Shown: positions 1-64,000, counted from the first letter of the stretch. The stretch: DNA of 64,000 bases from an uncultured Candidatus Binatia bacterium (GCA_964291295.2 OZ219754.1:1120001-1184000), one strand, 5' to 3'. Notes: generated from the sequence alone by a model not told the origin. Program-made: numbers and translations.

Positions 1-115
1 GTTGGCGCGTTATTCCCGGGAGCAGGGCATGATCGGGAAGGAGCCGGACGTGGACGGGCTGTTCCACGAGACGGTGCGCGGCGAGGAGTGGAAGCTGGCG
101 CGCTCGCGCGGGTGA
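1..115 (+). CDS. 3' end of a probable 4,5-dihydroxyphthalate decarboxylase-family (PBP-fold) protein, partial
   Basis: Frame 2 reads LARYSREQGMIGKEPDVDGLFHE...* with TGA at 113-115. It resembles the C-terminus of 51185..52162 (LDYSLAQGLIARRPDLRELF). Confidence 0.55.
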   Translation, partial: LARYSREQGMIGKEPDVDGLFHETVRGEEWKLARSRG

Positions 116-142
116 CGGCAGGCGAGCGGCGGGAGACGGGCC

Positions 143-1006
143 ATGAGCGAAGCGGGAAAGGGCCTTGCGGAACGGGCGACGCGGGAGTTGGCGCGGGTCG
201 CGGCGGTGTTTGCCGCCGGCGAGGCGGAGATTGCCGACGCCTACTTCTCCTGGGACCAGCGGGACCGCGGCAAGGAGGTCATCTGGCTCACCCGACAGGC
301 GGGCCGGGAGATCGAGAGCACTTTCACGGGCCTCAAGGAGATCGTCGACAAGGTGGGCGGCGACCTGGCGAGCCCGGGCCAGTACTGGGTGGACCGGTGG
401 GGCGGCGACGTGGACCGGAACTGGCTCGAGGAGAATCTCTTTCGGACCAGGCAGGAGCTCAACCACGGCAACCGCTGCGTCGATATCATCGAATGGCTCA
501 CCGGCGAGCCGCTGGACATCAAGGATGTGGTGCGCCGCTACAACCGCTGGAACCCCGATCCGTCGCTGCCCGACATGACGGAATGGGTGCGGCTGGCCCA
601 GGTGTTCCGGGAGCAGGAGGCGCGGACGGAGCCCTGGGCGCGTCTCATCAACTCCCAGGGGCTGCTCGAGGGCGGCAGCTGCGGGCTTTTCTACGCCGCG
701 TCCCGGTTGAGCGGCAGCGAGCTCAACGACCGGCTGGCCGAGGCCTTCACGGTGGTGCTCGACGATGAGCGCGGCCACGGGCCGGCCAACATCTACCGGA
801 TCGCCGGTGCTTTCACCACCCGGGAGGCCGTGGAGGGAGCCCGGGGACTGATGGTGGAACGGGGCATCCAGCGTCTGCGCATGCGCAACGAGCAGTTCAG
901 CCATCCCGTCGGCGAGGACCGCATCCAGAAAATCGCCGCCGGCGACATCAGCCTCGAGGTCACCCGGGCGATCTGGGGCGAGACCTTGGCGCGGTTCATC
1001 GACTGA
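143..1006 (+). CDS. Ferritin-like (probable diiron carboxylate) protein
   Basis: 287 aa, helical. Four-helix-bundle ligand pattern E (GREIE) ... ExxH (QELNH) ... E (LLEGG) ... ExxH (DERGH). Confidence 0.7.
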   Translation: MSEAGKGLAERATRELARVAAVFAAGEAEIADAYFSWDQRDRGKEVIWLTRQAGREIESTFTGLKEIVDKVGGDLASPGQYWVDRWGGDVDRNWLEENLFRTRQELNHGNRCVDIIEWLTGEPLDIKDVVRRYNRWNPDPSLPDMTEWVRLAQVFREQEARTEPWARLINSQGLLEGGSCGLFYAASRLSGSELNDRLAEAFTVVLDDERGHGPANIYRIAGAFTTREAVEGARGLMVERGIQRLRMRNEQFSHPVGEDRIQKIAAGDISLEVTRAIWGETLARFID

Positions 1007-1034
1007 ACGCGCTTGGGTCGAGGAAACCCCGTCA

Positions 1035-1817
1035 GTGGCGCCCGGCATCGAATTCGAATCCAGGGACGGCATCGCCTTCATCACGCTGAACCGGCCCGAG
1101 CGGCTCAACGCCATCAACGAGGAGATGTGGGCGGCGTTGGGGCGCGTGTGGGATGCGTTCGCGGCGGATTCGACGCTGCGGGCGGCGGTCGTCCACGGCG
1201 CCGGCGGCCGGGCGTTCTCCACCGGCATGGACCTGAAGGAGCGGGCGGCGGCGGGCGACCCGCGGGCGCGGGAGTTCTGGACCTCGGCCCTGGCCCGCGA
1301 CCCGGGGCGCCGGGAGCCCGTGTGGAAGCCCATGATCGCCGCCGTGCATGGATACTGCCTGGCCGGCGGCTTCGAGATCGCGCTCTCCTGCGACATTCGC
1401 CTCTGCAGCGAGGACGCCAGCTTCGGGTTCCCCGAGATCAAGCGCGGCTTCTTCCCCGGCAGTTCGGGCACCGTGCGGCTGCCCCGCATCGCGCCGCTGG
1501 GCATGGCCCTGGAGATGCTCTACACCGGCGAGTCCATTTCCGCCGCCGAAGCCCTCCGGTGTGGTTTGGTGAACCGGGTCGTGCCGCGGGACAAGCTGAT
1601 GGCCGAGGCCGAGCGGCTCGCCCGCGCCATCGCCGACGGCCCGCCGCTGGCCTTGCAGGCGGTCAAGGAGGTGGTGTTGCGGGGTCTCGACCTGCCGCTG
1701 GCCGACGCCGTCCGCTTCGAGGCCGGGTTCCGCGCCATGGTGGGCGGCACCGAGGACGCCCGCGAGGGTCCCCGGGCCTTCAGCGAGAAGCGCAAGCCCC
1801 GGTACGAGGGGCGCTGA
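1035..1817 (+). CDS. Enoyl-CoA hydratase/isomerase (crotonase) family protein
   Basis: ITLNRPERLNA, FSTGMDLKE, KPMIAAVHGYCLAGGFE, FGFPE, AFSEKRKP motifs; both catalytic-type Glu present. Confidence 0.95.
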   Translation: MAPGIEFESRDGIAFITLNRPERLNAINEEMWAALGRVWDAFAADSTLRAAVVHGAGGRAFSTGMDLKERAAAGDPRAREFWTSALARDPGRREPVWKPMIAAVHGYCLAGGFEIALSCDIRLCSEDASFGFPEIKRGFFPGSSGTVRLPRIAPLGMALEMLYTGESISAAEALRCGLVNRVVPRDKLMAEAERLARAIADGPPLALQAVKEVVLRGLDLPLADAVRFEAGFRAMVGGTEDAREGPRAFSEKRKPRYEGR

Positions 1818-1879
1818 CGGCAGGGTCCCCTCATCCCGCCCCGGTGCCGGGAAGGGCGGGGGAGCCTGGAGAATGCAGG

Positions 1880-3508
1880 ATGTACCAGGATCTCAGGGAG
1901 TACCTCGAACTGCTGGACCGGCACGGGCTCCTGATGCGTGTGGCGGCCCCGGTGGACAAGGACACCGAACTGCACCCGCTGGTGCGCTGGCAGTTCCTGG
2001 GCCTGCCGGATCATCAGCGCAAGGCGTTCCTGTTCGAGAATGTGGTGGATGCCAGGGGCCGGCGTTACGAGACTCCCGTGGTGCTCGGGGCACTGGCGTC
2101 CAACGAGGCCGTCTACGCCCTGGGCATGGGCTGCGAGCCGGGCAGGAGTTTCGAGAAATGGGCCGCCGCGGTGGCCGCGCCGCTGGCGCCGGAGCTGGTG
2201 GACAGCGGTCCGGTCCGGGAGGAGATCCACGTCGGCGACGGCCTCCTGGAGCATGGCGGCCTGGACGAGTTCCCGGTGCCCATCTCGACGCCGGGTTTCG
2301 ACAACGGGCCTTACCTGACCGCGTGTCACTGGATCACCAAGGATCCGGACACCGGCATCCGCAACGTCGGCAACTACCGCGGCCAGATCAAGTCCCCCAC
2401 CCGGACCGGCATCTACCTGATCAGCCCGCAGCAGGATCTTGCCATCCACTGGAACAAAGCCAGCGCCCTGGGGCGGCCGCTGCCCGCCGCCGGGGTCATC
2501 GGCGCGGTACCGTGCCTCTCCTACGTGGCGGTGCAGAAGATCGCCTACGGAGTAGACGAACTGGGCGTGGCCGGCGCCATTCTGGGCCGCCCGCTGCCCA
2601 TGGTCAAATGCGAGACCGTGGACCTGGAAGTGCCGGCGCATGCGGAGATCGTCATCGAAGGCTACATCCGTACGGACCGGCTTGAGCCCGAGGGCCCCTT
2701 CGGCGAGTCCCACGGCTACATGGATCCGCGCAGCCTGAGTCCGGTGTTCGAGGTGACCTGCATCACCCACCGCCGGAACCCGCACTACGTGGGAGTGCTG
2801 AGCCAGGTGACGCCCAGCGAGAGCAGCAAGATCAAGCATCGCGGCTGGGAGTCACTGGTGCTGGACCACCTGCGCAACCACTGCAATCTCCACAGCGTGG
2901 TCCGGGTGGGCATGCACGAGCCCCTGGTGAACCTGCGCCAGTTCGTGGTCGTGCAGATGCGCAAGACCCACAAGCTGGAGCCCTGGCAGGCGATGATGGC
3001 GGTGCTGGGGTTCCGCTACGACCTCGGCAAGGTGGTGATCGCGGTGGACGACGATATCGACCCGGAGAACTTCGCGGCGGTCAACTGGGCCATCTGCCAC
3101 CGCTCGCAGCCCCACCGGGACGTGCGCATCATCGAAGGACGACAGACCGTGCACTCGCCCATCAACTTGGTGCGCATGCACGGCCACGCCGGCGACTACG
3201 ACAGCGAGGACTCCGCGCTGCTCATCGACGCCACCCGGAAGGCCGGGTTTCCGCCGGTGTCGCTGCCCTCCCGGGAATACATGGAGCGGGCGCGGAAGCT
3301 GTGGCAGGAACTGGGGCTGCCGGAGCTCCGCCACGGCACCCCGTGGCACGGCTATTCCCTGGGCCTGTGGCCGGCGGCACTCGACGACGAGGCGGCCTTG
3401 GCGGTGAAGGGAGAGTACCACCGCATCGGCGCCAGGCTGGACGAGCAGGCCGTGCCGGTGGCGCGCGGCGAGCGGCTCCAGGACGTGCAAAAGCGGTGGA
3501 AGCCCTGA
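1880..3508 (+). CDS. UbiD-family (prFMN-dependent) decarboxylase
   Basis: MYQDLREYLELL start at ATG 1880; RNVGNYR, EGPFGESHGY, VDDDIDP, LIDATRK motifs. Confidence 0.93.
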   Translation: MYQDLREYLELLDRHGLLMRVAAPVDKDTELHPLVRWQFLGLPDHQRKAFLFENVVDARGRRYETPVVLGALASNEAVYALGMGCEPGRSFEKWAAAVAAPLAPELVDSGPVREEIHVGDGLLEHGGLDEFPVPISTPGFDNGPYLTACHWITKDPDTGIRNVGNYRGQIKSPTRTGIYLISPQQDLAIHWNKASALGRPLPAAGVIGAVPCLSYVAVQKIAYGVDELGVAGAILGRPLPMVKCETVDLEVPAHAEIVIEGYIRTDRLEPEGPFGESHGYMDPRSLSPVFEVTCITHRRNPHYVGVLSQVTPSESSKIKHRGWESLVLDHLRNHCNLHSVVRVGMHEPLVNLRQFVVVQMRKTHKLEPWQAMMAVLGFRYDLGKVVIAVDDDIDPENFAAVNWAICHRSQPHRDVRIIEGRQTVHSPINLVRMHGHAGDYDSEDSALLIDATRKAGFPPVSLPSREYMERARKLWQELGLPELRHGTPWHGYSLGLWPAALDDEAALAVKGEYHRIGARLDEQAVPVARGERLQDVQKRWKP

Positions 3509-3537
3509 TCCCGTCCGCTTGAAAGGCGCCGCGCGCA

Positions 3538-4287
3538 ATGGAGATCGACGCCACCCGGATCCTGGTGGCCGCGGCCATCTTCTTCGCGGGTTTCGTCAAG
3601 GGTGCTACCGGCATGGGGTTCCCTCTCATCGCCACCCCCATGCTCACCCTGCTGCTCGACATCCGCACGACCATCGTCGTGCTGTTCCTCCCCAGCGTGG
3701 TGATGGACCTGGGTCAGCTGTTCCGCCGCGGCATGCCCGGCGCCATCCTCCGGCGTTTCTCGTCCATGTTCCTGTCCGCGCTGGCGGGGGTCTTCCTCGG
3801 GACCTGGGAGCTGACCCAGTTGCCCCTGTGGGCGCTCAATCTCATTCTGGGAACGGTGGTGGTCCTCTTCGCCGGGGTCGGACTGTTGTCGTTCAACTTC
3901 ACCGCACCGCCGCGGGCGGAGCGGCTGTTGTCGCCGGTGATGGGGTTCGCGGGCGGGTTCTGCCTCGGTTTGACCAACGCCATGGGACCGGTCATGGCGC
4001 TCTACTTCCACGCCCTCCGGCTCGACAAGGGTGACTTCGTGAAGGCCATCTCCACCGCCTTCATCATGGCCAAGTTCTGGCAGGTGATCGCCCTCTCCAC
4101 CTGGGGCCTGTTCACCGTCGAGGCGGTGAAGCTGTCGGTGCTCGTCACCGGGTTCATCCTGGTGAGTTTCTGGCTCGGCCTGCGGATTCAGGACCGCGTC
4201 CCCCAGAGGGCTTTCAACCGCGCCGTCCTCGTGTTGCTGGTCGTTGCCGGGCTGACGCTGATGTACCGCGCCCTGAACGCGGGGTGA
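3538..4287 (+). CDS. Sulfite exporter TauE/SafE family membrane protein
   Basis: 249 aa, about 8 hydrophobic helices; AGFVKGATGMG and GGFCLGLTNAMGP repeats. Confidence 0.88.
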   Translation: MEIDATRILVAAAIFFAGFVKGATGMGFPLIATPMLTLLLDIRTTIVVLFLPSVVMDLGQLFRRGMPGAILRRFSSMFLSALAGVFLGTWELTQLPLWALNLILGTVVVLFAGVGLLSFNFTAPPRAERLLSPVMGFAGGFCLGLTNAMGPVMALYFHALRLDKGDFVKAISTAFIMAKFWQVIALSTWGLFTVEAVKLSVLVTGFILVSFWLGLRIQDRVPQRAFNRAVLVLLVVAGLTLMYRALNAG

Positions 4288-4417
4288 CGGCCGATGCGGG
4301 CGGCGGCCCGATGCAACGGATCGGGTACACCGCGACCGCTGGATCGACTGGAGTGAGGAGTTGCGGTTTCAGCGCCTGTACCTGATCGCGCCAACAGTAT
4401 TGAGGCTAAATCGGAGA

Positions 4418-5411
4418 TCACACCGGCGCAGGACCAGACGCTCCCGGGTCCGGCTGAGCGATACCGACTTGAACGGCTGGCATCGGAGCGACGACATGGT
4501 GTTTGATAAAAGCACGCCCCGTGTGGTTCTCGACGATCTTGGCCGCGGCTGTGCCGGCAAACGTATGCGTCGTTGCGTGGAACACGGACAACGCCAAGTC
4601 TTGGAGAACGGGATCGTCTTCCAGCCGGACTACCGTCAGTTGCCGTTCCTCGATTTCGGTTCGGGGAATATGCCTTGAATGGCTCTTGAAGTTCCCGTGA
4701 CCTGAAAGCCATTCGGAGACCGATTCAGCACTCTTCGAGCGATCCTCCCTGTCCGCGAACATATATGTTTCAAGCCATGTCTTCACCAACTCCCTGGCCA
4801 TGTCCAGAGCCAACTCGCATTGGACCAGGAGGTCTGGTCCGTACTGGTCCAGCATCGGCAGCCAAGCCGAGAGCTTTGCCGGGTCGGCGCATTCCCGCTG
4901 CGCCCGGTCGAACTGATCCAGCACCGCCTGAGCGGGAACCGCTCTCATCCCCAAGGATGTCTGCAGCAAGATCTGGGGATCTGTCGGGCCGAGGAACGAA
5001 TGTTTGCCGAGGACAATCTCGTCGGCGGCGCAAGCGATCATCGTCGCCGCCGACATTGCGAGTTGTGGCACGATCACCCGAATGTTCGAGAAGCGTTGCC
5101 TCAGATAGGAGACAACCGCCTCTGCTGACACCGGTGCGCCGCCCGGGCTGTGCAGGATCAGGTCCAGACGACTGCCCTCCAGCCCGTGGCTTACCTCCAT
5201 CAACGCCTGAATGTCTTCGTCAGTGATCGAAACAAGGCTCGGCGGTGCTTCGTTTTTCTGAAGCCAACCGGAAGAGTAAAGGATGGTGGCATTGCCGGTG
5301 TGCTGATGGAGTGCGGCCAAGTACTTCCGGCGAACCCTGTCGAAATTCGGCGGCCCCCCCCTGTTCGCCGGTGCGGGCCAACTCAGCCAGAATCTCGCTC
5401 CAGATCGGCAA
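4418..5411 (-). pseudogene. SDH-family Clp-fold serine protease (S49/ClpP-like), split by a +1 frameshift in a G8 run
   Basis: N-terminus MPIWSEILAEL (TTG 5411) joins PPNFDRVRRKYL if one G is removed from the run at 5354-5361. Motifs ILHSPGG, AMSAATM, LGPTDPQ, KSH. Confidence 0.8.
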
Positions 5412-5436
5412 TCTAAGGTTCCCTCTGTTGTTCCGG

Positions 5437-5649
5437 TCAGCGGGTGTCCGACGAATTCGTCGTCATAGTCCGCGCGGGCCTCTTCGTGGCCGATCTGTAT
5501 ATGTCGAGAGCCCGGACCTTCTCCTGCCAACTGCCGTAGACAGCCATCACCTCACGAACGCCAGGACGGGCAAGTGCAGCTTCGAGCATATCGGCGTGCT
5601 GCCGCTCGCGTTGTGACGTTGAGTGTTCGCCCGTTTCCTGCTTCTTCAT
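5437..5649 (-). CDS. Small hypothetical protein (70 aa) upstream of the Clp-fold protease
   Basis: ATG 5649 preceded by GAAGGGAG; ends 25 nt before the protease start; amphipathic helical sequence. Confidence 0.55.
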   Translation of the reverse strand: MKKQETGEHSTSQRERQHADMLEAALARPGVREVMAVYGSWQEKVRALDIYRSATKRPARTMTTNSSDTR

Positions 5650-6062
5650 GCAACTCCCTTCCTTCTCAAGAAGCTTGGCCGTGTCGGAACGACAATAGGC
5701 CATGTTACTCCGACGAGCAAGCCATCGCGTGTCTTCCCCAGTGTTCTGCGTCGCCACCCCGGTAGCCGTAAACTTGCCGAGCGCCCGGCGCAACGCCCAA
5801 GCAAGGCAGTCATTGGACGAGATGACGACCGGATAACCCGTGGCACGTCGCCTGTTGCACTGCTTCCGGTACTTTCCCCAAGCCCGACACACTGGGGGAA
5901 TCATCGGTCTCATGATTTCGAGGCCACCTCAATCCTGTTCGGACCGGGCTTCGATTTGAGCAATTGAGGCAGTCTCTCGTTGTCGTACCAGGATCGCTGC
6001 ATGGCATGCCCCAGAGCGCATAGATGCTCCCGCATTGCAGCTGACACTTTACCATCTCGAGT

Positions 6063-6303
6063 CGCGGTACCGCCACCTTCCGTAGAGCCGACGGGCTCTC
6101 CCTGCACGTGCGCGAGGCGACGCCTGCCGACCGGCTCCAGCGGGAACTTCACCACGCCCGGGCATCGACTTCGCTCCCGGAGGGGTCCGCAAGACCGTCG
6201 TGCGGCCGATCCGCGAACGCCCACGTGTCGTGCTCCTCGCCGCCCGGGGTAGGCGTAACCATATGAAATCAAGCAAGATTGTGTGGAGCCTGGCAAAGTT
6301 GGG
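6063..6303 (+). mobile_element. Degenerate right-end remnant of an IS1634-family element
   Basis: Translates (with one indel) to RGTATFRRADGLSLHVREAT...GIDFAPGGVRKTVV, matching the C-terminus of the transposase at 30351-32142 (TTFRRADGRTLHVRKAT...GIDPAPGGTRKTLV). Ends in TGGCAAAGTTGGG versus TGGTAAACTTGGG at that element's right end. Confidence 0.85.
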
Positions 6304-6432
6304 CCAGTCTGTCCCGGCAGACTGGCGACACCGGACAGACACGGAAAAAGTTCCCGGGGTATTGAAAAGCCCGTTATAATTTTCTGAAATTGGTAATTGT
6401 CAGAAACAACGGGCTGCAAGGGAGAGAACGCC

Positions 6433-7017
6433 ATGACACTCGAAACCGCAGTCGCCCTTGCCACCATTGCCGGGCCGCTGGTGGCGCTGGTCGTCGGGGT
6501 CGCTCAAGTCGGAATCGTGGCCTATGGAATCCGGACCATGGTCCGGACCACGGACCGGAGGGCGGAGCAGGCAGCGGAGCAGGCAGCGGAGTCCAAGCGC
6601 CGCCACGCCGAACGCATGGAATCGCTGCGTGCGATGGTCCGGGGCATGGACCGGAGGGCGGAGCAGGCAGCGGAGCAGGCAGCAAAGCAGGAAGAGGAGT
6701 CCAAGCGCCGCCATGCCGAGAGCATGGAGTCGCTGCGTGCGATGGTTCAGGGCATGGACCGGAGGGCGGAGCAGGCAGCGGAGCAGGCAGCAAAGCAGGA
6801 AGAGGAGTCCAAGCGCCGCCATGCCGAGAGCATGGAATCGCTGCGTGCGATGGTCCGGGGCATGGACCGGAGGGCGGAGCAGGCAGCGGAGCAGGCAGAG
6901 GAGTCCAAACGCCGCCACGTCGAACGCATGGAGTCGCTGCGGGCCACGATCCGGGGCATGGACCAGCAAGCCGAAGCGCTCAAGACCGTCGTCGAGAGAA
7001 TCGGGGGCGGCGCTTAG
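6433..7017 (+). CDS. Membrane-anchored coiled-coil tandem-repeat protein
   Basis: ATG after GGGAGAG; N-terminal hydrophobic segment; four 32-36 aa repeats (DRRAEQAAEQA...ESKRRHAE.MESLRAM). Confidence 0.8.
   Translation: MTLETAVALATIAGPLVALVVGVAQVGIVAYGIRTMVRTTDRRAEQAAEQAAESKRRHAERMESLRAMVRGMDRRAEQAAEQAAKQEEESKRRHAESMESLRAMVQGMDRRAEQAAEQAAKQEEESKRRHAESMESLRAMVRGMDRRAEQAAEQAEESKRRHVERMESLRATIRGMDQQAEALKTVVERIGGGA
6553..6960 (+). repeat. Intragenic tandem repeat, units of 96/108/108/96 bp
   Basis: GACCGGAGGGCGGAGCAGGCAGCGGAGCAGGCAG recurs at 6553, 6649, 6757 and 6865. Confidence 0.95.
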
Positions 7018-7046
7018 CCGACTGGTTCCGGAAGGGGAATCCGTCC

Positions 7047-7220
7047 ATGTACGCCACCGCCGTCCCCACCGCCGAGGCCGTTGCCGTCCCTGGAACCGCC
7101 CGCAGGCTCACGGTCGCGTCCGTCTCGGAGAACACGCGCCGGGCCTGCGACGTCGCCCTTGCCCGCCTTGACGGCCGGCCGCTCACGAACGCGCGCCTGT
7201 CCAACCGGCATGGCCATTCG
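7047..7220 (+). pseudogene. N-terminal fragment of a probable tyrosine recombinase/integrase
   Basis: ATG after GAAGGGG; ASVSENTRRAC..ALARLDGRPL resembles the SxNTxRAY helix of integrase core-binding domains; no catalytic domain follows. Confidence 0.5.
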
Positions 7221-7462
7221 CCAACGCCGCATCCGTGGTGGATGTGGCCACCGCTGGCGACCATCTCCGCATGTCCGATGCCGCGCGGTGCGAGACCGCG
7301 CCTTCCCTCGCCCGTACGCCCGGCCACGGCGCGCCGGTGACATTCCCGCATGCCATCTGCTATGGAGATGCTTCGGGCGGCTCGACGACGGATACGGTCT
7401 CGACCGGCTGTCCCGCGGCTCCGGCCTCCGGAGCGAGGCGGGCTGCACCGGGCGATGAACTC

Positions 7463-8905
7463 ATGAAGGCATTCGACTACGACGTCATCGTGATCGGCAG
7501 CGGTCCCGCCGGCTACACCGCCGCCATGCAGGCGTGCGGGCTTGGTGCCAAGGTGGCCATCCTCGAGCGGCAGGAGACCTTGGGCGGCACCACGCTCCTC
7601 TCGGGCACCATCCCCAGCAAGACCCTGCGCGAAGCCATCCTCTACCTTCGCGGGGTCCGCCAGCGTTCCTTCTACGGCACCGACTTCACCGAAAAAAAGA
7701 ATATAACGCTCGCGGATCTGTTCGTCCGCGTACGCAAGGTGGTCGAGCGGCGGGTGGCGCGGATGGAAGAGCAGATCCAGGCCTGTTGCGAAGGGAACCG
7801 CGTCGATGTCTTCCGCGGCTATCATGCCACCGTGGACGGCCCCAACTCGGTGCACGCCTGGGTGCTCAGGAATCCCATGGAGTCCGTCGACCTGAAAGGG
7901 GAGAAGATCATCATCGCCGCGGGGTCGAGGCCCCGGTTCGTCCCCGACATCCCCATCGACAACGAGGTCATATTCGACTCCGACTCCGTGTTCACCCTGG
8001 AGTTGAAGCGCACGGCTCTGCCGGAATCGCTGATCGTGGTCGGCGCGGGGGTCATCGGCGCCGAGTACGGCTCGGCGTTCGCGGTCCTCGGCTGCAAGGT
8101 ATCGCTGATCCAGCGCGACCACGCCTTTCTCACCTTCGCCGAACGTCCCATCGTGGAGATGCTGATCCGGCGCATGGAGGACGACGGCGTGGAGTTCGTC
8201 TGGGACACCTGGTACGACCGGATCGAGCGGCTGCCCGGACCGGCAGGGAAGGCACGGGTCGCCCTCACCGACGGCCGGGTGCTGGAGGCGGACGCGGTGA
8301 TCGTGGCCAGCGGCCGCGAGGTGGCTTCAAGGGTGCTGGGGCTGGAGGACGTGGGCGTCGAGACGACGGCCCACGGCCTGCTCAAGGTCAACGAATTGTT
8401 CCAGACCTCGGTGCCGAGCATTCATGCGGCCGGCGACGTGGTGGGCTTCCCGGCGCTGGCCTCCACCAGCAGCGAGCAGGGCCGCATGGCCGCCAACTAC
8501 GCCCTCGGCCGCCGGGCGGGAGGGCGCCGGACGCTGTTCCCCATGTGCGTCTACACCATCCCCGAGATCGCCATGGTGGGCTATACGCAACAGGAGCTCG
8601 ACACGAAGGGAATCCCTTACGCCAAGGGGGCGGCCACCTACGAGGAGGTCACCAGGGCCGGCATAATCGGCGATCCCCACGGGATGCTGACGCTGCTGTT
8701 CGAGCCCAATGGCTGGCATCTGCTGGGCGTACACATCATCGGCGATCAGGCCTGCGAACTGATCCATATCGGCCAGGCGGTGATGAGCTACAACGGCACC
8801 ATCGATTACTTCATAGACAACGTGTTCAACTTCCCCACCATGGGGGAAGCTTACAAGCTCGCCGCTCTCGACGGGGTGAGACAGCTTGGCGGAACCGCGT
8901 CCTGA
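7463..8905 (+). CDS. sthA: Soluble (Si-specific) NAD(P) transhydrogenase-like flavoprotein
   Basis: IGSGPAG, GTIPSKTLREA, GAGVIGAEY, GDVVGFPALASTSSEQGR, YTIPEI, ELIHIGQAVM, VFNFPT. Confidence 0.88.
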   Translation: MKAFDYDVIVIGSGPAGYTAAMQACGLGAKVAILERQETLGGTTLLSGTIPSKTLREAILYLRGVRQRSFYGTDFTEKKNITLADLFVRVRKVVERRVARMEEQIQACCEGNRVDVFRGYHATVDGPNSVHAWVLRNPMESVDLKGEKIIIAAGSRPRFVPDIPIDNEVIFDSDSVFTLELKRTALPESLIVVGAGVIGAEYGSAFAVLGCKVSLIQRDHAFLTFAERPIVEMLIRRMEDDGVEFVWDTWYDRIERLPGPAGKARVALTDGRVLEADAVIVASGREVASRVLGLEDVGVETTAHGLLKVNELFQTSVPSIHAAGDVVGFPALASTSSEQGRMAANYALGRRAGGRRTLFPMCVYTIPEIAMVGYTQQELDTKGIPYAKGAATYEEVTRAGIIGDPHGMLTLLFEPNGWHLLGVHIIGDQACELIHIGQAVMSYNGTIDYFIDNVFNFPTMGEAYKLAALDGVRQLGGTAS

Positions 8906-9181
8906 GGCGGGAGCACCTCTGCCTCTCAAACCGATTGTCATGGAAAGCCCCGTGGTGTATGGGTGGAATCAGCCGGAGTCGCCGAGCCCCGTCACCCGTC
9001 ACGTCGTCAATGAAGCGGGCTTCGGCGTCAGGCAGGATGACTCGGGCACAGGAACTGCCTGGAATTTTTTGGCACTGCCTGGATCTGTTGTCGGCAGGCA
9101 TTGCCGGTGGTGGAGCCGTCGTTGGTGCGGCCTTCGGTCGTGCAGCAGGATCCGTGACCGACTATCCGGAGGGAGAAAGCC

Positions 9182-10372
9182 ATGAGCAAGCTGACCGCCG
9201 TCATGTTGACCTTGTTCGTTTCGATGTCCGCGGGCGCGGCCTTCGGGGCCGACATCAAGCTGGGCGTCGTTTTCGGTTATACCGGCCCCATCGAGTCGCT
9301 GACCCCCAACATGCAGGCTGCTGCCGAGCTTGCGATCAAGGAGGTCAGTGACAGCGGCGCGTTGCTGGGCGGCCGGAAGGTCGTCTCCGTGCCGGCCGAC
9401 TCCACCTGCGTCGATACCGCGGCCGGTTCCGCGGCCACCGAGCGGATCGTGACCTCGGACAAGGTGAACGCCATTGTCGGCGGCGACTGCTCGGGTGTGA
9501 CCCTGGCCATGCTCGAGAACGTGGCCAAGCCCAACGGAATCGTCATGATCTCGCCGTCCGCCACTTCGCCGTCCCTGTCCACCGTCGAGGACAACGGTCT
9601 GTTTTTCCGGACCGCTCCTTCGGACGCGCGTCAGGGCCAGATCGTTGCCGCCATCCTGAAAGAGATGGGCATCGGCGAGGCGGCGCTGACATACACCAAC
9701 AATGACTACGGCAAGGGTCTGGCGGACCACATTGCCGCGAATGTGAAGGAGCACGGCGGCAAGCTCACGTTCGTTGCGCCCCATGAGGACGGCAAGGGCG
9801 ACTACAGTGCCGAGGTGGCGGCGCTGGCCGCGGCGGGCGGCGACATCCTGATCGTGGCAGGCTACCTGGACAAGGGCGGCAAGGGCATCATCCGGGGCGC
9901 CCTGGACACCGGGGCCTTCGACAGATTCTATCTGCCCGACGGCATGATCGGCGAAAAGCTGGTGGAGGAGTTCGGCAAGGATCTCGAGGGCGCCATCGGC
10001 GCCTATCCGGACAGCGACAGTCCGGGAGCGACCATGTTCGAGAAGCTCGCGGAGGCGGCCAGCCTCAAGGCCCACAGCCCGTTCGCGAAGGAATCGTATG
10101 ACGCCGCCGCCCTGATCATGCTGGCCATGCAGGCGGCCGGGTCAGCCGACAGCGGCAAGCTCAAGGACAAGGTCATGATGGTGGCCAACGCGCCGGGCGA
10201 GAAGATCTATCCGGGCCAACTGGCCAAGGCACTGGGGATCCTCGCGGACGGCGGCGACGTGGACTACGTGGGCGCGTCGGCGGTGGAACTGATCGGGCCG
10301 GGCGAGAGCGCCGGCAGCTATCGCCAGGTCGTCGTCAAGGACGGCAGGTTCGAGACGGTCAAGTTCTGGTAG
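9182..10372 (+). CDS. Branched-chain amino acid-type ABC transporter substrate-binding protein (cluster 1)
   Basis: Signal peptide; ISPSATSP, FFRTAPSD, NNDYGKG, YDAAA. Confidence 0.92.
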   Translation: MSKLTAVMLTLFVSMSAGAAFGADIKLGVVFGYTGPIESLTPNMQAAAELAIKEVSDSGALLGGRKVVSVPADSTCVDTAAGSAATERIVTSDKVNAIVGGDCSGVTLAMLENVAKPNGIVMISPSATSPSLSTVEDNGLFFRTAPSDARQGQIVAAILKEMGIGEAALTYTNNDYGKGLADHIAANVKEHGGKLTFVAPHEDGKGDYSAEVAALAAAGGDILIVAGYLDKGGKGIIRGALDTGAFDRFYLPDGMIGEKLVEEFGKDLEGAIGAYPDSDSPGATMFEKLAEAASLKAHSPFAKESYDAAALIMLAMQAAGSADSGKLKDKVMMVANAPGEKIYPGQLAKALGILADGGDVDYVGASAVELIGPGESAGSYRQVVVKDGRFETVKFW

Positions 10373-10511
10373 CCACGGTAGCGGGCGGGCGGATGCGATC
10401 CCGGACCTGTCGTTCGCGCATGCGCCGGAACGATGTGCGCGCGCATCCGCCGGAGGCTGCGGGCAGGCGATTCCCGCCGCTTCCGGCGGGCTGACGGAAC
10501 GCCACGCGTCG

Positions 10512-11287
<776 letters not shown>

Positions 11288-11291
<4 letters not shown>

Positions 11292-11992
11292 GCCTGCTGG
11301 TGGGCGAGGCGCTGACCGGGGGCTATGGCGGCCCGGACATCCTGCATGGCTGCGCCATTGCCGCGGAGCGTGGAGATATCACCGTGGTGGTGGGTCCCAA
11401 CGGCGCCGGCAAGTCCACCGCCATGCGAGCCCTCTTCGGCATGCTGCGGCTTCGCTCGGGGACGGTGCATCTGGATGACGAGGACATCACCGCGCTGGCA
11501 CCCCAGGCCCGGGCGCGCCGCGGCATGGGTTTCGTTCCACAGACCGACAACGTGTTCCGCTCCATGACGGTCCAGGAGAATCTGGAGATGGGCGCCTTCG
11601 TCCGCAAGGACGACATCTCGGGCACCCTCGCCGAGGTCTACAGTCTGTTCCCGGTGCTCCGGGAGCGGCGCCGTCAGCCCGCCGGCGAGCTGTCCGGGGG
11701 CCAGCGCCAGCAGGTGGCCATCGGCCGGGCGCTGATGAACCGCCCCCGCGTGCTCATGCTTGACGAGCCCACCGCCGGCGTGTCGCCCATCGTCACCCGC
11801 GAGCTTTTCGAACGGATCATCGACATTGCCCGGAGCGGCGTCGCCGTCCTCATCGTCGAGCAGAACGCGCGCCAGGCGCTGGAGCTGGCGGACAAGGGTT
11901 ACGTACTGGTGCAGGGCCGGAACCGCTTCACCGGCACCGGGGCGTTGCTGCTGGCCAATCCGGAGGTCCGGCAGTCGTTTCTCAGAGGGTGA
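11288..11992 (+). CDS. livF: ABC transporter ATP-binding protein, LivF-like
   Basis: ATGA overlap with previous gene; GPNGAGKST, LSGGQRQ, LDEPT, VEQN. Confidence 0.9.
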
Positions 11993-11995
11993 CCG

Positions 11996-13009
11996 TTGCA
12001 GGACATCTTCAACGCGGTCGTGCTCCTCGCCAACTTCCTGGTGGTTCCCGCCACCGCCTACGGCTGCCAGCTCGCCCTCGGTGCGCTCGGCGTCACCCTG
12101 GTGTACGGCGTCCTTCGCTTCTCCAATTTCGCCCACGGTGAGATCATGGCCTTCGGTGCCATGGCCACCATCCTCGTCACCTGGCTGCTGCAGTCCTGGG
12201 GCGTGGGCCTCGGGCCGCTGCCCACGGCGCTGCTGGCGTTGCCCGCGGGGATGGCGGCGACCGTCGGCCTCTGTCTCCTGACGGACCGCTGGGTATTCCG
12301 TTTCTACCGGCGCACCAAGGCGCCGCCGGTGATCCTGCTGGTGGCGTCCGTGGGGGTCATGTTCGTCATCAACGGGCTCATCCGTTTCGTCATCGGCCCC
12401 GAGGACAGGGTGTTCACCGACGGCAGCCGCTTCCTGCTCACGGTGCGGGAGTTCAAGGCCCTCACCGGGCTGGCCGAGGGACTCGCCCTCAAGACCACCC
12501 AGGTTCTCAGCATGGTGGTGGCGGTGGTGCTGGTGGCGGCGCTCTTCTGGTTCCTTGAAAGGACCCGCACCGGCAAGTCCATGCGCGCCTACTCGGACAA
12601 CGAGGATCTCGCCCTGCTGTCCGGGGTGAGCCCGGAACGGGTGGTGGCGGTCACCTGGCTCATCGTCGGCGCCCTCGCGGCGGTGGCGGGAACGCTCTAC
12701 AGCCTCGACAAGAGCTTCGCCCCGTTCACCTTTCTGGGGCTGCTCCTGCCCGTATTCGCGGCCGCCATCGTGGGAGGCCTCGGCAATCCCCTGGGCGCCA
12801 TCGTGGGCGGCTTCGTGGTGGCCTTCTCCGAAGTGTTCCTCACCTATCCCTACCGGAAGTTCCTGGCCTACCTGGGGCCGGAGGGCTGGCGCCCGGACGG
12901 ATTGGTGCAGTTCCTCTCCACCGACTACAAGTTCGCGGTGTCGTTTTTCATCCTGGTGGTGGTGCTGCTGATGAAGCCCACCGGGATCTTCAGCGGGAAG
13001 TCGTCATGA
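11996..13009 (+). CDS. livH: BCAA-type ABC transporter permease, LivH-like
   Basis: ALGALGVTLVYGVLRFSNFAHGE; TRTGKSMRA; IVGGLG. Confidence 0.9.
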   Translation: MQDIFNAVVLLANFLVVPATAYGCQLALGALGVTLVYGVLRFSNFAHGEIMAFGAMATILVTWLLQSWGVGLGPLPTALLALPAGMAATVGLCLLTDRWVFRFYRRTKAPPVILLVASVGVMFVINGLIRFVIGPEDRVFTDGSRFLLTVREFKALTGLAEGLALKTTQVLSMVVAVVLVAALFWFLERTRTGKSMRAYSDNEDLALLSGVSPERVVAVTWLIVGALAAVAGTLYSLDKSFAPFTFLGLLLPVFAAAIVGGLGNPLGAIVGGFVVAFSEVFLTYPYRKFLAYLGPEGWRPDGLVQFLSTDYKFAVSFFILVVVLLMKPTGIFSGKSS

Positions 13010-14358
13010 GCGGTGCTGCCGCACCCCTGCTCGCGTGCATCGGCCGGCTGCCGCGGGTTCCCCGCAAGCCGCTCCTGTTCAGCATCATGGCGGTCCTGCT
13101 CTGCCTCGTGGGGGCGGTCCAGAGCTGGTCTCTGGCGCTGGCGATCCTGAACCTGTGCCTGATCTCGGCCATCATGTCCCTGGGTGTGAACATGCAGTGG
13201 GGCTACGCCGGTCTGTTCAACTCCGGGGTCATGGGCTTCGCCGCCCTGGGTGGGCTGGCGGGGGTGCTGATGGCCATGCCGCCGGTGGCGGCCGCCTGGC
13301 GGGTGGGCGGCGCGGGCGTGGTGCTGGCGCTGGCGTTGGCGCTTCTCACCCTGGTGGCGGCGATGCGCGTCCGCCGGCGGGTGTGCCACCCGGGCTGGCG
13401 CAAGTTCGGCGTGGCGGTGGTGGTGGCGGCGGGCTACTTCGCGGCCCGGGCGCTGTTCGAGCCCGCGGTGCGCGCCATTGAGGCGGTGGAGCCGTCCGTG
13501 ACCGGCTACCTCGGCGGTTTCGGCCTGCCCATCGTCCTGTCCTGGCTCGCGGGCGGGGCGCTGGCCGCGGGCGCGGCCTGGGCCGCCGGAAGGCTCAGTC
13601 TCGGGCTGCGCGCCGACTATCTCGCCATCGCCACCCTGGGCATTTCCGAGATCGTCGTCGCCTTCCTGAAGTACGAGGAATGGCTGGCCCGGGGAGTCAA
13701 GAACGTCACCGGGCTGCCGCGTCCGGTGCCCTACGAGGTGGACCTGCAGGGCGCCGTGTGGTTCCAGTCCTGGGCGGCAAGCCTGAGCGTGTCGCCGGTG
13801 GACCTGTCGTCCATCGTGGTGAAGCTCTGCTACGCCAGCCTGTTCATCGTGGTGCTGGCGATACTGATGTGGCTCGCGGAAGCGGCGCTGCGGGCGCCTT
13901 GGGGACGGATGATGCGCGCCATCCGGGACAACGAGGTCGCGGCCGAGGCCATGGGCAAGGATGTCACCGCCCGACACCTCCAGATCTTCGTGCTCGGCTC
14001 GGCGGTGGTGGGCATCGCCGGCGCGATGCTGGTTACCCTGGACGGGCAGTTCACGCCCAACACCTATCAACCGCTGCGCTTCACCTTTCTCATCTGGGTC
14101 ATGGTCATCGTCGGCGGCTCCGGCAACAACTGGGGCGCCGCGCTCGGCGGCTTCGTGGTATGGTACGTCTGGGTGGAAGCCGAACCTGCGGGCCTGTGGC
14201 TGATGGCGCTCATCACCTCTCCGCTGTCCCCCGAGAACCCCGTCAGGATGCACCTGGTGGAGAGCGCCGCCCACATGCGCCACGTGGTCATGGGGCTGGT
14301 GCTGCTGCTGGTCCTGCGCTTCGCGCCCCGCGGACTGATTCCGGAAGAACGGCGTTAG
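13006..14358 (+). CDS. livM: BCAA-type ABC transporter permease, LivM-like
   Basis: NMQWGYAGLFN, LRADYLAIATLG, WGRMMRAIRDNE, PRGL. Confidence 0.9.
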   Translation: MSGAAAPLLACIGRLPRVPRKPLLFSIMAVLLCLVGAVQSWSLALAILNLCLISAIMSLGVNMQWGYAGLFNSGVMGFAALGGLAGVLMAMPPVAAAWRVGGAGVVLALALALLTLVAAMRVRRRVCHPGWRKFGVAVVVAAGYFAARALFEPAVRAIEAVEPSVTGYLGGFGLPIVLSWLAGGALAAGAAWAAGRLSLGLRADYLAIATLGISEIVVAFLKYEEWLARGVKNVTGLPRPVPYEVDLQGAVWFQSWAASLSVSPVDLSSIVVKLCYASLFIVVLAILMWLAEAALRAPWGRMMRAIRDNEVAAEAMGKDVTARHLQIFVLGSAVVGIAGAMLVTLDGQFTPNTYQPLRFTFLIWVMVIVGGSGNNWGAALGGFVVWYVWVEAEPAGLWLMALITSPLSPENPVRMHLVESAAHMRHVVMGLVLLLVLRFAPRGLIPEERR

Positions 14359-14678
14359 CGACGGCATGGCATCCAGCCTGGGTCACGGCTCGTGTCCCGG
14401 CAAGGAGACACGCATGACTCTGCGCGACACCCTCTTGTGGACACGGCCGTCTCCATTCCACGAGTACGACGGGGAGAACGACGAGGATCGCCACGCGCGA
14501 GAATCCATGCGGTACAGGCCCCTGGCGCGATTTCTGTTGCTCGTCAGTGACTCTTGCGCGGGAGTCCGAAACGGGAAATGTGCGGACCGGGGAGAGATGA
14601 AAGTTGAAAAACCCGTTGTTCCGCGAAGGCAACGGTGGTAGGGTGCCCGTATTTCAAGCCACTGGAAGGAGGCAAGCC

Positions 14679-15848
14679 ATGAAGCTGAGAGCGCGGTTTA
14701 CGTTGATGATCGGGGCCGTCGCCCTGTTCGCCCTGTCCACGGGCATTTCGGCCCAGACCGTCAAGGTCGGCCTCAACATTCCGCTGACCGGCGACATTCC
14801 CAAGGTCGGCGAGGGTTCCAAGTTCGCGGCCCAGATGTGGCTTGCCGACGTGAACGGCGCCGGCGGCCTTGAGGTCGGGGGCAAGAAACACCAGGTGGAG
14901 TTGGTCATCGAGGACAACGAGTCCAAGGCCGAGTCCGCGGTGAAGGCCAACACCAAGCTGATCACCGAGGACGAGGTGCTGGTCATCGTCGGCCCGCAGT
15001 CCTCCAAGCAGGCGGTTCCCGCGGGCGGCGTGGCGCAGGATCGCGCGACGCCGATGATCAGTCCGTGGTCCACCAACCCCAACACCACCAAGGATCGCCC
15101 GTACGTCTTCCGCGCGCCGTTCCTGGATCCGTTCCAGGGGCCGGTGTTGGCGAACTTCATCACCGATGAGTTCAAGTTCACCAAGGCGGCGGTGCTCTAC
15201 GACCAGGCCAGCGACTATCCGAAAGGACTGGCGGAGTTCTTCAAGGGGGCTTGGGAGAAGCTCCACGGCGGCGGTTCGGTGGTGGCCTACGAGAGCTTCA
15301 CCACCAAGGACACGGACTTCAGTTCCCAGCTCACCAAGATACGCAACTCGGGCGCCCAGGTGCTGTTCACGCCCCAGTACTACAACGAGGTGGCGTTGAT
15401 CGTGCAGCAGTCGCGTCAACTCGGCCTGAAGGCCCCCATCGTGGGCAGCGACAGCTGGGGTTCGGCCGAGACGGTGGAACTCTGCGGCAAGGACTGCCAC
15501 GGGGCTTTCTTCAGCACCCACTACGCGGCCGCCGGCGCCACCGGCGCGACCAAGGCGTTCATCGACCGTTACAACAAGGAGTACGGCTACGTACCCGACG
15601 ACGTGGCCGCCCTGACCTGGGACTCTCTGCGCATCGTTGCCACCGCCATCAAGGCCACCGGCGGGCTCACCGGCGACATCCGGAAGGACCGCGAGAACGT
15701 GAAGAACGCCATGGCCGGGATCAAGAAGTTCGCCGGCATCACCGGGAGCATGGCCTTCACGCCGGAGGGCGACCCCGTCAAGTGCGCCGTCATCGTCCGC
15801 ATCAGCGACAAGGGACAGTTCGAGTTCTACAAGTCCGTATGCCCGTAA
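14679..15848 (+). CDS. BCAA-type ABC transporter substrate-binding protein (cluster 2)
   Basis: AGGAGG RBS; signal peptide; PLTG, STNPNTT, VFRAPFLDPFQG, DFSSQLTKI, GITG. Confidence 0.92.
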   Translation: MKLRARFTLMIGAVALFALSTGISAQTVKVGLNIPLTGDIPKVGEGSKFAAQMWLADVNGAGGLEVGGKKHQVELVIEDNESKAESAVKANTKLITEDEVLVIVGPQSSKQAVPAGGVAQDRATPMISPWSTNPNTTKDRPYVFRAPFLDPFQGPVLANFITDEFKFTKAAVLYDQASDYPKGLAEFFKGAWEKLHGGGSVVAYESFTTKDTDFSSQLTKIRNSGAQVLFTPQYYNEVALIVQQSRQLGLKAPIVGSDSWGSAETVELCGKDCHGAFFSTHYAAAGATGATKAFIDRYNKEYGYVPDDVAALTWDSLRIVATAIKATGGLTGDIRKDRENVKNAMAGIKKFAGITGSMAFTPEGDPVKCAVIVRISDKGQFEFYKSVCP

Positions 15849-15982
15849 GCCCGACGGCCGGCCTGCGCGCGTCTGCGGTACCCCGCGCGTAGCGGCCCGG
15901 GTTCGGTTTCGGCAAGGCGAGTCGGGGACAGGGAGTCCCGGCTCGCCTTCCCGAAAGTTCGTGCGGGAAAAGACGGAAACGC

Positions 15983-16906
15983 ATGGCGCTGTTTCTCCAG
16001 AACCTGGTGAACGCCCTGCAATGGGGGAGCTTTTATGCCCTCATCGCCTTGGGCTACTCCATGGTCTACAGCATCCTGATGCTGTTCAACTTCGCCCACG
16101 GCGACATCTTCATGGTGGGCGCCTACATCGGCGTCGGCGTTGCCGCCGTTCTCATCGCCATGGCCGCCCAGGGCGCCTTGGCGCTGCCGCCGTGGCTGAT
16201 CCTGATCCTGACCATCCTGTTCGCCATGGTGCTCACGTCGTTCGTCGGCATGCTGGTGGAGCGGATCGGCTACCGCCCGCTGCGGTCCGCGCCGCGGGCC
16301 TCCGCCGCCATCACCGGTCTGATGATCGGCATCATCCTGGAGACGGGCAATCTGGCCCTGCTCGGGGCCAGGCGGGTGCGCTTCCCCTCCCTCATCGATA
16401 CCACGGTCTACGAACTGGGCGGTGTCTTCATCACCAACACCAAGATCATCATCGTGGTCGTGGCCCTGCTGCTGGCGACGGCCATGCACCTGTTCGTCCG
16501 CAAGACCCGGTGGGGCCTGGCGATGCGGGCCATGGCGTTCGACTATGTGGCGGTGCCGTTGATGGGCGTCTCGGTCAACACCATCGCGGCGCTGACCTTC
16601 GCGCTGGGCTCGGCGCTGGCGGCGGCGGCGGGGATACTCTACGCCCTGGCCTATCCGGTCCTGGATCCCTACATGGGCATCCTGTTCGGCTGGAAGGCGT
16701 TCGTGGCGGCGATCCTGGGCGGGCGGGGCTCGATCATGGGGGCCACGCTGGCGGGCTTCCTGCTCGGTTTCATCGAAATCTTCGTGGCCATGATCTTCCC
16801 TTCCAGCCTGCGCGACCTGATCGCCTACTCCATCGTGCTGCTGATCCTCATCGTCCGGCCGCACGGCTTTTTCGGCGAACCGTACAGCGCCCGTCTGAGG
16901 CTCTGA
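15983..16906 (+). CDS. livH: BCAA-type ABC transporter permease, LivH-like
   Basis: YALIALGYSMVYSILMLFNFAHGD; KAFVAAILGG. Confidence 0.92.
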   Translation: MALFLQNLVNALQWGSFYALIALGYSMVYSILMLFNFAHGDIFMVGAYIGVGVAAVLIAMAAQGALALPPWLILILTILFAMVLTSFVGMLVERIGYRPLRSAPRASAAITGLMIGIILETGNLALLGARRVRFPSLIDTTVYELGGVFITNTKIIIVVVALLLATAMHLFVRKTRWGLAMRAMAFDYVAVPLMGVSVNTIAALTFALGSALAAAAGILYALAYPVLDPYMGILFGWKAFVAAILGGRGSIMGATLAGFLLGFIEIFVAMIFPSSLRDLIAYSIVLLILIVRPHGFFGEPYSARLRL

Positions 16907-16915
16907 GCGTTCGGC

Positions 16916-18202
16916 ATGGATATGGCTGGAACGATACGCGAGTTCTCGCGGGTGCCGCTCCTGGGGTGGCTGGCTGCCGGGTTCGTGGCGGTGTTGCTGG
17001 AGATCCTGGCGGGGACGCCTCTGGCCCTGTCCCTGGGCCTGCCCAAGATACCGGTCCTGTTCGGCGTGGTGGTGGCGCTCAAGAAGCCCCTGCTGTTTCC
17101 CGGCGCGGCGGTGTACGTGCTGCTGATCTACGCCGTGCCCATCGCGGTGGTCGCCCGCTTCACCCGCGGTCTCGCCAACCGGGCCGCGGGCCGGCTGCTG
17201 GCCTTTCCGTTGCCGGTGTCCGCGGCCGTTCACCTGGGCCTTTTCTACCTCACCCTCGAGATGTGGTCCGGCTTGAGCGACTACCGGGACCTGGTACTCC
17301 GCTTCACCCTGATCGCGGTGATCGTCACCCTGAGCCTCAACGTGATCAACGGCTACATGGGCGAGTTCTCGTGTTCCCATCCCGGCTTCATGGCGGTGGG
17401 CGCCTACGTGGCGTCGGTCCTGACCATCGACCTGTTCACCAACCACCGGGTCTTCGGCGCCGCCCTGCTGCCGGCGGCCGCGGGGCCGCTGATCTTCCCG
17501 CTGATCCTCGTCGCCGGCGGCCTGGTGTCGGCGGTCGCCGCCCTGGTGGTGGCGATCCCCTCGTTCAGGACCCGGGGCGACTACCTGGCCATCATCTCGC
17601 TGGCGTTCATGTTCATCATCAAGAGCCTGATCGAGAACCTGGATGTGGTGGGCGGGGCGCGCGGCCTGGGCGGCCAGCCGGACTGGGCCGGTCTGCCCAC
17701 GGTGTTCCTGTGGACGGTGGCCTGCGTCTGGGTCATCAACAATTTCGTGCGCTCGACCCTGGGCAAGGCGCTCAACGCGGTGCGGGACAACGAGATGGCG
17801 GCCACCGCCATGACCGTCGACACGCGCTACACCAAGATGGTGGGCTTCCTGTTCGCCGCCTTCTGGGCCGGGGTCGCCGGCGGCCTCTTCGCCCATGTGC
17901 TGCGCTACGTCAACCCGGGCACCTTCGGCATCCAGAAGCTGGCGGAGGTGCTGGCCATGGTCTATTTCGGCGGGCTGAACTCGGTCTACGGCTCCATTGT
18001 CGGCGCCGTCGGCATCAGTCTGCTCGGGGAAGTCCTGCGCCCGCTCGAAATCTTCAAGTGGATCATCATCCCGCTGCTGTTGATCCTGGTGATGATCTAC
18101 CGGCCCACCGGCCTCATCGCCTTCAGGGACTTCGATGTCGGGGCCATCCTCAAACCGAAATCGGAACCGGAAAGGGATCACCATGCCCTTCCTGAAGGTT
18201 GA
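16916..18202 (+). CDS. livM: BCAA-type ABC transporter permease, LivM-like
   Basis: SLNVINGYMGEFS, RGDYLAI, AVRDNE, RPTGL. Confidence 0.9.
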   Translation: MDMAGTIREFSRVPLLGWLAAGFVAVLLEILAGTPLALSLGLPKIPVLFGVVVALKKPLLFPGAAVYVLLIYAVPIAVVARFTRGLANRAAGRLLAFPLPVSAAVHLGLFYLTLEMWSGLSDYRDLVLRFTLIAVIVTLSLNVINGYMGEFSCSHPGFMAVGAYVASVLTIDLFTNHRVFGAALLPAAAGPLIFPLILVAGGLVSAVAALVVAIPSFRTRGDYLAIISLAFMFIIKSLIENLDVVGGARGLGGQPDWAGLPTVFLWTVACVWVINNFVRSTLGKALNAVRDNEMAATAMTVDTRYTKMVGFLFAAFWAGVAGGLFAHVLRYVNPGTFGIQKLAEVLAMVYFGGLNSVYGSIVGAVGISLLGEVLRPLEIFKWIIIPLLLILVMIYRPTGLIAFRDFDVGAILKPKSEPERDHHALPEG

Positions 18203-18950
18203 TCACATCACGCACCAGTTCGGCGGCCTGCGGGCGGTCCACGACTACGAGCTGTCCATCGAGCCCGGCCAGATCCGCGGGCTCATCGGACCCAACGGCG
18301 CCGGCAAGACCACGATCTTCAACCTCATCACCGGCATCTACAACCCCACGCACGGCCGCATCTGGCTTGACGGCGACATGATCTGCGGCCTGCCGCCCCA
18401 CCGCATCGCCTCCATGGGCATCGGCAGGACCTTCCAGAACCTGCTGCTCTGGCGCCACATGAACGTCCTGGAGCATGTCAAGATGGCGCGCTACTCCCGG
18501 ATCGGCTACGGTCTCCTCGGGGCATGCCTCGGCACTCCGAGGCGGCACCGGGAAGAGCGCGAGATAGAAGAGAAGGCCCTGGCCCTGCTGGAGATGCTGG
18601 ATATCCGCCACCTGGCGCACCAGGCCGTCCCCAACCTGCCCTACGGCGCCCAGCGCAGGGTCGAGATGGCCCGGGCCCTGGCCACCGAGCCCCGGCTGCT
18701 GCTGCTGGACGAACCCACCGCCGGCATGAATCCGGACGAGCTGGTGCAGATCATGGAGATCATCCGGAGGGTGCACCGGGAACTGGGCTTGGCGATCCTC
18801 CTGATCGAACACCGGATGCGATTCGTCATGGAACTGTGCGAGCGGATCCAGACGCTGGATTTCGGCGAAGTGATCGCGGAGGGGACGCCGGAGGAGATCC
18901 AGCACAACCCCAGGGTCATCGAAGCCTACCTGGGCGCCGGCATCGAGTGA
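18183..18950 (+). CDS. livG: ABC transporter ATP-binding protein, LivG-like
   Basis: FGGLRAV, GPNGAGKTT, RTFQN, LPYGAQRRVE, LDEP, IEAYLG. Confidence 0.92.
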   Translation: MPFLKVDHITHQFGGLRAVHDYELSIEPGQIRGLIGPNGAGKTTIFNLITGIYNPTHGRIWLDGDMICGLPPHRIASMGIGRTFQNLLLWRHMNVLEHVKMARYSRIGYGLLGACLGTPRRHREEREIEEKALALLEMLDIRHLAHQAVPNLPYGAQRRVEMARALATEPRLLLLDEPTAGMNPDELVQIMEIIRRVHRELGLAILLIEHRMRFVMELCERIQTLDFGEVIAEGTPEEIQHNPRVIEAYLGAGIE

Positions 18951-18955
18951 AGCCG

Positions 18956-19666
18956 ATGTTGTTGTCCGTCGAAAACCTGCGCGTCTCCTACGACCGGATC
19001 CGTGCCCTCCAGGGGATCGGCTTCGAGATCGACGAGGGCGAGATCGTCTGCATCATCGGCGCCAACGGGGCGGGCAAGAGCACCACGCTGCTGGCCATCT
19101 CGCGCATGGTGGCGGTGGAGGCGGGCACCCGCATGACCTGCATGGGCAAGGATCTGCTCGGATTCTCCGCCGACAAGGTGGTGAGCCAACTGGCGATCTC
19201 CCACGTGCCGGAGGGGCGACGGCTGTTCGACAACCTCACGGTGATGGAGAATCTGAGGCTGTCCTGCTTCGCCCGCCGGGACGACGGCATCAAGCGGGAC
19301 ATCGACCGGGTCCTCGCCATTTTCCCGCGGCTCGCGGAGCGGGAACATCAGAAGGCCGGAACGTTGAGCGGCGGCGAGCAGCAGATGCTGGCCGTGGGCC
19401 GGGCTTTCATGAGCGGGCGCAGGCTCATGCTGCTGGACGAGCCTTCCATGGGACTGGCCCCGCTGATGATGAAGACCGTGTTCGACGCCCTCCGGGAGAT
19501 CAACCGTGAAGGCACCACCATCCTTCTGGTGGAACAGAACGCGCAACTGGCGCTGCGCTTCGCCAGCAGGGGATACGTGCTGGAAAACGGCAACCTGGTG
19601 CTCGAAGGCAGGTCCGGGGACCTTCTCGCCGATCCCGGAGTCAAGCAGGCCTACCTGGGCGGCTGA
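18956..19666 (+). CDS. livF: ABC transporter ATP-binding protein, LivF-like
   Basis: GANGAGKST, VPEGRRLF, LSGGEQQM, LDEPSMGLAP, VEQNA. Confidence 0.92.
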   Translation: MLLSVENLRVSYDRIRALQGIGFEIDEGEIVCIIGANGAGKSTTLLAISRMVAVEAGTRMTCMGKDLLGFSADKVVSQLAISHVPEGRRLFDNLTVMENLRLSCFARRDDGIKRDIDRVLAIFPRLAEREHQKAGTLSGGEQQMLAVGRAFMSGRRLMLLDEPSMGLAPLMMKTVFDALREINREGTTILLVEQNAQLALRFASRGYVLENGNLVLEGRSGDLLADPGVKQAYLGG

Positions 19667-19766
19667 CAAGGCCGCCGCCCGACCCTGCAGCCGCCGCCGG
19701 AAGCCTCTGCTCCCGCACCACGCCCGGGGAAGACCCGAACAAGGCGAGTCTGTCTGGTGGCAAAGA

Positions 19767-20357
19767 ATGGCAATGGCCGGAAAGACAAGGGGCGGAACAC
19801 GACCCTCGGGCATCCCCGCGCAGGCCACGGACACCGATTCCATTATCTCCCGGGCGGCGCCGCCGCCGGAACGCGGCCACCAAGGGCCTTTCGCTCCGGT
19901 CGGGACCGATACCGACTCTCTGGCGCGCCGCCAAGGGCGGCTCCTGGGGGCGTTCGGCTCGCGGCAGGCGGTGGCCCGGCACGCCGAGGGTCTGGGGCTG
20001 TCCGCGGACGCCTGGTTGGCGAGGTTCGGCGATGTCCGGCTGGAGGGGCCGGCTCCGGACTGGGGATGCGCCTTTCGGGAACTCCATGACAGATTGGCCG
20101 ATACCGAGAGGCCCTTTGCCGCCGTCTATCCGTGGGCGCGGGGCTGTGTCGAGGGGGCATGGCCCGACGGTCTGCCCCACGACGCCAGTGCGCTGGATGG
20201 GCCCATTGCCCATCTCGAATGGCGTTTTCGCGCGGTCCTGTTGCAGACCATGCGGTACGAGGCGCGATTGGGCGCGGCGGGAACCACTTGGGCGGCGCGG
20301 TTCGCGCGCAGTCCCGCGCTGGCCTACGCGTTGGGCCGCACGATGGCGGACTGGCGT
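19767..20357 (+). pseudogene. N-terminal remnant of a probable class II lanthipeptide synthetase (LanM-like)
   Basis: Motif order IISRA..ER, GL, VRL..PAPDW, RPF, QT..YE, F..SPALAYALGRTMADW matches the recalled N-terminal region of LanM proteins. The frame then runs into antisense TolC sequence. Confidence 0.55.
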
Positions 20358-21559
20358 TCCGCGTCAAGAACTTCCCGCGTCGACCGATCTCCGAACTCGG
20401 CCTCACGCCGGACCCCGGCAAGCGCGGCCCGCGGCGCATCGACCGCGGTCGCGTAAGCCGACCGGCGCTGTCCGGCAGCCTGCATGTTACGCCAGGCGCT
20501 TTCGACCCGTTGCGACGCGTTGTGCATGGCGTCAAGCCATTCGTGCCGGCGCTGAGCTTCCACATGTCTGGCGCGGCGAATCCGTGCACCTGCCGCACCC
20601 GCCTGGTAGAGCGGTGCGGTCAACTGCAGCGTCAGGCTCGTTTCGGTGTTTCCCGGAAGCGCCGTTCCCGATTGTCCCTTGGCCGCAACGCTGAGATCGA
20701 CGCGCGGTCCGAGACCGGCCTTGGCAAGGCGGACGGCGGTCTCGGCGGTGCCGATGGCGGCCTTGGCGGCGCGGACGGCGGGCCGCTTTGTCCGGGCCAG
20801 CCGACGTGCCTCGTCCAGGGTGTGCGGCATGCCGGCCGGCTGCAGACCGTCCGGCACCAGGCCGATTGATGGGAGAAAGAGAGCCCGCTGGACTTCCAGG
20901 TCGGCGGTCGCCGTCACCAGATCCGCAGCGGCAATATCCCGCTCCGCCTCGGCCTGGGCGACGTCCGCCCCGGTCCGGTCCCCTACATCGTATTGCGCCT
21001 TGACGCCCCGAACCTGCTTTTCGAGGGTCGCAAGTGAGGCGGCGCGCAGATCGATCACCTGTTCCGCCCGGAGCGTATCAAGATGGATTGTTGCGGCACG
21101 AAGAAGAACAGCCTGTTCCCTGTCCTCCACGGAGGCATGGCTCATGGAGACACCGCGAACAGCCCCCTGGAGCCTGGCCGAGTCGCGGCCGCTTCGAAAC
21201 AGGTTCTGGTTGATGGAGAACGTCCATGAGCGCGGGGAGGAATACTGGGTCCGGTCAGCGCCAGCCAAGAGCGGAGATGGATCGGAGACCGTCCTGGATC
21301 GACCGCGGCCGGCGTTGAACTGGACCGTGGGCAGCCACGCGGAAACGGCCTCCGGCACATCCTGATGCCGTGCGCGCGCGGCTTCACGGACCGCAACCAG
21401 ACCCGGGTTCGAGGCCACGGCTCCGGCCAGCGCCTCCTTGATGGTCAGCGCCGGCGCTGGCGAGACGGCGTCCGCCAGCACCGGCACCAGAATCACGGCA
21501 AGCTGCGCAAGGCACGAATGCACCATACACACTCCCAGTCTCACATTCTCCGGTGTCAC
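20324..21559 (-). pseudogene. TolC-family outer membrane efflux protein, C-terminally truncated
   Basis: Signal peptide; LTIKEAL..A..NP, LPTV, QNLF, YDVGDRT.ADVAQAE, PLYQAG, FGDRSTREVLDAE. The final helices are missing. Confidence 0.85.
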
Positions 21560-21581
21560 ATTCCCGGTCCCGGCAAAGACA

Positions 21582-21635
21582 TGATTCTTGAATCACGTTC
21601 GTCGTTCTCTTGTCGAATATGTCTTGTCGAACATG
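21582..21635. promoter_or_regulatory. Putative operator elements upstream of the TolC gene
   Basis: Palindrome TGATTC-TT-GAATCA (21582-21595) and 14-bp tandem repeat TCTTGTCGAA(T/C)ATG (21608-21635). Confidence 0.35.
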
Positions 21636-22254
21636 TCCGGAACCGGACCGCCGCGGCTTTCCTGGAGGCTGTTTCGTTTGAGTCCTGTTGCCCCATGCAG
21701 GCTCTGGCTGGCTGCCCGGTGATCTGCTTGGGTCCTGCTTCGGTCTCTGCGGGCGGGCTGCTCCGGGTGGGGCCGGGCAAGCTGGACACCGCCGCCGCCG
21801 TCATGCACCTGACCCGATCCCCTGGCGGGTTTCCTGGCGTCCCATCGCCTGTTTCGAAACGTCCGGAACGAAAGTCGAGTGCGGTTCACCGGCCATCCAA
21901 CGATCCGGTGTGGGGTGCTGCGGGCACGGACGCAGAATAGACGAACCACGGTCCAGGTTGCAACACGGGTGAAGGCCGCCGTGTACGGACGATCGGGGCG
22001 GGTGCCTGGAACCGCCGGCTCATCTTGTCGGGTCGCTGCCGCCGCTCGCACTCCCTGTCCGCCGCCATATCGCATCTGTGGCCCATCCAGACCGCCATCA
22101 GGAAATCCCGGATCCGCTCCGACCGAAAACGCCGCCGTCACCACCACGACATGGTCCTGGGGAGTCGTTGCGGGAACGTGAACACGGCGGGTTTCTGTGC
22201 TACGTTCGGAAAGCGGAATCGTCGCGGCAAGCGGGCCGTGGGGTCGGGGGGCGC

Positions 22255-23424
22255 ATGTCTTCAACGCTCATCAAGAACATCGGGACGCTGGTGACCGGCA
22301 TGCTGGAGGCTCCCCTGCGGGACGCCGACTCGGTGGTGGTGCGGGACGGCGTGATCCGGGAAGTGGGCAACGGACTTGGCGGCGCCACCGACCGGACCAT
22401 CGACGCCAACGGGACCACGGTTCTTCCCGGCCTCATCGATTCCCATTCCCACCCCACCTTCGGCAATTTCACGCCGGCGCAGAACTCCATGGGGTGGATC
22501 ACCCACTACATGCACGGCGGGGTCACCTCCCTCATCTCCGCCGGCGAGTTGCATGTGCCGGGGCTGCCGCTGCCGCCGGACCCTCTGTGCGCGGTGTCGC
22601 TGGCCATCGTTGCCAGGCGGTGCTGGGACAATCTGCGCCCCACCGGCGCCCGGGTGCACGGCGGCACGCTGCTGCTGGTGCCGGGTCTTGAGGAAAAGGA
22701 CTTCGACACCATCGCGGAAGCGGGCATCCGGCTGGTCAAGTTCATCTTCTACGATTACAGGCTGCTGCCCACGGGCGAGGCGGAACGCTACACCAAGTGG
22801 GCAAGGGCGCGGGACATCAAGGTGAAGATCCACTCCGGCGGGGTTTCCCGCTCGGGGGTCAGCCAGGTGGCGGGGATGGACATCGTCAAGGCCATCGACC
22901 CGGACATCATCGGCCACGCCACCGGCGGCCCCATCCCCATGCCCGAGGAAGACCTGCGCCGCATCATCGCCGACACCGACTGCCACGTCGAGATCTGCAC
23001 CTCGGGCAACCTGCGCATGGGCATGGTGCTGGCCGACGCGGTCAGGCGGAATGGCGCCGAGAGTCGGGTGCTGGTGGGCACCGACACGCCAGGCGGTACC
23101 GGCGTGGTGCCCCGGGGCATCCTGCGCGAGATCTGCTTCCTGGCTTCCCTGGGCGGCATCGCGCCGGAGCACGCCGTGGCCATGGCCACCGGCAACACGG
23201 GGCGCGCCCACGGACTGGACTTCGGCATCATTGCGGAGGGCAAGCCCGCGGACCTCGTGATCATGGACCGCGTCACCGGGTCGGTGTCCCGGAACGCGCT
23301 GGATTCGTTCTCCAAGGGCGACCTTCCGGGCATCTCGGTGGTGATGATCGACGGCGAACTCACCGTTGGCGGCCGAAGCGAACAGACGCCGCCGCCCGAG
23401 CGGGGGGTCACCATCAGCACGTAG
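22255..23424 (+). CDS. Enamidase-like amidohydrolase
   Basis: IKNIG, PGLIDSHSH, HGGVTSLISAGE, IHSGG, GHATGGP, GTDTPGGTG, ATGNT, TPP; collinear with the recalled nicotinate-pathway enamidase. Confidence 0.85.
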   Translation: MSSTLIKNIGTLVTGMLEAPLRDADSVVVRDGVIREVGNGLGGATDRTIDANGTTVLPGLIDSHSHPTFGNFTPAQNSMGWITHYMHGGVTSLISAGELHVPGLPLPPDPLCAVSLAIVARRCWDNLRPTGARVHGGTLLLVPGLEEKDFDTIAEAGIRLVKFIFYDYRLLPTGEAERYTKWARARDIKVKIHSGGVSRSGVSQVAGMDIVKAIDPDIIGHATGGPIPMPEEDLRRIIADTDCHVEICTSGNLRMGMVLADAVRRNGAESRVLVGTDTPGGTGVVPRGILREICFLASLGGIAPEHAVAMATGNTGRAHGLDFGIIAEGKPADLVIMDRVTGSVSRNALDSFSKGDLPGISVVMIDGELTVGGRSEQTPPPERGVTIST

Positions 23425-23803
23425 GAACGGGCGCCCCTCAAGTCGGTTCACGCCGCGGTGCCGTATGCGCCAACCGCGACGGCGAAGACCACCACGAGAC
23501 CGCGACCCTCGCCACCATCAACCGGGATTGCGACGCGACCGGGCATTTCCAGGAAGAGGCCGCCAACGCCACGGTCGTATCGCAATCCTGACCCTGCGGC
23601 CCGGCCTCGTCAACTCGAGAAGTAAACGCAGACGGAAACTCCAGCAGGGCAGATGCCTGCGGGTACGCCAACCCGTCAGTATCCGCTGCGTTGTCGCGCG
23701 GTCAGCGCCAACGACAATCTCGAAGTCCACGGTGCGCACCCAGCCTGGAACATCCGCAATGCCGCAGCGTGGGATAGTCATGGAGAGATGCCACCCGCAG
23801 GCG

Positions 23804-24702
23804 CTATGACTTCTTCGATCCGTCAGCAGTTGCCGTAGCCGACATCGGTTGTACGACTCCGGAGAAACCTGTTTGGCTACGGCCCGCCGAGCGACTGCGG
23901 ATTGCATCGGCAATGGGCGCCAGTCGAGTCGGTCCGGAAAATGTGCCGTCATCCAGCAACTTGGTAATCTGTTCTGTATCCATGACGGCAAGAAACATGA
24001 ATATGCGGGGAATCGAACTCATGCGCGAACTCGACTTGGCCAATTCGACGTCATGGATACGGCAAAACTCTCGAATGTCCCCATTATTGATGACAATACC
24101 TATAACTTCGATGTGGCGAGATGGATTTTCGCTCCGAAATGAATCCAGAGACGTCGAAAGCAGAGGAAAACCAATGGTTGCGAAATACTCGGGTCGTACG
24201 GGAACCAGGACATAACGAGATGCACGGTAGGCTGCACGCGTAAAAACCGATTCAGTTGGAGGACAATCGATCAGAACGATGTCCTTTTCCTGGAAGTGCT
24301 CCGTAATGTACTGCGCGAGTACCTTCGGATCTGGTTTCAACGCCCGAACAAGATTGTCGGAAAAATCGAATCTGGAAGGGATGTAGGAGAGCGTTCCATC
24401 CGTGAAGACATCCCGGACAGTATCGACAGGATCAAGCGGAGTGGGCGACTCTTGATGTCGAGTAGGGGGACGATAGCCATTGAAAACTTCCACGATGGAC
24501 GGTTGCCCGCTTTCGAGGAATCGCACGTAGGCGTTGCCCATGTACGCTTGGCTCAGGTTCGCTTGTGGTCCAGGTCGACGACAAGGACGCGGTGACCCTT
24601 GTAGGCGGCGTGTCGTCCCAACAACGCGGCGATTGTTGTCTTTCCGACACCGCCCTTCATGTTGATCACTGACACGCATACAGGTCCGCGTTCGCCATCC
24701 AT
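23804..24702 (-). pseudogene. ParA/Soj-family ATPase, frameshifted and probably fused to the tail of another gene
   Basis: NMKGGVGKTT and VVDLD lie in one frame; PQANLS and LIDCPPT lie in another (1-nt loss near 24568). ParA-like sequence stops after GIVINN. Confidence 0.8.
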
Positions 24703-24982
24703 CGAAGGTCTCCTGTCAATCTGGCACAGATCCAAGAATACTGGACGGTCACGACGTGGGCAAGCTGCGGCAGGAACAAGTCTCCGCAAAATCACATGGT
24801 GCAATGCCATTCATGGGACATGCCGCCAGGAAGGAGCGGGATGACGGGTTGCCGGCGGGTCTTGTCGGCAACTTCTCTGCGAATCACGGCGGCATCGACC
24901 AAATGGACGGCGCGTTCGGCGTCTACGTCAAGAAGTGGCACGCAACCTGCCGGGAGACGGGCAGCCCGCCCGGCGCCGGTAA

Positions 24983-25011
24983 TTGACAACAGGCGCTCCG
25001 CGCCGTAGATT
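24983..25011 (+). promoter_or_regulatory. Sigma70-type promoter for the LLM-M20-apaG genes
   Basis: TTGACA-N17-TAGATT. Confidence 0.6.
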
Positions 25012-25124
25012 TCGCGGGCATGACACGGGCGGGGATGGCGAAGAAGGCGCCTTCACCGTCCGGCGTTTTCCGGATGCGCCGGACGAGGACGCCGCGCTCC
25101 GGGTCAAGGGAGGAGGTTTCCCTG

Positions 25125-26108
25125 GTGAGTTCACTGGAGTACGGCGTGGGGCTGTTTCCCACGGAATCCGTCCCGCGCATCGTGCAGCTGGGCAAACAGG
25201 CGGAGGAGTTGTCCTTCAGCCACGTCTGGATCGGTGACTCGCATCTCATCTGGCGCGAAGCCTTCGTCAACATGGCCGCGGTGGCGCTCCATACCTCCAG
25301 AGTGGTCATCGGCACCGGCGTCACCAACCCCGTCACCCGGCACCCCTCGGTGCTTGCCAGCGCCTATGCCACCCTGGACGAGATGGCTCCCGGCCGCTTC
25401 GCCGTGGGGATCGGCCTCGGCGACAGTTCCCTGGAGACCATGGGACGGAAGCAGGCGTTGCTGGCCGAGTTCGAGGAGGCGGTGGCGCAGATGCGCGCGG
25501 TGATCGAAGGAGGCGAGGCGGAGCTGAGCAGCGGCAGGATCCGGCTCAACTTTGCGCAGAACCGCAGGGTCCCGTTCTACGTGGCCGCCAGCGGCCCGAA
25601 GATGCTGGAACTCGCCGGGCGCCTGGCGGACGGCGTGATCATTCTGGTGGGCGTGGATGCCGGCGCCGTCGAAAGAGCCGTGGAACGGATTGCCGCCGGA
25701 GCCGCCTCGGCAGGCCGCAAGCTCTCCGACATCGACCTGGTGCTGTGGGTTCCATGCGCGGTCTCCGAGAATCCCGGAGCCAGGGACGCGGTCAAGGCCC
25801 ACGTGGCCCGGGTCATCGCCCACCCATTGCCCTTCACCCTGGACGAACGCGAACAGAAGGTCCTGGACGACATCCGCCAAGCCTACAACTACTACCAGCA
25901 CATGGATCAGCGGGCCGCTCAGGCGCGCGTGATCCCGGACTGGCTGGTGGACAAGTTCGCCATCGCCGGCACCCCGGACGAGTGTCACGCCAAGGTCCGG
26001 GAGCTCGAACGGAGTGCCATCAACCAGGTGGCGATCATTCCCTACGACGTGGGCGACGCCGACCGGGGCGAGACCATGCGGCTTTTTGCCGGCGCCGCCG
26101 GCCGGTAG
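25125..26108 (+). CDS. LLM-class flavin/F420-dependent oxidoreductase (Mer-like)
   Basis: GTG after AGGAGG; WIGDSH, GTGVTNPVTRHP, GRFAVGIGLG, VAASGPKMLELAGRLADG. Confidence 0.92.
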   Translation: MSSLEYGVGLFPTESVPRIVQLGKQAEELSFSHVWIGDSHLIWREAFVNMAAVALHTSRVVIGTGVTNPVTRHPSVLASAYATLDEMAPGRFAVGIGLGDSSLETMGRKQALLAEFEEAVAQMRAVIEGGEAELSSGRIRLNFAQNRRVPFYVAASGPKMLELAGRLADGVIILVGVDAGAVERAVERIAAGAASAGRKLSDIDLVLWVPCAVSENPGARDAVKAHVARVIAHPLPFTLDEREQKVLDDIRQAYNYYQHMDQRAAQARVIPDWLVDKFAIAGTPDECHAKVRELERSAINQVAIIPYDVGDADRGETMRLFAGAAGR

Positions 26109-26174
26109 CCGTGCCCCCCTCCCCCCATCCGTGCTTCCTTGCGGCTGGAGCAGCCGTCGCGTATGAATAGGGGC

Positions 26175-27422
26175 ATGAGCGACGCGGCGAAACGACTCGA
26201 GGAGATCATCGAGGACGATCGTGAGGATCTGATCGGATTGTGCCTGGAGTTGGGCAACATCCCGAGCCCCCACGCCAGGGAGAGGGCCCTTGGCGAGGCC
26301 ACGGTGGACTGGCTCAAGCGCAATGGCATCGACGCCTGGCTCCAGTGGATCACCGGCGAGAGCGTCAACGCCGTGGGCCTGATCCGTGGCGCCGGCGGCG
26401 GTTCGAGCCTGATTCTCAACGCCCACATGGACACCGGCCCCGAGCTTTCAGCGGACGCCGCCGGGACGGACATACGGATGGAAGGCGCCTGGGTGGACGG
26501 GGAGTTGATGTTCGGCAAGGGGCTCATCAATGACAAGGCCCAGCTCTGCGCCTTCATGATCGCCGCCCGGGCGCTCCGGAAGGCGGGCGTGGTTCCTGGC
26601 GGCGACGTCTACGTCACCGGGGTGGCCTTCGAGACCGGAGAGCCGTCGGTGGACCACAACCAGGGCGTGAACTTCCCCGGCGAGGGGTTCGGCGCCAGGT
26701 GGCTCGTGGACCGGGGCGTCACCGCCGACTACTGCCTGGTGGGAGAGACATCCGGATTCGGGATCATCACGGGCGAGTGCGGCGCGGTCTGGCTCAAGAT
26801 CCGCTGCAAGGGGCGCGAGGTGTACACGCCCCGGCTCCACCGCGGGGCGTCCCTGCGCGAGCATCCCAACCCCTGGCTCAAGGTGGCCCATGCGATCACG
26901 GCGCTGGAGGAATGGGCCATCGCCTACGAGGACAAGGGGCGCTTCGAGTTTCCCGGCGGCACCATGATTCCCAAGGCCCAGGTGGCCGCGGTTCGCGGCG
27001 GCCCCGGCTACTGCGACATCCACTATGACGTGCGCATCGTGCCCGGGACCGACCCCCAGGCCATCAGGGGCGAGATCGCGGCGGTGATGGCGGCCCTGGA
27101 CTTCGACGCCGACGTGTCCGTCTACCAGTATTCGAGGGGACACGTGGCGCGGAACGCGGACCTGCTCATCGACGCCATCGACCGGGCCCACCGCGACGTC
27201 ATGGGAACCGAGCCGCCGGCGCCGCCCTCGGCGGAGATCAGCATGTGGCGGGACATGAACGTGTTCAACGAGGTGGGGATTCCGGCCGTGTGCTATGGTC
27301 CGCCCCGGCAGACGGAGAACATCAGCCAGGCGCGGGACCGCGCCATGAAGATCGACGATCTCGTTGCCGCGACCAAGGTGTACGCGCGTACTGTCCTGTC
27401 CGTATGCGGGGAATCGAAATGA
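26175..27422 (+). CDS. M20/ArgE-like metallopeptidase/deacylase
   Basis: LNAHMDT, GKGLINDK, VGET, GIPAVCYGP. Confidence 0.85.
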   Translation: MSDAAKRLEEIIEDDREDLIGLCLELGNIPSPHARERALGEATVDWLKRNGIDAWLQWITGESVNAVGLIRGAGGGSSLILNAHMDTGPELSADAAGTDIRMEGAWVDGELMFGKGLINDKAQLCAFMIAARALRKAGVVPGGDVYVTGVAFETGEPSVDHNQGVNFPGEGFGARWLVDRGVTADYCLVGETSGFGIITGECGAVWLKIRCKGREVYTPRLHRGASLREHPNPWLKVAHAITALEEWAIAYEDKGRFEFPGGTMIPKAQVAAVRGGPGYCDIHYDVRIVPGTDPQAIRGEIAAVMAALDFDADVSVYQYSRGHVARNADLLIDAIDRAHRDVMGTEPPAPPSAEISMWRDMNVFNEVGIPAVCYGPPRQTENISQARDRAMKIDDLVAATKVYARTVLSVCGESK

Positions 27423-27437
27423 TCGGGGGATGTTGCC

Positions 27438-27827
27438 TTGGGTAGTTCGACGGCGGTCACGCGCGGGGTGCGGGTCGAGGTCACGACCGCGTACGACCCG
27501 AACCGTTCATTCCCCGAGCACAACCGATGGTTCTATCTCTACACCGTGGAAATCAGCAACGAAGGCTCGGAAACCGTACAGCTCATAAGCCGTTACTGGG
27601 TCATCACCGACGCCACCGGCCACATGGAGGAGGTCAAGGGCCCCGGGGTGGTGGGGGAGAGTCCGGTGCTGGAGGAAGGGGAGTCCTTCGAGTACACTTC
27701 CGGCTGCCCGCTCTCGACCCCCTACGGCACCATGCACGGCACCTACCAGATGGTCACCGCCACCGGGCACCGCTTCGACGCCCGGATCGCCGAGTTCGTG
27801 CTCGGCGACCCGCAGTCGCTTCACTAG
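27438..27827 (+). CDS. apaG: ApaG protein
   Basis: QLISRYWVITD, GPGVVG, FEYTSGCPL.TP.GTM.G.Y. Confidence 0.95.
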   Translation: MGSSTAVTRGVRVEVTTAYDPNRSFPEHNRWFYLYTVEISNEGSETVQLISRYWVITDATGHMEEVKGPGVVGESPVLEEGESFEYTSGCPLSTPYGTMHGTYQMVTATGHRFDARIAEFVLGDPQSLH

Positions 27828-27914
27828 GCCCCTGCGCCGCAGGACGCTTCGGGATGTGACCGGTGGAAGAGCATGACCAGATTTTCGTCCAAGATGCCAG
27901 AAACATGTAGCCTT

Positions 27915-28034
27915 GTCCCGTTATCGGACATGAATTGGGCACCAAGTGGGACTCTGGTGGATCTCTGTCCCATGAAAACTTTCTGCGGCGCAGACTCTTG
28001 GGCTTCGTCCCATTTCTTGGGCTTCGTCCCATTT
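27915..28034. repeat. Cluster of GTCCC(A/G)T motifs including a perfect 19-bp tandem duplication
   Basis: CTTGGGCTTCGTCCCATTT twice (27997-28034); further GTCCC at 27915 and 27967, and inverted TGGGAC at 27947. Confidence 0.7.
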
Positions 28035-28230
28035 CACCTCGGGCAGTCTGTACCACAGAGAGGCTGACCGTGCAAGAATCCCAGGAGTAGTTCTGCCCGA
28101 CCGGCGGCTCACCCTCGTGGGCTGGCAGGCCGGTGCGCCCCTGCCGGAAGCCCCGCCCTCCGTGCGCCAGCATCGCCTGGCACCGCGCCTGCCCGCCGCC
28201 GCCCCTCATCGCGGCCCCGTCAGCGTTCGA

Positions 28231-28272
28231 GAAAAGAAAAGGGCGCCCGATCCGGAGATGGATCGGGCGCCC
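28231..28272 (-). terminator. Rho-independent terminator of the lipoprotein gene
   Basis: Perfect 13-bp stem GGGCGCCCGATCC/GGATCGGGCGCCC with 6-nt loop, followed on the minus strand by TTTTCTTTTC. Confidence 0.9.
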
Positions 28273-28306
28273 TGCTCCGTGAACCGCCGCCGATGACGGC
28301 GGCCTG

Positions 28307-30100
28307 TTACTCTGTCTTGCGGCCGCCGAAGGAGCCGCGCAACTCGCCGCTCTTCTTGTCCTTGGACGTGATGTCGAACACGCCGCCCACCTCTTCCGCG
28401 TTCGGTCCGAAGAATTGGCCGCTGTACTCCCTCACCTCGTACTTGCTGCCATCCGCGCTCGTGGCAATACCCATCGCATCACGATGGTTTTGAGCAAGGC
28501 TAGATGCAAAACCCGGTGTATCGTAGCCGTCGCCTTCGGCGTTGACATTGGTCACTTTGCTGCCCGAGAACCCGTTGCCGTCGATGGTGCCGTGGAATGT
28601 GGCGATAATCCCGTCAGTATCGCCCCCTCCTGGATAAAAGACGAAATTCCAAAAAATATCGGTCTTGATGGTGCTTTCCCCGAAATCTACCGTTGTGGTT
28701 GAGGGTCCATCAAAACCGCCGATACTTCCTTTGCCCTCAGCGTGCTGTACGCGCCTCTGCCAAACTGCATGACCCCTGTAGGAGGCGCTGCCGGAGCTTG
28801 GCATGTTGGCAGTCGGGGTAGGGCCCTGGCCGGGCAGTGCCCGGACGAATGAGATGCCAAGGTCGGCCCTCTTGGCCTGTACCTTCTCCGTGTGCCACAT
28901 GCCGTAGTTCATGTGCTCGTAGGGCTTCGCCTCCGGGAAATCCGGCACATCGTAGACGAAAATCTGCCGATAAGTGAATCCCGTGACTCCCTCGTTTCCG
29001 GTGCGCAGAAGCCAGGTCTTTTTCCCGTCGCTATCCGTGTAGTAGTAGACCCCCACGCCCGCATTCGCGTCCGGGGCGTCCGCATTGATCCAGTCCCAGG
29101 AATTCGTCTTGTCGAATTTCGTATCCTCCTGGGTGTCGACAACATAGAACTCGCCCTCCGCCCGCATCACCTTGTAGGTCTGGCTGTCAACCGTGACCCC
29201 GCCGAACGGGTTTTCTGCCGTGATCGTGGCGGTCACCGTGATCGGCTGATCGCTGTCGTCCTTCGCCCTGCGGTAAGACTTCACCGCCTTGCTTTTGGTG
29301 ACATACTTGTCCACCAACCAGAAACGGGACTTCTCCGAGTCGCTGTAGGAACCGAACTCGAAGGTCCGTGGGTGGAACCCCGTCTGGCCAGCCACCTCCG
29401 GCGTGCTGTCGGTCGCCGCCTTGTAAGGGACGGGTTCCTTTCGTTGGGTGGTCCGTGAATTGTCGTTCATGCTGCCTCTCTTGCCGGTCGTGACGGTCTT
29501 GCCCCCGGTGGTGGTTTCGACCGTGGGCGCACCCGCCGTGATGGTCGTGTCGCCGTACCCGTAGGTCATCCCCTCCACATGCCGGACCTCCTTGGTCGCA
29601 GCATCCTTCGCCATCTTCGCCTTCTCCGCCGCCGTCGCCGCCTGAGCCTCGGCCTTCGCCTGCGCCGCCTCGGCCAGCAATTTGGCCTTGGCCGCCACAT
29701 TCACGTCGTTCGTCGCCGCAGCCTTGTCCGATTCCATCTTGGCCTTGTCGTACTCCGCCTTCGCCATGTTCGCCGCCGTCCGGGCCGCCTCCGCGTAGGC
29801 CCTCGCCGTCATCTCCCCATTGGCAACATGGACGGACATGAGGTCCGCAAGCGCCGCTTCCGCCTCATCCGCCGCCGTCCCCGCGTTGTCGGACGCCGTC
29901 TTGGCCTTGCCGGACGCCGTCATGGCCGCCGTCTGAGCCTCCGTCAGGGCCGTCTCGACTTCCGTCGGCGGATCCGGGGTCGTCGCCGTGTTGCTGCTTC
30001 CGCCGCATGCCGCAAGCCCCATGACAAGCACCACCGCGCAGAAGATCGTCGCCAGATTCCCGTACATCATCCTGTACATCAGTATCCTCGTCCTTTTCAT
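28307..30100 (-). CDS. Surface lipoprotein with Ala-rich helical stalk and C-terminal transferrin-binding-protein-B-like beta-barrel
   Basis: Lipobox LAAC followed by GGSS; MPSSGSASYRG, VDFG, GTIDGNGFSG, GQFFGPNAEEVGGVF, GSFGG. Confidence 0.85.
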   Translation of the reverse strand: MKRTRILMYRMMYGNLATIFCAVVLVMGLAACGGSSNTATTPDPPTEVETALTEAQTAAMTASGKAKTASDNAGTAADEAEAALADLMSVHVANGEMTARAYAEAARTAANMAKAEYDKAKMESDKAAATNDVNVAAKAKLLAEAAQAKAEAQAATAAEKAKMAKDAATKEVRHVEGMTYGYGDTTITAGAPTVETTTGGKTVTTGKRGSMNDNSRTTQRKEPVPYKAATDSTPEVAGQTGFHPRTFEFGSYSDSEKSRFWLVDKYVTKSKAVKSYRRAKDDSDQPITVTATITAENPFGGVTVDSQTYKVMRAEGEFYVVDTQEDTKFDKTNSWDWINADAPDANAGVGVYYYTDSDGKKTWLLRTGNEGVTGFTYRQIFVYDVPDFPEAKPYEHMNYGMWHTEKVQAKRADLGISFVRALPGQGPTPTANMPSSGSASYRGHAVWQRRVQHAEGKGSIGGFDGPSTTTVDFGESTIKTDIFWNFVFYPGGGDTDGIIATFHGTIDGNGFSGSKVTNVNAEGDGYDTPGFASSLAQNHRDAMGIATSADGSKYEVREYSGQFFGPNAEEVGGVFDITSKDKKSGELRGSFGGRKTE

Positions 30101-30179
30101 TACCGATCTCCCCTTCCGCCTTCAAAAGCGGCCTCGGTACAATGCTTGGTACGATACCACGGAACTTCCCTCCCGTTAG

Positions 30180-32240
30180 CCCAACTTTACCACCTGGAGT
30201 CCGGTTTGGGCAGGAATCAGGGGTGATTTTGCCGAAATTGGCACGCAAGTCATTGATATATCGTGGGCAGGTTGTCGGGCAGGCGAATGTAGTGCCACAA
30301 AGTACATGCTGGATATTGCTGGGGGTGGCGCACCATGCTGCCACCCTCTCATGTTCATCCGTCGCACCCGTACTCGCAGCAGCAGCGAACCTTACGTCAC
30401 CCACCGCCTGGTGCGCTCCGAACGCGACGGTTCAAAGGTGCGTCAACGCACCCTGCTCAATCTCGGGCGGCACTTCGATGTGGCTCCACAGGAGTGGCCC
30501 GTGCTGTGCCGGCGCATTGAGGAGATGCTTGCCGGTCAACTCCCCCTGTCTCCGGGCTGCCCCCCGGCACTCGAAACCCACGCCCAGCGCATCACCGCCC
30601 AACTCCTTGCCCGGGAGCGCGTCGGCACCGCGACCCCAAGCCAAGGGGGCGACCTCCAGAGCGTGGATGTCGACTCCCTGGAGTTGGTTCGACCACGCTC
30701 GGTGGGCGTCGAGCACGTGGGATTGTGGGCCATGGACCAACTCGGCCTGCGCACCCTGCTCGAACAACTCGGTCTCGGCGCCTCGATGCGCGCGACCGCC
30801 ATCGGCTCGATCATCGCGCGTATGGCGCAGAGCGCGCCACCCGACGCTGGCTCGGCGAACGCAGCGCCTTGGGTGAACTGCTCGGAATGGAGTTCGCCAC
30901 CATGGGACCCATGCGGCTGTATCGCGCCTCCGATGCCCTGATGGCCCACCGCGACGTCATCGAAAAGCATCTGTTCGATCGGGCCATGGACCTGTTCGAG
31001 ATCGAACCCACCGTGACGCTCTACGATCTGACCAACACCTACTTCGAGGGCGCGGCACCCCTCCAACCGAAGGCCCTGCGCGGCCACTCCAAGGACAAGC
31101 GCACCGATTGCCCGCTGCTCACCCTGGGGCTCGTGCTCGACTCCAGCGGCTTCGTGCGCCGCTCCCAGGTCTTTGCCGGCAACGTGCGCGAGCACCACAC
31201 TCTGGCCCGGATGCTGGATGCGCTCAAGGCCCCGCGCGCCGCCCTGGTGGTGATGGACCGGGGCCTCGCTACGAAGAGCGCCTGCAGTGGCTGCGTGAGC
31301 AGGGCTACCGCTACCTGGTGGTCAGCCGTGAACGCAACCGGCACTTCGTCCCTCAGGCGGCACAGCGCATGGAGACCGCTTCCAAGCATGGCATACAATT
31401 GCACAAGGCCCTGTCCCCAGACGGTCGGGAGGTGCGCCTGTACTGCTTCTCCGAACAACGGGCCGCCAAGGAACGCGGCATCGTCGAGCGCTTCGCCCGG
31501 CGCTTCGAGAACGCCCTGAACAAGCTCTCCGAAGGTCTCTCCCGACCCCGTACCCAAAAACGTGTGGAGCAGGTCTGGCAACGTATCGGGCGGCTCAAGG
31601 AGAGCACCCGCGGCATCGCCCAGCACTACGACATCGCACTCGACACCGATGAGTCCGGTCAACGCGCCACCGCCGTGCGCTTCACCCGCCGCCCTCTCCC
31701 CGGCTCGATGAGGACCCATCCCGGCGTCTACTGCCTGCGCAGCAGCGAAACCCACTGGAAGGAAGAAGCCCTGTGGCGTACCTACGTCAGGCTCACCGAC
31801 ATCGAAGCCGTCTTCCGCTCCCTCAAATCCGAACTCGGCCTGCGACCCGTCTACCACCACAAACCACGCCGCTCCGAAGGCCATCTGTTCATCACCGTGC
31901 TCGCCTACCAACTCGTCCAGGTCATCCGTACCCGCCTGCGTCAAGCGGACGAGCACGCCAGTTGGACCACACTACGCCGCGTCCTCCAGGGACAGCAGCG
32001 CGTCACCACCACCTTCCGCCGCGCTGACGGGCGCACCTTGCACGTGCGCAAGGCGACCCGCGCCGAACCAACCCAGCAGGCCATCTACAAAGCCTTGGGC
32101 ATTGATCCCGCTCCCGGAGGAACCCGCAAAACCCTCGTGTAACCAACCCTCAAACACCCACCTGTAGTGCCACTCGCCGCTTCAAGCCACCATAACTATA
32201 TGATATGCAATGTGATCTTTTGGAGAGTGGTAAACTTGGG
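30180..32240 (+). mobile_element. IS1634-family insertion sequence
   Basis: Terminal inverted repeats CCCAACTTTACCAC (30180) and GTGGTAAACTTGGG (32227-32240); flanks TTAG / CTAG; internal TGTAGTGCCAC at 30288 and 32163. Confidence 0.9.
30351..32142 (+). pseudogene. IS1634-family DDE transposase with two frameshifts
   Basis: VRQRTLLNLG, YDLTNTYFEG, GHSKDKR.D, VMDRG, IEAVFRSLKS.LGLRPVYH. Breaks near 30830 (short deletion) and 31272 (1 nt). Confidence 0.9.
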
Positions 32241-34481
32241 CTAGGCCCCGCCCGGCCCCTTCCGATTCATCGCCTCGAACACCTTCTCCGAAGTGATGGG
32301 CAGTGACGTGATCCGGACGCCGCAGGCGTCGGCCACGGCATTGGCGATGGCTCCCGCGGTGGGGATGTTGGCGGTCTCGCCGATGGCCATGCTGTTGTAC
32401 GGTCCGGGACCGCGCCTGTGTTCCGACACCAGGGTGGTCAGTTCCGGAACGTCCCGGATGGTGGGGATCTTGTAGTCGCCGAAATTGGCGGTGGTGACCT
32501 TGCCATCGTCCACCACCAGGTGCTCCATCATGCCGTAGCCGATGCCGGTCATGCTGGCGCCTTCGATCTGCCCCTGGTGCATCAGCGGGTTCAGGATGGT
32601 GCCGGTGCTGTGGCTCGTGACCAGGCGCTTGAGTTCGACATTGCCGGTCTCGGGGTCCACCTCCACTTCGGCGATCTGCGCGCACATGGCCGCATCCGGG
32701 ACCTTGGAGGTGTCGTCGTAGAGCCCTTCGGCCTCGATGGCCGAGCCCTTGGCCTTGACCACGTCGGCATAGCTGATGCCCCGGTCGGTGCTCTTGTGCA
32801 CCACCTTGCCGTCGGAGAGTTCGAGGTCTTCCCCGGGTGCGTCCAGTGCGTTGGCGGCGTGTTCCAGCAGTTGCGCGCGCGTCTTCATGATGCCGTCGTA
32901 GCCGGCGTTGCCGTAGACCCGGGTGCCGCGGCTGCCGCCCAGCCCGGAGTCCTTGATGCCGGCGCTGGTGTCGAAGTGCTCGAACCGGATCCTGTCGGCC
33001 GGGATCTTGAGTTCCTGCTCCGCCATCTGCTCCAGCAGGGTGAAGGTGCCAACGCCTTGGTCCAGCATGGCCGACGAAACCGTCAGAGTGCCGGTATCGT
33101 CGAGCCTGAACTTCACCAGCCCCTTGCCGCCGTTCACCGACCACTGCACGAGCCCGATGCCGCGCCCCACGTTCCTGGGCCGCGGCTCATGGTACTTGAC
33201 CGCGTCGAGGGCCCTGTCGAGAACCGCATGGGAGCCGACATAGTCGATCTTCTCCCCCACCGGAGAGTCCGCCACTCCCTCCAGCAGGTTCTTCTTTCGC
33301 AACTCCGCCGGATCCATGCCCAACGCCTCGGCCAGCAGGTCGAGCTGGCTCTCGTTGGCGAAGAATCCCTGCGGGTCGCCCGGCGAGCGCATGTGTCCGC
33401 ACGGCACCTGGTTGGTGTAGACCATGTGCTCTTCCACCAGCGTGTTGGGCATGTTGTAAGGGCCCGGGGACTTCTGCGGTCCGCCGAGAATGCCGTTGGG
33501 CTTGAACGCGCAGTAGGCGCCGGTGTCGAACACGAAGTCCATGTGATGGGCGGTGATGGTGCCGTCCTTCCTGGCGCCTGTCCGGACCTTGATGATCGAG
33601 GCGTGCCGAGGGTTGCCGGCGATGAACTCCTCGTCGTAGTCCATGACGATCTTCACGGGCCGGCCGCCGCTCTTCTTCGAGAGCGAGTAGCACAGGGCGA
33701 TGTCCATGAAATCGCCCTTGCCGCCGAAGTCGCCGCCGATGTAACAGGGATGGACCACGATGGCCTCCGGATCCACCCGCACGGCGTTGGCCACCTGGTC
33801 GCGGATACCGAAGGGCACCTTGCTGCACGCCCAGATCTCGGCCGCGCCCGTGGCCGGGTCGGTCCGGGCCACGCAGGAGTGCGGCTCGATGTAGGCCTGG
33901 TGCACCTTGGGTGTCGTGAAGGTGTTTTCGACCATGACGTCGGCTTCCTCGAACCCCTTCTCGATGTCGCCCTTCTTCCAGTTGACGTAGATCACCCGGT
34001 TGGTCGGGCCGTCGAGTTTCTGCGGCAGCCCCTTGTAGGTGTGGACCTCCGGGTGCAGCAGCGGCGCCGACGGCTCCATGGCCTCCACCGGATCGAGCAC
34101 CGGGTCCATTTCCTCGTACTCGACCTCGATGAGCCCCACGGCTTCCTCGGCCGCGTCTTCGGTCTCCGCGGAGACCGCCGCCACCTTCTCGCCGATGAAC
34201 CGCACGCGGCCGTCCGCGACGATGGGCATGTCCACCACCCGCCGGCCGATGCGCAGACCGGCGACATCCTCGCCGGTGAGGATGCCGACCACGCCGGGCA
34301 CCTGCAGGGCCCGGCTCGTGTCGATGCGCTTGATGAGGCCGCAGGGAATGGGGCTGCGCAGGATCTTGCCCCAGAGCATGTCCGGGAACGTGACGTCCAC
34401 CGCGTACCTGGCCTTGCCGCTCACCTTGTGCTCTCCGTCGATGCGGGGTGTGGGAACGCCCACGCTGTGTCTTTCCGCCAT
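32241..34481 (-). CDS. Xanthine dehydrogenase-family molybdopterin-binding large subunit
   Basis: KVSGKARY, LRSP, QAYIEPH, GGDFGGKG, MRSPG, DQGVG, GQIEG, DYKIPT, AIGE, AIANAV.DA. Confidence 0.93.
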   Translation of the reverse strand: MAERHSVGVPTPRIDGEHKVSGKARYAVDVTFPDMLWGKILRSPIPCGLIKRIDTSRALQVPGVVGILTGEDVAGLRIGRRVVDMPIVADGRVRFIGEKVAAVSAETEDAAEEAVGLIEVEYEEMDPVLDPVEAMEPSAPLLHPEVHTYKGLPQKLDGPTNRVIYVNWKKGDIEKGFEEADVMVENTFTTPKVHQAYIEPHSCVARTDPATGAAEIWACSKVPFGIRDQVANAVRVDPEAIVVHPCYIGGDFGGKGDFMDIALCYSLSKKSGGRPVKIVMDYDEEFIAGNPRHASIIKVRTGARKDGTITAHHMDFVFDTGAYCAFKPNGILGGPQKSPGPYNMPNTLVEEHMVYTNQVPCGHMRSPGDPQGFFANESQLDLLAEALGMDPAELRKKNLLEGVADSPVGEKIDYVGSHAVLDRALDAVKYHEPRPRNVGRGIGLVQWSVNGGKGLVKFRLDDTGTLTVSSAMLDQGVGTFTLLEQMAEQELKIPADRIRFEHFDTSAGIKDSGLGGSRGTRVYGNAGYDGIMKTRAQLLEHAANALDAPGEDLELSDGKVVHKSTDRGISYADVVKAKGSAIEAEGLYDDTSKVPDAAMCAQIAEVEVDPETGNVELKRLVTSHSTGTILNPLMHQGQIEGASMTGIGYGMMEHLVVDDGKVTTANFGDYKIPTIRDVPELTTLVSEHRRGPGPYNSMAIGETANIPTAGAIANAVADACGVRITSLPITSEKVFEAMNRKGPGGA

Positions 34482-34551
34482 TGGACTCACCTCTGGAAGT
34501 GGTTGAAGATGCGGGTGCCGGAACCCCGGGGACTCACTCGGACCCACGCAC

Positions 34552-36075
34552 TTACTGGACCAGGCGGCTCTCCGGGAACATGAACGAGCGGATGGTGACC
34601 GGGATGACCTCGGTGACTCCCATGGCATTGCCGACGTCGATGAAGTCCAGGTCGCCGACGTCGATGCCGTCGACCGCGATGACCTCCGGTGCCACCTTCA
34701 GCTCTTCCTTGAGGATGCCGCCGAGGGCTTTGGCCACATCCACGTCGAGGATCAGATAGACGTGGAGGTTCGGATCCGCCGGCTCCTCGGCATCGGCGAC
34801 CACCGCGGCGATGCCTTCCGCCACCCGCCGGACGAACCGGTAGTCGGGTACACCCTGGAGACCCAGGGCCAGGGCCAGGCCGGACTTGAAGCGCTCCAGG
34901 TCGAATTTGGCCAGCGCCGTGCGGATGACGCCCTGCACGTCGGAGCCTCCGTCGATGACCGCCTTGACCACCTGCAGGCCGTAGACCGGAAGCGGCGTCC
35001 CGCTGGAGATGTAGCTCGTGTTGCCGCTGGCCTGGATGGTGTACTCGCCGGCGCCGATGACGGTGGCGCGGATGCCCTCCGTGGGCTCCTTGACCAGGTC
35101 CGGCCGGTTGAGCTCGTCGATGCGGTGGCGGATCTCCCTGCCCAGGTAAGGGCCGACATCGCCGCAGGAGGGAGCCTCGTGGTCGTGGATGTGCTCCGAG
35201 ACGCCGCCCGAGAAGACGATGTGGTCGATGCTCTGCAAGCCGTCGTAGTCCGGCAACGGATCGGTCACCCTCAGGCGGGTCTCAAGGTCGGACAGCGGCT
35301 TCGCCTGGATGACGTTGAACAGGTAGTTGCCCATATAGGCGGCCAACGACCTCTTGACGTCGCCGGTGACGACCTGGCCGACCTCCACCGGCATACCCAG
35401 CTCCCTGGTGATGAATCTGGCCGGAAGCTCGACCCGCGTCGCCACGTCGTCTTCGTCAAAAGCGATGAGGCGCGCGCCCACGCTGATGGCGGCCGTCTGG
35501 GTCACGGTGCCGTCGCGAATGACCGACAGCTTGGTGGTGCCGCCGCCCATGTCGATGTTCAACACGGTGGCGCCGGCCGATTTTGACAGTTCCACCGCGC
35601 CGCAGCCATGGGCCGCCAGCAGCGCTTCGTGGTTGGGTCCCGCCGAGGCGCAGATGAACTTGCCGGAATCCTTGGCGAAATACTCGAGGATCGGGCGGGA
35701 GTTCTCCTTGTTGAGGGCCTCCCCCGTGATCACCACGGCGCCGGTGTCGATATCGTCCTGGGTGTAGCCGGCCACGCGGTAGGATTCGTGGATGAACTCC
35801 TCCACCCGGGCCGTGTCGATGAGCGTCCCCGAACTGTACGGCGTCAGCATGATCGGCGAGCGGTAGAGCACCTCCCGGTCGGTGACCCTGAAACGGGCCG
35901 ACAGTCCGGCGCCTTCGCGCCGGAGCGTCAGGTGGGAGAATACGAGATGCGAGGTCGAGGAGCCGATGTCGATGCCCACGCTCGTGAGCGAGAACATCTC
36001 GACTCCTTCGATGTCCTCCACGATGGCATCGGGGCCGGGGTGAAAGTGTTCTGGGTTGTCCGCGTCGTCGTGCAT
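34552..36075 (-). CDS. EutA-like (ethanolamine ammonia-lyase reactivase family) ASKHA ATPase
   Basis: SVGIDIGSSTSHLVFS, YRSPI.LTP, TGAVVITGE, AGPNHEALLA, NIDMGGGTT, FSGGV, IRATVIGAG, DFIDVG. Confidence 0.88.
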   Translation of the reverse strand: MHDDADNPEHFHPGPDAIVEDIEGVEMFSLTSVGIDIGSSTSHLVFSHLTLRREGAGLSARFRVTDREVLYRSPIMLTPYSSGTLIDTARVEEFIHESYRVAGYTQDDIDTGAVVITGEALNKENSRPILEYFAKDSGKFICASAGPNHEALLAAHGCGAVELSKSAGATVLNIDMGGGTTKLSVIRDGTVTQTAAISVGARLIAFDEDDVATRVELPARFITRELGMPVEVGQVVTGDVKRSLAAYMGNYLFNVIQAKPLSDLETRLRVTDPLPDYDGLQSIDHIVFSGGVSEHIHDHEAPSCGDVGPYLGREIRHRIDELNRPDLVKEPTEGIRATVIGAGEYTIQASGNTSYISSGTPLPVYGLQVVKAVIDGGSDVQGVIRTALAKFDLERFKSGLALALGLQGVPDYRFVRRVAEGIAAVVADAEEPADPNLHVYLILDVDVAKALGGILKEELKVAPEVIAVDGIDVGDLDFIDVGNAMGVTEVIPVTIRSFMFPESRLVQ

Positions 36076-36087
36076 GACTCGTGCCGT

Positions 36088-37218
36088 CTACTGTTTGCCC
36101 ATCCCCTTGGACCACTCGTAGTCGGGGTTGGTGTAGGCTTCCTCGTGCATCAGGCTCGTGGTGCCGCGCTTGGCCAGCTCTTCCTCGAACTTGGCCCGGA
36201 TGAAGGGATCCTCGTCCGGATACTCGATCTGGTCCTTGGCCCGGTCTTCGACCTTTTCCGCGTAGCCGTGGAACTGCATGGGCGGATGGAACGCCAGGTA
36301 ACGGGCGGGGGTGGCGCCGGCATTGAAATGCTGGTGGAACCACTTGTTGGGCGGTACGAAGACGCTGGCCTCGTGCCACGGCACGACGATCTTCTCCTTG
36401 TCCTCTTCCCACAGGATCGAGTAGCCCTCGCCCGCGGGGATGACGATCACCCGGCCCGGGCCGTGGCGGTGCGCCTTCTTGTAGGTGCGCGCCGCGAACA
36501 CCGACATGTGGCAGGAGAGTTCGGAGTTGGGGAACTCGATGAACACGCTGTGGCCGCCGGCACCGCGCTTCTTGTTCTCGTCCAGCCTGTCCCATGCTCT
36601 CATGTCCGGGAAGAAATTGCCGTACCAGTAGACACGGCGGTTCCACACGTTCCACTTGCCCGAATCCGTGACCATCTTGGCCTCGGAGTAGAACTCCCCG
36701 TTCTGGGAAGCGATGACGTCCTGGCCGGCGAACGGGTTGTCGAAGAAGAACTCCGGGTCTCCCACCGCGGACATGGCCAGGGGCAGATAGTTGTAGTGCA
36801 GCAGCCGCACGGCCTTGTCCCCCTGCATGTTGTGGAGGGTGTAGTGGTAGTTGCGCGGCACGATGAACATGCTGTTGTTGTGCCACTCGAAGGTTTTTTT
36901 GGTGCCGCTGTCGTCGCGCCACACGGTGGTGGCGCCCCTGCCCTCCACCACATAGACGACCTCGTCGAGGGCGAATCTTATGGGCGGCGTGGACTCGCCC
37001 GGGGCGACCTCCTGGATCCAGGCGCCGGTCACGCCTTCCTGGCCCATGAGCTGCATGAAGGCGGCCTTGCACTTGCGGTCTTCCCACCATTCGAGGTCGC
37101 AAGTGCGCAGGTCGCCGATGAAGTAGCCGGTGTGGATCGGAATCCCCAAGGACTCCATCCAGTGGTCGTAGGTGAAACGGGTCTTCTCCGTGACGGCACC
37201 GCTGATGTCTTCTCCCAT
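36088..37218 (-). CDS. Bicupin protein (gentisate-1,2-dioxygenase-like fold)
   Basis: Two cupin repeats: EVVYVVEGRG...FIVPRN and KAHRHGPG...GEGYS...PPNKWFHQHFN. Confidence 0.85.
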   Translation of the reverse strand: MGEDISGAVTEKTRFTYDHWMESLGIPIHTGYFIGDLRTCDLEWWEDRKCKAAFMQLMGQEGVTGAWIQEVAPGESTPPIRFALDEVVYVVEGRGATTVWRDDSGTKKTFEWHNNSMFIVPRNYHYTLHNMQGDKAVRLLHYNYLPLAMSAVGDPEFFFDNPFAGQDVIASQNGEFYSEAKMVTDSGKWNVWNRRVYWYGNFFPDMRAWDRLDENKKRGAGGHSVFIEFPNSELSCHMSVFAARTYKKAHRHGPGRVIVIPAGEGYSILWEEDKEKIVVPWHEASVFVPPNKWFHQHFNAGATPARYLAFHPPMQFHGYAEKVEDRAKDQIEYPDEDPFIRAKFEEELAKRGTTSLMHEEAYTNPDYEWSKGMGKQ

Positions 37219-37336
37219 GGATCGCTCCTTGAAGTTGAATTTTGCGAGAACGCCCCCGTTCGGGGAACGAAGCCCCTCTGTTCTGGGAACAGGAACGGGC
37301 CGGCGGCCGGCCTGTTCCGAGGCAACAGGAGTCGTT

Positions 37337-37442
37337 TTTATAGCGTTCCGCGGCACCCGGGGTCAAGACCGCGCCTCCGGGGAGCGTTCCCCCAGCCGGC
37401 TCCGGCGTCCGTGTTGACAGAGGGGGCTTACTCTGTGAGGAT
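37337..37442. promoter_or_regulatory. Divergent sigma70-like promoters (cupin operon / dxs)
   Basis: Minus strand TTGACC-N18-TATAAA (37366-37337); plus strand TTGACA (37414)-N17-GAGGAT with a TG extension. Confidence 0.4.
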
Positions 37443-37518
37443 TCCTGTTCTTTCGGCGCATGCTCCCCATGAACCATCCACCGGGTCCATTTTGCCTTGT
37501 CAGCGGCGAGGATCGACT

Positions 37519-39429
37519 ATGCCCATCCTGACGAGGGTCGGCCAGCCGGCCGACCTCAAGAACCTCTCTCCCGAGCAGTTCCCGCAACTCTGCGAGGATA
37601 TCCGCGAGCGGATCATCTCGGTCATATCCAATGTCGGCGGACACCTCGCCTCCAATCTCGGCGTCGTCGAACTGACCGTCGCCCTTCACTACCTGCTGGA
37701 CACGCCCCGGGATCTCATCGTCTGGGATACCGGCAACCAGTCCTACGCCCACAAGCTGCTGACCGGGCGTCAGGCGCAGTTCCACACCATCCGTCAACTC
37801 GGCGGGTTGAGCGGATTCTGCAAGCGCGAGGAGAGCGAGTACGATACGTTCAATGCCGGCCACGCCGGCACCGGCGTCTCCGCCGCGGCGGGATTCGTGG
37901 AAGCCCGCGAACAGCGGCAACAGGACCACAAGGTGGTCTGCGTGGTCGGCGACGGCGCGCTGACCTCGGGCCTCACCATGGAGGGGCTCCAGCAGGCCGG
38001 CGGCCTGAAGCGGGATCTCCTGGTGATCCTCAACGACAACCAGATGTCCATCTCCAGGAACGTGGGCGCCATCTCGGCGTACCTCAACCGCACCATCACG
38101 GGAGAGTTCTTCGACCGGATCACCGAGGAGACCAAGCGGGTCCTGGGCAAGGTGCCGCACATCGGCGATCGGGTGCAGAGACTGGCCGGACGAGCTCAGG
38201 AATTGGTGAAGGGGCTGTTGCTGCCCGGTCTTCTGTTCGAGGAACTCGGGTTCCGGTACGTGGGCCCCATCGACGGCCATCAGTTCGAGCACCTGCTGCC
38301 GACCCTGGAGAACGTGCTCAAGCTGGAGGGGCCGACGCTGCTGCACGTGGTTACCAGGAAGGGGCAGGGCTACGGCCCGGCCATGGAAAACCCCGTGCGG
38401 TTCCACGCCAGTTCGCCCTTCGACCGTGATACCGGCCAGCCCAGGAAGAAATCCGCCACGCCCTCTTATGGCAGCATCGCCGTCGACGCCCTGGTTCGAC
38501 TGGCCCGGGAAGATCCGCGCATCGTCGCCATTACCGCGGCCATGGCCGAGGGAACGGGTTTGGCCGCGTTCGAAAAGCTCTTTCCCGAGCGGTTCTATGA
38601 CGTCGGCATTGCCGAGCAGCACGCCGTCACCTTTGCCGCGGGGCTGGCGGTGCAGGGCATGCGGCCGGTGATCCCCATCTACTCGACCTTCCTGCAGCGG
38701 GGCTACGACCAGATCGTCCACGACGTCGCCACCCAGAATCTCCCGGTGACGTTCTGCATCGACCGCGCCGGGCTGGTGGCCGAGGACGGCACCACCCACC
38801 ACGGGGCGTTCGACCTGGCGTACCTTCGGCATGTGCCGAACATGGTGGTGATGGCGCCCAAGGACGAGAACGAGTTGCAGCACATGGTGAAGTCGTGCGT
38901 CAGTTGCGGCAGGCCCGCGGCGGTGCGCTATCCGCGCGGAGCGGGGCTGGGCGTGGACATGGACCCGGCGCCGCGGGCGCTGCCGCTGGGCCAGGGCGAA
39001 CTGGTCCGGGACGGCACGGACATCGCGCTGGTAGCCATCGGCGTGACCGTGCACCTGGCGGCGGCGGCGGCCGAACGGATGGCCCGGGAGGGAATTTCCG
39101 CCGCCGTGATCAACGCGCGGTTCGTCAAGCCGCTCGACGGCGATCTGATCGCCCGGGTGGCCGGGCAGGTGAAGTGTCTGCTGACGGTGGAGGAATCGAC
39201 CGTCATGGGCGGATTCGGGTCCGCCGTTCTCGAACTGTTGTCGCACCGGGGCATCGTCAACCTGGCGACGAAATGCCTGGGATTGCCGGACCGCTACATC
39301 GAGCAGGGGCCGCAGGATGTGCTGCGCGAGAAATACGGGTTGACGGCCGACGGGATCCACCGGCAGGCCAGGGGGTTGCTCGCGCAAGCCGGCACCCCGG
39401 CGCAGGCCGCCCCGCCGCCAGGAACCTGA
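37519..39429 (+). CDS. dxs: 1-deoxy-D-xylulose-5-phosphate synthase
   Basis: GGHLASNLGVVELT, GDGA...LNDN, YVGPIDGH, DVGIAEQH, YSTFLQRGYD, DRAG, DGTTH, RYPRG. Confidence 0.96.
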   Translation: MPILTRVGQPADLKNLSPEQFPQLCEDIRERIISVISNVGGHLASNLGVVELTVALHYLLDTPRDLIVWDTGNQSYAHKLLTGRQAQFHTIRQLGGLSGFCKREESEYDTFNAGHAGTGVSAAAGFVEAREQRQQDHKVVCVVGDGALTSGLTMEGLQQAGGLKRDLLVILNDNQMSISRNVGAISAYLNRTITGEFFDRITEETKRVLGKVPHIGDRVQRLAGRAQELVKGLLLPGLLFEELGFRYVGPIDGHQFEHLLPTLENVLKLEGPTLLHVVTRKGQGYGPAMENPVRFHASSPFDRDTGQPRKKSATPSYGSIAVDALVRLAREDPRIVAITAAMAEGTGLAAFEKLFPERFYDVGIAEQHAVTFAAGLAVQGMRPVIPIYSTFLQRGYDQIVHDVATQNLPVTFCIDRAGLVAEDGTTHHGAFDLAYLRHVPNMVVMAPKDENELQHMVKSCVSCGRPAAVRYPRGAGLGVDMDPAPRALPLGQGELVRDGTDIALVAIGVTVHLAAAAAERMAREGISAAVINARFVKPLDGDLIARVAGQVKCLLTVEESTVMGGFGSAVLELLSHRGIVNLATKCLGLPDRYIEQGPQDVLREKYGLTADGIHRQARGLLAQAGTPAQAAPPPGT

Positions 39430-39500
39430 AAGACCGCGCGGCCGCCCGCGCCGAAGGTTGCCCGGCGGCCCGCCCGCAAGACCCGTCGTTCGCCGCCAGT

Positions 39501-40511
39501 CTAGCTGCTGCCGGCCCCGGGCGCCCTGCCCGCGGAGTCGTCCGTCCTGTCTCCGGGTAGAATCTGCGCGCCGGCCTCCGCCAACTCCGGCGGCAGCTTG
39601 AAGGTGACATTCTCCGCGGCGCCCTCGTGGTTGGTCAGGGTGACGTCGAACAGTTCGCGGAGCCGGTCCACCAGGCCCTGAACCAACTCTTCCGGTGCCG
39701 AGGCGCCGGCGGTGATCCCGACGGTGCGCGCCCCGCGCAGCCAAGCCGGGTCCAGGCTCCCGGCATCCGGTATCAGGTGGCTTGCGGTTCCGGCCTCGCC
39801 GCCGATCTCGCGCAGGCGGTTCGAGTTGGAACTGTAGTCGGCGCCGATGACCAGGATCACGTCGGACTCGGCTGCCAGCCGGCGCACCTCTGCCTGCCGG
39901 TTTTGCGTGGCGTAGCAGATGTCCTTCAGGTCGGGGCCCCGGATCTCGGGGAAGCGGGCCTTGAGCGCGGCGATGATCTCGCGGGTGTCGTCGACGCTGA
40001 GGGTCGTCTGTGTCACGTAGGCGAGCTTCGCCGGGTCCGCCGGTTCCAGCGCGGCCACATCCGCCGCCGCGGACACCAGGTGCACCGTTCCCGGCACCTG
40101 CCCCATGGTGCCCTCGACCTCCGGGTGCCCCGCATGTCCTACGAGAACGATCTCGTAGCCCTGCCGCGCGTAGCGTTGCGCCTCCATGTGCACCCTGCTG
40201 ACCAGCGGGCAGGTGGCGTCGATGACCTGGAGGGCACGGCCGCCGGCGGCGTCCTCCACCTTGCGGGATACGCCGTGAGCGCTGAATACGGTCACCGCTC
40301 CCTCGGGGATTTCGGAGACCTCGTCCACGAAGCGCGCGCCCTTTTCGCGCAGCAGATCGACCACGTGCTTGTTGTGGACGATCTCGTGCCGCACATAGAC
40401 GGGAGCTCCGTAGAGCCGGAGCGCGCGCTCCACGATGTCCACGGCTCTCACCACGCCGGCGCAGAAACCTCTCGGCTGCGCCAGGATGATTTGCAAGGGT
40501 TGTTTTGCCAC
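39501..40511 (-). CDS. ispH: 4-hydroxy-3-methylbut-2-enyl diphosphate reductase
   Basis: [51 protein letters not shown]. Confidence 0.97.
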
Positions 40512-40932
40512 GGGCCACACTCCGGTGCCGCCTCCGGTGCCGCCGCGCGGGCGCGCCGGCACACGCATGTCAGCACACACGTACCACTATGCAGCAGCCG
40601 CGCCGAGGGGTCAACGATCATCCCGCCGGAACAGTCTCTCGTCGTATCCTTTCTCGACCGGCGGCCGGCCGCCGCGCCGCCCAGGCAAGATCCGAACAAC
40701 CCCGAGCCCGCTTGGGCTGAATCAACAAGATCAACAGGTTGCAAGCTATTCTTCCTGTCGCGCCATCTCCTTGTTCAGCCCTTCCCTTGAAGGCGAAACC
40801 GTCCCGTGGACACCGCGCCGTCTCCCCCTCGCGGCAGCGAAACCGTCTCATGGACACCGCAATCGGCTTGCGAATCGGGCTTCCGAACGGACGGCTGAAC
40901 CTGCCCGCGCCGGCCACGAGCCCTGGATCGGA

Positions 40933-42228
40933 TCATCTCCCTCCCCTTCCGCCGCCGAGGGACTGTCCGGGAGAGAACCGTCCGATGACCGCGCGCGCGG
41001 CCGCGCGGCCCGACCGTATGGCGCTCTCGATGGTCGCGGGCAGTCCGGTATCGATCCAGTCCCCGGCCAGGTAGACGTTGCCGAAACGGGTCCGGGTGCC
41101 GGGGCGCAGCCTTGCCTGCGCGGGGGTCTGCGCGAAGGTGGCCTGTTTCTCCTTGACAACGCGGTACGGCGGCACCGGTTCCGGGGCGTGTCCGAGGGCG
41201 GCGGCGACGTCTCGCCAAGTCTGCCGGGCGATGGCGCCGGCCTCCTGGTCGATCATGGTGTCGGCCGCGCTGATGGTGACGGAAGCCACGTCGCCGCGAA
41301 CGAAGAGCCACTGCGCCGTTCCGCCGATCAGCCCGAGGAACGGCAGCGCCGGCGGCAGGCGGGCGGGTTCGGACAGGCGGAAGTGGGCATTGACAATGGC
41401 GTGGCTCCGCTCCGGAACGGTCAGGTCCGGCACCAGGCTGGCCGCGCCCGAAGGCGGCAGCGCCAGGACCACGTTGTCGCCGTGGTCCAGGTTTGCCGTG
41501 GCCGTTCCGAAGTCCAGGCCGTGCGCCCGGTCGACGCCGTAGGCGATGCCGCGCAACCGTGCTCCGAACCGGACCGCGGCCCCGTGCCGGCGCAGGAACT
41601 CCAGGGCAGGGTCCACGAAGGTTGCGGATAGGCCCGTTCGGGCGATTCGCGGCCGGCAGGCGGCTTCGCCCCCGCCGAAGGTCTCGCGCAGCACCGGCCA
41701 CAGCAGGCGCGCGGCGCCTGCCCGCACCGGGCTGTTCAGCACCGCCACCGCCAGAGGTTCCCAGAAGCGCTCGAACAGGACGCCGCGGTCGCCCAGGCAG
41801 TCGGCCACGGTGCGGTCCGCGCCGGCGGTGGCGAGACGGAGAGCCGCCAGATAGTCCCGCACGCGGCTGCCGGGGACGCGCCGCCGTGGGTCCAGGATCC
41901 ACCACGGCAGCCTCCCGGCATTGGGCCGCAGCCGCCAGCGCCGGCCCGTGCGCAGGTCGAGGAAGGGGAAGCAGGCCGGAGAGGGTCCCACCAGCGCGTC
42001 GCCGGCGCCGATGTCCGTCAGATAGCGCAGGGTGGAGCGGTTGCCGCTCAGCAGCAGGTGGTTGCCGTTGTCGATGGCGCGCCCGAGTCGGGTGTCGAAC
42101 CAGGACCGGCAGCGGCCGCCGGCCTGTCCGGCCGCTTCGTGCAGGGTGACGGTCCGCCCCGCGCGGGCGAGCGACACCGCGGTGGAAAGGCCGGCCAGAC
42201 CGGCGCCGATGACGTGAGTCCGGGCCAC
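40933..42228 (-). CDS. hpnE: Hydroxysqualene dehydroxylase
   Basis: IGAGLAGL, GGRCRS, IDNGNHLLLSGN, EKQATF, LAGDW..TGLPATIE; follows hpnCD. Confidence 0.93.
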   Translation of the reverse strand: MARTHVIGAGLAGLSTAVSLARAGRTVTLHEAAGQAGGRCRSWFDTRLGRAIDNGNHLLLSGNRSTLRYLTDIGAGDALVGPSPACFPFLDLRTGRRWRLRPNAGRLPWWILDPRRRVPGSRVRDYLAALRLATAGADRTVADCLGDRGVLFERFWEPLAVAVLNSPVRAGAARLLWPVLRETFGGGEAACRPRIARTGLSATFVDPALEFLRRHGAAVRFGARLRGIAYGVDRAHGLDFGTATANLDHGDNVVLALPPSGAASLVPDLTVPERSHAIVNAHFRLSEPARLPPALPFLGLIGGTAQWLFVRGDVASVTISAADTMIDQEAGAIARQTWRDVAAALGHAPEPVPPYRVVKEKQATFAQTPAQARLRPGTRTRFGNVYLAGDWIDTGLPATIESAIRSGRAAARAVIGRFSPGQSLGGGRGGR

Positions 42229-42241
42229 CGGGGGAAGGCCG

Positions 42242-43105
42242 TCAGAGAAGCCCGTGACGCAGGGCGACCCATACCTGGCGCGCCCGGTTGAGCCGGACCG
42301 GGCTGTCGATGCGCGTCCAGCCCCGTTCTTCCAGACACCGGAGCGTCTCCCGGTACACCGCCATCATCAGCACGATGGGCCGCCTCTGGCGCCATCCCAG
42401 CCGGGACAGCAGGCGGTCGGCGCCGGCGTAGTGTTCCCGCGCCAACGCCGCCAGCTCCGCGCACGCCGCGGCAAAGCCGGGATGGCGGCAGACGGCGCTC
42501 GCGGAACTCTCCGCCACCCCGTGCCGCCGCACCATCTCCAGCGGGACATAGAGGCGGTCGATGGCCGCGTCTTCCTTGACGTCGCGCAGAATGTTGGTGA
42601 GCTGCACGGCGTTTCCGAGGGTCTCGGCGATGCGGTAGCCGGGTTCCCGGGGCACTCCGAAGGCGTGGATGGACAGCCGGCCCACCGCGCCGGCCACCTT
42701 GCGGCAGTAGTGCAGCAGTTCGTCCAGCGTGTGCATCCGGACCGTGGCGGCCACGTCGGTCTCCACCCCGTCGATGACGGCGAGGAACGCCTCCCGCGGC
42801 AGTTCGAATCGCCGCACCGGCAGCAACAGCGCCCGGGTGGTGGGCCGGCGCGGCGCGCCCGCGTACAGGTGCGCCACCTCTTCCCGCCAGGCCGCCAGCC
42901 CCCGCCTCTTTTCCGCGGTCGCCGCGGTCTCGTCGGCGATGTCGTCCACCTCGCGGCAGAACGCATAGATGGCGTACATGGCGCGCCGCCGCTCCGCCGG
43001 CAACACCCGCATGCCCCAGAGGAAAGAGGTGCCCGACCGCGCCACCACGCGGCGCACATGGGTCCAGGGTTCGCCGCTGTCGTGCCCGGCGCTATCGGCG
43101 TCCAT
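42242..43105 (-). CDS. hpnD: Presqualene diphosphate synthase
   Basis: SGTSF, YAFCREVDDIAD, YCRKVAGAVG, QLTNILRDVKED, RLYVP. Confidence 0.93.
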   Translation of the reverse strand: MDADSAGHDSGEPWTHVRRVVARSGTSFLWGMRVLPAERRRAMYAIYAFCREVDDIADETAATAEKRRGLAAWREEVAHLYAGAPRRPTTRALLLPVRRFELPREAFLAVIDGVETDVAATVRMHTLDELLHYCRKVAGAVGRLSIHAFGVPREPGYRIAETLGNAVQLTNILRDVKEDAAIDRLYVPLEMVRRHGVAESSASAVCRHPGFAAACAELAALAREHYAGADRLLSRLGWRQRRPIVLMMAVYRETLRCLEERGWTRIDSPVRLNRARQVWVALRHGLL

Positions 43106-43973
43106 TGGATGGATTTCGGCGGCGCCTGCCGAACAGCACGCGGCCAATGCCGCGCGCACCGCAGGCCGCCAACTGCGTCCGGGTCAGCACCACTCGTTCG
43201 GCCAGGGGGTCGCGTCGGCGCAATTCCCTGGCGAGCTTGCGGGCGATGGCGACGATGACGGCCGCCTCCATGGCGAATCGCCGGTTGCCCAGTTGCCCGG
43301 GCAGGTGGCCGGCCTGCCGCAGCAGGCTGTGGGTGCGGTCGAGGCAACGGTCCAGCACCTGTCGCAGCGCGGCGCTGGCGCGGTCTGCGCCCAGGGCCTC
43401 CGCGGCAGCGCCCGCGGCGTTCATCCAGTCCCGCGGCAGATAGACCCGATCGAGCGACCGGTAGTCGCCGCCGCAATCCTGCAGGTGGTTGAGCACCTGC
43501 AGGGCGTTGCAGAGAGCATCGGAAGCCGGGTAGGCCGTCGCCGGCTCCCCGTGCAGGTCCACGAGGTAGCGGCCCACCGGAGCGGCCGAGAGGTTGCAGT
43601 ACCTCATCAGGTCATCCCAGTCGTCGTAGCGCCGCTTCACCGCGTCCTGCCTGAACGCCCGGGTCAGGTCCACGAAGTGGCGGTGCGTCACCCCGGTCTC
43701 CGCCAGGCTCCGGCGGAGTTCGTGGGCCTTGCGGAAGGCCGGGTCCGTCGTCTCGGCACCGCTCACGGCCGCGGCGAAGCCCTCCAGGCGGACGACCTTG
43801 TCGGAGGGCTCCAGGTCGGGGTTGTCGGCGATGTCGTCGATGGCCCGGGCGCAAGCGTAGAAGGCTGCGATGTGCGGCCGCAGCCGCGCCGGCAAAAGCC
43901 GGGAGCCGACGGGGAAATTTTCGTCCGCCGCAACCTTGCCGGACGGTGTCTCAATGGTGGCTGAATCGGCCAT
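43092..43973 (-). CDS. hpnC: Hydroxysqualene synthase
   Basis: ENFPVGS, DDIAD, AFRQD, YC.LSAAPVGR, LQVLNHLQD, RVYLP. Confidence 0.94.
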   Translation of the reverse strand: MADSATIETPSGKVAADENFPVGSRLLPARLRPHIAAFYACARAIDDIADNPDLEPSDKVVRLEGFAAAVSGAETTDPAFRKAHELRRSLAETGVTHRHFVDLTRAFRQDAVKRRYDDWDDLMRYCNLSAAPVGRYLVDLHGEPATAYPASDALCNALQVLNHLQDCGGDYRSLDRVYLPRDWMNAAGAAAEALGADRASAALRQVLDRCLDRTHSLLRQAGHLPGQLGNRRFAMEAAVIVAIARKLARELRRRDPLAERVVLTRTQLAACGARGIGRVLFGRRRRNPSNGRR

Positions 43974-44336
43974 CGGATATTCAAGAGGAAAATGCGCGGG
44001 GAAACTGCGCCTGCTGCAAGCGCCTGCCGCAGCGTACGAGCTGCGCAGGCTATCACGAAGGGAACCGCGTGTCAGCCTGAACAAGGGGAGCTGAGGACAG
44101 GGGAACTGAGGACATTCCCACGCTGCGGCGATGCGGATGAAGCAGGCCGGTTGCGGATCGATGGGTGCCCGCACCGATTCGAGAAGAGGGGGTATCAGGC
44201 TAAATCAAATCGCAAATTTGAAATAGCGCGAACTTGAACAGACCCATCCGATTCCATTCGGTGTCGGGTGGTGAGAGATCATGCCGGTCTCGTCGAGGAT
44301 TAGCCGCCGGCCTTCGGGAGGTTCCGGTATTCTGAA

Positions 44337-44370
44337 TTACGCTATTGAGCAATTTTGCTCAATAGCGTAA
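44337..44370. promoter_or_regulatory. Perfect 16-bp inverted repeat (probable operator) directly upstream of the AAA ATPase gene
   Basis: TTACGCTATTGAGCAA-TT-TTGCTCAATAGCGTAA; AT-rich; ends 9 nt before ATG 44380. Confidence 0.75.
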
Positions 44371-44379
44371 AATTGAAGG

Positions 44380-45636
44380 ATGGCGTCCTTTGAACGACCC
44401 CACCTTGTCACTCTTCTTTGCCGATTGGGCGAGGCTCCGCGGCGGTTGATCCTGATCGCCGGGCCGCGGCAGGTGGGCAAAACCACGCTGATCGAGCAGG
44501 CAAAGGAAAAGCTCGACCGCGACCTTCTGCTTGTGCGCGTGGACGAGCCCGGATCGAGATACTTGCCTGCCACAGCCGCCGATACTGCCGCTGCAGGCCC
44601 GGTGCCGCGGGAACCGGACGGGAGATGGCTCGCGGACTTGTGGGAGCGGGCTCGACGGGACGCCGACCGGTCGGAACGGGGGCTTGTGCTGGCACTCGAC
44701 GAAATTCAGAAAGTGCCGGACTGGTCGGAAATCGTCAAAGGCCTCTGGGATGCAGACCGCTACGAGCAACGCCGTTTGCATGTCATCCTGTCAGGTTCAG
44801 CGCCACTGTTGATGCAGCAGGGCCTGACCGAGAGCTTGCAGGGGCGCTTCGAGACCATCCAGCTCAAGCACTGGTCTTTTACCGAAATGGCCGCGGCGTT
44901 CGGTGTTGACGTGGATCGATATGTCTACTTCGGCGGTTGGCCGGGTGCGGCAGGCTACATGCACGACCACGGTCGCTGGCAGGACTACCTGGTACGAGCG
45001 TTGATGGAGCCCAACATCGAGCGTGACATTCTGGCCATGCAACGAGTCGACAAGCCCGCGTTGTTGAAACGGCTGTTCGAGGTCGGCGCCACATCCTCCG
45101 GACAGATTCTGTCCTACAGAAAATTGCAGGGTCAACTCCAGGACGCGGGCAACACCACGACCTTGGCCCGCTATCTCGACCTGCTGGAGAAGGCAGGTTT
45201 GATCGCAGGCTTGCAGAACTACCGTGCCGGCATCGATCGATTCAGGGCTTCCAGCCCGAAGCTCAACGTGCTCAACACCGCGTTGATGTCGGCCCTGTCC
45301 GGTTACACGTTCGAGGAAGCCCGTGCGGATCGAACCTTCTGGGGACGTCTGGTGGAAAGCGCCGTCGGCGCCCACCTCTGGAACAGCGCCGCTGCGCCGA
45401 CCCGCCTCTGGTACTGGCGGCGACACGGCTCCGAGGTGGACTTCGTGCTGGAACGAGGGCCGCGGTTGGCGGCATTCGAGGTCAAGAGTGGTGAGGGATC
45501 TGCCGGCCGGCGCAGGCTGGAAGGCTTCCGTGAGCACTATAGTCACCGCCCGGTGAAAGCCGAGACGGTCGGCGGCGACGGTGTACCGTTGGCAGAGTTC
45601 CTGGCAACTCACGCGGACGACTGGTTCAGGACATGA
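44380..45636 (+). CDS. AAA_14-type ATPase with wHTH and C-terminal DUF4143 PD-(D/E)XK-like domain
   Basis: GPRQVGKTT, LALDEIQ, LSGS, ESLQGRF, GGWP, YLDLLEKAGLI, GRLVESAV, YWR...EVDFV...FEVKSG. Confidence 0.92.
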   Translation: MASFERPHLVTLLCRLGEAPRRLILIAGPRQVGKTTLIEQAKEKLDRDLLLVRVDEPGSRYLPATAADTAAAGPVPREPDGRWLADLWERARRDADRSERGLVLALDEIQKVPDWSEIVKGLWDADRYEQRRLHVILSGSAPLLMQQGLTESLQGRFETIQLKHWSFTEMAAAFGVDVDRYVYFGGWPGAAGYMHDHGRWQDYLVRALMEPNIERDILAMQRVDKPALLKRLFEVGATSSGQILSYRKLQGQLQDAGNTTTLARYLDLLEKAGLIAGLQNYRAGIDRFRASSPKLNVLNTALMSALSGYTFEEARADRTFWGRLVESAVGAHLWNSAAAPTRLWYWRRHGSEVDFVLERGPRLAAFEVKSGEGSAGRRRLEGFREHYSHRPVKAETVGGDGVPLAEFLATHADDWFRT

Positions 45637-48600
45637 TGGACAGATACGTTGACCGCACCTGCACCGCAGTGACGGACGATGACGGTGGTATGGAGCAGCC
45701 CTTGTCCGGACCTCTCGCGGATTTTCAGGACTTTAGCGCCTACGTACTGTTGGCAGCGCCTGGCGCAGGCAAGACGGCAGCCTTCAGGCACGAGGCCGGC
45801 GAGCAGGGAATCTGCGACGCTCGCGACTTAATGTGCCTGGATCTGAAGCGCTGGTCGGGCGTGCAGCCGCTGTTCATTGACGGCCTCGACGAGGTGCGGG
45901 CCGGATCAAGCGACGGGCGAACTGCGCTGGACGTGATTCGAGGAAAACTCGACGAACTGGGACGGCCCCGGTTCCGACTCTCCTGTCGAGAGGCGGACTG
46001 GTTCGGGGCGGCAGACCGGATGCGCCTCGAGTCGGTATCCCGCGACGGCGTTGTCAAGGTCCTGCGTCTGGATCCCCTGACAGAAGATGGCATTCGCAAG
46101 ATATTGAAGGGGAAAGGCGTCGCGGATATCAGCGGTTTCATGGACGAGGCGAGGGCACGCGGGCTTGGAGCGTTACTTTCGAACCCTGCAACGCTGGAGT
46201 TGCTGGCGGCTGCTGCGAGACGTGGCAACTGGCCGGCAACGCGAAAAGAGACATTCGAAGCAGCATGTGGTGAACTCATCCGCGAACTCAATCGGGAACA
46301 CCTCCAGGCGTTTCCCCAACCAACCGATTCGGAGTTGCTTCGCACGGCAGGCCGTCTGTGCGCGATACTACTGCTGAGTGGCATCACAGGTTATCGTCAA
46401 ACAGATAATCGTCAGGCGGGTCATCGTCCAGCCACGAAAGATGGCGATTCGGTCAGTTACATTGACCTGAAGGAAATTCCGGACCCGGACCCGGAGCGGG
46501 GGATTCTGCCGGCCACGCTACGCACCCGGATATTCAATGTCACCAGCGGATTGGCCAGCCCCGTTCACCGGCACGTCGCCGAGTTTCTGGCGGGGCGATA
46601 CCTCTCGCACCTTGTCGATGAGGGTCTGCCGGTACAGCGCGTGCTTGCCCTGTTTACCGGCAATGATGGTCAAGTCGTTGCGACGTTTCGCGGCCTGGCC
46701 GCCTGGTTTGCCGCCCATTGCAAGGGAACACGCCCGGAAATCATGGAACGGGATCCGTTGGGCACCGTCGTGTACGGTGACGTGAGGGATTTCTCCGTCT
46801 CCGACAAACGCCTGTTGCTGCGCCGCCTGGAGCAGGATGCGGAGTGCGACCCTGGGGTGTTCGGCGCAATGCATGATCTGGATTCGCGATGGGCGGACCT
46901 TGCCACGCCGGGCATGGAAGAGACGTTCCGGGAAATTCTGACGGGCGTGGGACGAAGCCAGGGGAATCAGACGGTGGCGCTGGCCGTGCTCAGGTCGCTT
47001 GAGCGCGATGCCGTCATTCCGGGCGTTGCCCCCATGTTGCTGGATGCCGTCCGGGACGGCAGCCGTTGGCCCGCCGTCAGGAGCGCTGCGCTTGAAGCCC
47101 ATGTGCGCCAGTCCCGCAACGACGATGAAGCACAGGGCAAGCTGAAGGCGCTGTTGGCCGATGTGTACACGGGAACTGTCCCCGATCCACTGGACGACCT
47201 GCTCGGGCTCTTGCTGAAACGGCTCTATCCAAAGCTGCTCCCGTCTGCCGAAGTCGGCCGATACTTGCGGGAACCCAAGAGCGCGGTCATCACACGGTAT
47301 GCCGCGTTCTGGAACCATGACATCGTCGAGCAATCCACGGACCCTCGCCAGTTGGCCGGTGTCCTGGATTCGCTGGCCGCAAACGTTCAAGGGTTGGACG
47401 AGAGCGTTGAAAACGTGGGAGAGACCCAAGACGGTGCGCCCGTGTCGCACTGGCTGCGCGCGATCCCGGCCAAGCTTCTGGCCAGGTACTTGGGGGATTC
47501 GTGCACGGTTGACCACGAACGCCTGTTTGGCTGGCTCGGCCTCGCGTCCAAAGGGCCTGGCTGCGATGCCCGAGCCTCTATCCGTGCATGGCTCGGCGAC
47601 CATCCCGCCGCCTACAAGGCTGTGGTCCGTCTGGCCGTGGATCGCCCAGCGGATTCATCTCAACTCCATTGCGAAGTGCATATGCGCCTCTTCTCGGCAG
47701 GCGAACCTGCGGACTTCGGCGCATGGTGTCTCACCCAGGCTATTGAGACCGAGCCGAACACCGAGGCGGCCACGGAGTTCTTTCTGGCCAATGTCATCGC
47801 ACGGCAGGACGACGAAGGAATTTCCTGCGAAGCTGTCGAAAAGCGTCTGGCGCGTGATCCCGTTCTGGTGGCCCGCTACAGGGATCTGCGAGAAAATCGA
47901 ATGCGTGCGCTTTCCAACTCAAAGTCCCGGCAGAGCAAAGCGGAACAGCGACGCGAAACAGAAGCGGAGCAGCGCCGCCAGGAGTGGCGCGCCGTCTTCC
48001 AGGAGCACGCGCCGGCGTTGCGAGAGAACCGGGCAAAGCCGGCGCTGTTGCACCATCTGGCGTCCACTTGGCTCGGCCAGTGCGTTGACGTGCAAGGCGC
48101 CGACGGGCGCGCGCGCCTTCGAGAGTTGCTGGGCGAGGACGATCTGGTGGATTTGACAATCCAGGCATTCCGGGACTCGACCACACGAGCAGATCTGCCC
48201 GGCATGACGGAGATCTTTCGCCTCGCGGATGAGCAGGAGCAACATTTTCTGATGTTGCCGTTGCTCGTGGGGTTGGACGAGCTCCCTTCACTTCGACCCG
48301 GCGAGGCACCGCTTGACGAGCAAGGCATGCTCCGGGCCCTGGCCTTTCGCTTCAATGCGCCGGATCTCTGGAACCTGGAACCACAGTGGTATCGGTCCGT
48401 GCTGAAGTCCCGCCCCGACCTGGTGGCCCAGGTGCTGATGCGATCCGTTCGCGCCAGGCTGCGGCGGGGTACGGGGTCGGGTCCCGGTCTTCATGAACTG
48501 GGTCACGACAACGACTACGGGGCGGTTGCCGAGAAGGTCGTCATGCCGCTGCTGAAATCCTTCCCGACCCGTCAAAAGGCGGATCAGCGGCATGTACTGA

Positions 48601-49760
48601 AAGTGCTGCTCCACGCCGCGTCTCGTCACATCGGCAGCAACGTCCTGCTGGAGGCCGTGGAGAGCAAGCTCAAGCTCCACAGCATGGACGCCGCACAGGA
48701 GATATACTGGATATGCACCGGTCTGCTCGCGAAACCGGCGCGTTTCGTGGACCGGTTGCGGCAAAAGCTCAACGGGCGGGGTTGCGAACGGCGCGTGCGG
48801 CACTTTGCCGCCTTTCTGTACGATCGTGACATGTCGTCCCTTGAAGCCCTCGACATCCCCGCACTGGAACTGCTCATCGAATCCCTCGGCAAAGCGTACC
48901 GGCCCATGGACTGGCCCGACCCGGATTCCAGGAGGACGGCAGCCATGGCGGGGGGAGACTCGGCTTACACGGGACTGATCGTTGATTCACTTGTCAGTGC
49001 ACTGTCTTCGAAACCGTCCCGCGACGCTGCGGCCGCACTCCAACGCCTGTCCGAACAAGACACTCTGCGTCCCTGGCAATTCAAGTTGCGGGATGCCACG
49101 AGCCGGCAGAGGGACGTGAGCCGGGAAGCCGAGTTCCGCCACCCGTCCGTCAAACAGGTGCTGGAGACTCTTGACAACCGAACTCCGGCCAATGCAGCCG
49201 ACTTGGCGGCCTTGACATCCGACATATTGGACAGCCTGGGAAGGGAGATTCACGACGGCATCACTTCGGACTGGCGACAATATTGGAACGTCGATTCATA
49301 CAACAGAGCAGATGAACCGAAGCCGGAAAACGCCTGTCGGGACGCACTGCTGTCCGACTTGAAGCAAAGACTGATCCAAAAAGGCGTGGATGCCCAGCCC
49401 GAAGGAATTTGCGCCAACGACAAGCGAGCGGATATCCGCGTCTCATACGACGGCTTCAGCGTGCCGATCGAGATCAAGAAAAGCGATCGTCCGGAACTCT
49501 GGACAGCGCTCCGCGCCCAACTGATTACCAAGTACATACGCACTCCCGACTGCGACGGCTTTGGCATCTATTTGGTGTTCTGGTTCGGCCGCAACCGTTG
49601 TAAAATGCTACGAACCGGACCTGTGCCCGAGAACTGTGAAGACCTTCAGAAGCAGTTGATTGCGAAAGCCGGTCTCTCTGACGAGGAACGCCGCAGGATC
49701 TCCGTCTGCGTTATCGACGTGTCGAAACCACCGCCGCAATCCGACGCCATCCGGGCATGA
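45633..49760 (+). CDS. NACHT/STAND-like NTPase with long helical region and C-terminal PD-(D/E)XK nuclease
   Basis: APGAGKT, LFIDGLDE, RLSCR, SNPATL, VHRHVAEFLAGRYL; C-terminal ENACRD...KRADI...PIEIKK...QL..KY...GIYLVFWF; ATGA overlap with the upstream ATPase. Confidence 0.82.
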   Translation: MMDRYVDRTCTAVTDDDGGMEQPLSGPLADFQDFSAYVLLAAPGAGKTAAFRHEAGEQGICDARDLMCLDLKRWSGVQPLFIDGLDEVRAGSSDGRTALDVIRGKLDELGRPRFRLSCREADWFGAADRMRLESVSRDGVVKVLRLDPLTEDGIRKILKGKGVADISGFMDEARARGLGALLSNPATLELLAAAARRGNWPATRKETFEAACGELIRELNREHLQAFPQPTDSELLRTAGRLCAILLLSGITGYRQTDNRQAGHRPATKDGDSVSYIDLKEIPDPDPERGILPATLRTRIFNVTSGLASPVHRHVAEFLAGRYLSHLVDEGLPVQRVLALFTGNDGQVVATFRGLAAWFAAHCKGTRPEIMERDPLGTVVYGDVRDFSVSDKRLLLRRLEQDAECDPGVFGAMHDLDSRWADLATPGMEETFREILTGVGRSQGNQTVALAVLRSLERDAVIPGVAPMLLDAVRDGSRWPAVRSAALEAHVRQSRNDDEAQGKLKALLADVYTGTVPDPLDDLLGLLLKRLYPKLLPSAEVGRYLREPKSAVITRYAAFWNHDIVEQSTDPRQLAGVLDSLAANVQGLDESVENVGETQDGAPVSHWLRAIPAKLLARYLGDSCTVDHERLFGWLGLASKGPGCDARASIRAWLGDHPAAYKAVVRLAVDRPADSSQLHCEVHMRLFSAGEPADFGAWCLTQAIETEPNTEAATEFFLANVIARQDDEGISCEAVEKRLARDPVLVARYRDLRENRMRALSNSKSRQSKAEQRRETEAEQRRQEWRAVFQEHAPALRENRAKPALLHHLASTWLGQCVDVQGADGRARLRELLGEDDLVDLTIQAFRDSTTRADLPGMTEIFRLADEQEQHFLMLPLLVGLDELPSLRPGEAPLDEQGMLRALAFRFNAPDLWNLEPQWYRSVLKSRPDLVAQVLMRSVRARLRRGTGSGPGLHELGHDNDYGAVAEKVVMPLLKSFPTRQKADQRHVLKVLLHAASRHIGSNVLLEAVESKLKLHSMDAAQEIYWICTGLLAKPARFVDRLRQKLNGRGCERRVRHFAAFLYDRDMSSLEALDIPALELLIESLGKAYRPMDWPDPDSRRTAAMAGGDSAYTGLIVDSLVSALSSKPSRDAAAALQRLSEQDTLRPWQFKLRDATSRQRDVSREAEFRHPSVKQVLETLDNRTPANAADLAALTSDILDSLGREIHDGITSDWRQYWNVDSYNRADEPKPENACRDALLSDLKQRLIQKGVDAQPEGICANDKRADIRVSYDGFSVPIEIKKSDRPELWTALRAQLITKYIRTPDCDGFGIYLVFWFGRNRCKMLRTGPVPENCEDLQKQLIAKAGLSDEERRRISVCVIDVSKPPPQSDAIRA

Positions 49761-50254
49761 ACGGAACGGTCCGCACCTGTCGTGCCGTGAGCAGGCAGAC
49801 GTTCCTTGACGGCTTTCCATTCGATATTCACACCGCTGTTCACCCAAGAGCCCTTTGCGTGAATCCCGACAGGTGGAACCGCCAGAATCAGGATGGATCG
49901 GACAATGGGGTAGATTTCTTTCCTGTCTGGTTGCAATATCCGAATATGTCCCTGGATGGCTCTCGCCAAGCCTCATCACGCAAGCCGCTTCTGTCGCCAT
50001 ATGCGGCCCTTGCCGGGTTCGAGGCCCACACCGGCATTCGGGCGTTGACGACGCGTTCGACTCCGGACAGAGTCTTGAAGCTGGTCTGCTGGCGTGCCTT
50101 GGATGTACCCTCCGTCTCAGGTACGGCGACTCCCGGATACAGGTCGTCAAGCTTGCACCCGGGCGGCGCCCCGAACTGAACGGGGAGGCTGTCCCCTCGC
50201 CACCGCTGCTGTCGGGGCGCGACCCCGGGGCGGCATTGCCGACCAGGAGAAACC

Positions 50255-51142
50255 ATGATGGCATCTCCGTCCAGCGATCTCTTTCGCGTCACCCTTCTGG
50301 GCACGGGTGCGCCGCCGCCGATGCTCGACCGGTTCGGGCCCGGTACGCTGGTGGAGGCGGGTGGCGAGAAGTTCCTGTTCGACGCGGGACGCGGCGCGTT
50401 GCAACGGCTGCACCAACTCGGTATTCCCTTCGGCGACATCACCGGCCTGTTCCTCACCCATCACCATTCGGACCATGTGGTGGGTTTCGTCGATCTCTGG
50501 CTCACCGGCTGGATCGGCCGGCCCTGGGGCAGGCGCACGGTGCCGCTCAAGGTCTGGGGGCCCGATGGCACGAACCAGATGGCCAAGCACCTGCCGCTCG
50601 CCTTTGCCACCGACATCCGCGTCCGCAGCCACAGCTACCCCGCAGAGGGCGTGAAGCTGGAATCCAGCGAAATCGAGGAGGGGGTCGTGTACGAGGCCGG
50701 CGACCTCCGGGTCACCGCCTTCCAGGTCGATCACGGCGGCGAGCAGCTTGACGCCTTCGGCTACCGCATCGACTACAAGGGCCGCGCCGCGGTCCTGTCC
50801 GGCGACACCACTTTCAACGAAAACCTTATCGCCCATTCGCGGGGCGTGGACCTGCTGGTGCACGAGGTGACCCACGGCATGGGCCGGGGCGTCGAACGCG
50901 CCAATCTGGAAAGGATCCGGCGGAACCACACCCTGCCGGAGGAGGCCGGCGTCGTGTTCACCCGCACCCGGCCCGGACTCGCCGTCTACACGCACCTTCT
51001 GCTGTTCGGCGAAGCGACCCCCGGCGACCTGATCCCGGCAACCCGTGCGACCTACGACGGACCGCTGCTCGTCGGCAAGGACGCGATGCAGTTCGACATC
51101 GGCGAAGAGGTGCGGATGAGCCGGTTCGCATCCTCGGCCTGA
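50255..51142 (+). CDS. MBL-fold metallo-hydrolase (RNase Z/AtsA-like)
   Basis: LLGTG, FDAG, THHHSDH, VDH, GYRI, SGDT, LVHE, NHT, YTH. Confidence 0.92.
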   Translation: MMASPSSDLFRVTLLGTGAPPPMLDRFGPGTLVEAGGEKFLFDAGRGALQRLHQLGIPFGDITGLFLTHHHSDHVVGFVDLWLTGWIGRPWGRRTVPLKVWGPDGTNQMAKHLPLAFATDIRVRSHSYPAEGVKLESSEIEEGVVYEAGDLRVTAFQVDHGGEQLDAFGYRIDYKGRAAVLSGDTTFNENLIAHSRGVDLLVHEVTHGMGRGVERANLERIRRNHTLPEEAGVVFTRTRPGLAVYTHLLLFGEATPGDLIPATRATYDGPLLVGKDAMQFDIGEEVRMSRFASSA

Positions 51143-51184
51143 TGAGCCGCGGCGCAGGCACCGGAGTCCCCGAAGGAGACGGAC

Positions 51185-52162
51185 TTGACCCGGAAGCAGA
51201 CAGATTCCCGGCCCCGCTACACCACCCTCGACTTCGCCAGCAACGACTATCCGTTCCTTGGCGGGCTCACGAGCGGGCGGCACCAGGCGTACGGGCTCGA
51301 TATCCGCTGGCACCATGTGGACCCGCCGAACCGCCTTTTTCGGCGGGTGCTGCGGTCGCCCCGATACGATGTCACGGAGTTGTCGCTGTCGAGCTACACG
51401 ATGATGCGGGAGCAGGGGTGGCGGGCCTACAAGGCGTTGCCGGTCTTCACCTCCCGGCGGTTCCGCCACTCGGCGCTGTTCGTGAGGAGGGGCAGCAGGC
51501 TGGTGAGCGGCGAGCAGCTCAAGGGCAGGCGGGTGGGGGTCCCCGACTTCCACATGACCGCGGCGGTATGGATCCGCGGCATTCTCCAGGAGGAATACGG
51601 CGTCGGGCCGGAGGACATCCGCTGGTTCACCGGCCGGGTGGAGCGCGTCGGCCTGCCCGCGGCCGTCGCCGGCAAGGTGGTGTACGTGGGCAGGGAGGCG
51701 CGGCTCTTCGACTGGCTGCTGGAGAGGAAGCTCGATGCGGTGATCTACGCGCACCGCACCACCCCGCCCGTGCCCGAAGGCTCCGTGCGGTGTCTGTTTC
51801 CGGACGCGGTGGTGCGGGAGAAGGCGTACTTCCGGAAGCACGGGGTGATCCCGATCATGCACCTGGTCGCGCTCAGGGAGGAGCACCTGGAGAAGGGGCC
51901 CGGGGTCGCCCGCAGGCTGGAGCGGGTGCTCCGGAAAGAGAAGGAGTCCTTTTTCCAGCGGCTGCACAGGGTGAGTTCGTCCGGGGTCCTTCCCTGGTTT
52001 TCCGAGTACGTGGACAGCACCGCGGCAGTGGTCGGCCCGGACCCCTGGCCCCACGGCATCGAGGCCAATCGCAAGGGCCTGGAGATGTTCCTCGACTACT
52101 CTCTGGCCCAGGGCCTGATCGCGCGCCGGCCCGACCTGCGCGAGCTGTTCATCGACGTCTGA
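51185..52162 (+). CDS. 4,5-dihydroxyphthalate decarboxylase-family (PBP-fold) protein
   Basis: TTG after AAGGAG; YDVTELSLSSY, ALPVFTSRRFRHS, TAAVWIRGILQEEYGV, PIMHLV, DPWPHG.EANR. Confidence 0.85.
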   Translation: MTRKQTDSRPRYTTLDFASNDYPFLGGLTSGRHQAYGLDIRWHHVDPPNRLFRRVLRSPRYDVTELSLSSYTMMREQGWRAYKALPVFTSRRFRHSALFVRRGSRLVSGEQLKGRRVGVPDFHMTAAVWIRGILQEEYGVGPEDIRWFTGRVERVGLPAAVAGKVVYVGREARLFDWLLERKLDAVIYAHRTTPPVPEGSVRCLFPDAVVREKAYFRKHGVIPIMHLVALREEHLEKGPGVARRLERVLRKEKESFFQRLHRVSSSGVLPWFSEYVDSTAAVVGPDPWPHGIEANRKGLEMFLDYSLAQGLIARRPDLRELFIDV

Positions 52163-52174
52163 ACCGGTCGTTCC

Positions 52175-52765
52175 TCACAACACGAACGGCATGGTGGCGG
52201 ACAGCAGCACGCTCTGGTCCAGCAGCATGGTGCGCTTGCGGATCTTCCATCGACCTTCCACCTTGCGCAGCACGTCCTCGCGCTTGCCGGCGAAGATGTC
52301 GGTGCTGTCCTCCAGTCGGTTGCGGTAGATCAGGATGCGGTAGCGGACGCTCACTTCCTCGGGCTCCGCCAGGCTTGGAGCCGCCCGGATGGCGTGGACG
52401 TTGGAGATGATGCGGGAGACCCGGGGCGGCGGCTCCTCGGCCCAGTGGACGCCGGAGGTGATCTGTCTGATCCGCAGCCGCAGGGTGGACTTGCCCTCGT
52501 CGAACCAGTTCATGTCGCGTCCCTGGCGGCTGTTCTCGGCGTCCCGGCGGCCGAATTCGACGTTCCGCCTCAGGGGAACCCAGTAGGCGATGTCGTCGGT
52601 CAGCAGTTCCAGCCACTCGTCGTAGCGGCGTTCGTCCAGCAGATCGGCCTCGGCGCACAGGAACTCGTGCACCTCCTGGGCCAGCAGCAGATAGGGCAGC
52701 CCCTTGTCGGCAACCGGAAATCCGCCGCCCTCCCGGGGTGCCGGTGTGGTTCTACGGCGCGTCAT
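52175..52765 (-). CDS. Aromatic ring-hydroxylating dioxygenase beta subunit
   Basis: [43 protein letters not shown]. Confidence 0.94.
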
Positions 52766-54095
52766 TCATGAGCTCCGCCCAGCGCCGGTAGAAGGCCCGG
52801 GCCCCTTCCTCGGAGAACGACGCCTTGACGGTTACCGCGTCCGGGAGGTTCTCCACGGGCTGCGCGAAACCCAGCCCCATGCCGTAGTGGTAGGGATAGC
52901 GGCGCGCGATGGTGCCCCGGCTGGCCTCGGTGGCATGGACCCAGTTGTCCATGTCGTCGGACTCCACCATGCCCGCCGGCCCGGAGAACCGCATGTAGTA
53001 GCGGCGCAGCAGATCCTTGACCTCCCAGGGCGCGTCCCGGTCCACCAGGTACCAGCGCCATGCCTCGGTCCGGTCCGGCGCCACCGGATGCCACGCCACC
53101 AGGGTGCGGGGAAACCAGGGGTGGAACGAGGTGTTGGGGAAGACGTTGCCGTTGCCGGGAGTGACCGTGACCCGGCCCTTGCGCCGCTCCCGCCGCCGGG
53201 CCTCCACGTCCTTGAAGTACTCGGCCACCGCAGGGTCGTTGGGGAACTCCGGAAACCACGGCTCCGCACCCGCCTCCGGCGGTCCGGTGATGGAGGCGTG
53301 GCCCAGGGCCGGAAACGCCATCAGCCCGCTGGTGAAGCGCCTGGCCTGGTTGCGGTGGACCGAGCCGTGGCGCTCCTGTCCTTCGCCGCCCGGCCCCAGC
53401 CCCGCGATCTCGGCGGACTTGTGGGTGGTGGGGCTGTGATAGGTGTCCCAGGCGAAGTTCTCGGCGGCGAACTTCCAGTTGCACGGCATCCGCCACTTGA
53501 CGATGCCGGCCAGCGCTTCCGAGCCGCCGTTGCTGCCGTCCCGGGCATCCAGCAGCGCGTCCAGGTAGAGACGCATGCCGCCGAGATAGTTGTCGAAGGA
53601 CGGCGCGGACTCGTCCCAGGTGGCCCAGATGGTTCCCTTGTAGACCGCCATCCGGGCCACCCGGACCAGGCCCCACTCGGACTTGTCGAGTTGCTCGCGG
53701 TAGCCCGCCCGGTACTGCGGAACGCCGTAGAGGTCCCCGGGCCTGTTCACCAGAGCGCCGTCGGTGGAGTAGCTCCAGCCGTGGTAGGGACAGGTGAACA
53801 CGGACGTATTCCCCTGATCGTAGCGGCACACCTTCATGCCGCGGTGCCGGCAGGTGTTGAGCAGCACGTGGATGCCGTGCTGCGCATCGCGGGTGACGAT
53901 CACCGACTCCTCGCCCATGCGCGACAGGAAGAAATCACCGGGCGCGGGGATCTGGCTCTCGTGCCCCACGAAAAGCCACGCGCGCGCGAATATCCGCTCC
54001 AGCTCGGACCGGTAGATGTCCTCGTCGACGAAGATTTCCCGGCTGATGATGCCCCGGTTCAGGTCGACCCACGCCCCGTGCCCGCGCTTGCCCAC
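52752..54095 (-). CDS. Rieske aromatic ring-hydroxylating dioxygenase alpha subunit
   Basis: Rieske CRHRG...CPYHGW; [13 protein letters not shown]...TH; DDMDNW. Confidence 0.96.
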
Positions 54096-54197
54096 GCTGC
54101 CTCCACCGTTTGTTCGATGGGAGTGACTGGAGATAGGAGAAGCTCCAATGGAAACAACCGAGGCCGTGGATTGTCAAGGATGGCCGGCCGCCGGCGC

Positions 54198-55424
54198 TCA
54201 GGCCCGCAGCCTGCGCAGGTTCGGCATGAAGGCCGCCGTCACCGCCGCCAGCGCCAGCACGGCGGTGCCCATGGCCAGCGTCGTGCCGGGGGCGCCGATG
54301 AAGTGGGCGCCGATCCCGGCCAGCAGCGCGCCGGCGGGGGTGATGCCGCGATCGAGCATGTAGATGCTCATGACCCGGCCCCGCAGCCGGTCCGGCACGG
54401 TCATGTGCAGCACCATGTTGGACACGGACATGAACATCACCTGGAATCCACCCACCGCCACCAGCATCAGCAGCGACAGGGGCAGGGTGCGCATGAGCGC
54501 GAAAAGGAGCAGGAAGACCCCTTGCAGCACCAGGCCGGCGATCATGAGGAGTCCGGGGCGGCTGACCCGATTGGCGAAGTGGGCCACGCTCAGCATGGCC
54601 AGCATGGCGCCCAGGCCCGGCGCCGCCATCATCAGGCCGAGCCCTTCGGGTCCCACCTGCAGCACGTCCTTCTGGAAGATGGGCAGAAGGGCCTGGTACG
54701 GCATGGCGAACAGGCGGGGCACCATCGCGGTGGTCATGACGGCAAAGATCACGGGATCCGACCAGACATGGCGGATGCCCTCGCGCAGGTTGCTCAGCAC
54801 CGAGGAGCCGGCGGCATCCCGGACCTGCTCCGGAACCCGCATCCGGTAGATCATCCACAGGACGAACAGGTAGGTGGCGCTCTGGATGTAGAAGTTGCCC
54901 GCCAGTCCGACCAGGGCGATGAGCACACCGCCCACGCTGGGGCCGATGATCTTGGTGAAGTTGAAGGCCGCCGAGTTCAGCGCCACGGCGTTCATCAGTT
55001 CCGCCCGCGGCACCACGTCGGGGATGAGCGCCTGCCGCACCGGCTCGCTGAAGGACCACACCACGCCGGTCACCAGCGTGAAGGCGAACAGGTGCCAGAC
55101 CTCCAGCCATTCCAGGCTCACCACCAGGCCCATGCCCAGGGCCGTCAGCAGCACACACCACTGGGTGGCGATCATGAGCCGGCGCCGGTCCGAGCGGTCC
55201 GCGGCCACGCCGGCCAACGGGCTGAAGATGAGAAAGGGCACGAACCGCAGGCCGTTGAGGGCGCCCAGCAGGATGGACGAACGGGTCATCTCGTAGATGG
55301 CCCAACCCAGGGTCACCTGTTGCAGCCACAGGCCGCCGCTGATGAAGCAGGTGCCGGCCCACAGGTAGCGGAAGTCCCGGTTGCGCAGGGACGAGAAGGT
55401 GCTTCGGGAGCCGGCGGTTTCCAT
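54198..55424 (-). CDS. MFS transporter
   Basis: About 12 TM helices; GVAADRSDRRR, NAVALNS, RLRGRVMS. Confidence 0.92.
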   Translation of the reverse strand: METAGSRSTFSSLRNRDFRYLWAGTCFISGGLWLQQVTLGWAIYEMTRSSILLGALNGLRFVPFLIFSPLAGVAADRSDRRRLMIATQWCVLLTALGMGLVVSLEWLEVWHLFAFTLVTGVVWSFSEPVRQALIPDVVPRAELMNAVALNSAAFNFTKIIGPSVGGVLIALVGLAGNFYIQSATYLFVLWMIYRMRVPEQVRDAAGSSVLSNLREGIRHVWSDPVIFAVMTTAMVPRLFAMPYQALLPIFQKDVLQVGPEGLGLMMAAPGLGAMLAMLSVAHFANRVSRPGLLMIAGLVLQGVFLLLFALMRTLPLSLLMLVAVGGFQVMFMSVSNMVLHMTVPDRLRGRVMSIYMLDRGITPAGALLAGIGAHFIGAPGTTLAMGTAVLALAAVTAAFMPNLRRLRA

Positions 55425-55431
55425 GCGGCAA

Positions 55432-56580
55432 TCAGTTCGAGGCGTCCGTGGCTGGCGGTTGCCCGCCCGGTGCGGCCATGACCGCCGCCAGGCTCAGTTG
55501 ACGCCGGTCCAGGTGAGCGCTCTTGATGAGGGCGTAGATCTCCCGGCCCGGTGCCAGCGCCAGTTCGCGCACGGCGTGATGCGTCACCAGGGCGGTCAGC
55601 GGGGCCTCGCCGACGTGGAGCCTGAGTTCCGCCAGCGTTGCGGGGTCGCCGCCGCCCGGGCCGATCTCCACCAGGGTGCCCTTGAGCACGTTGCGCAGGC
55701 TCAACCCCCGGGGCGGCTCCGTGGCCACGCTGACGTCACGGGCGCGGATCCACACCCGCACCGCCGCCCCCGGGGGGATATCCGCCGCCAAGGGAACCCG
55801 CAGTTCGCCGCCGCGAAAATCGAGGTGCGTGAGACCCGCCGCGGCATCGTGACGGGAAACTCGCGTGGCCAGCAGGGTGCCGGTCTCGTTCCCCTCTTCC
55901 GGCGACCGCAGCTCCGGGTCGCCCAGGATCTCGCCGGCGCCTCCCGACCGGACGACCCGGCCTTCGGCCACCAGCACCAGGTTGCGCGCCAGACGGGACA
56001 CTTCGTCCAGGGAATGGCTCACGTAGAGGATGGGAATGCCCATCTCGTCCAGCCGCTCGATGTAGGGCAGGATCTCGTTCTTCATGAGCACGTCGAGGGA
56101 GGCCAGCGGCTCGTCCATCAGCAGCGCCCGGGGGTTGCTCAGCAGCGCCCGCCCCACCGCCACGCGCTGTTTCTCGCCGCCGGAGAGGGAATGCGGACGG
56201 CGTTTCAGGAACGCCTTCAGGTCCAACAGCGCGGTCACCCGGTCAAGGGAAAGGCCGCATTCCCCGGCCGGGGCGAAGCGCCGGCCGTAGAGCAGATTCG
56301 AGCGGACGCTCAGGTGCGGGAACAGCCGCCCTTCCTGGAACACGTATCCGAGCCGCCGCTTCCAGGGCGGCAGGTCGATCCCCGCGGCGCCGTCGAACAG
56401 CACGTGCCCGTCCACCTCGATGCGGCCCTCGTCGGGCCGGAGCAGTCCGCTCACCATGTTCACGATGGAAGTCTTGCCCGCGCCGGAGCGGCCGAAAAGG
56501 GCGGTCAGCCCCCGGTCGCTGCGGAACCGGGCTTCGATGCGCAGGTCTCCGAGCCGCCGCCTGACATCCACCTCCAGCAT
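55432..56580 (-). CDS. modC: Molybdate ABC transporter ATP-binding protein
   Basis: GRSGAGKTS, GYVFQEGRLFPH, LSGGEKQ, MDEP, C-terminal TOBE (SLRNVL, YALIKS). Confidence 0.95.
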   Translation of the reverse strand: MLEVDVRRRLGDLRIEARFRSDRGLTALFGRSGAGKTSIVNMVSGLLRPDEGRIEVDGHVLFDGAAGIDLPPWKRRLGYVFQEGRLFPHLSVRSNLLYGRRFAPAGECGLSLDRVTALLDLKAFLKRRPHSLSGGEKQRVAVGRALLSNPRALLMDEPLASLDVLMKNEILPYIERLDEMGIPILYVSHSLDEVSRLARNLVLVAEGRVVRSGGAGEILGDPELRSPEEGNETGTLLATRVSRHDAAAGLTHLDFRGGELRVPLAADIPPGAAVRVWIRARDVSVATEPPRGLSLRNVLKGTLVEIGPGGGDPATLAELRLHVGEAPLTALVTHHAVRELALAPGREIYALIKSAHLDRRQLSLAAVMAAPGGQPPATDASN

Positions 56581-56582
56581 GG

Positions 56583-57290
56583 TCAGGCGGCGTAACCCCG
56601 CGTTCTCCGGGCGACGTAGCGGCCCAGCACCTCCGACGCCGCCAGCGCCAGGATGGTGACCAGGACGATGATGACGGTGAGGCGCATGGCGCCGGGCTCG
56701 CCGCCGGGCACCTGAAGCGCGGAGTGGACCGCCAGCGACAGGGTACGGGTCTCGCCGGGAATGTTGGAGACGAAGGTGATGGTAGCGCCGAATTCCCCGA
56801 GGCTCCGGGTGAACCCCAGGATGGCTCCCACCACCAAGCCCGGCAGGCTCAGGGGCAGCGTCACCGTGAGGCAGCTCCACAGGCGGTTGGCCCCGAGGGT
56901 ATGGGCGGCGGACTCCAGGCGCCGGTCGACGGCTTCCACCGAAAGGCGGATGGGCCGCACCATCAGCGGAAACGCCACCACGGCCGCGGCCACCACGGCG
57001 CCGGTCCAGCGGAATGCCAGCACCAGGCCGAAGGACTGCTCGAGCCAGGCGCCCACCGGGCCGCGGCGCCCGAGCAGCAGCAGCAGCAGATATCCGGTGA
57101 CCACCGGCGGCAGCACCAGCGGCATGTGCAGCAGACCGTTCAGCAGTTCCTTGCCCCAGAAGCGGCAGCGGGCCAGCACGAAGGCGGCCAGCGCGGCCAG
57201 CGGAAGGCTCACCAGCGTGCTCCAGGCGGCGATCCGGACACTCAGGCGCAGGGCCTCGATCTCCGCCGGGCCCAGGGACCACGCGGGCAT
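56583..57290 (-). CDS. modB: Molybdate ABC transporter permease
   Basis: PLVLPPVVTGY, FPLMVR, RSLGEFGAT, NIPGETRTL. Confidence 0.95.
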   Translation of the reverse strand: MPAWSLGPAEIEALRLSVRIAAWSTLVSLPLAALAAFVLARCRFWGKELLNGLLHMPLVLPPVVTGYLLLLLLGRRGPVGAWLEQSFGLVLAFRWTGAVVAAAVVAFPLMVRPIRLSVEAVDRRLESAAHTLGANRLWSCLTVTLPLSLPGLVVGAILGFTRSLGEFGATITFVSNIPGETRTLSLAVHSALQVPGGEPGAMRLTVIIVLVTILALAASEVLGRYVARRTRGYAA

Positions 57291-58114
57291 CAGCTGCCCG
57301 GTCCCCGGAGCGCGAAGCCGCGGCCTTCGAACACCGATCGAGCCGCCGGCGACCACAGGAAGTTCAGGAACAGATCGGCTTGTGGATGGGTGCTGGCGGC
57401 GGGGATGGTCACCGTGTAGCGGATGGGCGGATGATATTCCTCGGGAAAGATGCCCACCACCGCGACGCCGGGCTCCGCCTTCGCGTCCGTGAGGTAGACG
57501 ATGCCGTAGGGGGCTTCCCCCCGGGCTACCAGCGCCAGCGCGTGGCGCACGGTGGCGGCGCCGGCCACCCGGTCCGCCACCGCGCGCCAGACGCCGAGGG
57601 TTTCCAGCGCCGCCTTGGCGTACCGCCCGGCCGGGACGTGGCTTGGATCCCCCATCACCAGGTGCCCGTCGCCCACCAGCCGCGCCAGCGGAAAGCCGTC
57701 GTGGATGGGCACGGCGGCGGCGTGCCGGTCCGCAGCCACCAGCACCAGCCGGTTGCCCAGAAGGCTGTCGAGGGTGCCCGGCCGCAGCCATCGTCCGGCC
57801 TCCAGCCGATCCGTCCATTCCGGACTGGCAGACACGTACACATCCGCCGCCGCACCGCGCTCGATCTGTCGTGCCAGGGTGGAGCTTGCGGCAAAGGAGA
57901 CCGCCACCGGCGCGCCGCCGGCCTTCTCGAACCGCCGCGCAATGGTGTCGATGGTGCCCTGGAGGCTGGCGGCGGCGAACACCCGCAGGCGCTCCGCCGC
58001 CGCGGCCGGGCCGGCCAGGGAGGCCGCAAGGACCAGGACCGCGGCCAGCGCACACCCGCGCCCCGGCGGCGTGGCGCGCCGCCAGTTTTTACCCCTGGTC
58101 CCGTTCGTCCACAC
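57290..58114 (-). CDS. modA: Molybdate ABC transporter substrate-binding protein
   Basis: VFAAASL, FAASSTLARQIE.GA.AD, VPAGRYA, GIVY.TDA. Start codon uncertain. Confidence 0.93.
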   Translation of the reverse strand: MWTNGTRGKNWRRATPPGRGCALAAVLVLAASLAGPAAAAERLRVFAAASLQGTIDTIARRFEKAGGAPVAVSFAASSTLARQIERGAAADVYVSASPEWTDRLEAGRWLRPGTLDSLLGNRLVLVAADRHAAAVPIHDGFPLARLVGDGHLVMGDPSHVPAGRYAKAALETLGVWRAVADRVAGAATVRHALALVARGEAPYGIVYLTDAKAEPGVAVVGIFPEEYHPPIRYTVTIPAASTHPQADLFLNFLWSPAARSVFEGRGFALRGPGS

Positions 58115-58287
58115 GATATCCGATCCGCCTGAAGTCCGATCCGCCTGAAATTCGCCGCCGGCGCACCCGCCGGCAAGGTCTCGCCGACAAGGTCCCTGTT
58201 GTTTGGCATTTTGTCGTCTATAATACCACGGATGTCACACCCGCCGCGGAAACGGCGCCGGCCCGTCCGCGGCCCCGAAAGGAGATC

Positions 58288-59646
58288 ATGGCTGGAAGAA
58301 AGATCCCCTACGATCCCGCGAAAGCGGAATTTCTGTGCTATGCATCCGCGGTCCCGGCGTTTCTCGACGGCAGCGACACGCCCCGGGCCTATCTTGAGCG
58401 ATGTCTCGAAACCATCGAGGCCGTCGAGCCGGAGGTCAGGGCGTTCGTCCGCATGAATGTGGACGGCGCCCGCAAGGCGGCCGACGTCGCCGTCGCGCGG
58501 TACCGGGACGGACGCCCGCTGTCGGTGGTGGACGGCATGCCGGTGGCCGTCAAGGATGTCCACGAGACCGAGGACATGCCCATGGAGGTGGGCAGCCCGG
58601 TGCTCAAGGGCTTCCACACCGGCTGGGACGGCGCCGCAGTCCACGCCCTGCGCAAGGGCGGCGCGCTGATCCTGGGCAAGACGGTGACCACCGAGTTCGC
58701 CTTCGCCGCCCCCGGACCCACCCGCAATCCCTGGGATGTGTCCCGGACCCCGGGCGGCTCTTCCAGCGGCAGCGCTGCCGCGGTGGCGGCGCGCATGGTC
58801 CCGGCCGCCACCGGAACCCAGGTGCGCGGCTCGGTGCTGCGGCCCGCGGCCTACTGCGGCACCTATGCCATCAAGGCCTCCTACGGCGCCCTGAATACGC
58901 TGGGGGGATTCCCGTCGGCGCCGAGTCTGGCCCATCTGGGAATTCTCGCCGGCACCCTGGAGGACATGTGGGGCACGGCCTGCTACATCTCGCAGGCCGC
59001 GGGCGGAGACCCGGGGCATCCGAGCCTGACCGGCGGCCCCTCGCTGCCGCCCCCGGCGAAGCCCCGGCGGGTGGTGCGGCTCGACACCGCCGGATGGGAC
59101 GTGACCGCGGATGCCGCCCGGGGGGTCTTCGAAGGGTATGTCGGGACTCTGCGGTCCAGGGGCGTGGAGGTGGCGGGCCGGCTCGACGACGCCGCGGTGG
59201 AAGCGCTTGAGCGCAAGCTCCGGGAGCTGCCGGAGGTGATCCTGCGGGTGCTGACCTATGAAGGCCGCTATCCGCTGGCGGTGTACGCCGACCGCTGCCC
59301 GGAACTCCTCAGCGAGCGGGTTCTGGAGCGGGTGGAGGCGGGCCGGGGCCTCACGCCCGACGACTACGCCCGGGCGCTGGAGTGGTGCCGGGACTTCCGC
59401 CGGCAGTGGGAAGCCATGGCCCGTGATGCCGATGCCTTCCTCACCCTGAACTCGGTGGACGCCGCGCCAGTGGGCATGCCGGTGGGCAATGCCATCTACG
59501 GCGAGTTGTCATCGGTGGTCGGCGTTCCCACCCTGAATCTTCCGCTGCTGGCGCTGGACGACATGCCGCTGGGCGTCCAGTTGCTCGGTTATTACCGCAG
59601 GGACCGGGATCTCGTGGGTATCGGCCGCTGGCTGGCGGAGGGCTGA
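58288..59646 (+). CDS. Amidase-signature family amidase
   Basis: GMPVAVKD, GKTVTTEFA, TPGGSSSGSAAAVA, GTQVRGS.LRPA, PLGVQL. Confidence 0.93.
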   Translation: MAGRKIPYDPAKAEFLCYASAVPAFLDGSDTPRAYLERCLETIEAVEPEVRAFVRMNVDGARKAADVAVARYRDGRPLSVVDGMPVAVKDVHETEDMPMEVGSPVLKGFHTGWDGAAVHALRKGGALILGKTVTTEFAFAAPGPTRNPWDVSRTPGGSSSGSAAAVAARMVPAATGTQVRGSVLRPAAYCGTYAIKASYGALNTLGGFPSAPSLAHLGILAGTLEDMWGTACYISQAAGGDPGHPSLTGGPSLPPPAKPRRVVRLDTAGWDVTADAARGVFEGYVGTLRSRGVEVAGRLDDAAVEALERKLRELPEVILRVLTYEGRYPLAVYADRCPELLSERVLERVEAGRGLTPDDYARALEWCRDFRRQWEAMARDADAFLTLNSVDAAPVGMPVGNAIYGELSSVVGVPTLNLPLLALDDMPLGVQLLGYYRRDRDLVGIGRWLAEG

Positions 59647-60002
59647 ACCCGGACCGGCCCGTTCGTGGAGGGTCCCGCCGGGCAAGCCGCGCGCTTCGGC
59701 CGGAATCTGTCCCCAAGGGTCGATGTCCCGAACGGTGATGCCGGTGCTCGCGTCAGCACCCACGTCGGCGCCGCCTCTCCCGCCGGCGGCCCGCTCCCGA
59801 TCATCACGCCGTGCCGTCCGAGGACACTGCTCAAGGGCACGCGGCGCCGCACCCGGCTCGATGAGGTCGAACGCGCTCCCGGTGCGGTGAGCGGGGCGAA
59901 TCCGTTGTCCGGGAGCGGCCTTCCGTATAAGATTTCCGCTGGTGCCGCAAGACGGGAATGCAGGCGAGAGCGATGTACGCCGGATGGGAGGGTTCCGTGG
60001 CC

Positions 60003-60161
60003 ATGCAGCATGCCGGTACGCGGTTCAAGGCGCTTCGCCAGGAGCGCGGGTTTTCGCGGGACGATCACGCGCGGCGGTACGGCTTCGAGGACCGGCAGAC
60101 CGCCCCGGCCCTTGAGACCGGTGCGACGGCGGAAGAACAGGTGGCTGCGGTCCTGTCGTGA
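60003..60161 (+). pseudogene. Degenerate XRE-family helix-turn-helix fragment
   Basis: GTRFKALRQERGFSRDDHARRYGFEDRQTAPALETG follows the XRE pattern LR..RGLSQ..LA...G..RQT.S..E.G but with disruptive substitutions. Confidence 0.6.
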
Positions 60162-60168
60162 TCCTGTC

Positions 60169-61869
60169 GTGAAAGTCCTGGTCAGCCTGCTGGCCTCCTT
60201 CATGGAGGCCCCCGAATCCCGGCGCAATCTGGGCGTCCTGCTCAGATTCCTCAGTCTCCTCGTGGGCATCATCGTCGTCTACTCCGTCCTCTTTCATTTC
60301 ATCATGGTCGGCGTGGAAGGGAAGGACCACTCCTGGGTCACGGGCTTCTACTGGACCCTGACGGTCATGAGCACGCTGGGGTTCGGCGATATCGTCTTCG
60401 ACAGCGACCTCGGACGGCTCTTCAGCATTCTCGTGCTGCTGTCGGGTATCATCCTGCTGCTCATTCTGCTGCCCTTCACCCTGATCCGTTCGTTCTATGC
60501 CCCGTGGCTGGAAGCGCAGATACGGGGCCGCGCTCCCCGCAAGGTGGCGGACGATCTGGCCGGCCACGTGGTCATCTGCGGCAGCGACGCGCTGGCGGCG
60601 GGTCTGATGGAGCGGCTGGCGCTGTACGGCATTCCCTGCTGCCTCATCGAGCCCGATGCCGCCGAGGCCGCCCGCAAGCATCGCGAGGGGTTGTCGGTCA
60701 TCACGGGGGATGTGGACAGCCGGCAAACCTACGTGAATCTGCGGGCGGCGCATGCGCGGCTGATCCTGGCCAACCTCACGGACGAGGTGAACACCAACAT
60801 CACCATTACGGCGCGGGAGGTGGCCCCGAGCGTTCCTCTCGTCGCTACCGCCACCACCGCGGACTCCATCGACATCCTGAAGCTGAGCGGCTGCACCCAT
60901 GTCCTGCCCTTGCACGATCAACTGGCGGAACGTCTCGCCAACCGCATCAACGCCGGCCACGCCGAAGTGCACGTCATCGGCGGCATCCGCAACCTGCGTA
61001 TCGCCGAGTTCGCCGTGCACAATACGCCGTTTGCCGGCTGCACCATTCGCGAGACGCGAATCCGCGAAGCCACCGGAGTGGAGATCGTAAGCGTCTGGGA
61101 GCGGGGTCGGCTGTTGCCGGCCCTCCCGGACACCCGACTCTCCAACTCCAGCCTGCTGGTGGTGGCCGGCACCGAAGAGCAGATGCTGGAGCTCAACCTG
61201 CTGCTGGTGATCTACGACAACAACTACAATCCGGTTCTGATCATCGGCGGCGGCAAGGTGGGTCGCGCCACCGCCAGGGCGCTCAGGCTCAAGGACGTGG
61301 AGGTGCACCTCATCGAGCGCCACGAAGCCCTGCGGCCGCGCATCGGCGAGATTCCGAACCGCCTCTTTCTGGGCGACGCCACCGACCGGGAATTGCTCAT
61401 GGAAGCGGGACTGCGCAACACCCCGGCGGTGGTGCTGTCCAGCAGCGACGATGCCATGAACATCTACTTGGCGGTCTACTGCCGCCGCCTCAACCCCGAG
61501 GTGCTGATCCTGAGCCGCATCACCCATCCCCGGAACCTCGAGGCCATCTATCGCGCCGGCGCCGATTTCGCCCTGAGCTACACCTCCCAGGGCGTCGAAG
61601 ACATCTTCGCCCAATTGCACGCCCGGGAACTTCTGGTCATCGGCGAGGGCGTGGAGTTGTTCGTGGTGCCCGCGCCCTCCTCCCTCGTGGGCCGCGAGCT
61701 GGGCGGCTGCGCCGTCTCCGAGCGCACCGGCCTCACTGTCGTCGGCGTCCAGCAGAACGGCGTTGTCGTCACCAACCCTCCGCCCTCCACGTTGCTGAAC
61801 CGCGGCAGCGATTTGATCATGCTCGGCAGCACCGGGCAGCGTCAGGCGTTTGCCAGGGATTTCGGGTAG
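60169..61869 (+). CDS. Potassium channel protein with tandem TrkA-N/TrkA-C (RCK) domains
   Basis: Two TM helices with pore TLGFGD; HVVICG, IIGGGKVG, GDATD; two TrkA-C repeats. Confidence 0.92.
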   Translation: MKVLVSLLASFMEAPESRRNLGVLLRFLSLLVGIIVVYSVLFHFIMVGVEGKDHSWVTGFYWTLTVMSTLGFGDIVFDSDLGRLFSILVLLSGIILLLILLPFTLIRSFYAPWLEAQIRGRAPRKVADDLAGHVVICGSDALAAGLMERLALYGIPCCLIEPDAAEAARKHREGLSVITGDVDSRQTYVNLRAAHARLILANLTDEVNTNITITAREVAPSVPLVATATTADSIDILKLSGCTHVLPLHDQLAERLANRINAGHAEVHVIGGIRNLRIAEFAVHNTPFAGCTIRETRIREATGVEIVSVWERGRLLPALPDTRLSNSSLLVVAGTEEQMLELNLLLVIYDNNYNPVLIIGGGKVGRATARALRLKDVEVHLIERHEALRPRIGEIPNRLFLGDATDRELLMEAGLRNTPAVVLSSSDDAMNIYLAVYCRRLNPEVLILSRITHPRNLEAIYRAGADFALSYTSQGVEDIFAQLHARELLVIGEGVELFVVPAPSSLVGRELGGCAVSERTGLTVVGVQQNGVVVTNPPPSTLLNRGSDLIMLGSTGQRQAFARDFG

Positions 61870-62081
61870 AGGGGCGTCCGCACGCGCGCCGGTTTCCAGG
61901 CAGCGGTCTCGTCCTCTCCATGGGGGGCGATGAAGACTGTCGGCGGACCGGCCGACCGGGGCTGATGAGGCACGGTGCGGATACCCGATGCGGCGAGCCT
62001 GGCGGTTGCCGTCTCCACCGTCTCCTTTTCCCGTGCCGCCGCCTGTTGGATACGTGGACAAGCGTTGCCACGGTGTATTCG

Positions 62082-62110
62082 TTGCCGCAATGTATCGCGT
62101 GAGATACAAT
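62082..62110 (+). promoter_or_regulatory. Sigma70 promoter with embedded operator for the toxin-antitoxin pair
   Basis: TTGCCG-N17-TACAAT overlapping the inverted repeat TGTATC-N6-GATACA. The GTG start is 6 nt after the -10 box, suggesting a leaderless mRNA. Confidence 0.65.
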
Positions 62111-62116
62111 TGACCC

Positions 62117-62411
62117 GTGATGGAAGTCCGTCAGACCGAAGCCCATCACGGATGGTTCCGGAGGCTCCGGACAGGCGGGCGAGGTCGCGGATTCTCATCC
62201 GAATCAAACGACTGTCGGAGGGCACGTGCGCCCGGTGGGCGGAGGCGTCTCGGAACTTCGGATCGACCATGGACCGGGATATCGCGTCTATTTCCTTGTC
62301 CATCAAGGAAAGATCGTACTGTTGTACGGTGGTGACAAGAGCAGCCAGCGGCAGGACATCGAAAGGGCCCGCAGTCTGGCGCAGGGGTTGGTAAAAGGAG
62401 GGAACTCATGA
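62117..62411 (+). pseudogene. RelE/ParE-family addiction-module toxin, frameshifted
   Basis: MEVRQT...WFRRLR / DRRARSRILIRIKRL / VGGGVSELRIDHGPGYRVY...GGDKSSQRQDI lie in three frames. Confidence 0.88.
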
Positions 62412-62857
62412 AGGGATCTCGAAGACAGGCCGCTGCCGGCAGGACGCAGACGCGTCCGTGGGACCCCGCCGACTACCTGGGGGACGTGAGCGATGTCGTG
62501 GCGTATCTGGAAGCCGCGTTCGAGGACGGCGATCCGGGCGTGATCGCCGGAGCGCTTGGCGACGTGGCCCGCTCCAGGGGAATGACCGCTGTCGCGGCCA
62601 AGTCCGGATTGGGCAGAGAGAGCCTGTACAAGGCACTCTCGCGCGACGGGAACCCGAGCTTCGTGACCGTGCTCAAGGTTCTGGATGCCCTGGGTCTGCG
62701 CCTTCGCCCATCGGTGAGCGGTCCGGCAACGGCCGTGCCGGTAAGGGTTGGGGAAGAGGGATGGAGCGGTGGGTTCACGCCGCCACGTACCAACCTTTAT
62801 GTGCTGAGCGGAGACTCGATTTCGCGCTTGACGATGCGTGCGTCCGACTATCGATAG
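62408..62857 (+). CDS. Addiction-module antidote protein (HTH antitoxin)
   Basis: WDPADYL, ALGDVARSRGMT.VA, GRESLYKALS..GNP.F.TVLKV; atypical C-terminal extension. Confidence 0.9.
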   Translation: MKGSRRQAAAGRTQTRPWDPADYLGDVSDVVAYLEAAFEDGDPGVIAGALGDVARSRGMTAVAAKSGLGRESLYKALSRDGNPSFVTVLKVLDALGLRLRPSVSGPATAVPVRVGEEGWSGGFTPPRTNLYVLSGDSISRLTMRASDYR

Positions 62858-62888
62858 TGGGTTCCCGAAGACCGACGAGGTCGAAGCG

Positions 62889-63503
62889 ATGAAAGGTGCA
62901 GAGTATGTGAAGCTGATCGCCGATGCCCGAGCCTTTCGGCAGTCTGCTTGGTTGATCGAGCGCGAGATAGACCGGTTGCAGGTCAGGCAGGGGGATCTTT
63001 CGCCGGTCGGGGGTTCGACTGGATGGCCGTCGCACAGCGTATGGGAAGCCCTGAAGACGGCAAGTCACTTCAACCTGTCGATTTCCCTGGAACTCCGGTT
63101 GAAGTGTTTGCTCCGTCTGCACGACATCTTGCCTTTGCAGGGTCCTTCCGGGCATTGCCTCGCCAAGCTTTACTACCAGTTCGACAATCATGGCAGTTCC
63201 ACGAAAGCCAAATTGGAGGAGATCTTCCGGACGGTGAACCGCCCCTTCACGCTGGTGGCGTTCTTGAGTACAGACATCCCGGACATCCCTGAAGGTCCTC
63301 GTGAAAGAAGGGTGGAGACATTGGGGGATGTCCTTGCCTACATGGATGAAGACGCACAGTTGTGGAGAAAGAGATACTCATGGGAACATGCTGCCAGCAG
63401 AAAATGGCAGTATTACATTGACGATCTGGAGGCCTTTTTCGAGTTCCTGGACAAGACGGAAAGCCTTGCCACGGAGATGGCGCGACAGCGCGGAATCGTA
63501 TGA
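62889..63503 (+). CDS. Hypothetical protein, probable HEPN-like domain
   Basis: SLELRLKCLL...GHCLAKLY...RY pattern typical of HEPN helices. Confidence 0.5.
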   Translation: MKGAEYVKLIADARAFRQSAWLIEREIDRLQVRQGDLSPVGGSTGWPSHSVWEALKTASHFNLSISLELRLKCLLRLHDILPLQGPSGHCLAKLYYQFDNHGSSTKAKLEEIFRTVNRPFTLVAFLSTDIPDIPEGPRERRVETLGDVLAYMDEDAQLWRKRYSWEHAASRKWQYYIDDLEAFFEFLDKTESLATEMARQRGIV

Positions 63504-63548
63504 TGGCCGCGTACTGAGAGCGTACGACCATCACCCTGCCCTCCTTTG

Positions 63549-64000
63549 TTACGGCACAATTCCCACCAACACGAGAGGAACCGCAGGGACACTTCGCCCT
63601 TGTCGAATCACGTTGAGCAGGTCACGTTCGTAGTACGGCACCCCGCTGGACATTTCACGCTCCAGTTCCTTCATCGGTAACACTTCAATCCCCACATCAA
63701 TAACATCCGACACGTAGAAACTCAGGTGCTTGACGAACAAATCGTGAGCGACAAAGGCATATTTCCCGAACTGAATCTCAACGGCGACCCTGTCCTTCAC
63801 GAAGTCCGTCTGGTTGTATGACCTGATAGGAACAAGACCCGCAGCTTCGATCCGTTTTCGCTGCTCGTCTCCCGGCAGATCATGAATGTCGCGTAGCAAC
63901 TTTTCGTCGCTGGTCACCCAGAATGTCCGGTGTCTCTCACTCCATCCCCGGTTCTCCAGGCCGGATTTGAACGCCTTGTTCATATCCGCTGGGGAATAGA
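63549..64000 (-). CDS. BglII/BstYI-family type II restriction endonuclease, 5'-partial
   Basis: Frame is open to the window edge (YSPADMNKAF); NQTDFVKDRVAVEIQFGKY, IDVGIEVLP, MSSG. Confidence 0.88.
   Translation of the reverse strand, partial: YSPADMNKAFKSGLENRGWSERHRTFWVTSDEKLLRDIHDLPGDEQRKRIEAAGLVPIRSYNQTDFVKDRVAVEIQFGKYAFVAHDLFVKHLSFYVSDVIDVGIEVLPMKELEREMSSGVPYYERDLLNVIRQGRSVPAVPLVLVGIVP

Follow-up and report, generated by a model that had tools for sequence, protein, structure and literature searches.

Gene layout of the locus

The 64-kb window (the whole stretch of 64,000 nucleotides analysed here) carries three co-oriented genes on its minus strand, which encode a bicupin, an EutA-family ASKHA ATPase and the large subunit of a Mo-hydroxylase (Table 1). 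The bicupin and EutA-like genes, given their 12-nt spacer, are probably co-transcribed. The EutA-like and Mo genes are separated by 70 nt (34482-34551); this interval contains no terminator-like site on that strand, and promoter and terminator scans were uninformative. The Mo-hydroxylase open reading frame (ORF) is read from an internal ATG with a GAGG-type ribosome-binding site. The intergenic region between the cupin gene and the divergent dxs gene is presumably the site of the module's promoter; neither an Rfam element nor a sigma-70 consensus match was found in 37219..37518, and the window as a whole gave no Rfam match to a riboswitch or any other RNA. Pfam searches of 21 + 33 called ORFs of the window yielded no eutB, eutC, BMC or B12 gene, and tblastn with E. 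coli EutB, EutC, EutL, EutM, EutJ and EutT (E<=1e-3) gave 0 matches in 1.365 Mb. This total covers the window together with 80 loci from Binatia and Chloroflexota, chosen as the best 80 of 502 confirmed relatives.

Table 1. Features of the locus, in window coordinates
Feature	Position	Strand	Description	Basis
Bicupin	36088..37218	-	376 aa, starts MGEDISG	ORF call, Pfam, AF2
EutA-family (PF06277) ASKHA ATPase, cupin-linked clade	34552..36075	-	507 aa, starts MHDDADNPEHFH	
EutA-like codons 1-30	35986..36075	-	Met-His-Asp start, then His/acidic tail (MHDDADNPEHFH...)	Alignment
Spacer between cupin stop and EutA-like start	36076..36087	-	12 nt	ORF boundaries
Mo-hydroxylase (xanthine oxidase family) large subunit	32241..34481	-	746 aa	Pfam
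Divergent intergenic region between cupin gene and dxs	37219..37518	.	300 nt	ORF boundaries

These results bear out the layout given in an earlier, sequence-only reading of this DNA, namely three co-oriented genes with 12- and 70-nt gaps and no eutB/eutC, B12 enzyme or microcompartment gene in 64 kb. That reading had also described intact ASKHA motifs and an acidic/His N-terminal tail in the EutA-like protein and a His metal site restricted to the second cupin domain, and the alignments described below agree with it on all three.

The bicupin and the EutA-family ATPase

An AF2 model of the cupin, of moderate quality (pLDDT 67, pTM 0.75), contains two strand-rich barrels. Its best PDB folds are OxdC, MncA and vicilins (TM ~0.45, Foldseek E ~1e-15), matches in the ESM Atlas are unnamed cupin clusters only, and neither Pfam nor NCBIfam has a model for this bicupin family itself. 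The N-terminal barrel has a weak Cupin_2 match (Pfam, 7.6e-08), and at the positions equivalent to the His site it has variable F, L, D or E residues and no His site. The C-terminal barrel holds the metal motif, H250-x-H252 with H295-x-H297-x-N299, and residues H237, H250, H252, H295, H297, N299, Y246, K248 and R306 are invariant. The first six of these were kept in all upstream (67/67), downstream (25/25) and rhizobial (2/2) cupin copies, and the His cluster persists down to 33% identity. The protein also has a conserved acidic C-terminal extension (about aa 311-350).

Gentisate 1,2-dioxygenase-type bicupins and OxdC have the two-barrel cupin fold in common with the window cupin, but its metal site is C-terminal, not N-terminal, and it carries the conserved C-terminal extension. 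In a PDB search the match to gentisate 1,2-dioxygenase 3bu7 was marginal (E 0.0097 with a single sequence, 2.9e-4 with a profile), with the C-terminal barrel of 3bu7 aligned to the HRH...H-x-H-x-N motif of the window cupin. The cupin falls far short of an equivalog-level match to gentisate or 5-aminosalicylate 1,2-dioxygenase, with NCBIfam scores of 32.5 versus 650 bits and 17.1 versus 442.1 bits.

The ATPase matches the PF06277 EutA domain over its full length (E 4e-109; its residues 30-500 align with positions 3-474 of the 475 in the profile) and is 32.7% identical to E. coli EutA over 483 aa (E 4e-58), and its homologues carry the database name 'EutA'. It nevertheless scores below the cut-off of all four NCBIfam EutA models, the best being NF007992 at 313.6 versus 598 bits and the others 241.6/769, 207.8/952 and 206.6/799. 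The ASKHA phosphate-1 (D36-x-G38-x-x-T41), phosphate-2 (D175-x-G177-G-G-T180) and adenosine (G290-G291) motifs are invariant, and their residues are kept in cupin-linked and eutBC-linked proteins alike. C142, K182 and R53 are specific to the ATPase's clade relative to canonical EutA. A moderate AF2 model (pLDDT 66) returned generic ASKHA matches with low TM scores, among them ROK kinases, butyrate kinase and Ppx/GppA, and some homologues have weak Hydantoinase_A or BcrAD_BadFG Pfam labels. Some EutA-family representatives have N-terminal extensions of about 200 aa; these contain no recognisable Pfam domain and so give no clue from fused domains.

The cupin-linked clade is further marked by an extra N-terminal tail of about 30 aa that is rich in His and acidic residues. 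A start codon followed by His and Asp/Glu was present in 74 of 79 cupin-linked genes versus 0 of 7 eutBC-linked ones, the exceptions in the cupin-linked set beginning MDHD, MSDGHD or MWLDDHD. At least two His residues lie in the 45 aa preceding the GIDIG motif in 78/78 cupin-linked proteins versus 0/7 eutBC-linked proteins, H2 and D4 are invariant in the ATPase alignment, and in some relatives the tail is very His-rich. The tail is a hallmark of this clade that is absent from the seven canonical EutAs.

The N-terminal MHE motif of HypA binds Ni(II) via the N-terminal amine and His2 (PMC7055735). HypA, HypB and UreE are nickel metallochaperones, HypA having the MHE motif and HypB and UreE His-rich tails, and the extreme N terminus of the ATPase is likewise Met-His-acidic, followed by His/Asp-rich sequence. 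As judged by sequence, this resemblance to the HypA nickel site is one of three residues and composition, not homology: Pfam and NCBIfam scans gave no match to the HypA family, and the ATPase is no HypA homologue. HypA itself, a small Zn-ribbon protein, has a CXXC zinc domain and works with an NTPase partner (GTPase or ATPase) of another fold, whereas here the tail, a putative metal carrier, sits on the ASKHA ATPase itself.

The window ATPase is also separated from canonical EutA by phylogeny. A branch with support of 99 (FastTree) and SH-aLRT 99 (IQ-TREE) sets apart the seven eutBC-linked EutAs that were sampled. Every cupin-linked row falls in a distinct supported group, which comprises 216 of the 233 rows in one tree and 43 of the 57 in another and includes the window ATPase. 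Among the nearest full-length representatives, 130 of 140 group with cupin-linked rather than eutBC-linked sequences. At the eight canonical EutA loci retrieved, eutBC is adjacent in seven and lies across a prophage in E. coli K-12. The phylogeny and neighbourhood analysis that the sequence-only reading had proposed thus places the ATPase outside the eutBC-linked branch, with the cupin as its conserved neighbour, and the label 'ethanolamine ammonia-lyase reactivating factor EutA' is probably wrong for the cupin-linked clade.

The cupin-ATPase pair across genomes

A cupin gene lies within 4 kb of the EutA-like gene at 73 of the 80 loci (best 80 of 502), and 67 related cupin genes are co-oriented and directly upstream of the ATPase gene, at less than 400 nt. 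Being the closest matches and mostly from a single phylum, these 80 loci do not count as independent observations; independent evidence comes, roughly speaking, from Binatia, Chloroflexota, rhizobia and a second Dehalococcoidia pair. Seven loci (L023, L036, L071, L073, L074, L079 and L080) have no cupin within 4 kb, which shows that the ATPase can be encoded alone. At 24 Binatia loci, two cupin paralogues (63-80% identical) lie beside a single ATPase gene, an arrangement that may be read as one ATPase with two clients.

The same gene order was found on all four rhizobial megaplasmids that hold either gene (4/4), with identities to the window proteins of 32-33% for the cupin and 38-39% for the ATPase, and on each of the four replicons both proteins match at a second site as well. 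There the pair lies with a TctABC carboxylate transporter and a LysR regulator, and in Phyllobacterium additionally with a ThDP enzyme and a beta-hydroxyacid dehydrogenase-like gene; this context suggests that the cupin substrate is a small carboxylate. Outside rhizobia, the pair's neighbours are housekeeping or unrelated genes. Dehalococcoidia loci L075-L077 carry a second, divergent cupin and ATPase pair. Because the adjacency recurs across phyla, it is not due to chance, and the linkage of cupin and EutA-like genes, whose absence among homologues would have refuted the earlier reading, is present both in the 73 loci and on the rhizobial plasmids.

In Binatia the pair follows atpC. This position is taken as phylum-level synteny and not as a sign of a functional link to the ATP synthase operon, since neither the window's own clade nor Chloroflexota nor rhizobia share it. 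Between phyla the two proteins are about 60% and 67% identical, a very strong conservation that, as sequence evidence, would fit a stable two-subunit enzyme equally well as a chaperone-client pair. A search of proteins of 889-2535 aa turned up no cupin::ATPase fusion, which is weak evidence, and a literature search found no paper on the pairing of an EutA-family ATPase with a cupin.

Possible functions of the pair

EutA swaps damaged cobalamin for AdoCbl on ethanolamine ammonia-lyase (PMC9426561). The window ATPase shares full-length homology and the ASKHA motifs with EutA, and it is proposed to work on the same principle, using ATP to serve a single client enzyme whose gene lies beside its own. 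It differs from EutA in its extra tail, its bicupin partner, its separate phylogenetic group and the lack of eutBC, B12 and microcompartment genes in the loci searched. The diol and glycerol dehydratase reactivases DdrAB, PduGH and GdrAB are ASKHA/Hsp70-like ATPases that release damaged cofactor from their client enzyme. They belong to another family, have two subunits and B12 clients, and are absent from the sequence and fold matches of the ATPase.

By analogy with EutA, we tentatively propose that the ATPase serves the cupin as a dedicated factor for metal loading or reactivation, a reading whose likelihood falls somewhat short of even. The two genes would form a module in which a metal-binding bicupin enzyme is followed by its own EutA-family ASKHA ATPase, which would act on the cupin as EutA does on ethanolamine ammonia-lyase, with a metal replacing cobalamin. 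Through ATP binding and hydrolysis, the ATPase would open its client and load the cofactor at the His cluster of the C-terminal barrel, or replace it when damaged, and the Met-His-Asp/His-rich N-terminal tail would carry the metal. We infer, rather than observe, a physical interaction between cupin and ATPase, the delivery of metal or reactivation, and the identity of the metal. The proposal draws on observed features: the pairing across phyla, the separation from eutBC-linked EutAs, the invariant ASKHA motifs, the Met-His-acidic tail as a hint of metal handling, the invariant His cluster of the presumed client, and the two cupins per ATPase gene at 24 loci. Against it count the seven loci with the ATPase alone, the limited likeness to HypA, the lack of independence among the 80 loci and the moderate quality of the AF2 models. 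Applied to the family, the proposal is put with more reserve: this large undescribed EutA branch could possibly consist not of cobalamin reactivases but of a new kind of metallochaperone or reactivase, actin-fold ATPases that carry a metal on the HypA-like tail and insert or renew the metal of a dedicated bicupin family by means of ATP.

It is less probable, though still to be taken seriously, that cupin and ATPase constitute one ATP-dependent enzyme, in which the kinase-like ASKHA subunit phosphorylates or activates a small substrate and the cupin isomerises, cleaves or decarboxylates the intermediate, in parallel to the ASKHA subunits of hydantoinase, oxoprolinase and acetone carboxylase. 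The ASKHA fold does take in sugar and acid kinases, as the matches to ROK kinases, butyrate kinase and Ppx/GppA reflect, and the weak Hydantoinase_A or BcrAD_BadFG labels, the very high conservation of both partners and the catabolic-looking rhizobial loci (TctABC and LysR, with the ThDP enzyme and dehydrogenase in Phyllobacterium) point the same way. However, the ATPase is a full-length homologue of EutA, which is known for protein reactivation and not for substrate phosphorylation, and its His-rich tail would have no obvious use in a kinase. The 24 loci with two cupin paralogues per ATPase gene and the housekeeping or unrelated neighbours outside rhizobia also argue against a single enzyme.

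That the pair is kept by inherited synteny alone, with no joint function of its members, is improbable. Most of the 80 loci do come from one phylum, in which the position after the ATP synthase operon is probably inherited, but both the pair and its order recur in Chloroflexota and Alphaproteobacteria (32-39% identity), where the surroundings are otherwise unrelated. The genes of the pair are also closely spaced (12 nt here), and the pair has been duplicated as a unit in Dehalococcoidia.

Still less probable is a role for the ATPase in serving the Mo-hydroxylase, for example in Moco insertion or reactivation, within a three-gene operon for a (hetero)aromatic pathway. The Mo protein has Ald_Xan_dh_C, MoCoBD_1 and MoCoBD_2 domains (Pfam), and its nearest PDB relative is 1rm6_A (1e-87). 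It lies under every NCBIfam equivalog cut-off, its best match being 4-hydroxybenzoyl-CoA reductase alpha at 450.8 versus 994.55 bits. With that subunit and CoxL-type large subunits it has the three-domain architecture in common; unlike them, it has no small FeS or FAD subunit genes nearby, as none of the called ORFs of the 64-kb window encodes a 2Fe-2S or FAD partner subunit. The shared strand, the 70-nt gap without a terminator-like site and the linkage of the Mo gene at 13 of the 15 closest loci (the contigs of the remaining two end too early to tell) favour such an operon, as does an independent occurrence in Chloroflexi L072, at 35% identity. That locus is the only one of the 65 further loci (best 80 of 502) with the linkage, however, and the Mo gene is absent from the other 64 and from the rhizobial loci. 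Moreover, in seven close relatives (L001, L002, L005, L006, L007, L011 and L012) the EutA-like gene is followed on its downstream side by an FGE-sulfatase-like gene on the opposite strand. Five of the seven show the Mo gene, and in them this FGE-sulfatase-like gene separates the EutA-like and Mo genes. What is conserved is the pair of cupin and EutA-like genes, not the trio; the Mo-hydroxylase large subunit is a neighbour specific to the lineage and no member of the module. The three-gene operon of the sequence-only reading is not supported as a functional unit, the linkage of the Mo gene being confined to the closest Binatia relatives and L072. Its broader claim, that the EutA-like protein serves a client other than ethanolamine ammonia-lyase, is supported as far as a noncanonical protein with a cupin neighbour is concerned and is not supported for the molybdoenzyme as client.

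The remaining alternative is a conventional EutA whose client, ethanolamine ammonia-lyase or a different B12 enzyme, has its gene at another place in the genome, with the cupin as an incidental neighbour. It is scarcely tenable and largely refuted. The strong PF06277 match and the database name of the homologues accord with it; against it, the ATPase misses the cut-offs of all four NCBIfam EutA models, groups apart from the eutBC-linked EutAs and keeps its cupin linkage across phyla, and EutB/EutC matches number 0 in the 1.365 Mb searched whereas eutBC is present at 8/8 of the canonical EutA loci retrieved.

Thousands of these proteins are entered in databases as 'ethanolamine ammonia-lyase reactivating factor EutA'. 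Because the pair occurs in cultured, tractable hosts (Sinorhizobium terangae and Phyllobacterium zundukense), the idea is directly testable. If the ATPase matures or repairs the cupin, an ASKHA-fold metallochaperone or reactivase would for the first time be known to act on a non-B12 enzyme. The reactivase principle would then extend from B12 enzymes to mononuclear metalloenzymes, and the pair would help to work out what this bicupin family, highly conserved and unnamed, does in Binatia, Chloroflexota and rhizobia.

Gene arrangement in the window

The bicupin, EutA-like and Mo-hydroxylase genes are co-oriented, with spacers of 12 nt (bicupin/EutA-like) and 70 nt (EutA-like/Mo-hydroxylase). The sequence-only reading had described these gaps, and the ORF coordinates bore them out. 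It had also reported 64 kb free of eutB/eutC, B12 and microcompartment genes; Pfam on every called ORF of the window found no eutB, eutC, microcompartment shell or B12-binding domain, and E. coli EutB, EutC, EutL, EutM, EutJ, and EutT as tblastn queries gave zero matches. As it had noted, the EutA-like protein carries the acidic/His tail MHDDADNPEHFH and intact ASKHA motifs, and the His metal site is restricted to the second cupin barrel. That observation was thus confirmed in every particular.

The window has a high GC content (about 66%), and its nearest relatives are Candidatus Binatia genomes (protein identity of about 90%). By Pfam, dxs is followed by ispH and then the hopanoid genes hpnE (amine oxidase family), hpnD, and hpnC, the last two of SQS_PSY type; this cluster adjoins the module and is retained among close relatives, with dxs and ispH present in L001 to L014. 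Located 3' of the Mo-hydroxylase gene are an IS1634-type transposase remnant and then a Slam-type lipoprotein gene. Since the genes found there in close relatives are apaG and those for an M20 peptidase and a luciferase-like protein, this block of roughly 4.4 kb looks like an insertion. An AAA_14/DUF4143 ATPase gene precedes a NACHT gene whose product scored 856 bits against the NCBIfam antiphage model EruA (cutoff, 1000); the lower local GC (about 0.61) suggests a defense islet.

Features of the window
Feature	Position	Strand	Remarks
Lipoprotein-like gene, 597 aa	28307-30100	-	C-terminal TbpB_B_D domain (Slam-dependent surface lipoprotein-like)
IS1634-family transposase fragments	30142-32142		31108-32142 covers model positions 222-482 only
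Mo-hydroxylase large subunit, 746 aa	32241-34481	-	Ald_Xan_dh_C, MoCoBD_1, MoCoBD_2
EutA-family protein, 507 aa	34552-36075	-	PF06277, E 4e-109
Bicupin, 376 aa	36088-37218	-	
dxs	37519-39429		Divergent from bicupin gene, on its upstream side
Isoprenoid-hopanoid cluster	37519-44174		
AAA_14/DUF4143 ATPase	44380-45636	+	
NACHT protein, 1375 aa	45633-49760	+	

Conservation of the cupin-ATPase pair

A scan with one genome per species confirmed 502 EutA-like relatives, of which the best 80 (55 to 90% identity) were kept. The sequence-only reading had proposed comparing cupin with eutBC linkage among homologues; a cupin homologue lay within 4 kb of the EutA-like gene in 73 of these 80 loci, which are the most similar of the 502 and are dominated by one phylum. 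In 67 cases the cupin was directly upstream in the same orientation, and seven loci (L023, L036, L071, L073, L074, L079, and L080) had no cupin within 4 kb. Two cupin paralogues, 63 to 80% identical, stand beside a single ATPase gene in 24 Binatia loci.

In about 46 Binatia-type loci (within L016 to L065), the pair comes right after the F-type ATP synthase genes atpF-H-A-G-D-C and on the same strand as these (for example, L024:2700-11506), a position that is probably inherited synteny. Genes for EamA transporters (one or two), another cupin paralogue, a small cupin, and an enolase-superfamily member often come next. The Chloroflexota neighbors are unrelated (ribosomal/translation genes, RidA, Rieske oxygenases, and amidohydrolases). 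By tblastn against plasmids, the same ordered pair was found on megaplasmids of Sinorhizobium terangae, S. mexicanum, S. chiapasense, and Phyllobacterium zundukense, with 32 to 33% (cupin) and 38 to 39% (ATPase) identity to the window's proteins. In annotation, the Phyllobacterium order is TctA-TctB-TctC, a ThDP enzyme, a 3-hydroxyisobutyrate-dehydrogenase-like reductase, the cupin ("hypothetical protein"), "EutA," and LysR. S. terangae has TctA- and TctB-sized ORFs (assigned by their length and place, with no NCBIfam match), two further ORFs without assignment, the cupin, the ATPase, and LysR. That the pair reflects mere synteny is poorly supported and improbable. We found no paper on this pairing in the searchable literature, with subscription journals outside coverage.

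Several loci vary. In Dehalococcoidia loci L075 (18429-20540), L076 (17700-20420), and L077, the first EutA-like gene is joined, at a distance of about 8 kb, by a divergent second one; in L076 this second gene has another cupin gene immediately upstream. The second ATPase starts with MHDEPWAHVHD. In L066 (11581-12683), the cupin gene that follows the EutA-like gene is in two pieces, ORFs of 196 and 171 aa, probably through a frameshift or as a pseudogene. Four rhizobial replicons (NZ_CP104971.1, NZ_CP121660.1, NZ_CP041241.1, and NZ_CP133152.1) each have two places matching both cupin and EutA-like protein. The four rhizobial cupins are 86% identical across genera, which may reflect horizontal transfer.

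The Mo-hydroxylase gene did not hold up as a member of a three-gene unit. Of the 15 closest loci, 13 have it behind the pair and 2 lie on contigs that end too early to tell, but among the remaining 65 it occurs once, in Chloroflexi locus L072, at 35% identity and separated from the pair by an enoyl-CoA hydratase gene. Seven close relatives have an opposite-strand FGE-sulfatase-like gene behind the EutA-like gene; in five, those with the Mo-hydroxylase gene visible, it parts the two, and therefore the tight 70-nt arrangement is a local state of the window. The closest solved relative of the protein is 4-hydroxybenzoyl-CoA reductase alpha. It is an orphan large subunit: 2Fe-2S/FAD partner genes were absent from the 64 kb (by Pfam) and from the close relatives' 21-kb loci. 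Maturation of this molybdoenzyme by the ATPase has little in its favor and is very unlikely.

The ATPase clade, its tail, and the cupin

Weaker plasmid matches in tblastn (29 to 33% identity) were canonical EutAs. Every one inspected adjoins eutBC, by annotation (Natronorubrum, Haladaptatus, Cetobacterium, and Listeria) or tblastn (Brevibacillus and Acetoanaerobium); in E. coli K-12 a prophage lies between eutA and eutBC. The proposed phylogeny separated cupin-linked from eutBC-linked proteins in two unrooted trees, with seven sequences as the canonical sample. FastTree used 233 rows, 93 from loci of known context and 140 full-length representatives of an exhaustive HMMER search (2535 clusters; E<=1e-3); the seven eutBC-linked proteins fell on one side of a branch with support of 99, and 79 of 79 cupin-linked rows fell in the opposite 216-row group, which also had support of 99. 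IQ-TREE (LG+C20, quick search, 57 rows) likewise set the eutBC-linked rows apart (SH-aLRT, 99), with all cupin-linked rows in a 43-row group (support, 99). On the window, the loci, and the seven canonical sequences compared, a canonical EutA role toward a distant eutBC is poorly supported, and we regard it as the least probable of the readings named.

Canonical EutAs start 6 to 9 residues ahead of the phosphate-1 loop, whereas cupin-linked proteins have about 30 extra N-terminal residues. At least two His residues occur in the 45 residues ahead of the loop in 78/78 cupin-linked proteins and 7/7 linked to neither, versus 0/7 eutBC-linked ones. At the DNA level, His-Asp/Glu comes immediately after the start codon in 74 of the 79 genes linked to a cupin and in none of the 7 canonical genes; the exceptions begin MDHD, MSDGHD, or MWLDDHD. 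The tails of some unplaced relatives are, for example, His-Asp or His-Gly runs. The Met-His-acidic start resembles, without homology, that of HypA, whose nickel site uses the N-terminal amine and His2 (PMC7055735).

Neither Pfam nor NCBIfam has a family dedicated to the bicupin: Pfam gave just a weak Cupin_2 match in the N-barrel, and NCBIfam placed it far below threshold against 5-aminosalicylate and gentisate dioxygenases. Conservation is very strong (64 to 94% identity, 29 homologues aligned), and H237, Y246, K248, H250, H252, H295, H297, N299, and R306 are invariant, rhizobial cupins included. AF2 models of both proteins were of moderate confidence; that of the bicupin (pLDDT, 67; pTM, 0.75) has a bicupin fold, nearest among solved folds to oxalate decarboxylase, MncA, and seed vicilins (TM of about 0.45).

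Possible functions of the pair

EutA is known for ATP-dependent exchange of damaged cobalamin on a neighbor-encoded client (PMC9426561). The main rival to a transfer of this logic, an ATP-dependent enzyme of two subunits with the ASKHA protein as the activator of a substrate, appears less probable, and what probability remains belongs to a function other than all those considered. We tentatively favor the simplest such transfer as a whole: the ATPase of the cupin-linked clade would have the cupin as its client, and its putative metal-binding tail would supply or exchange the cupin's metal.
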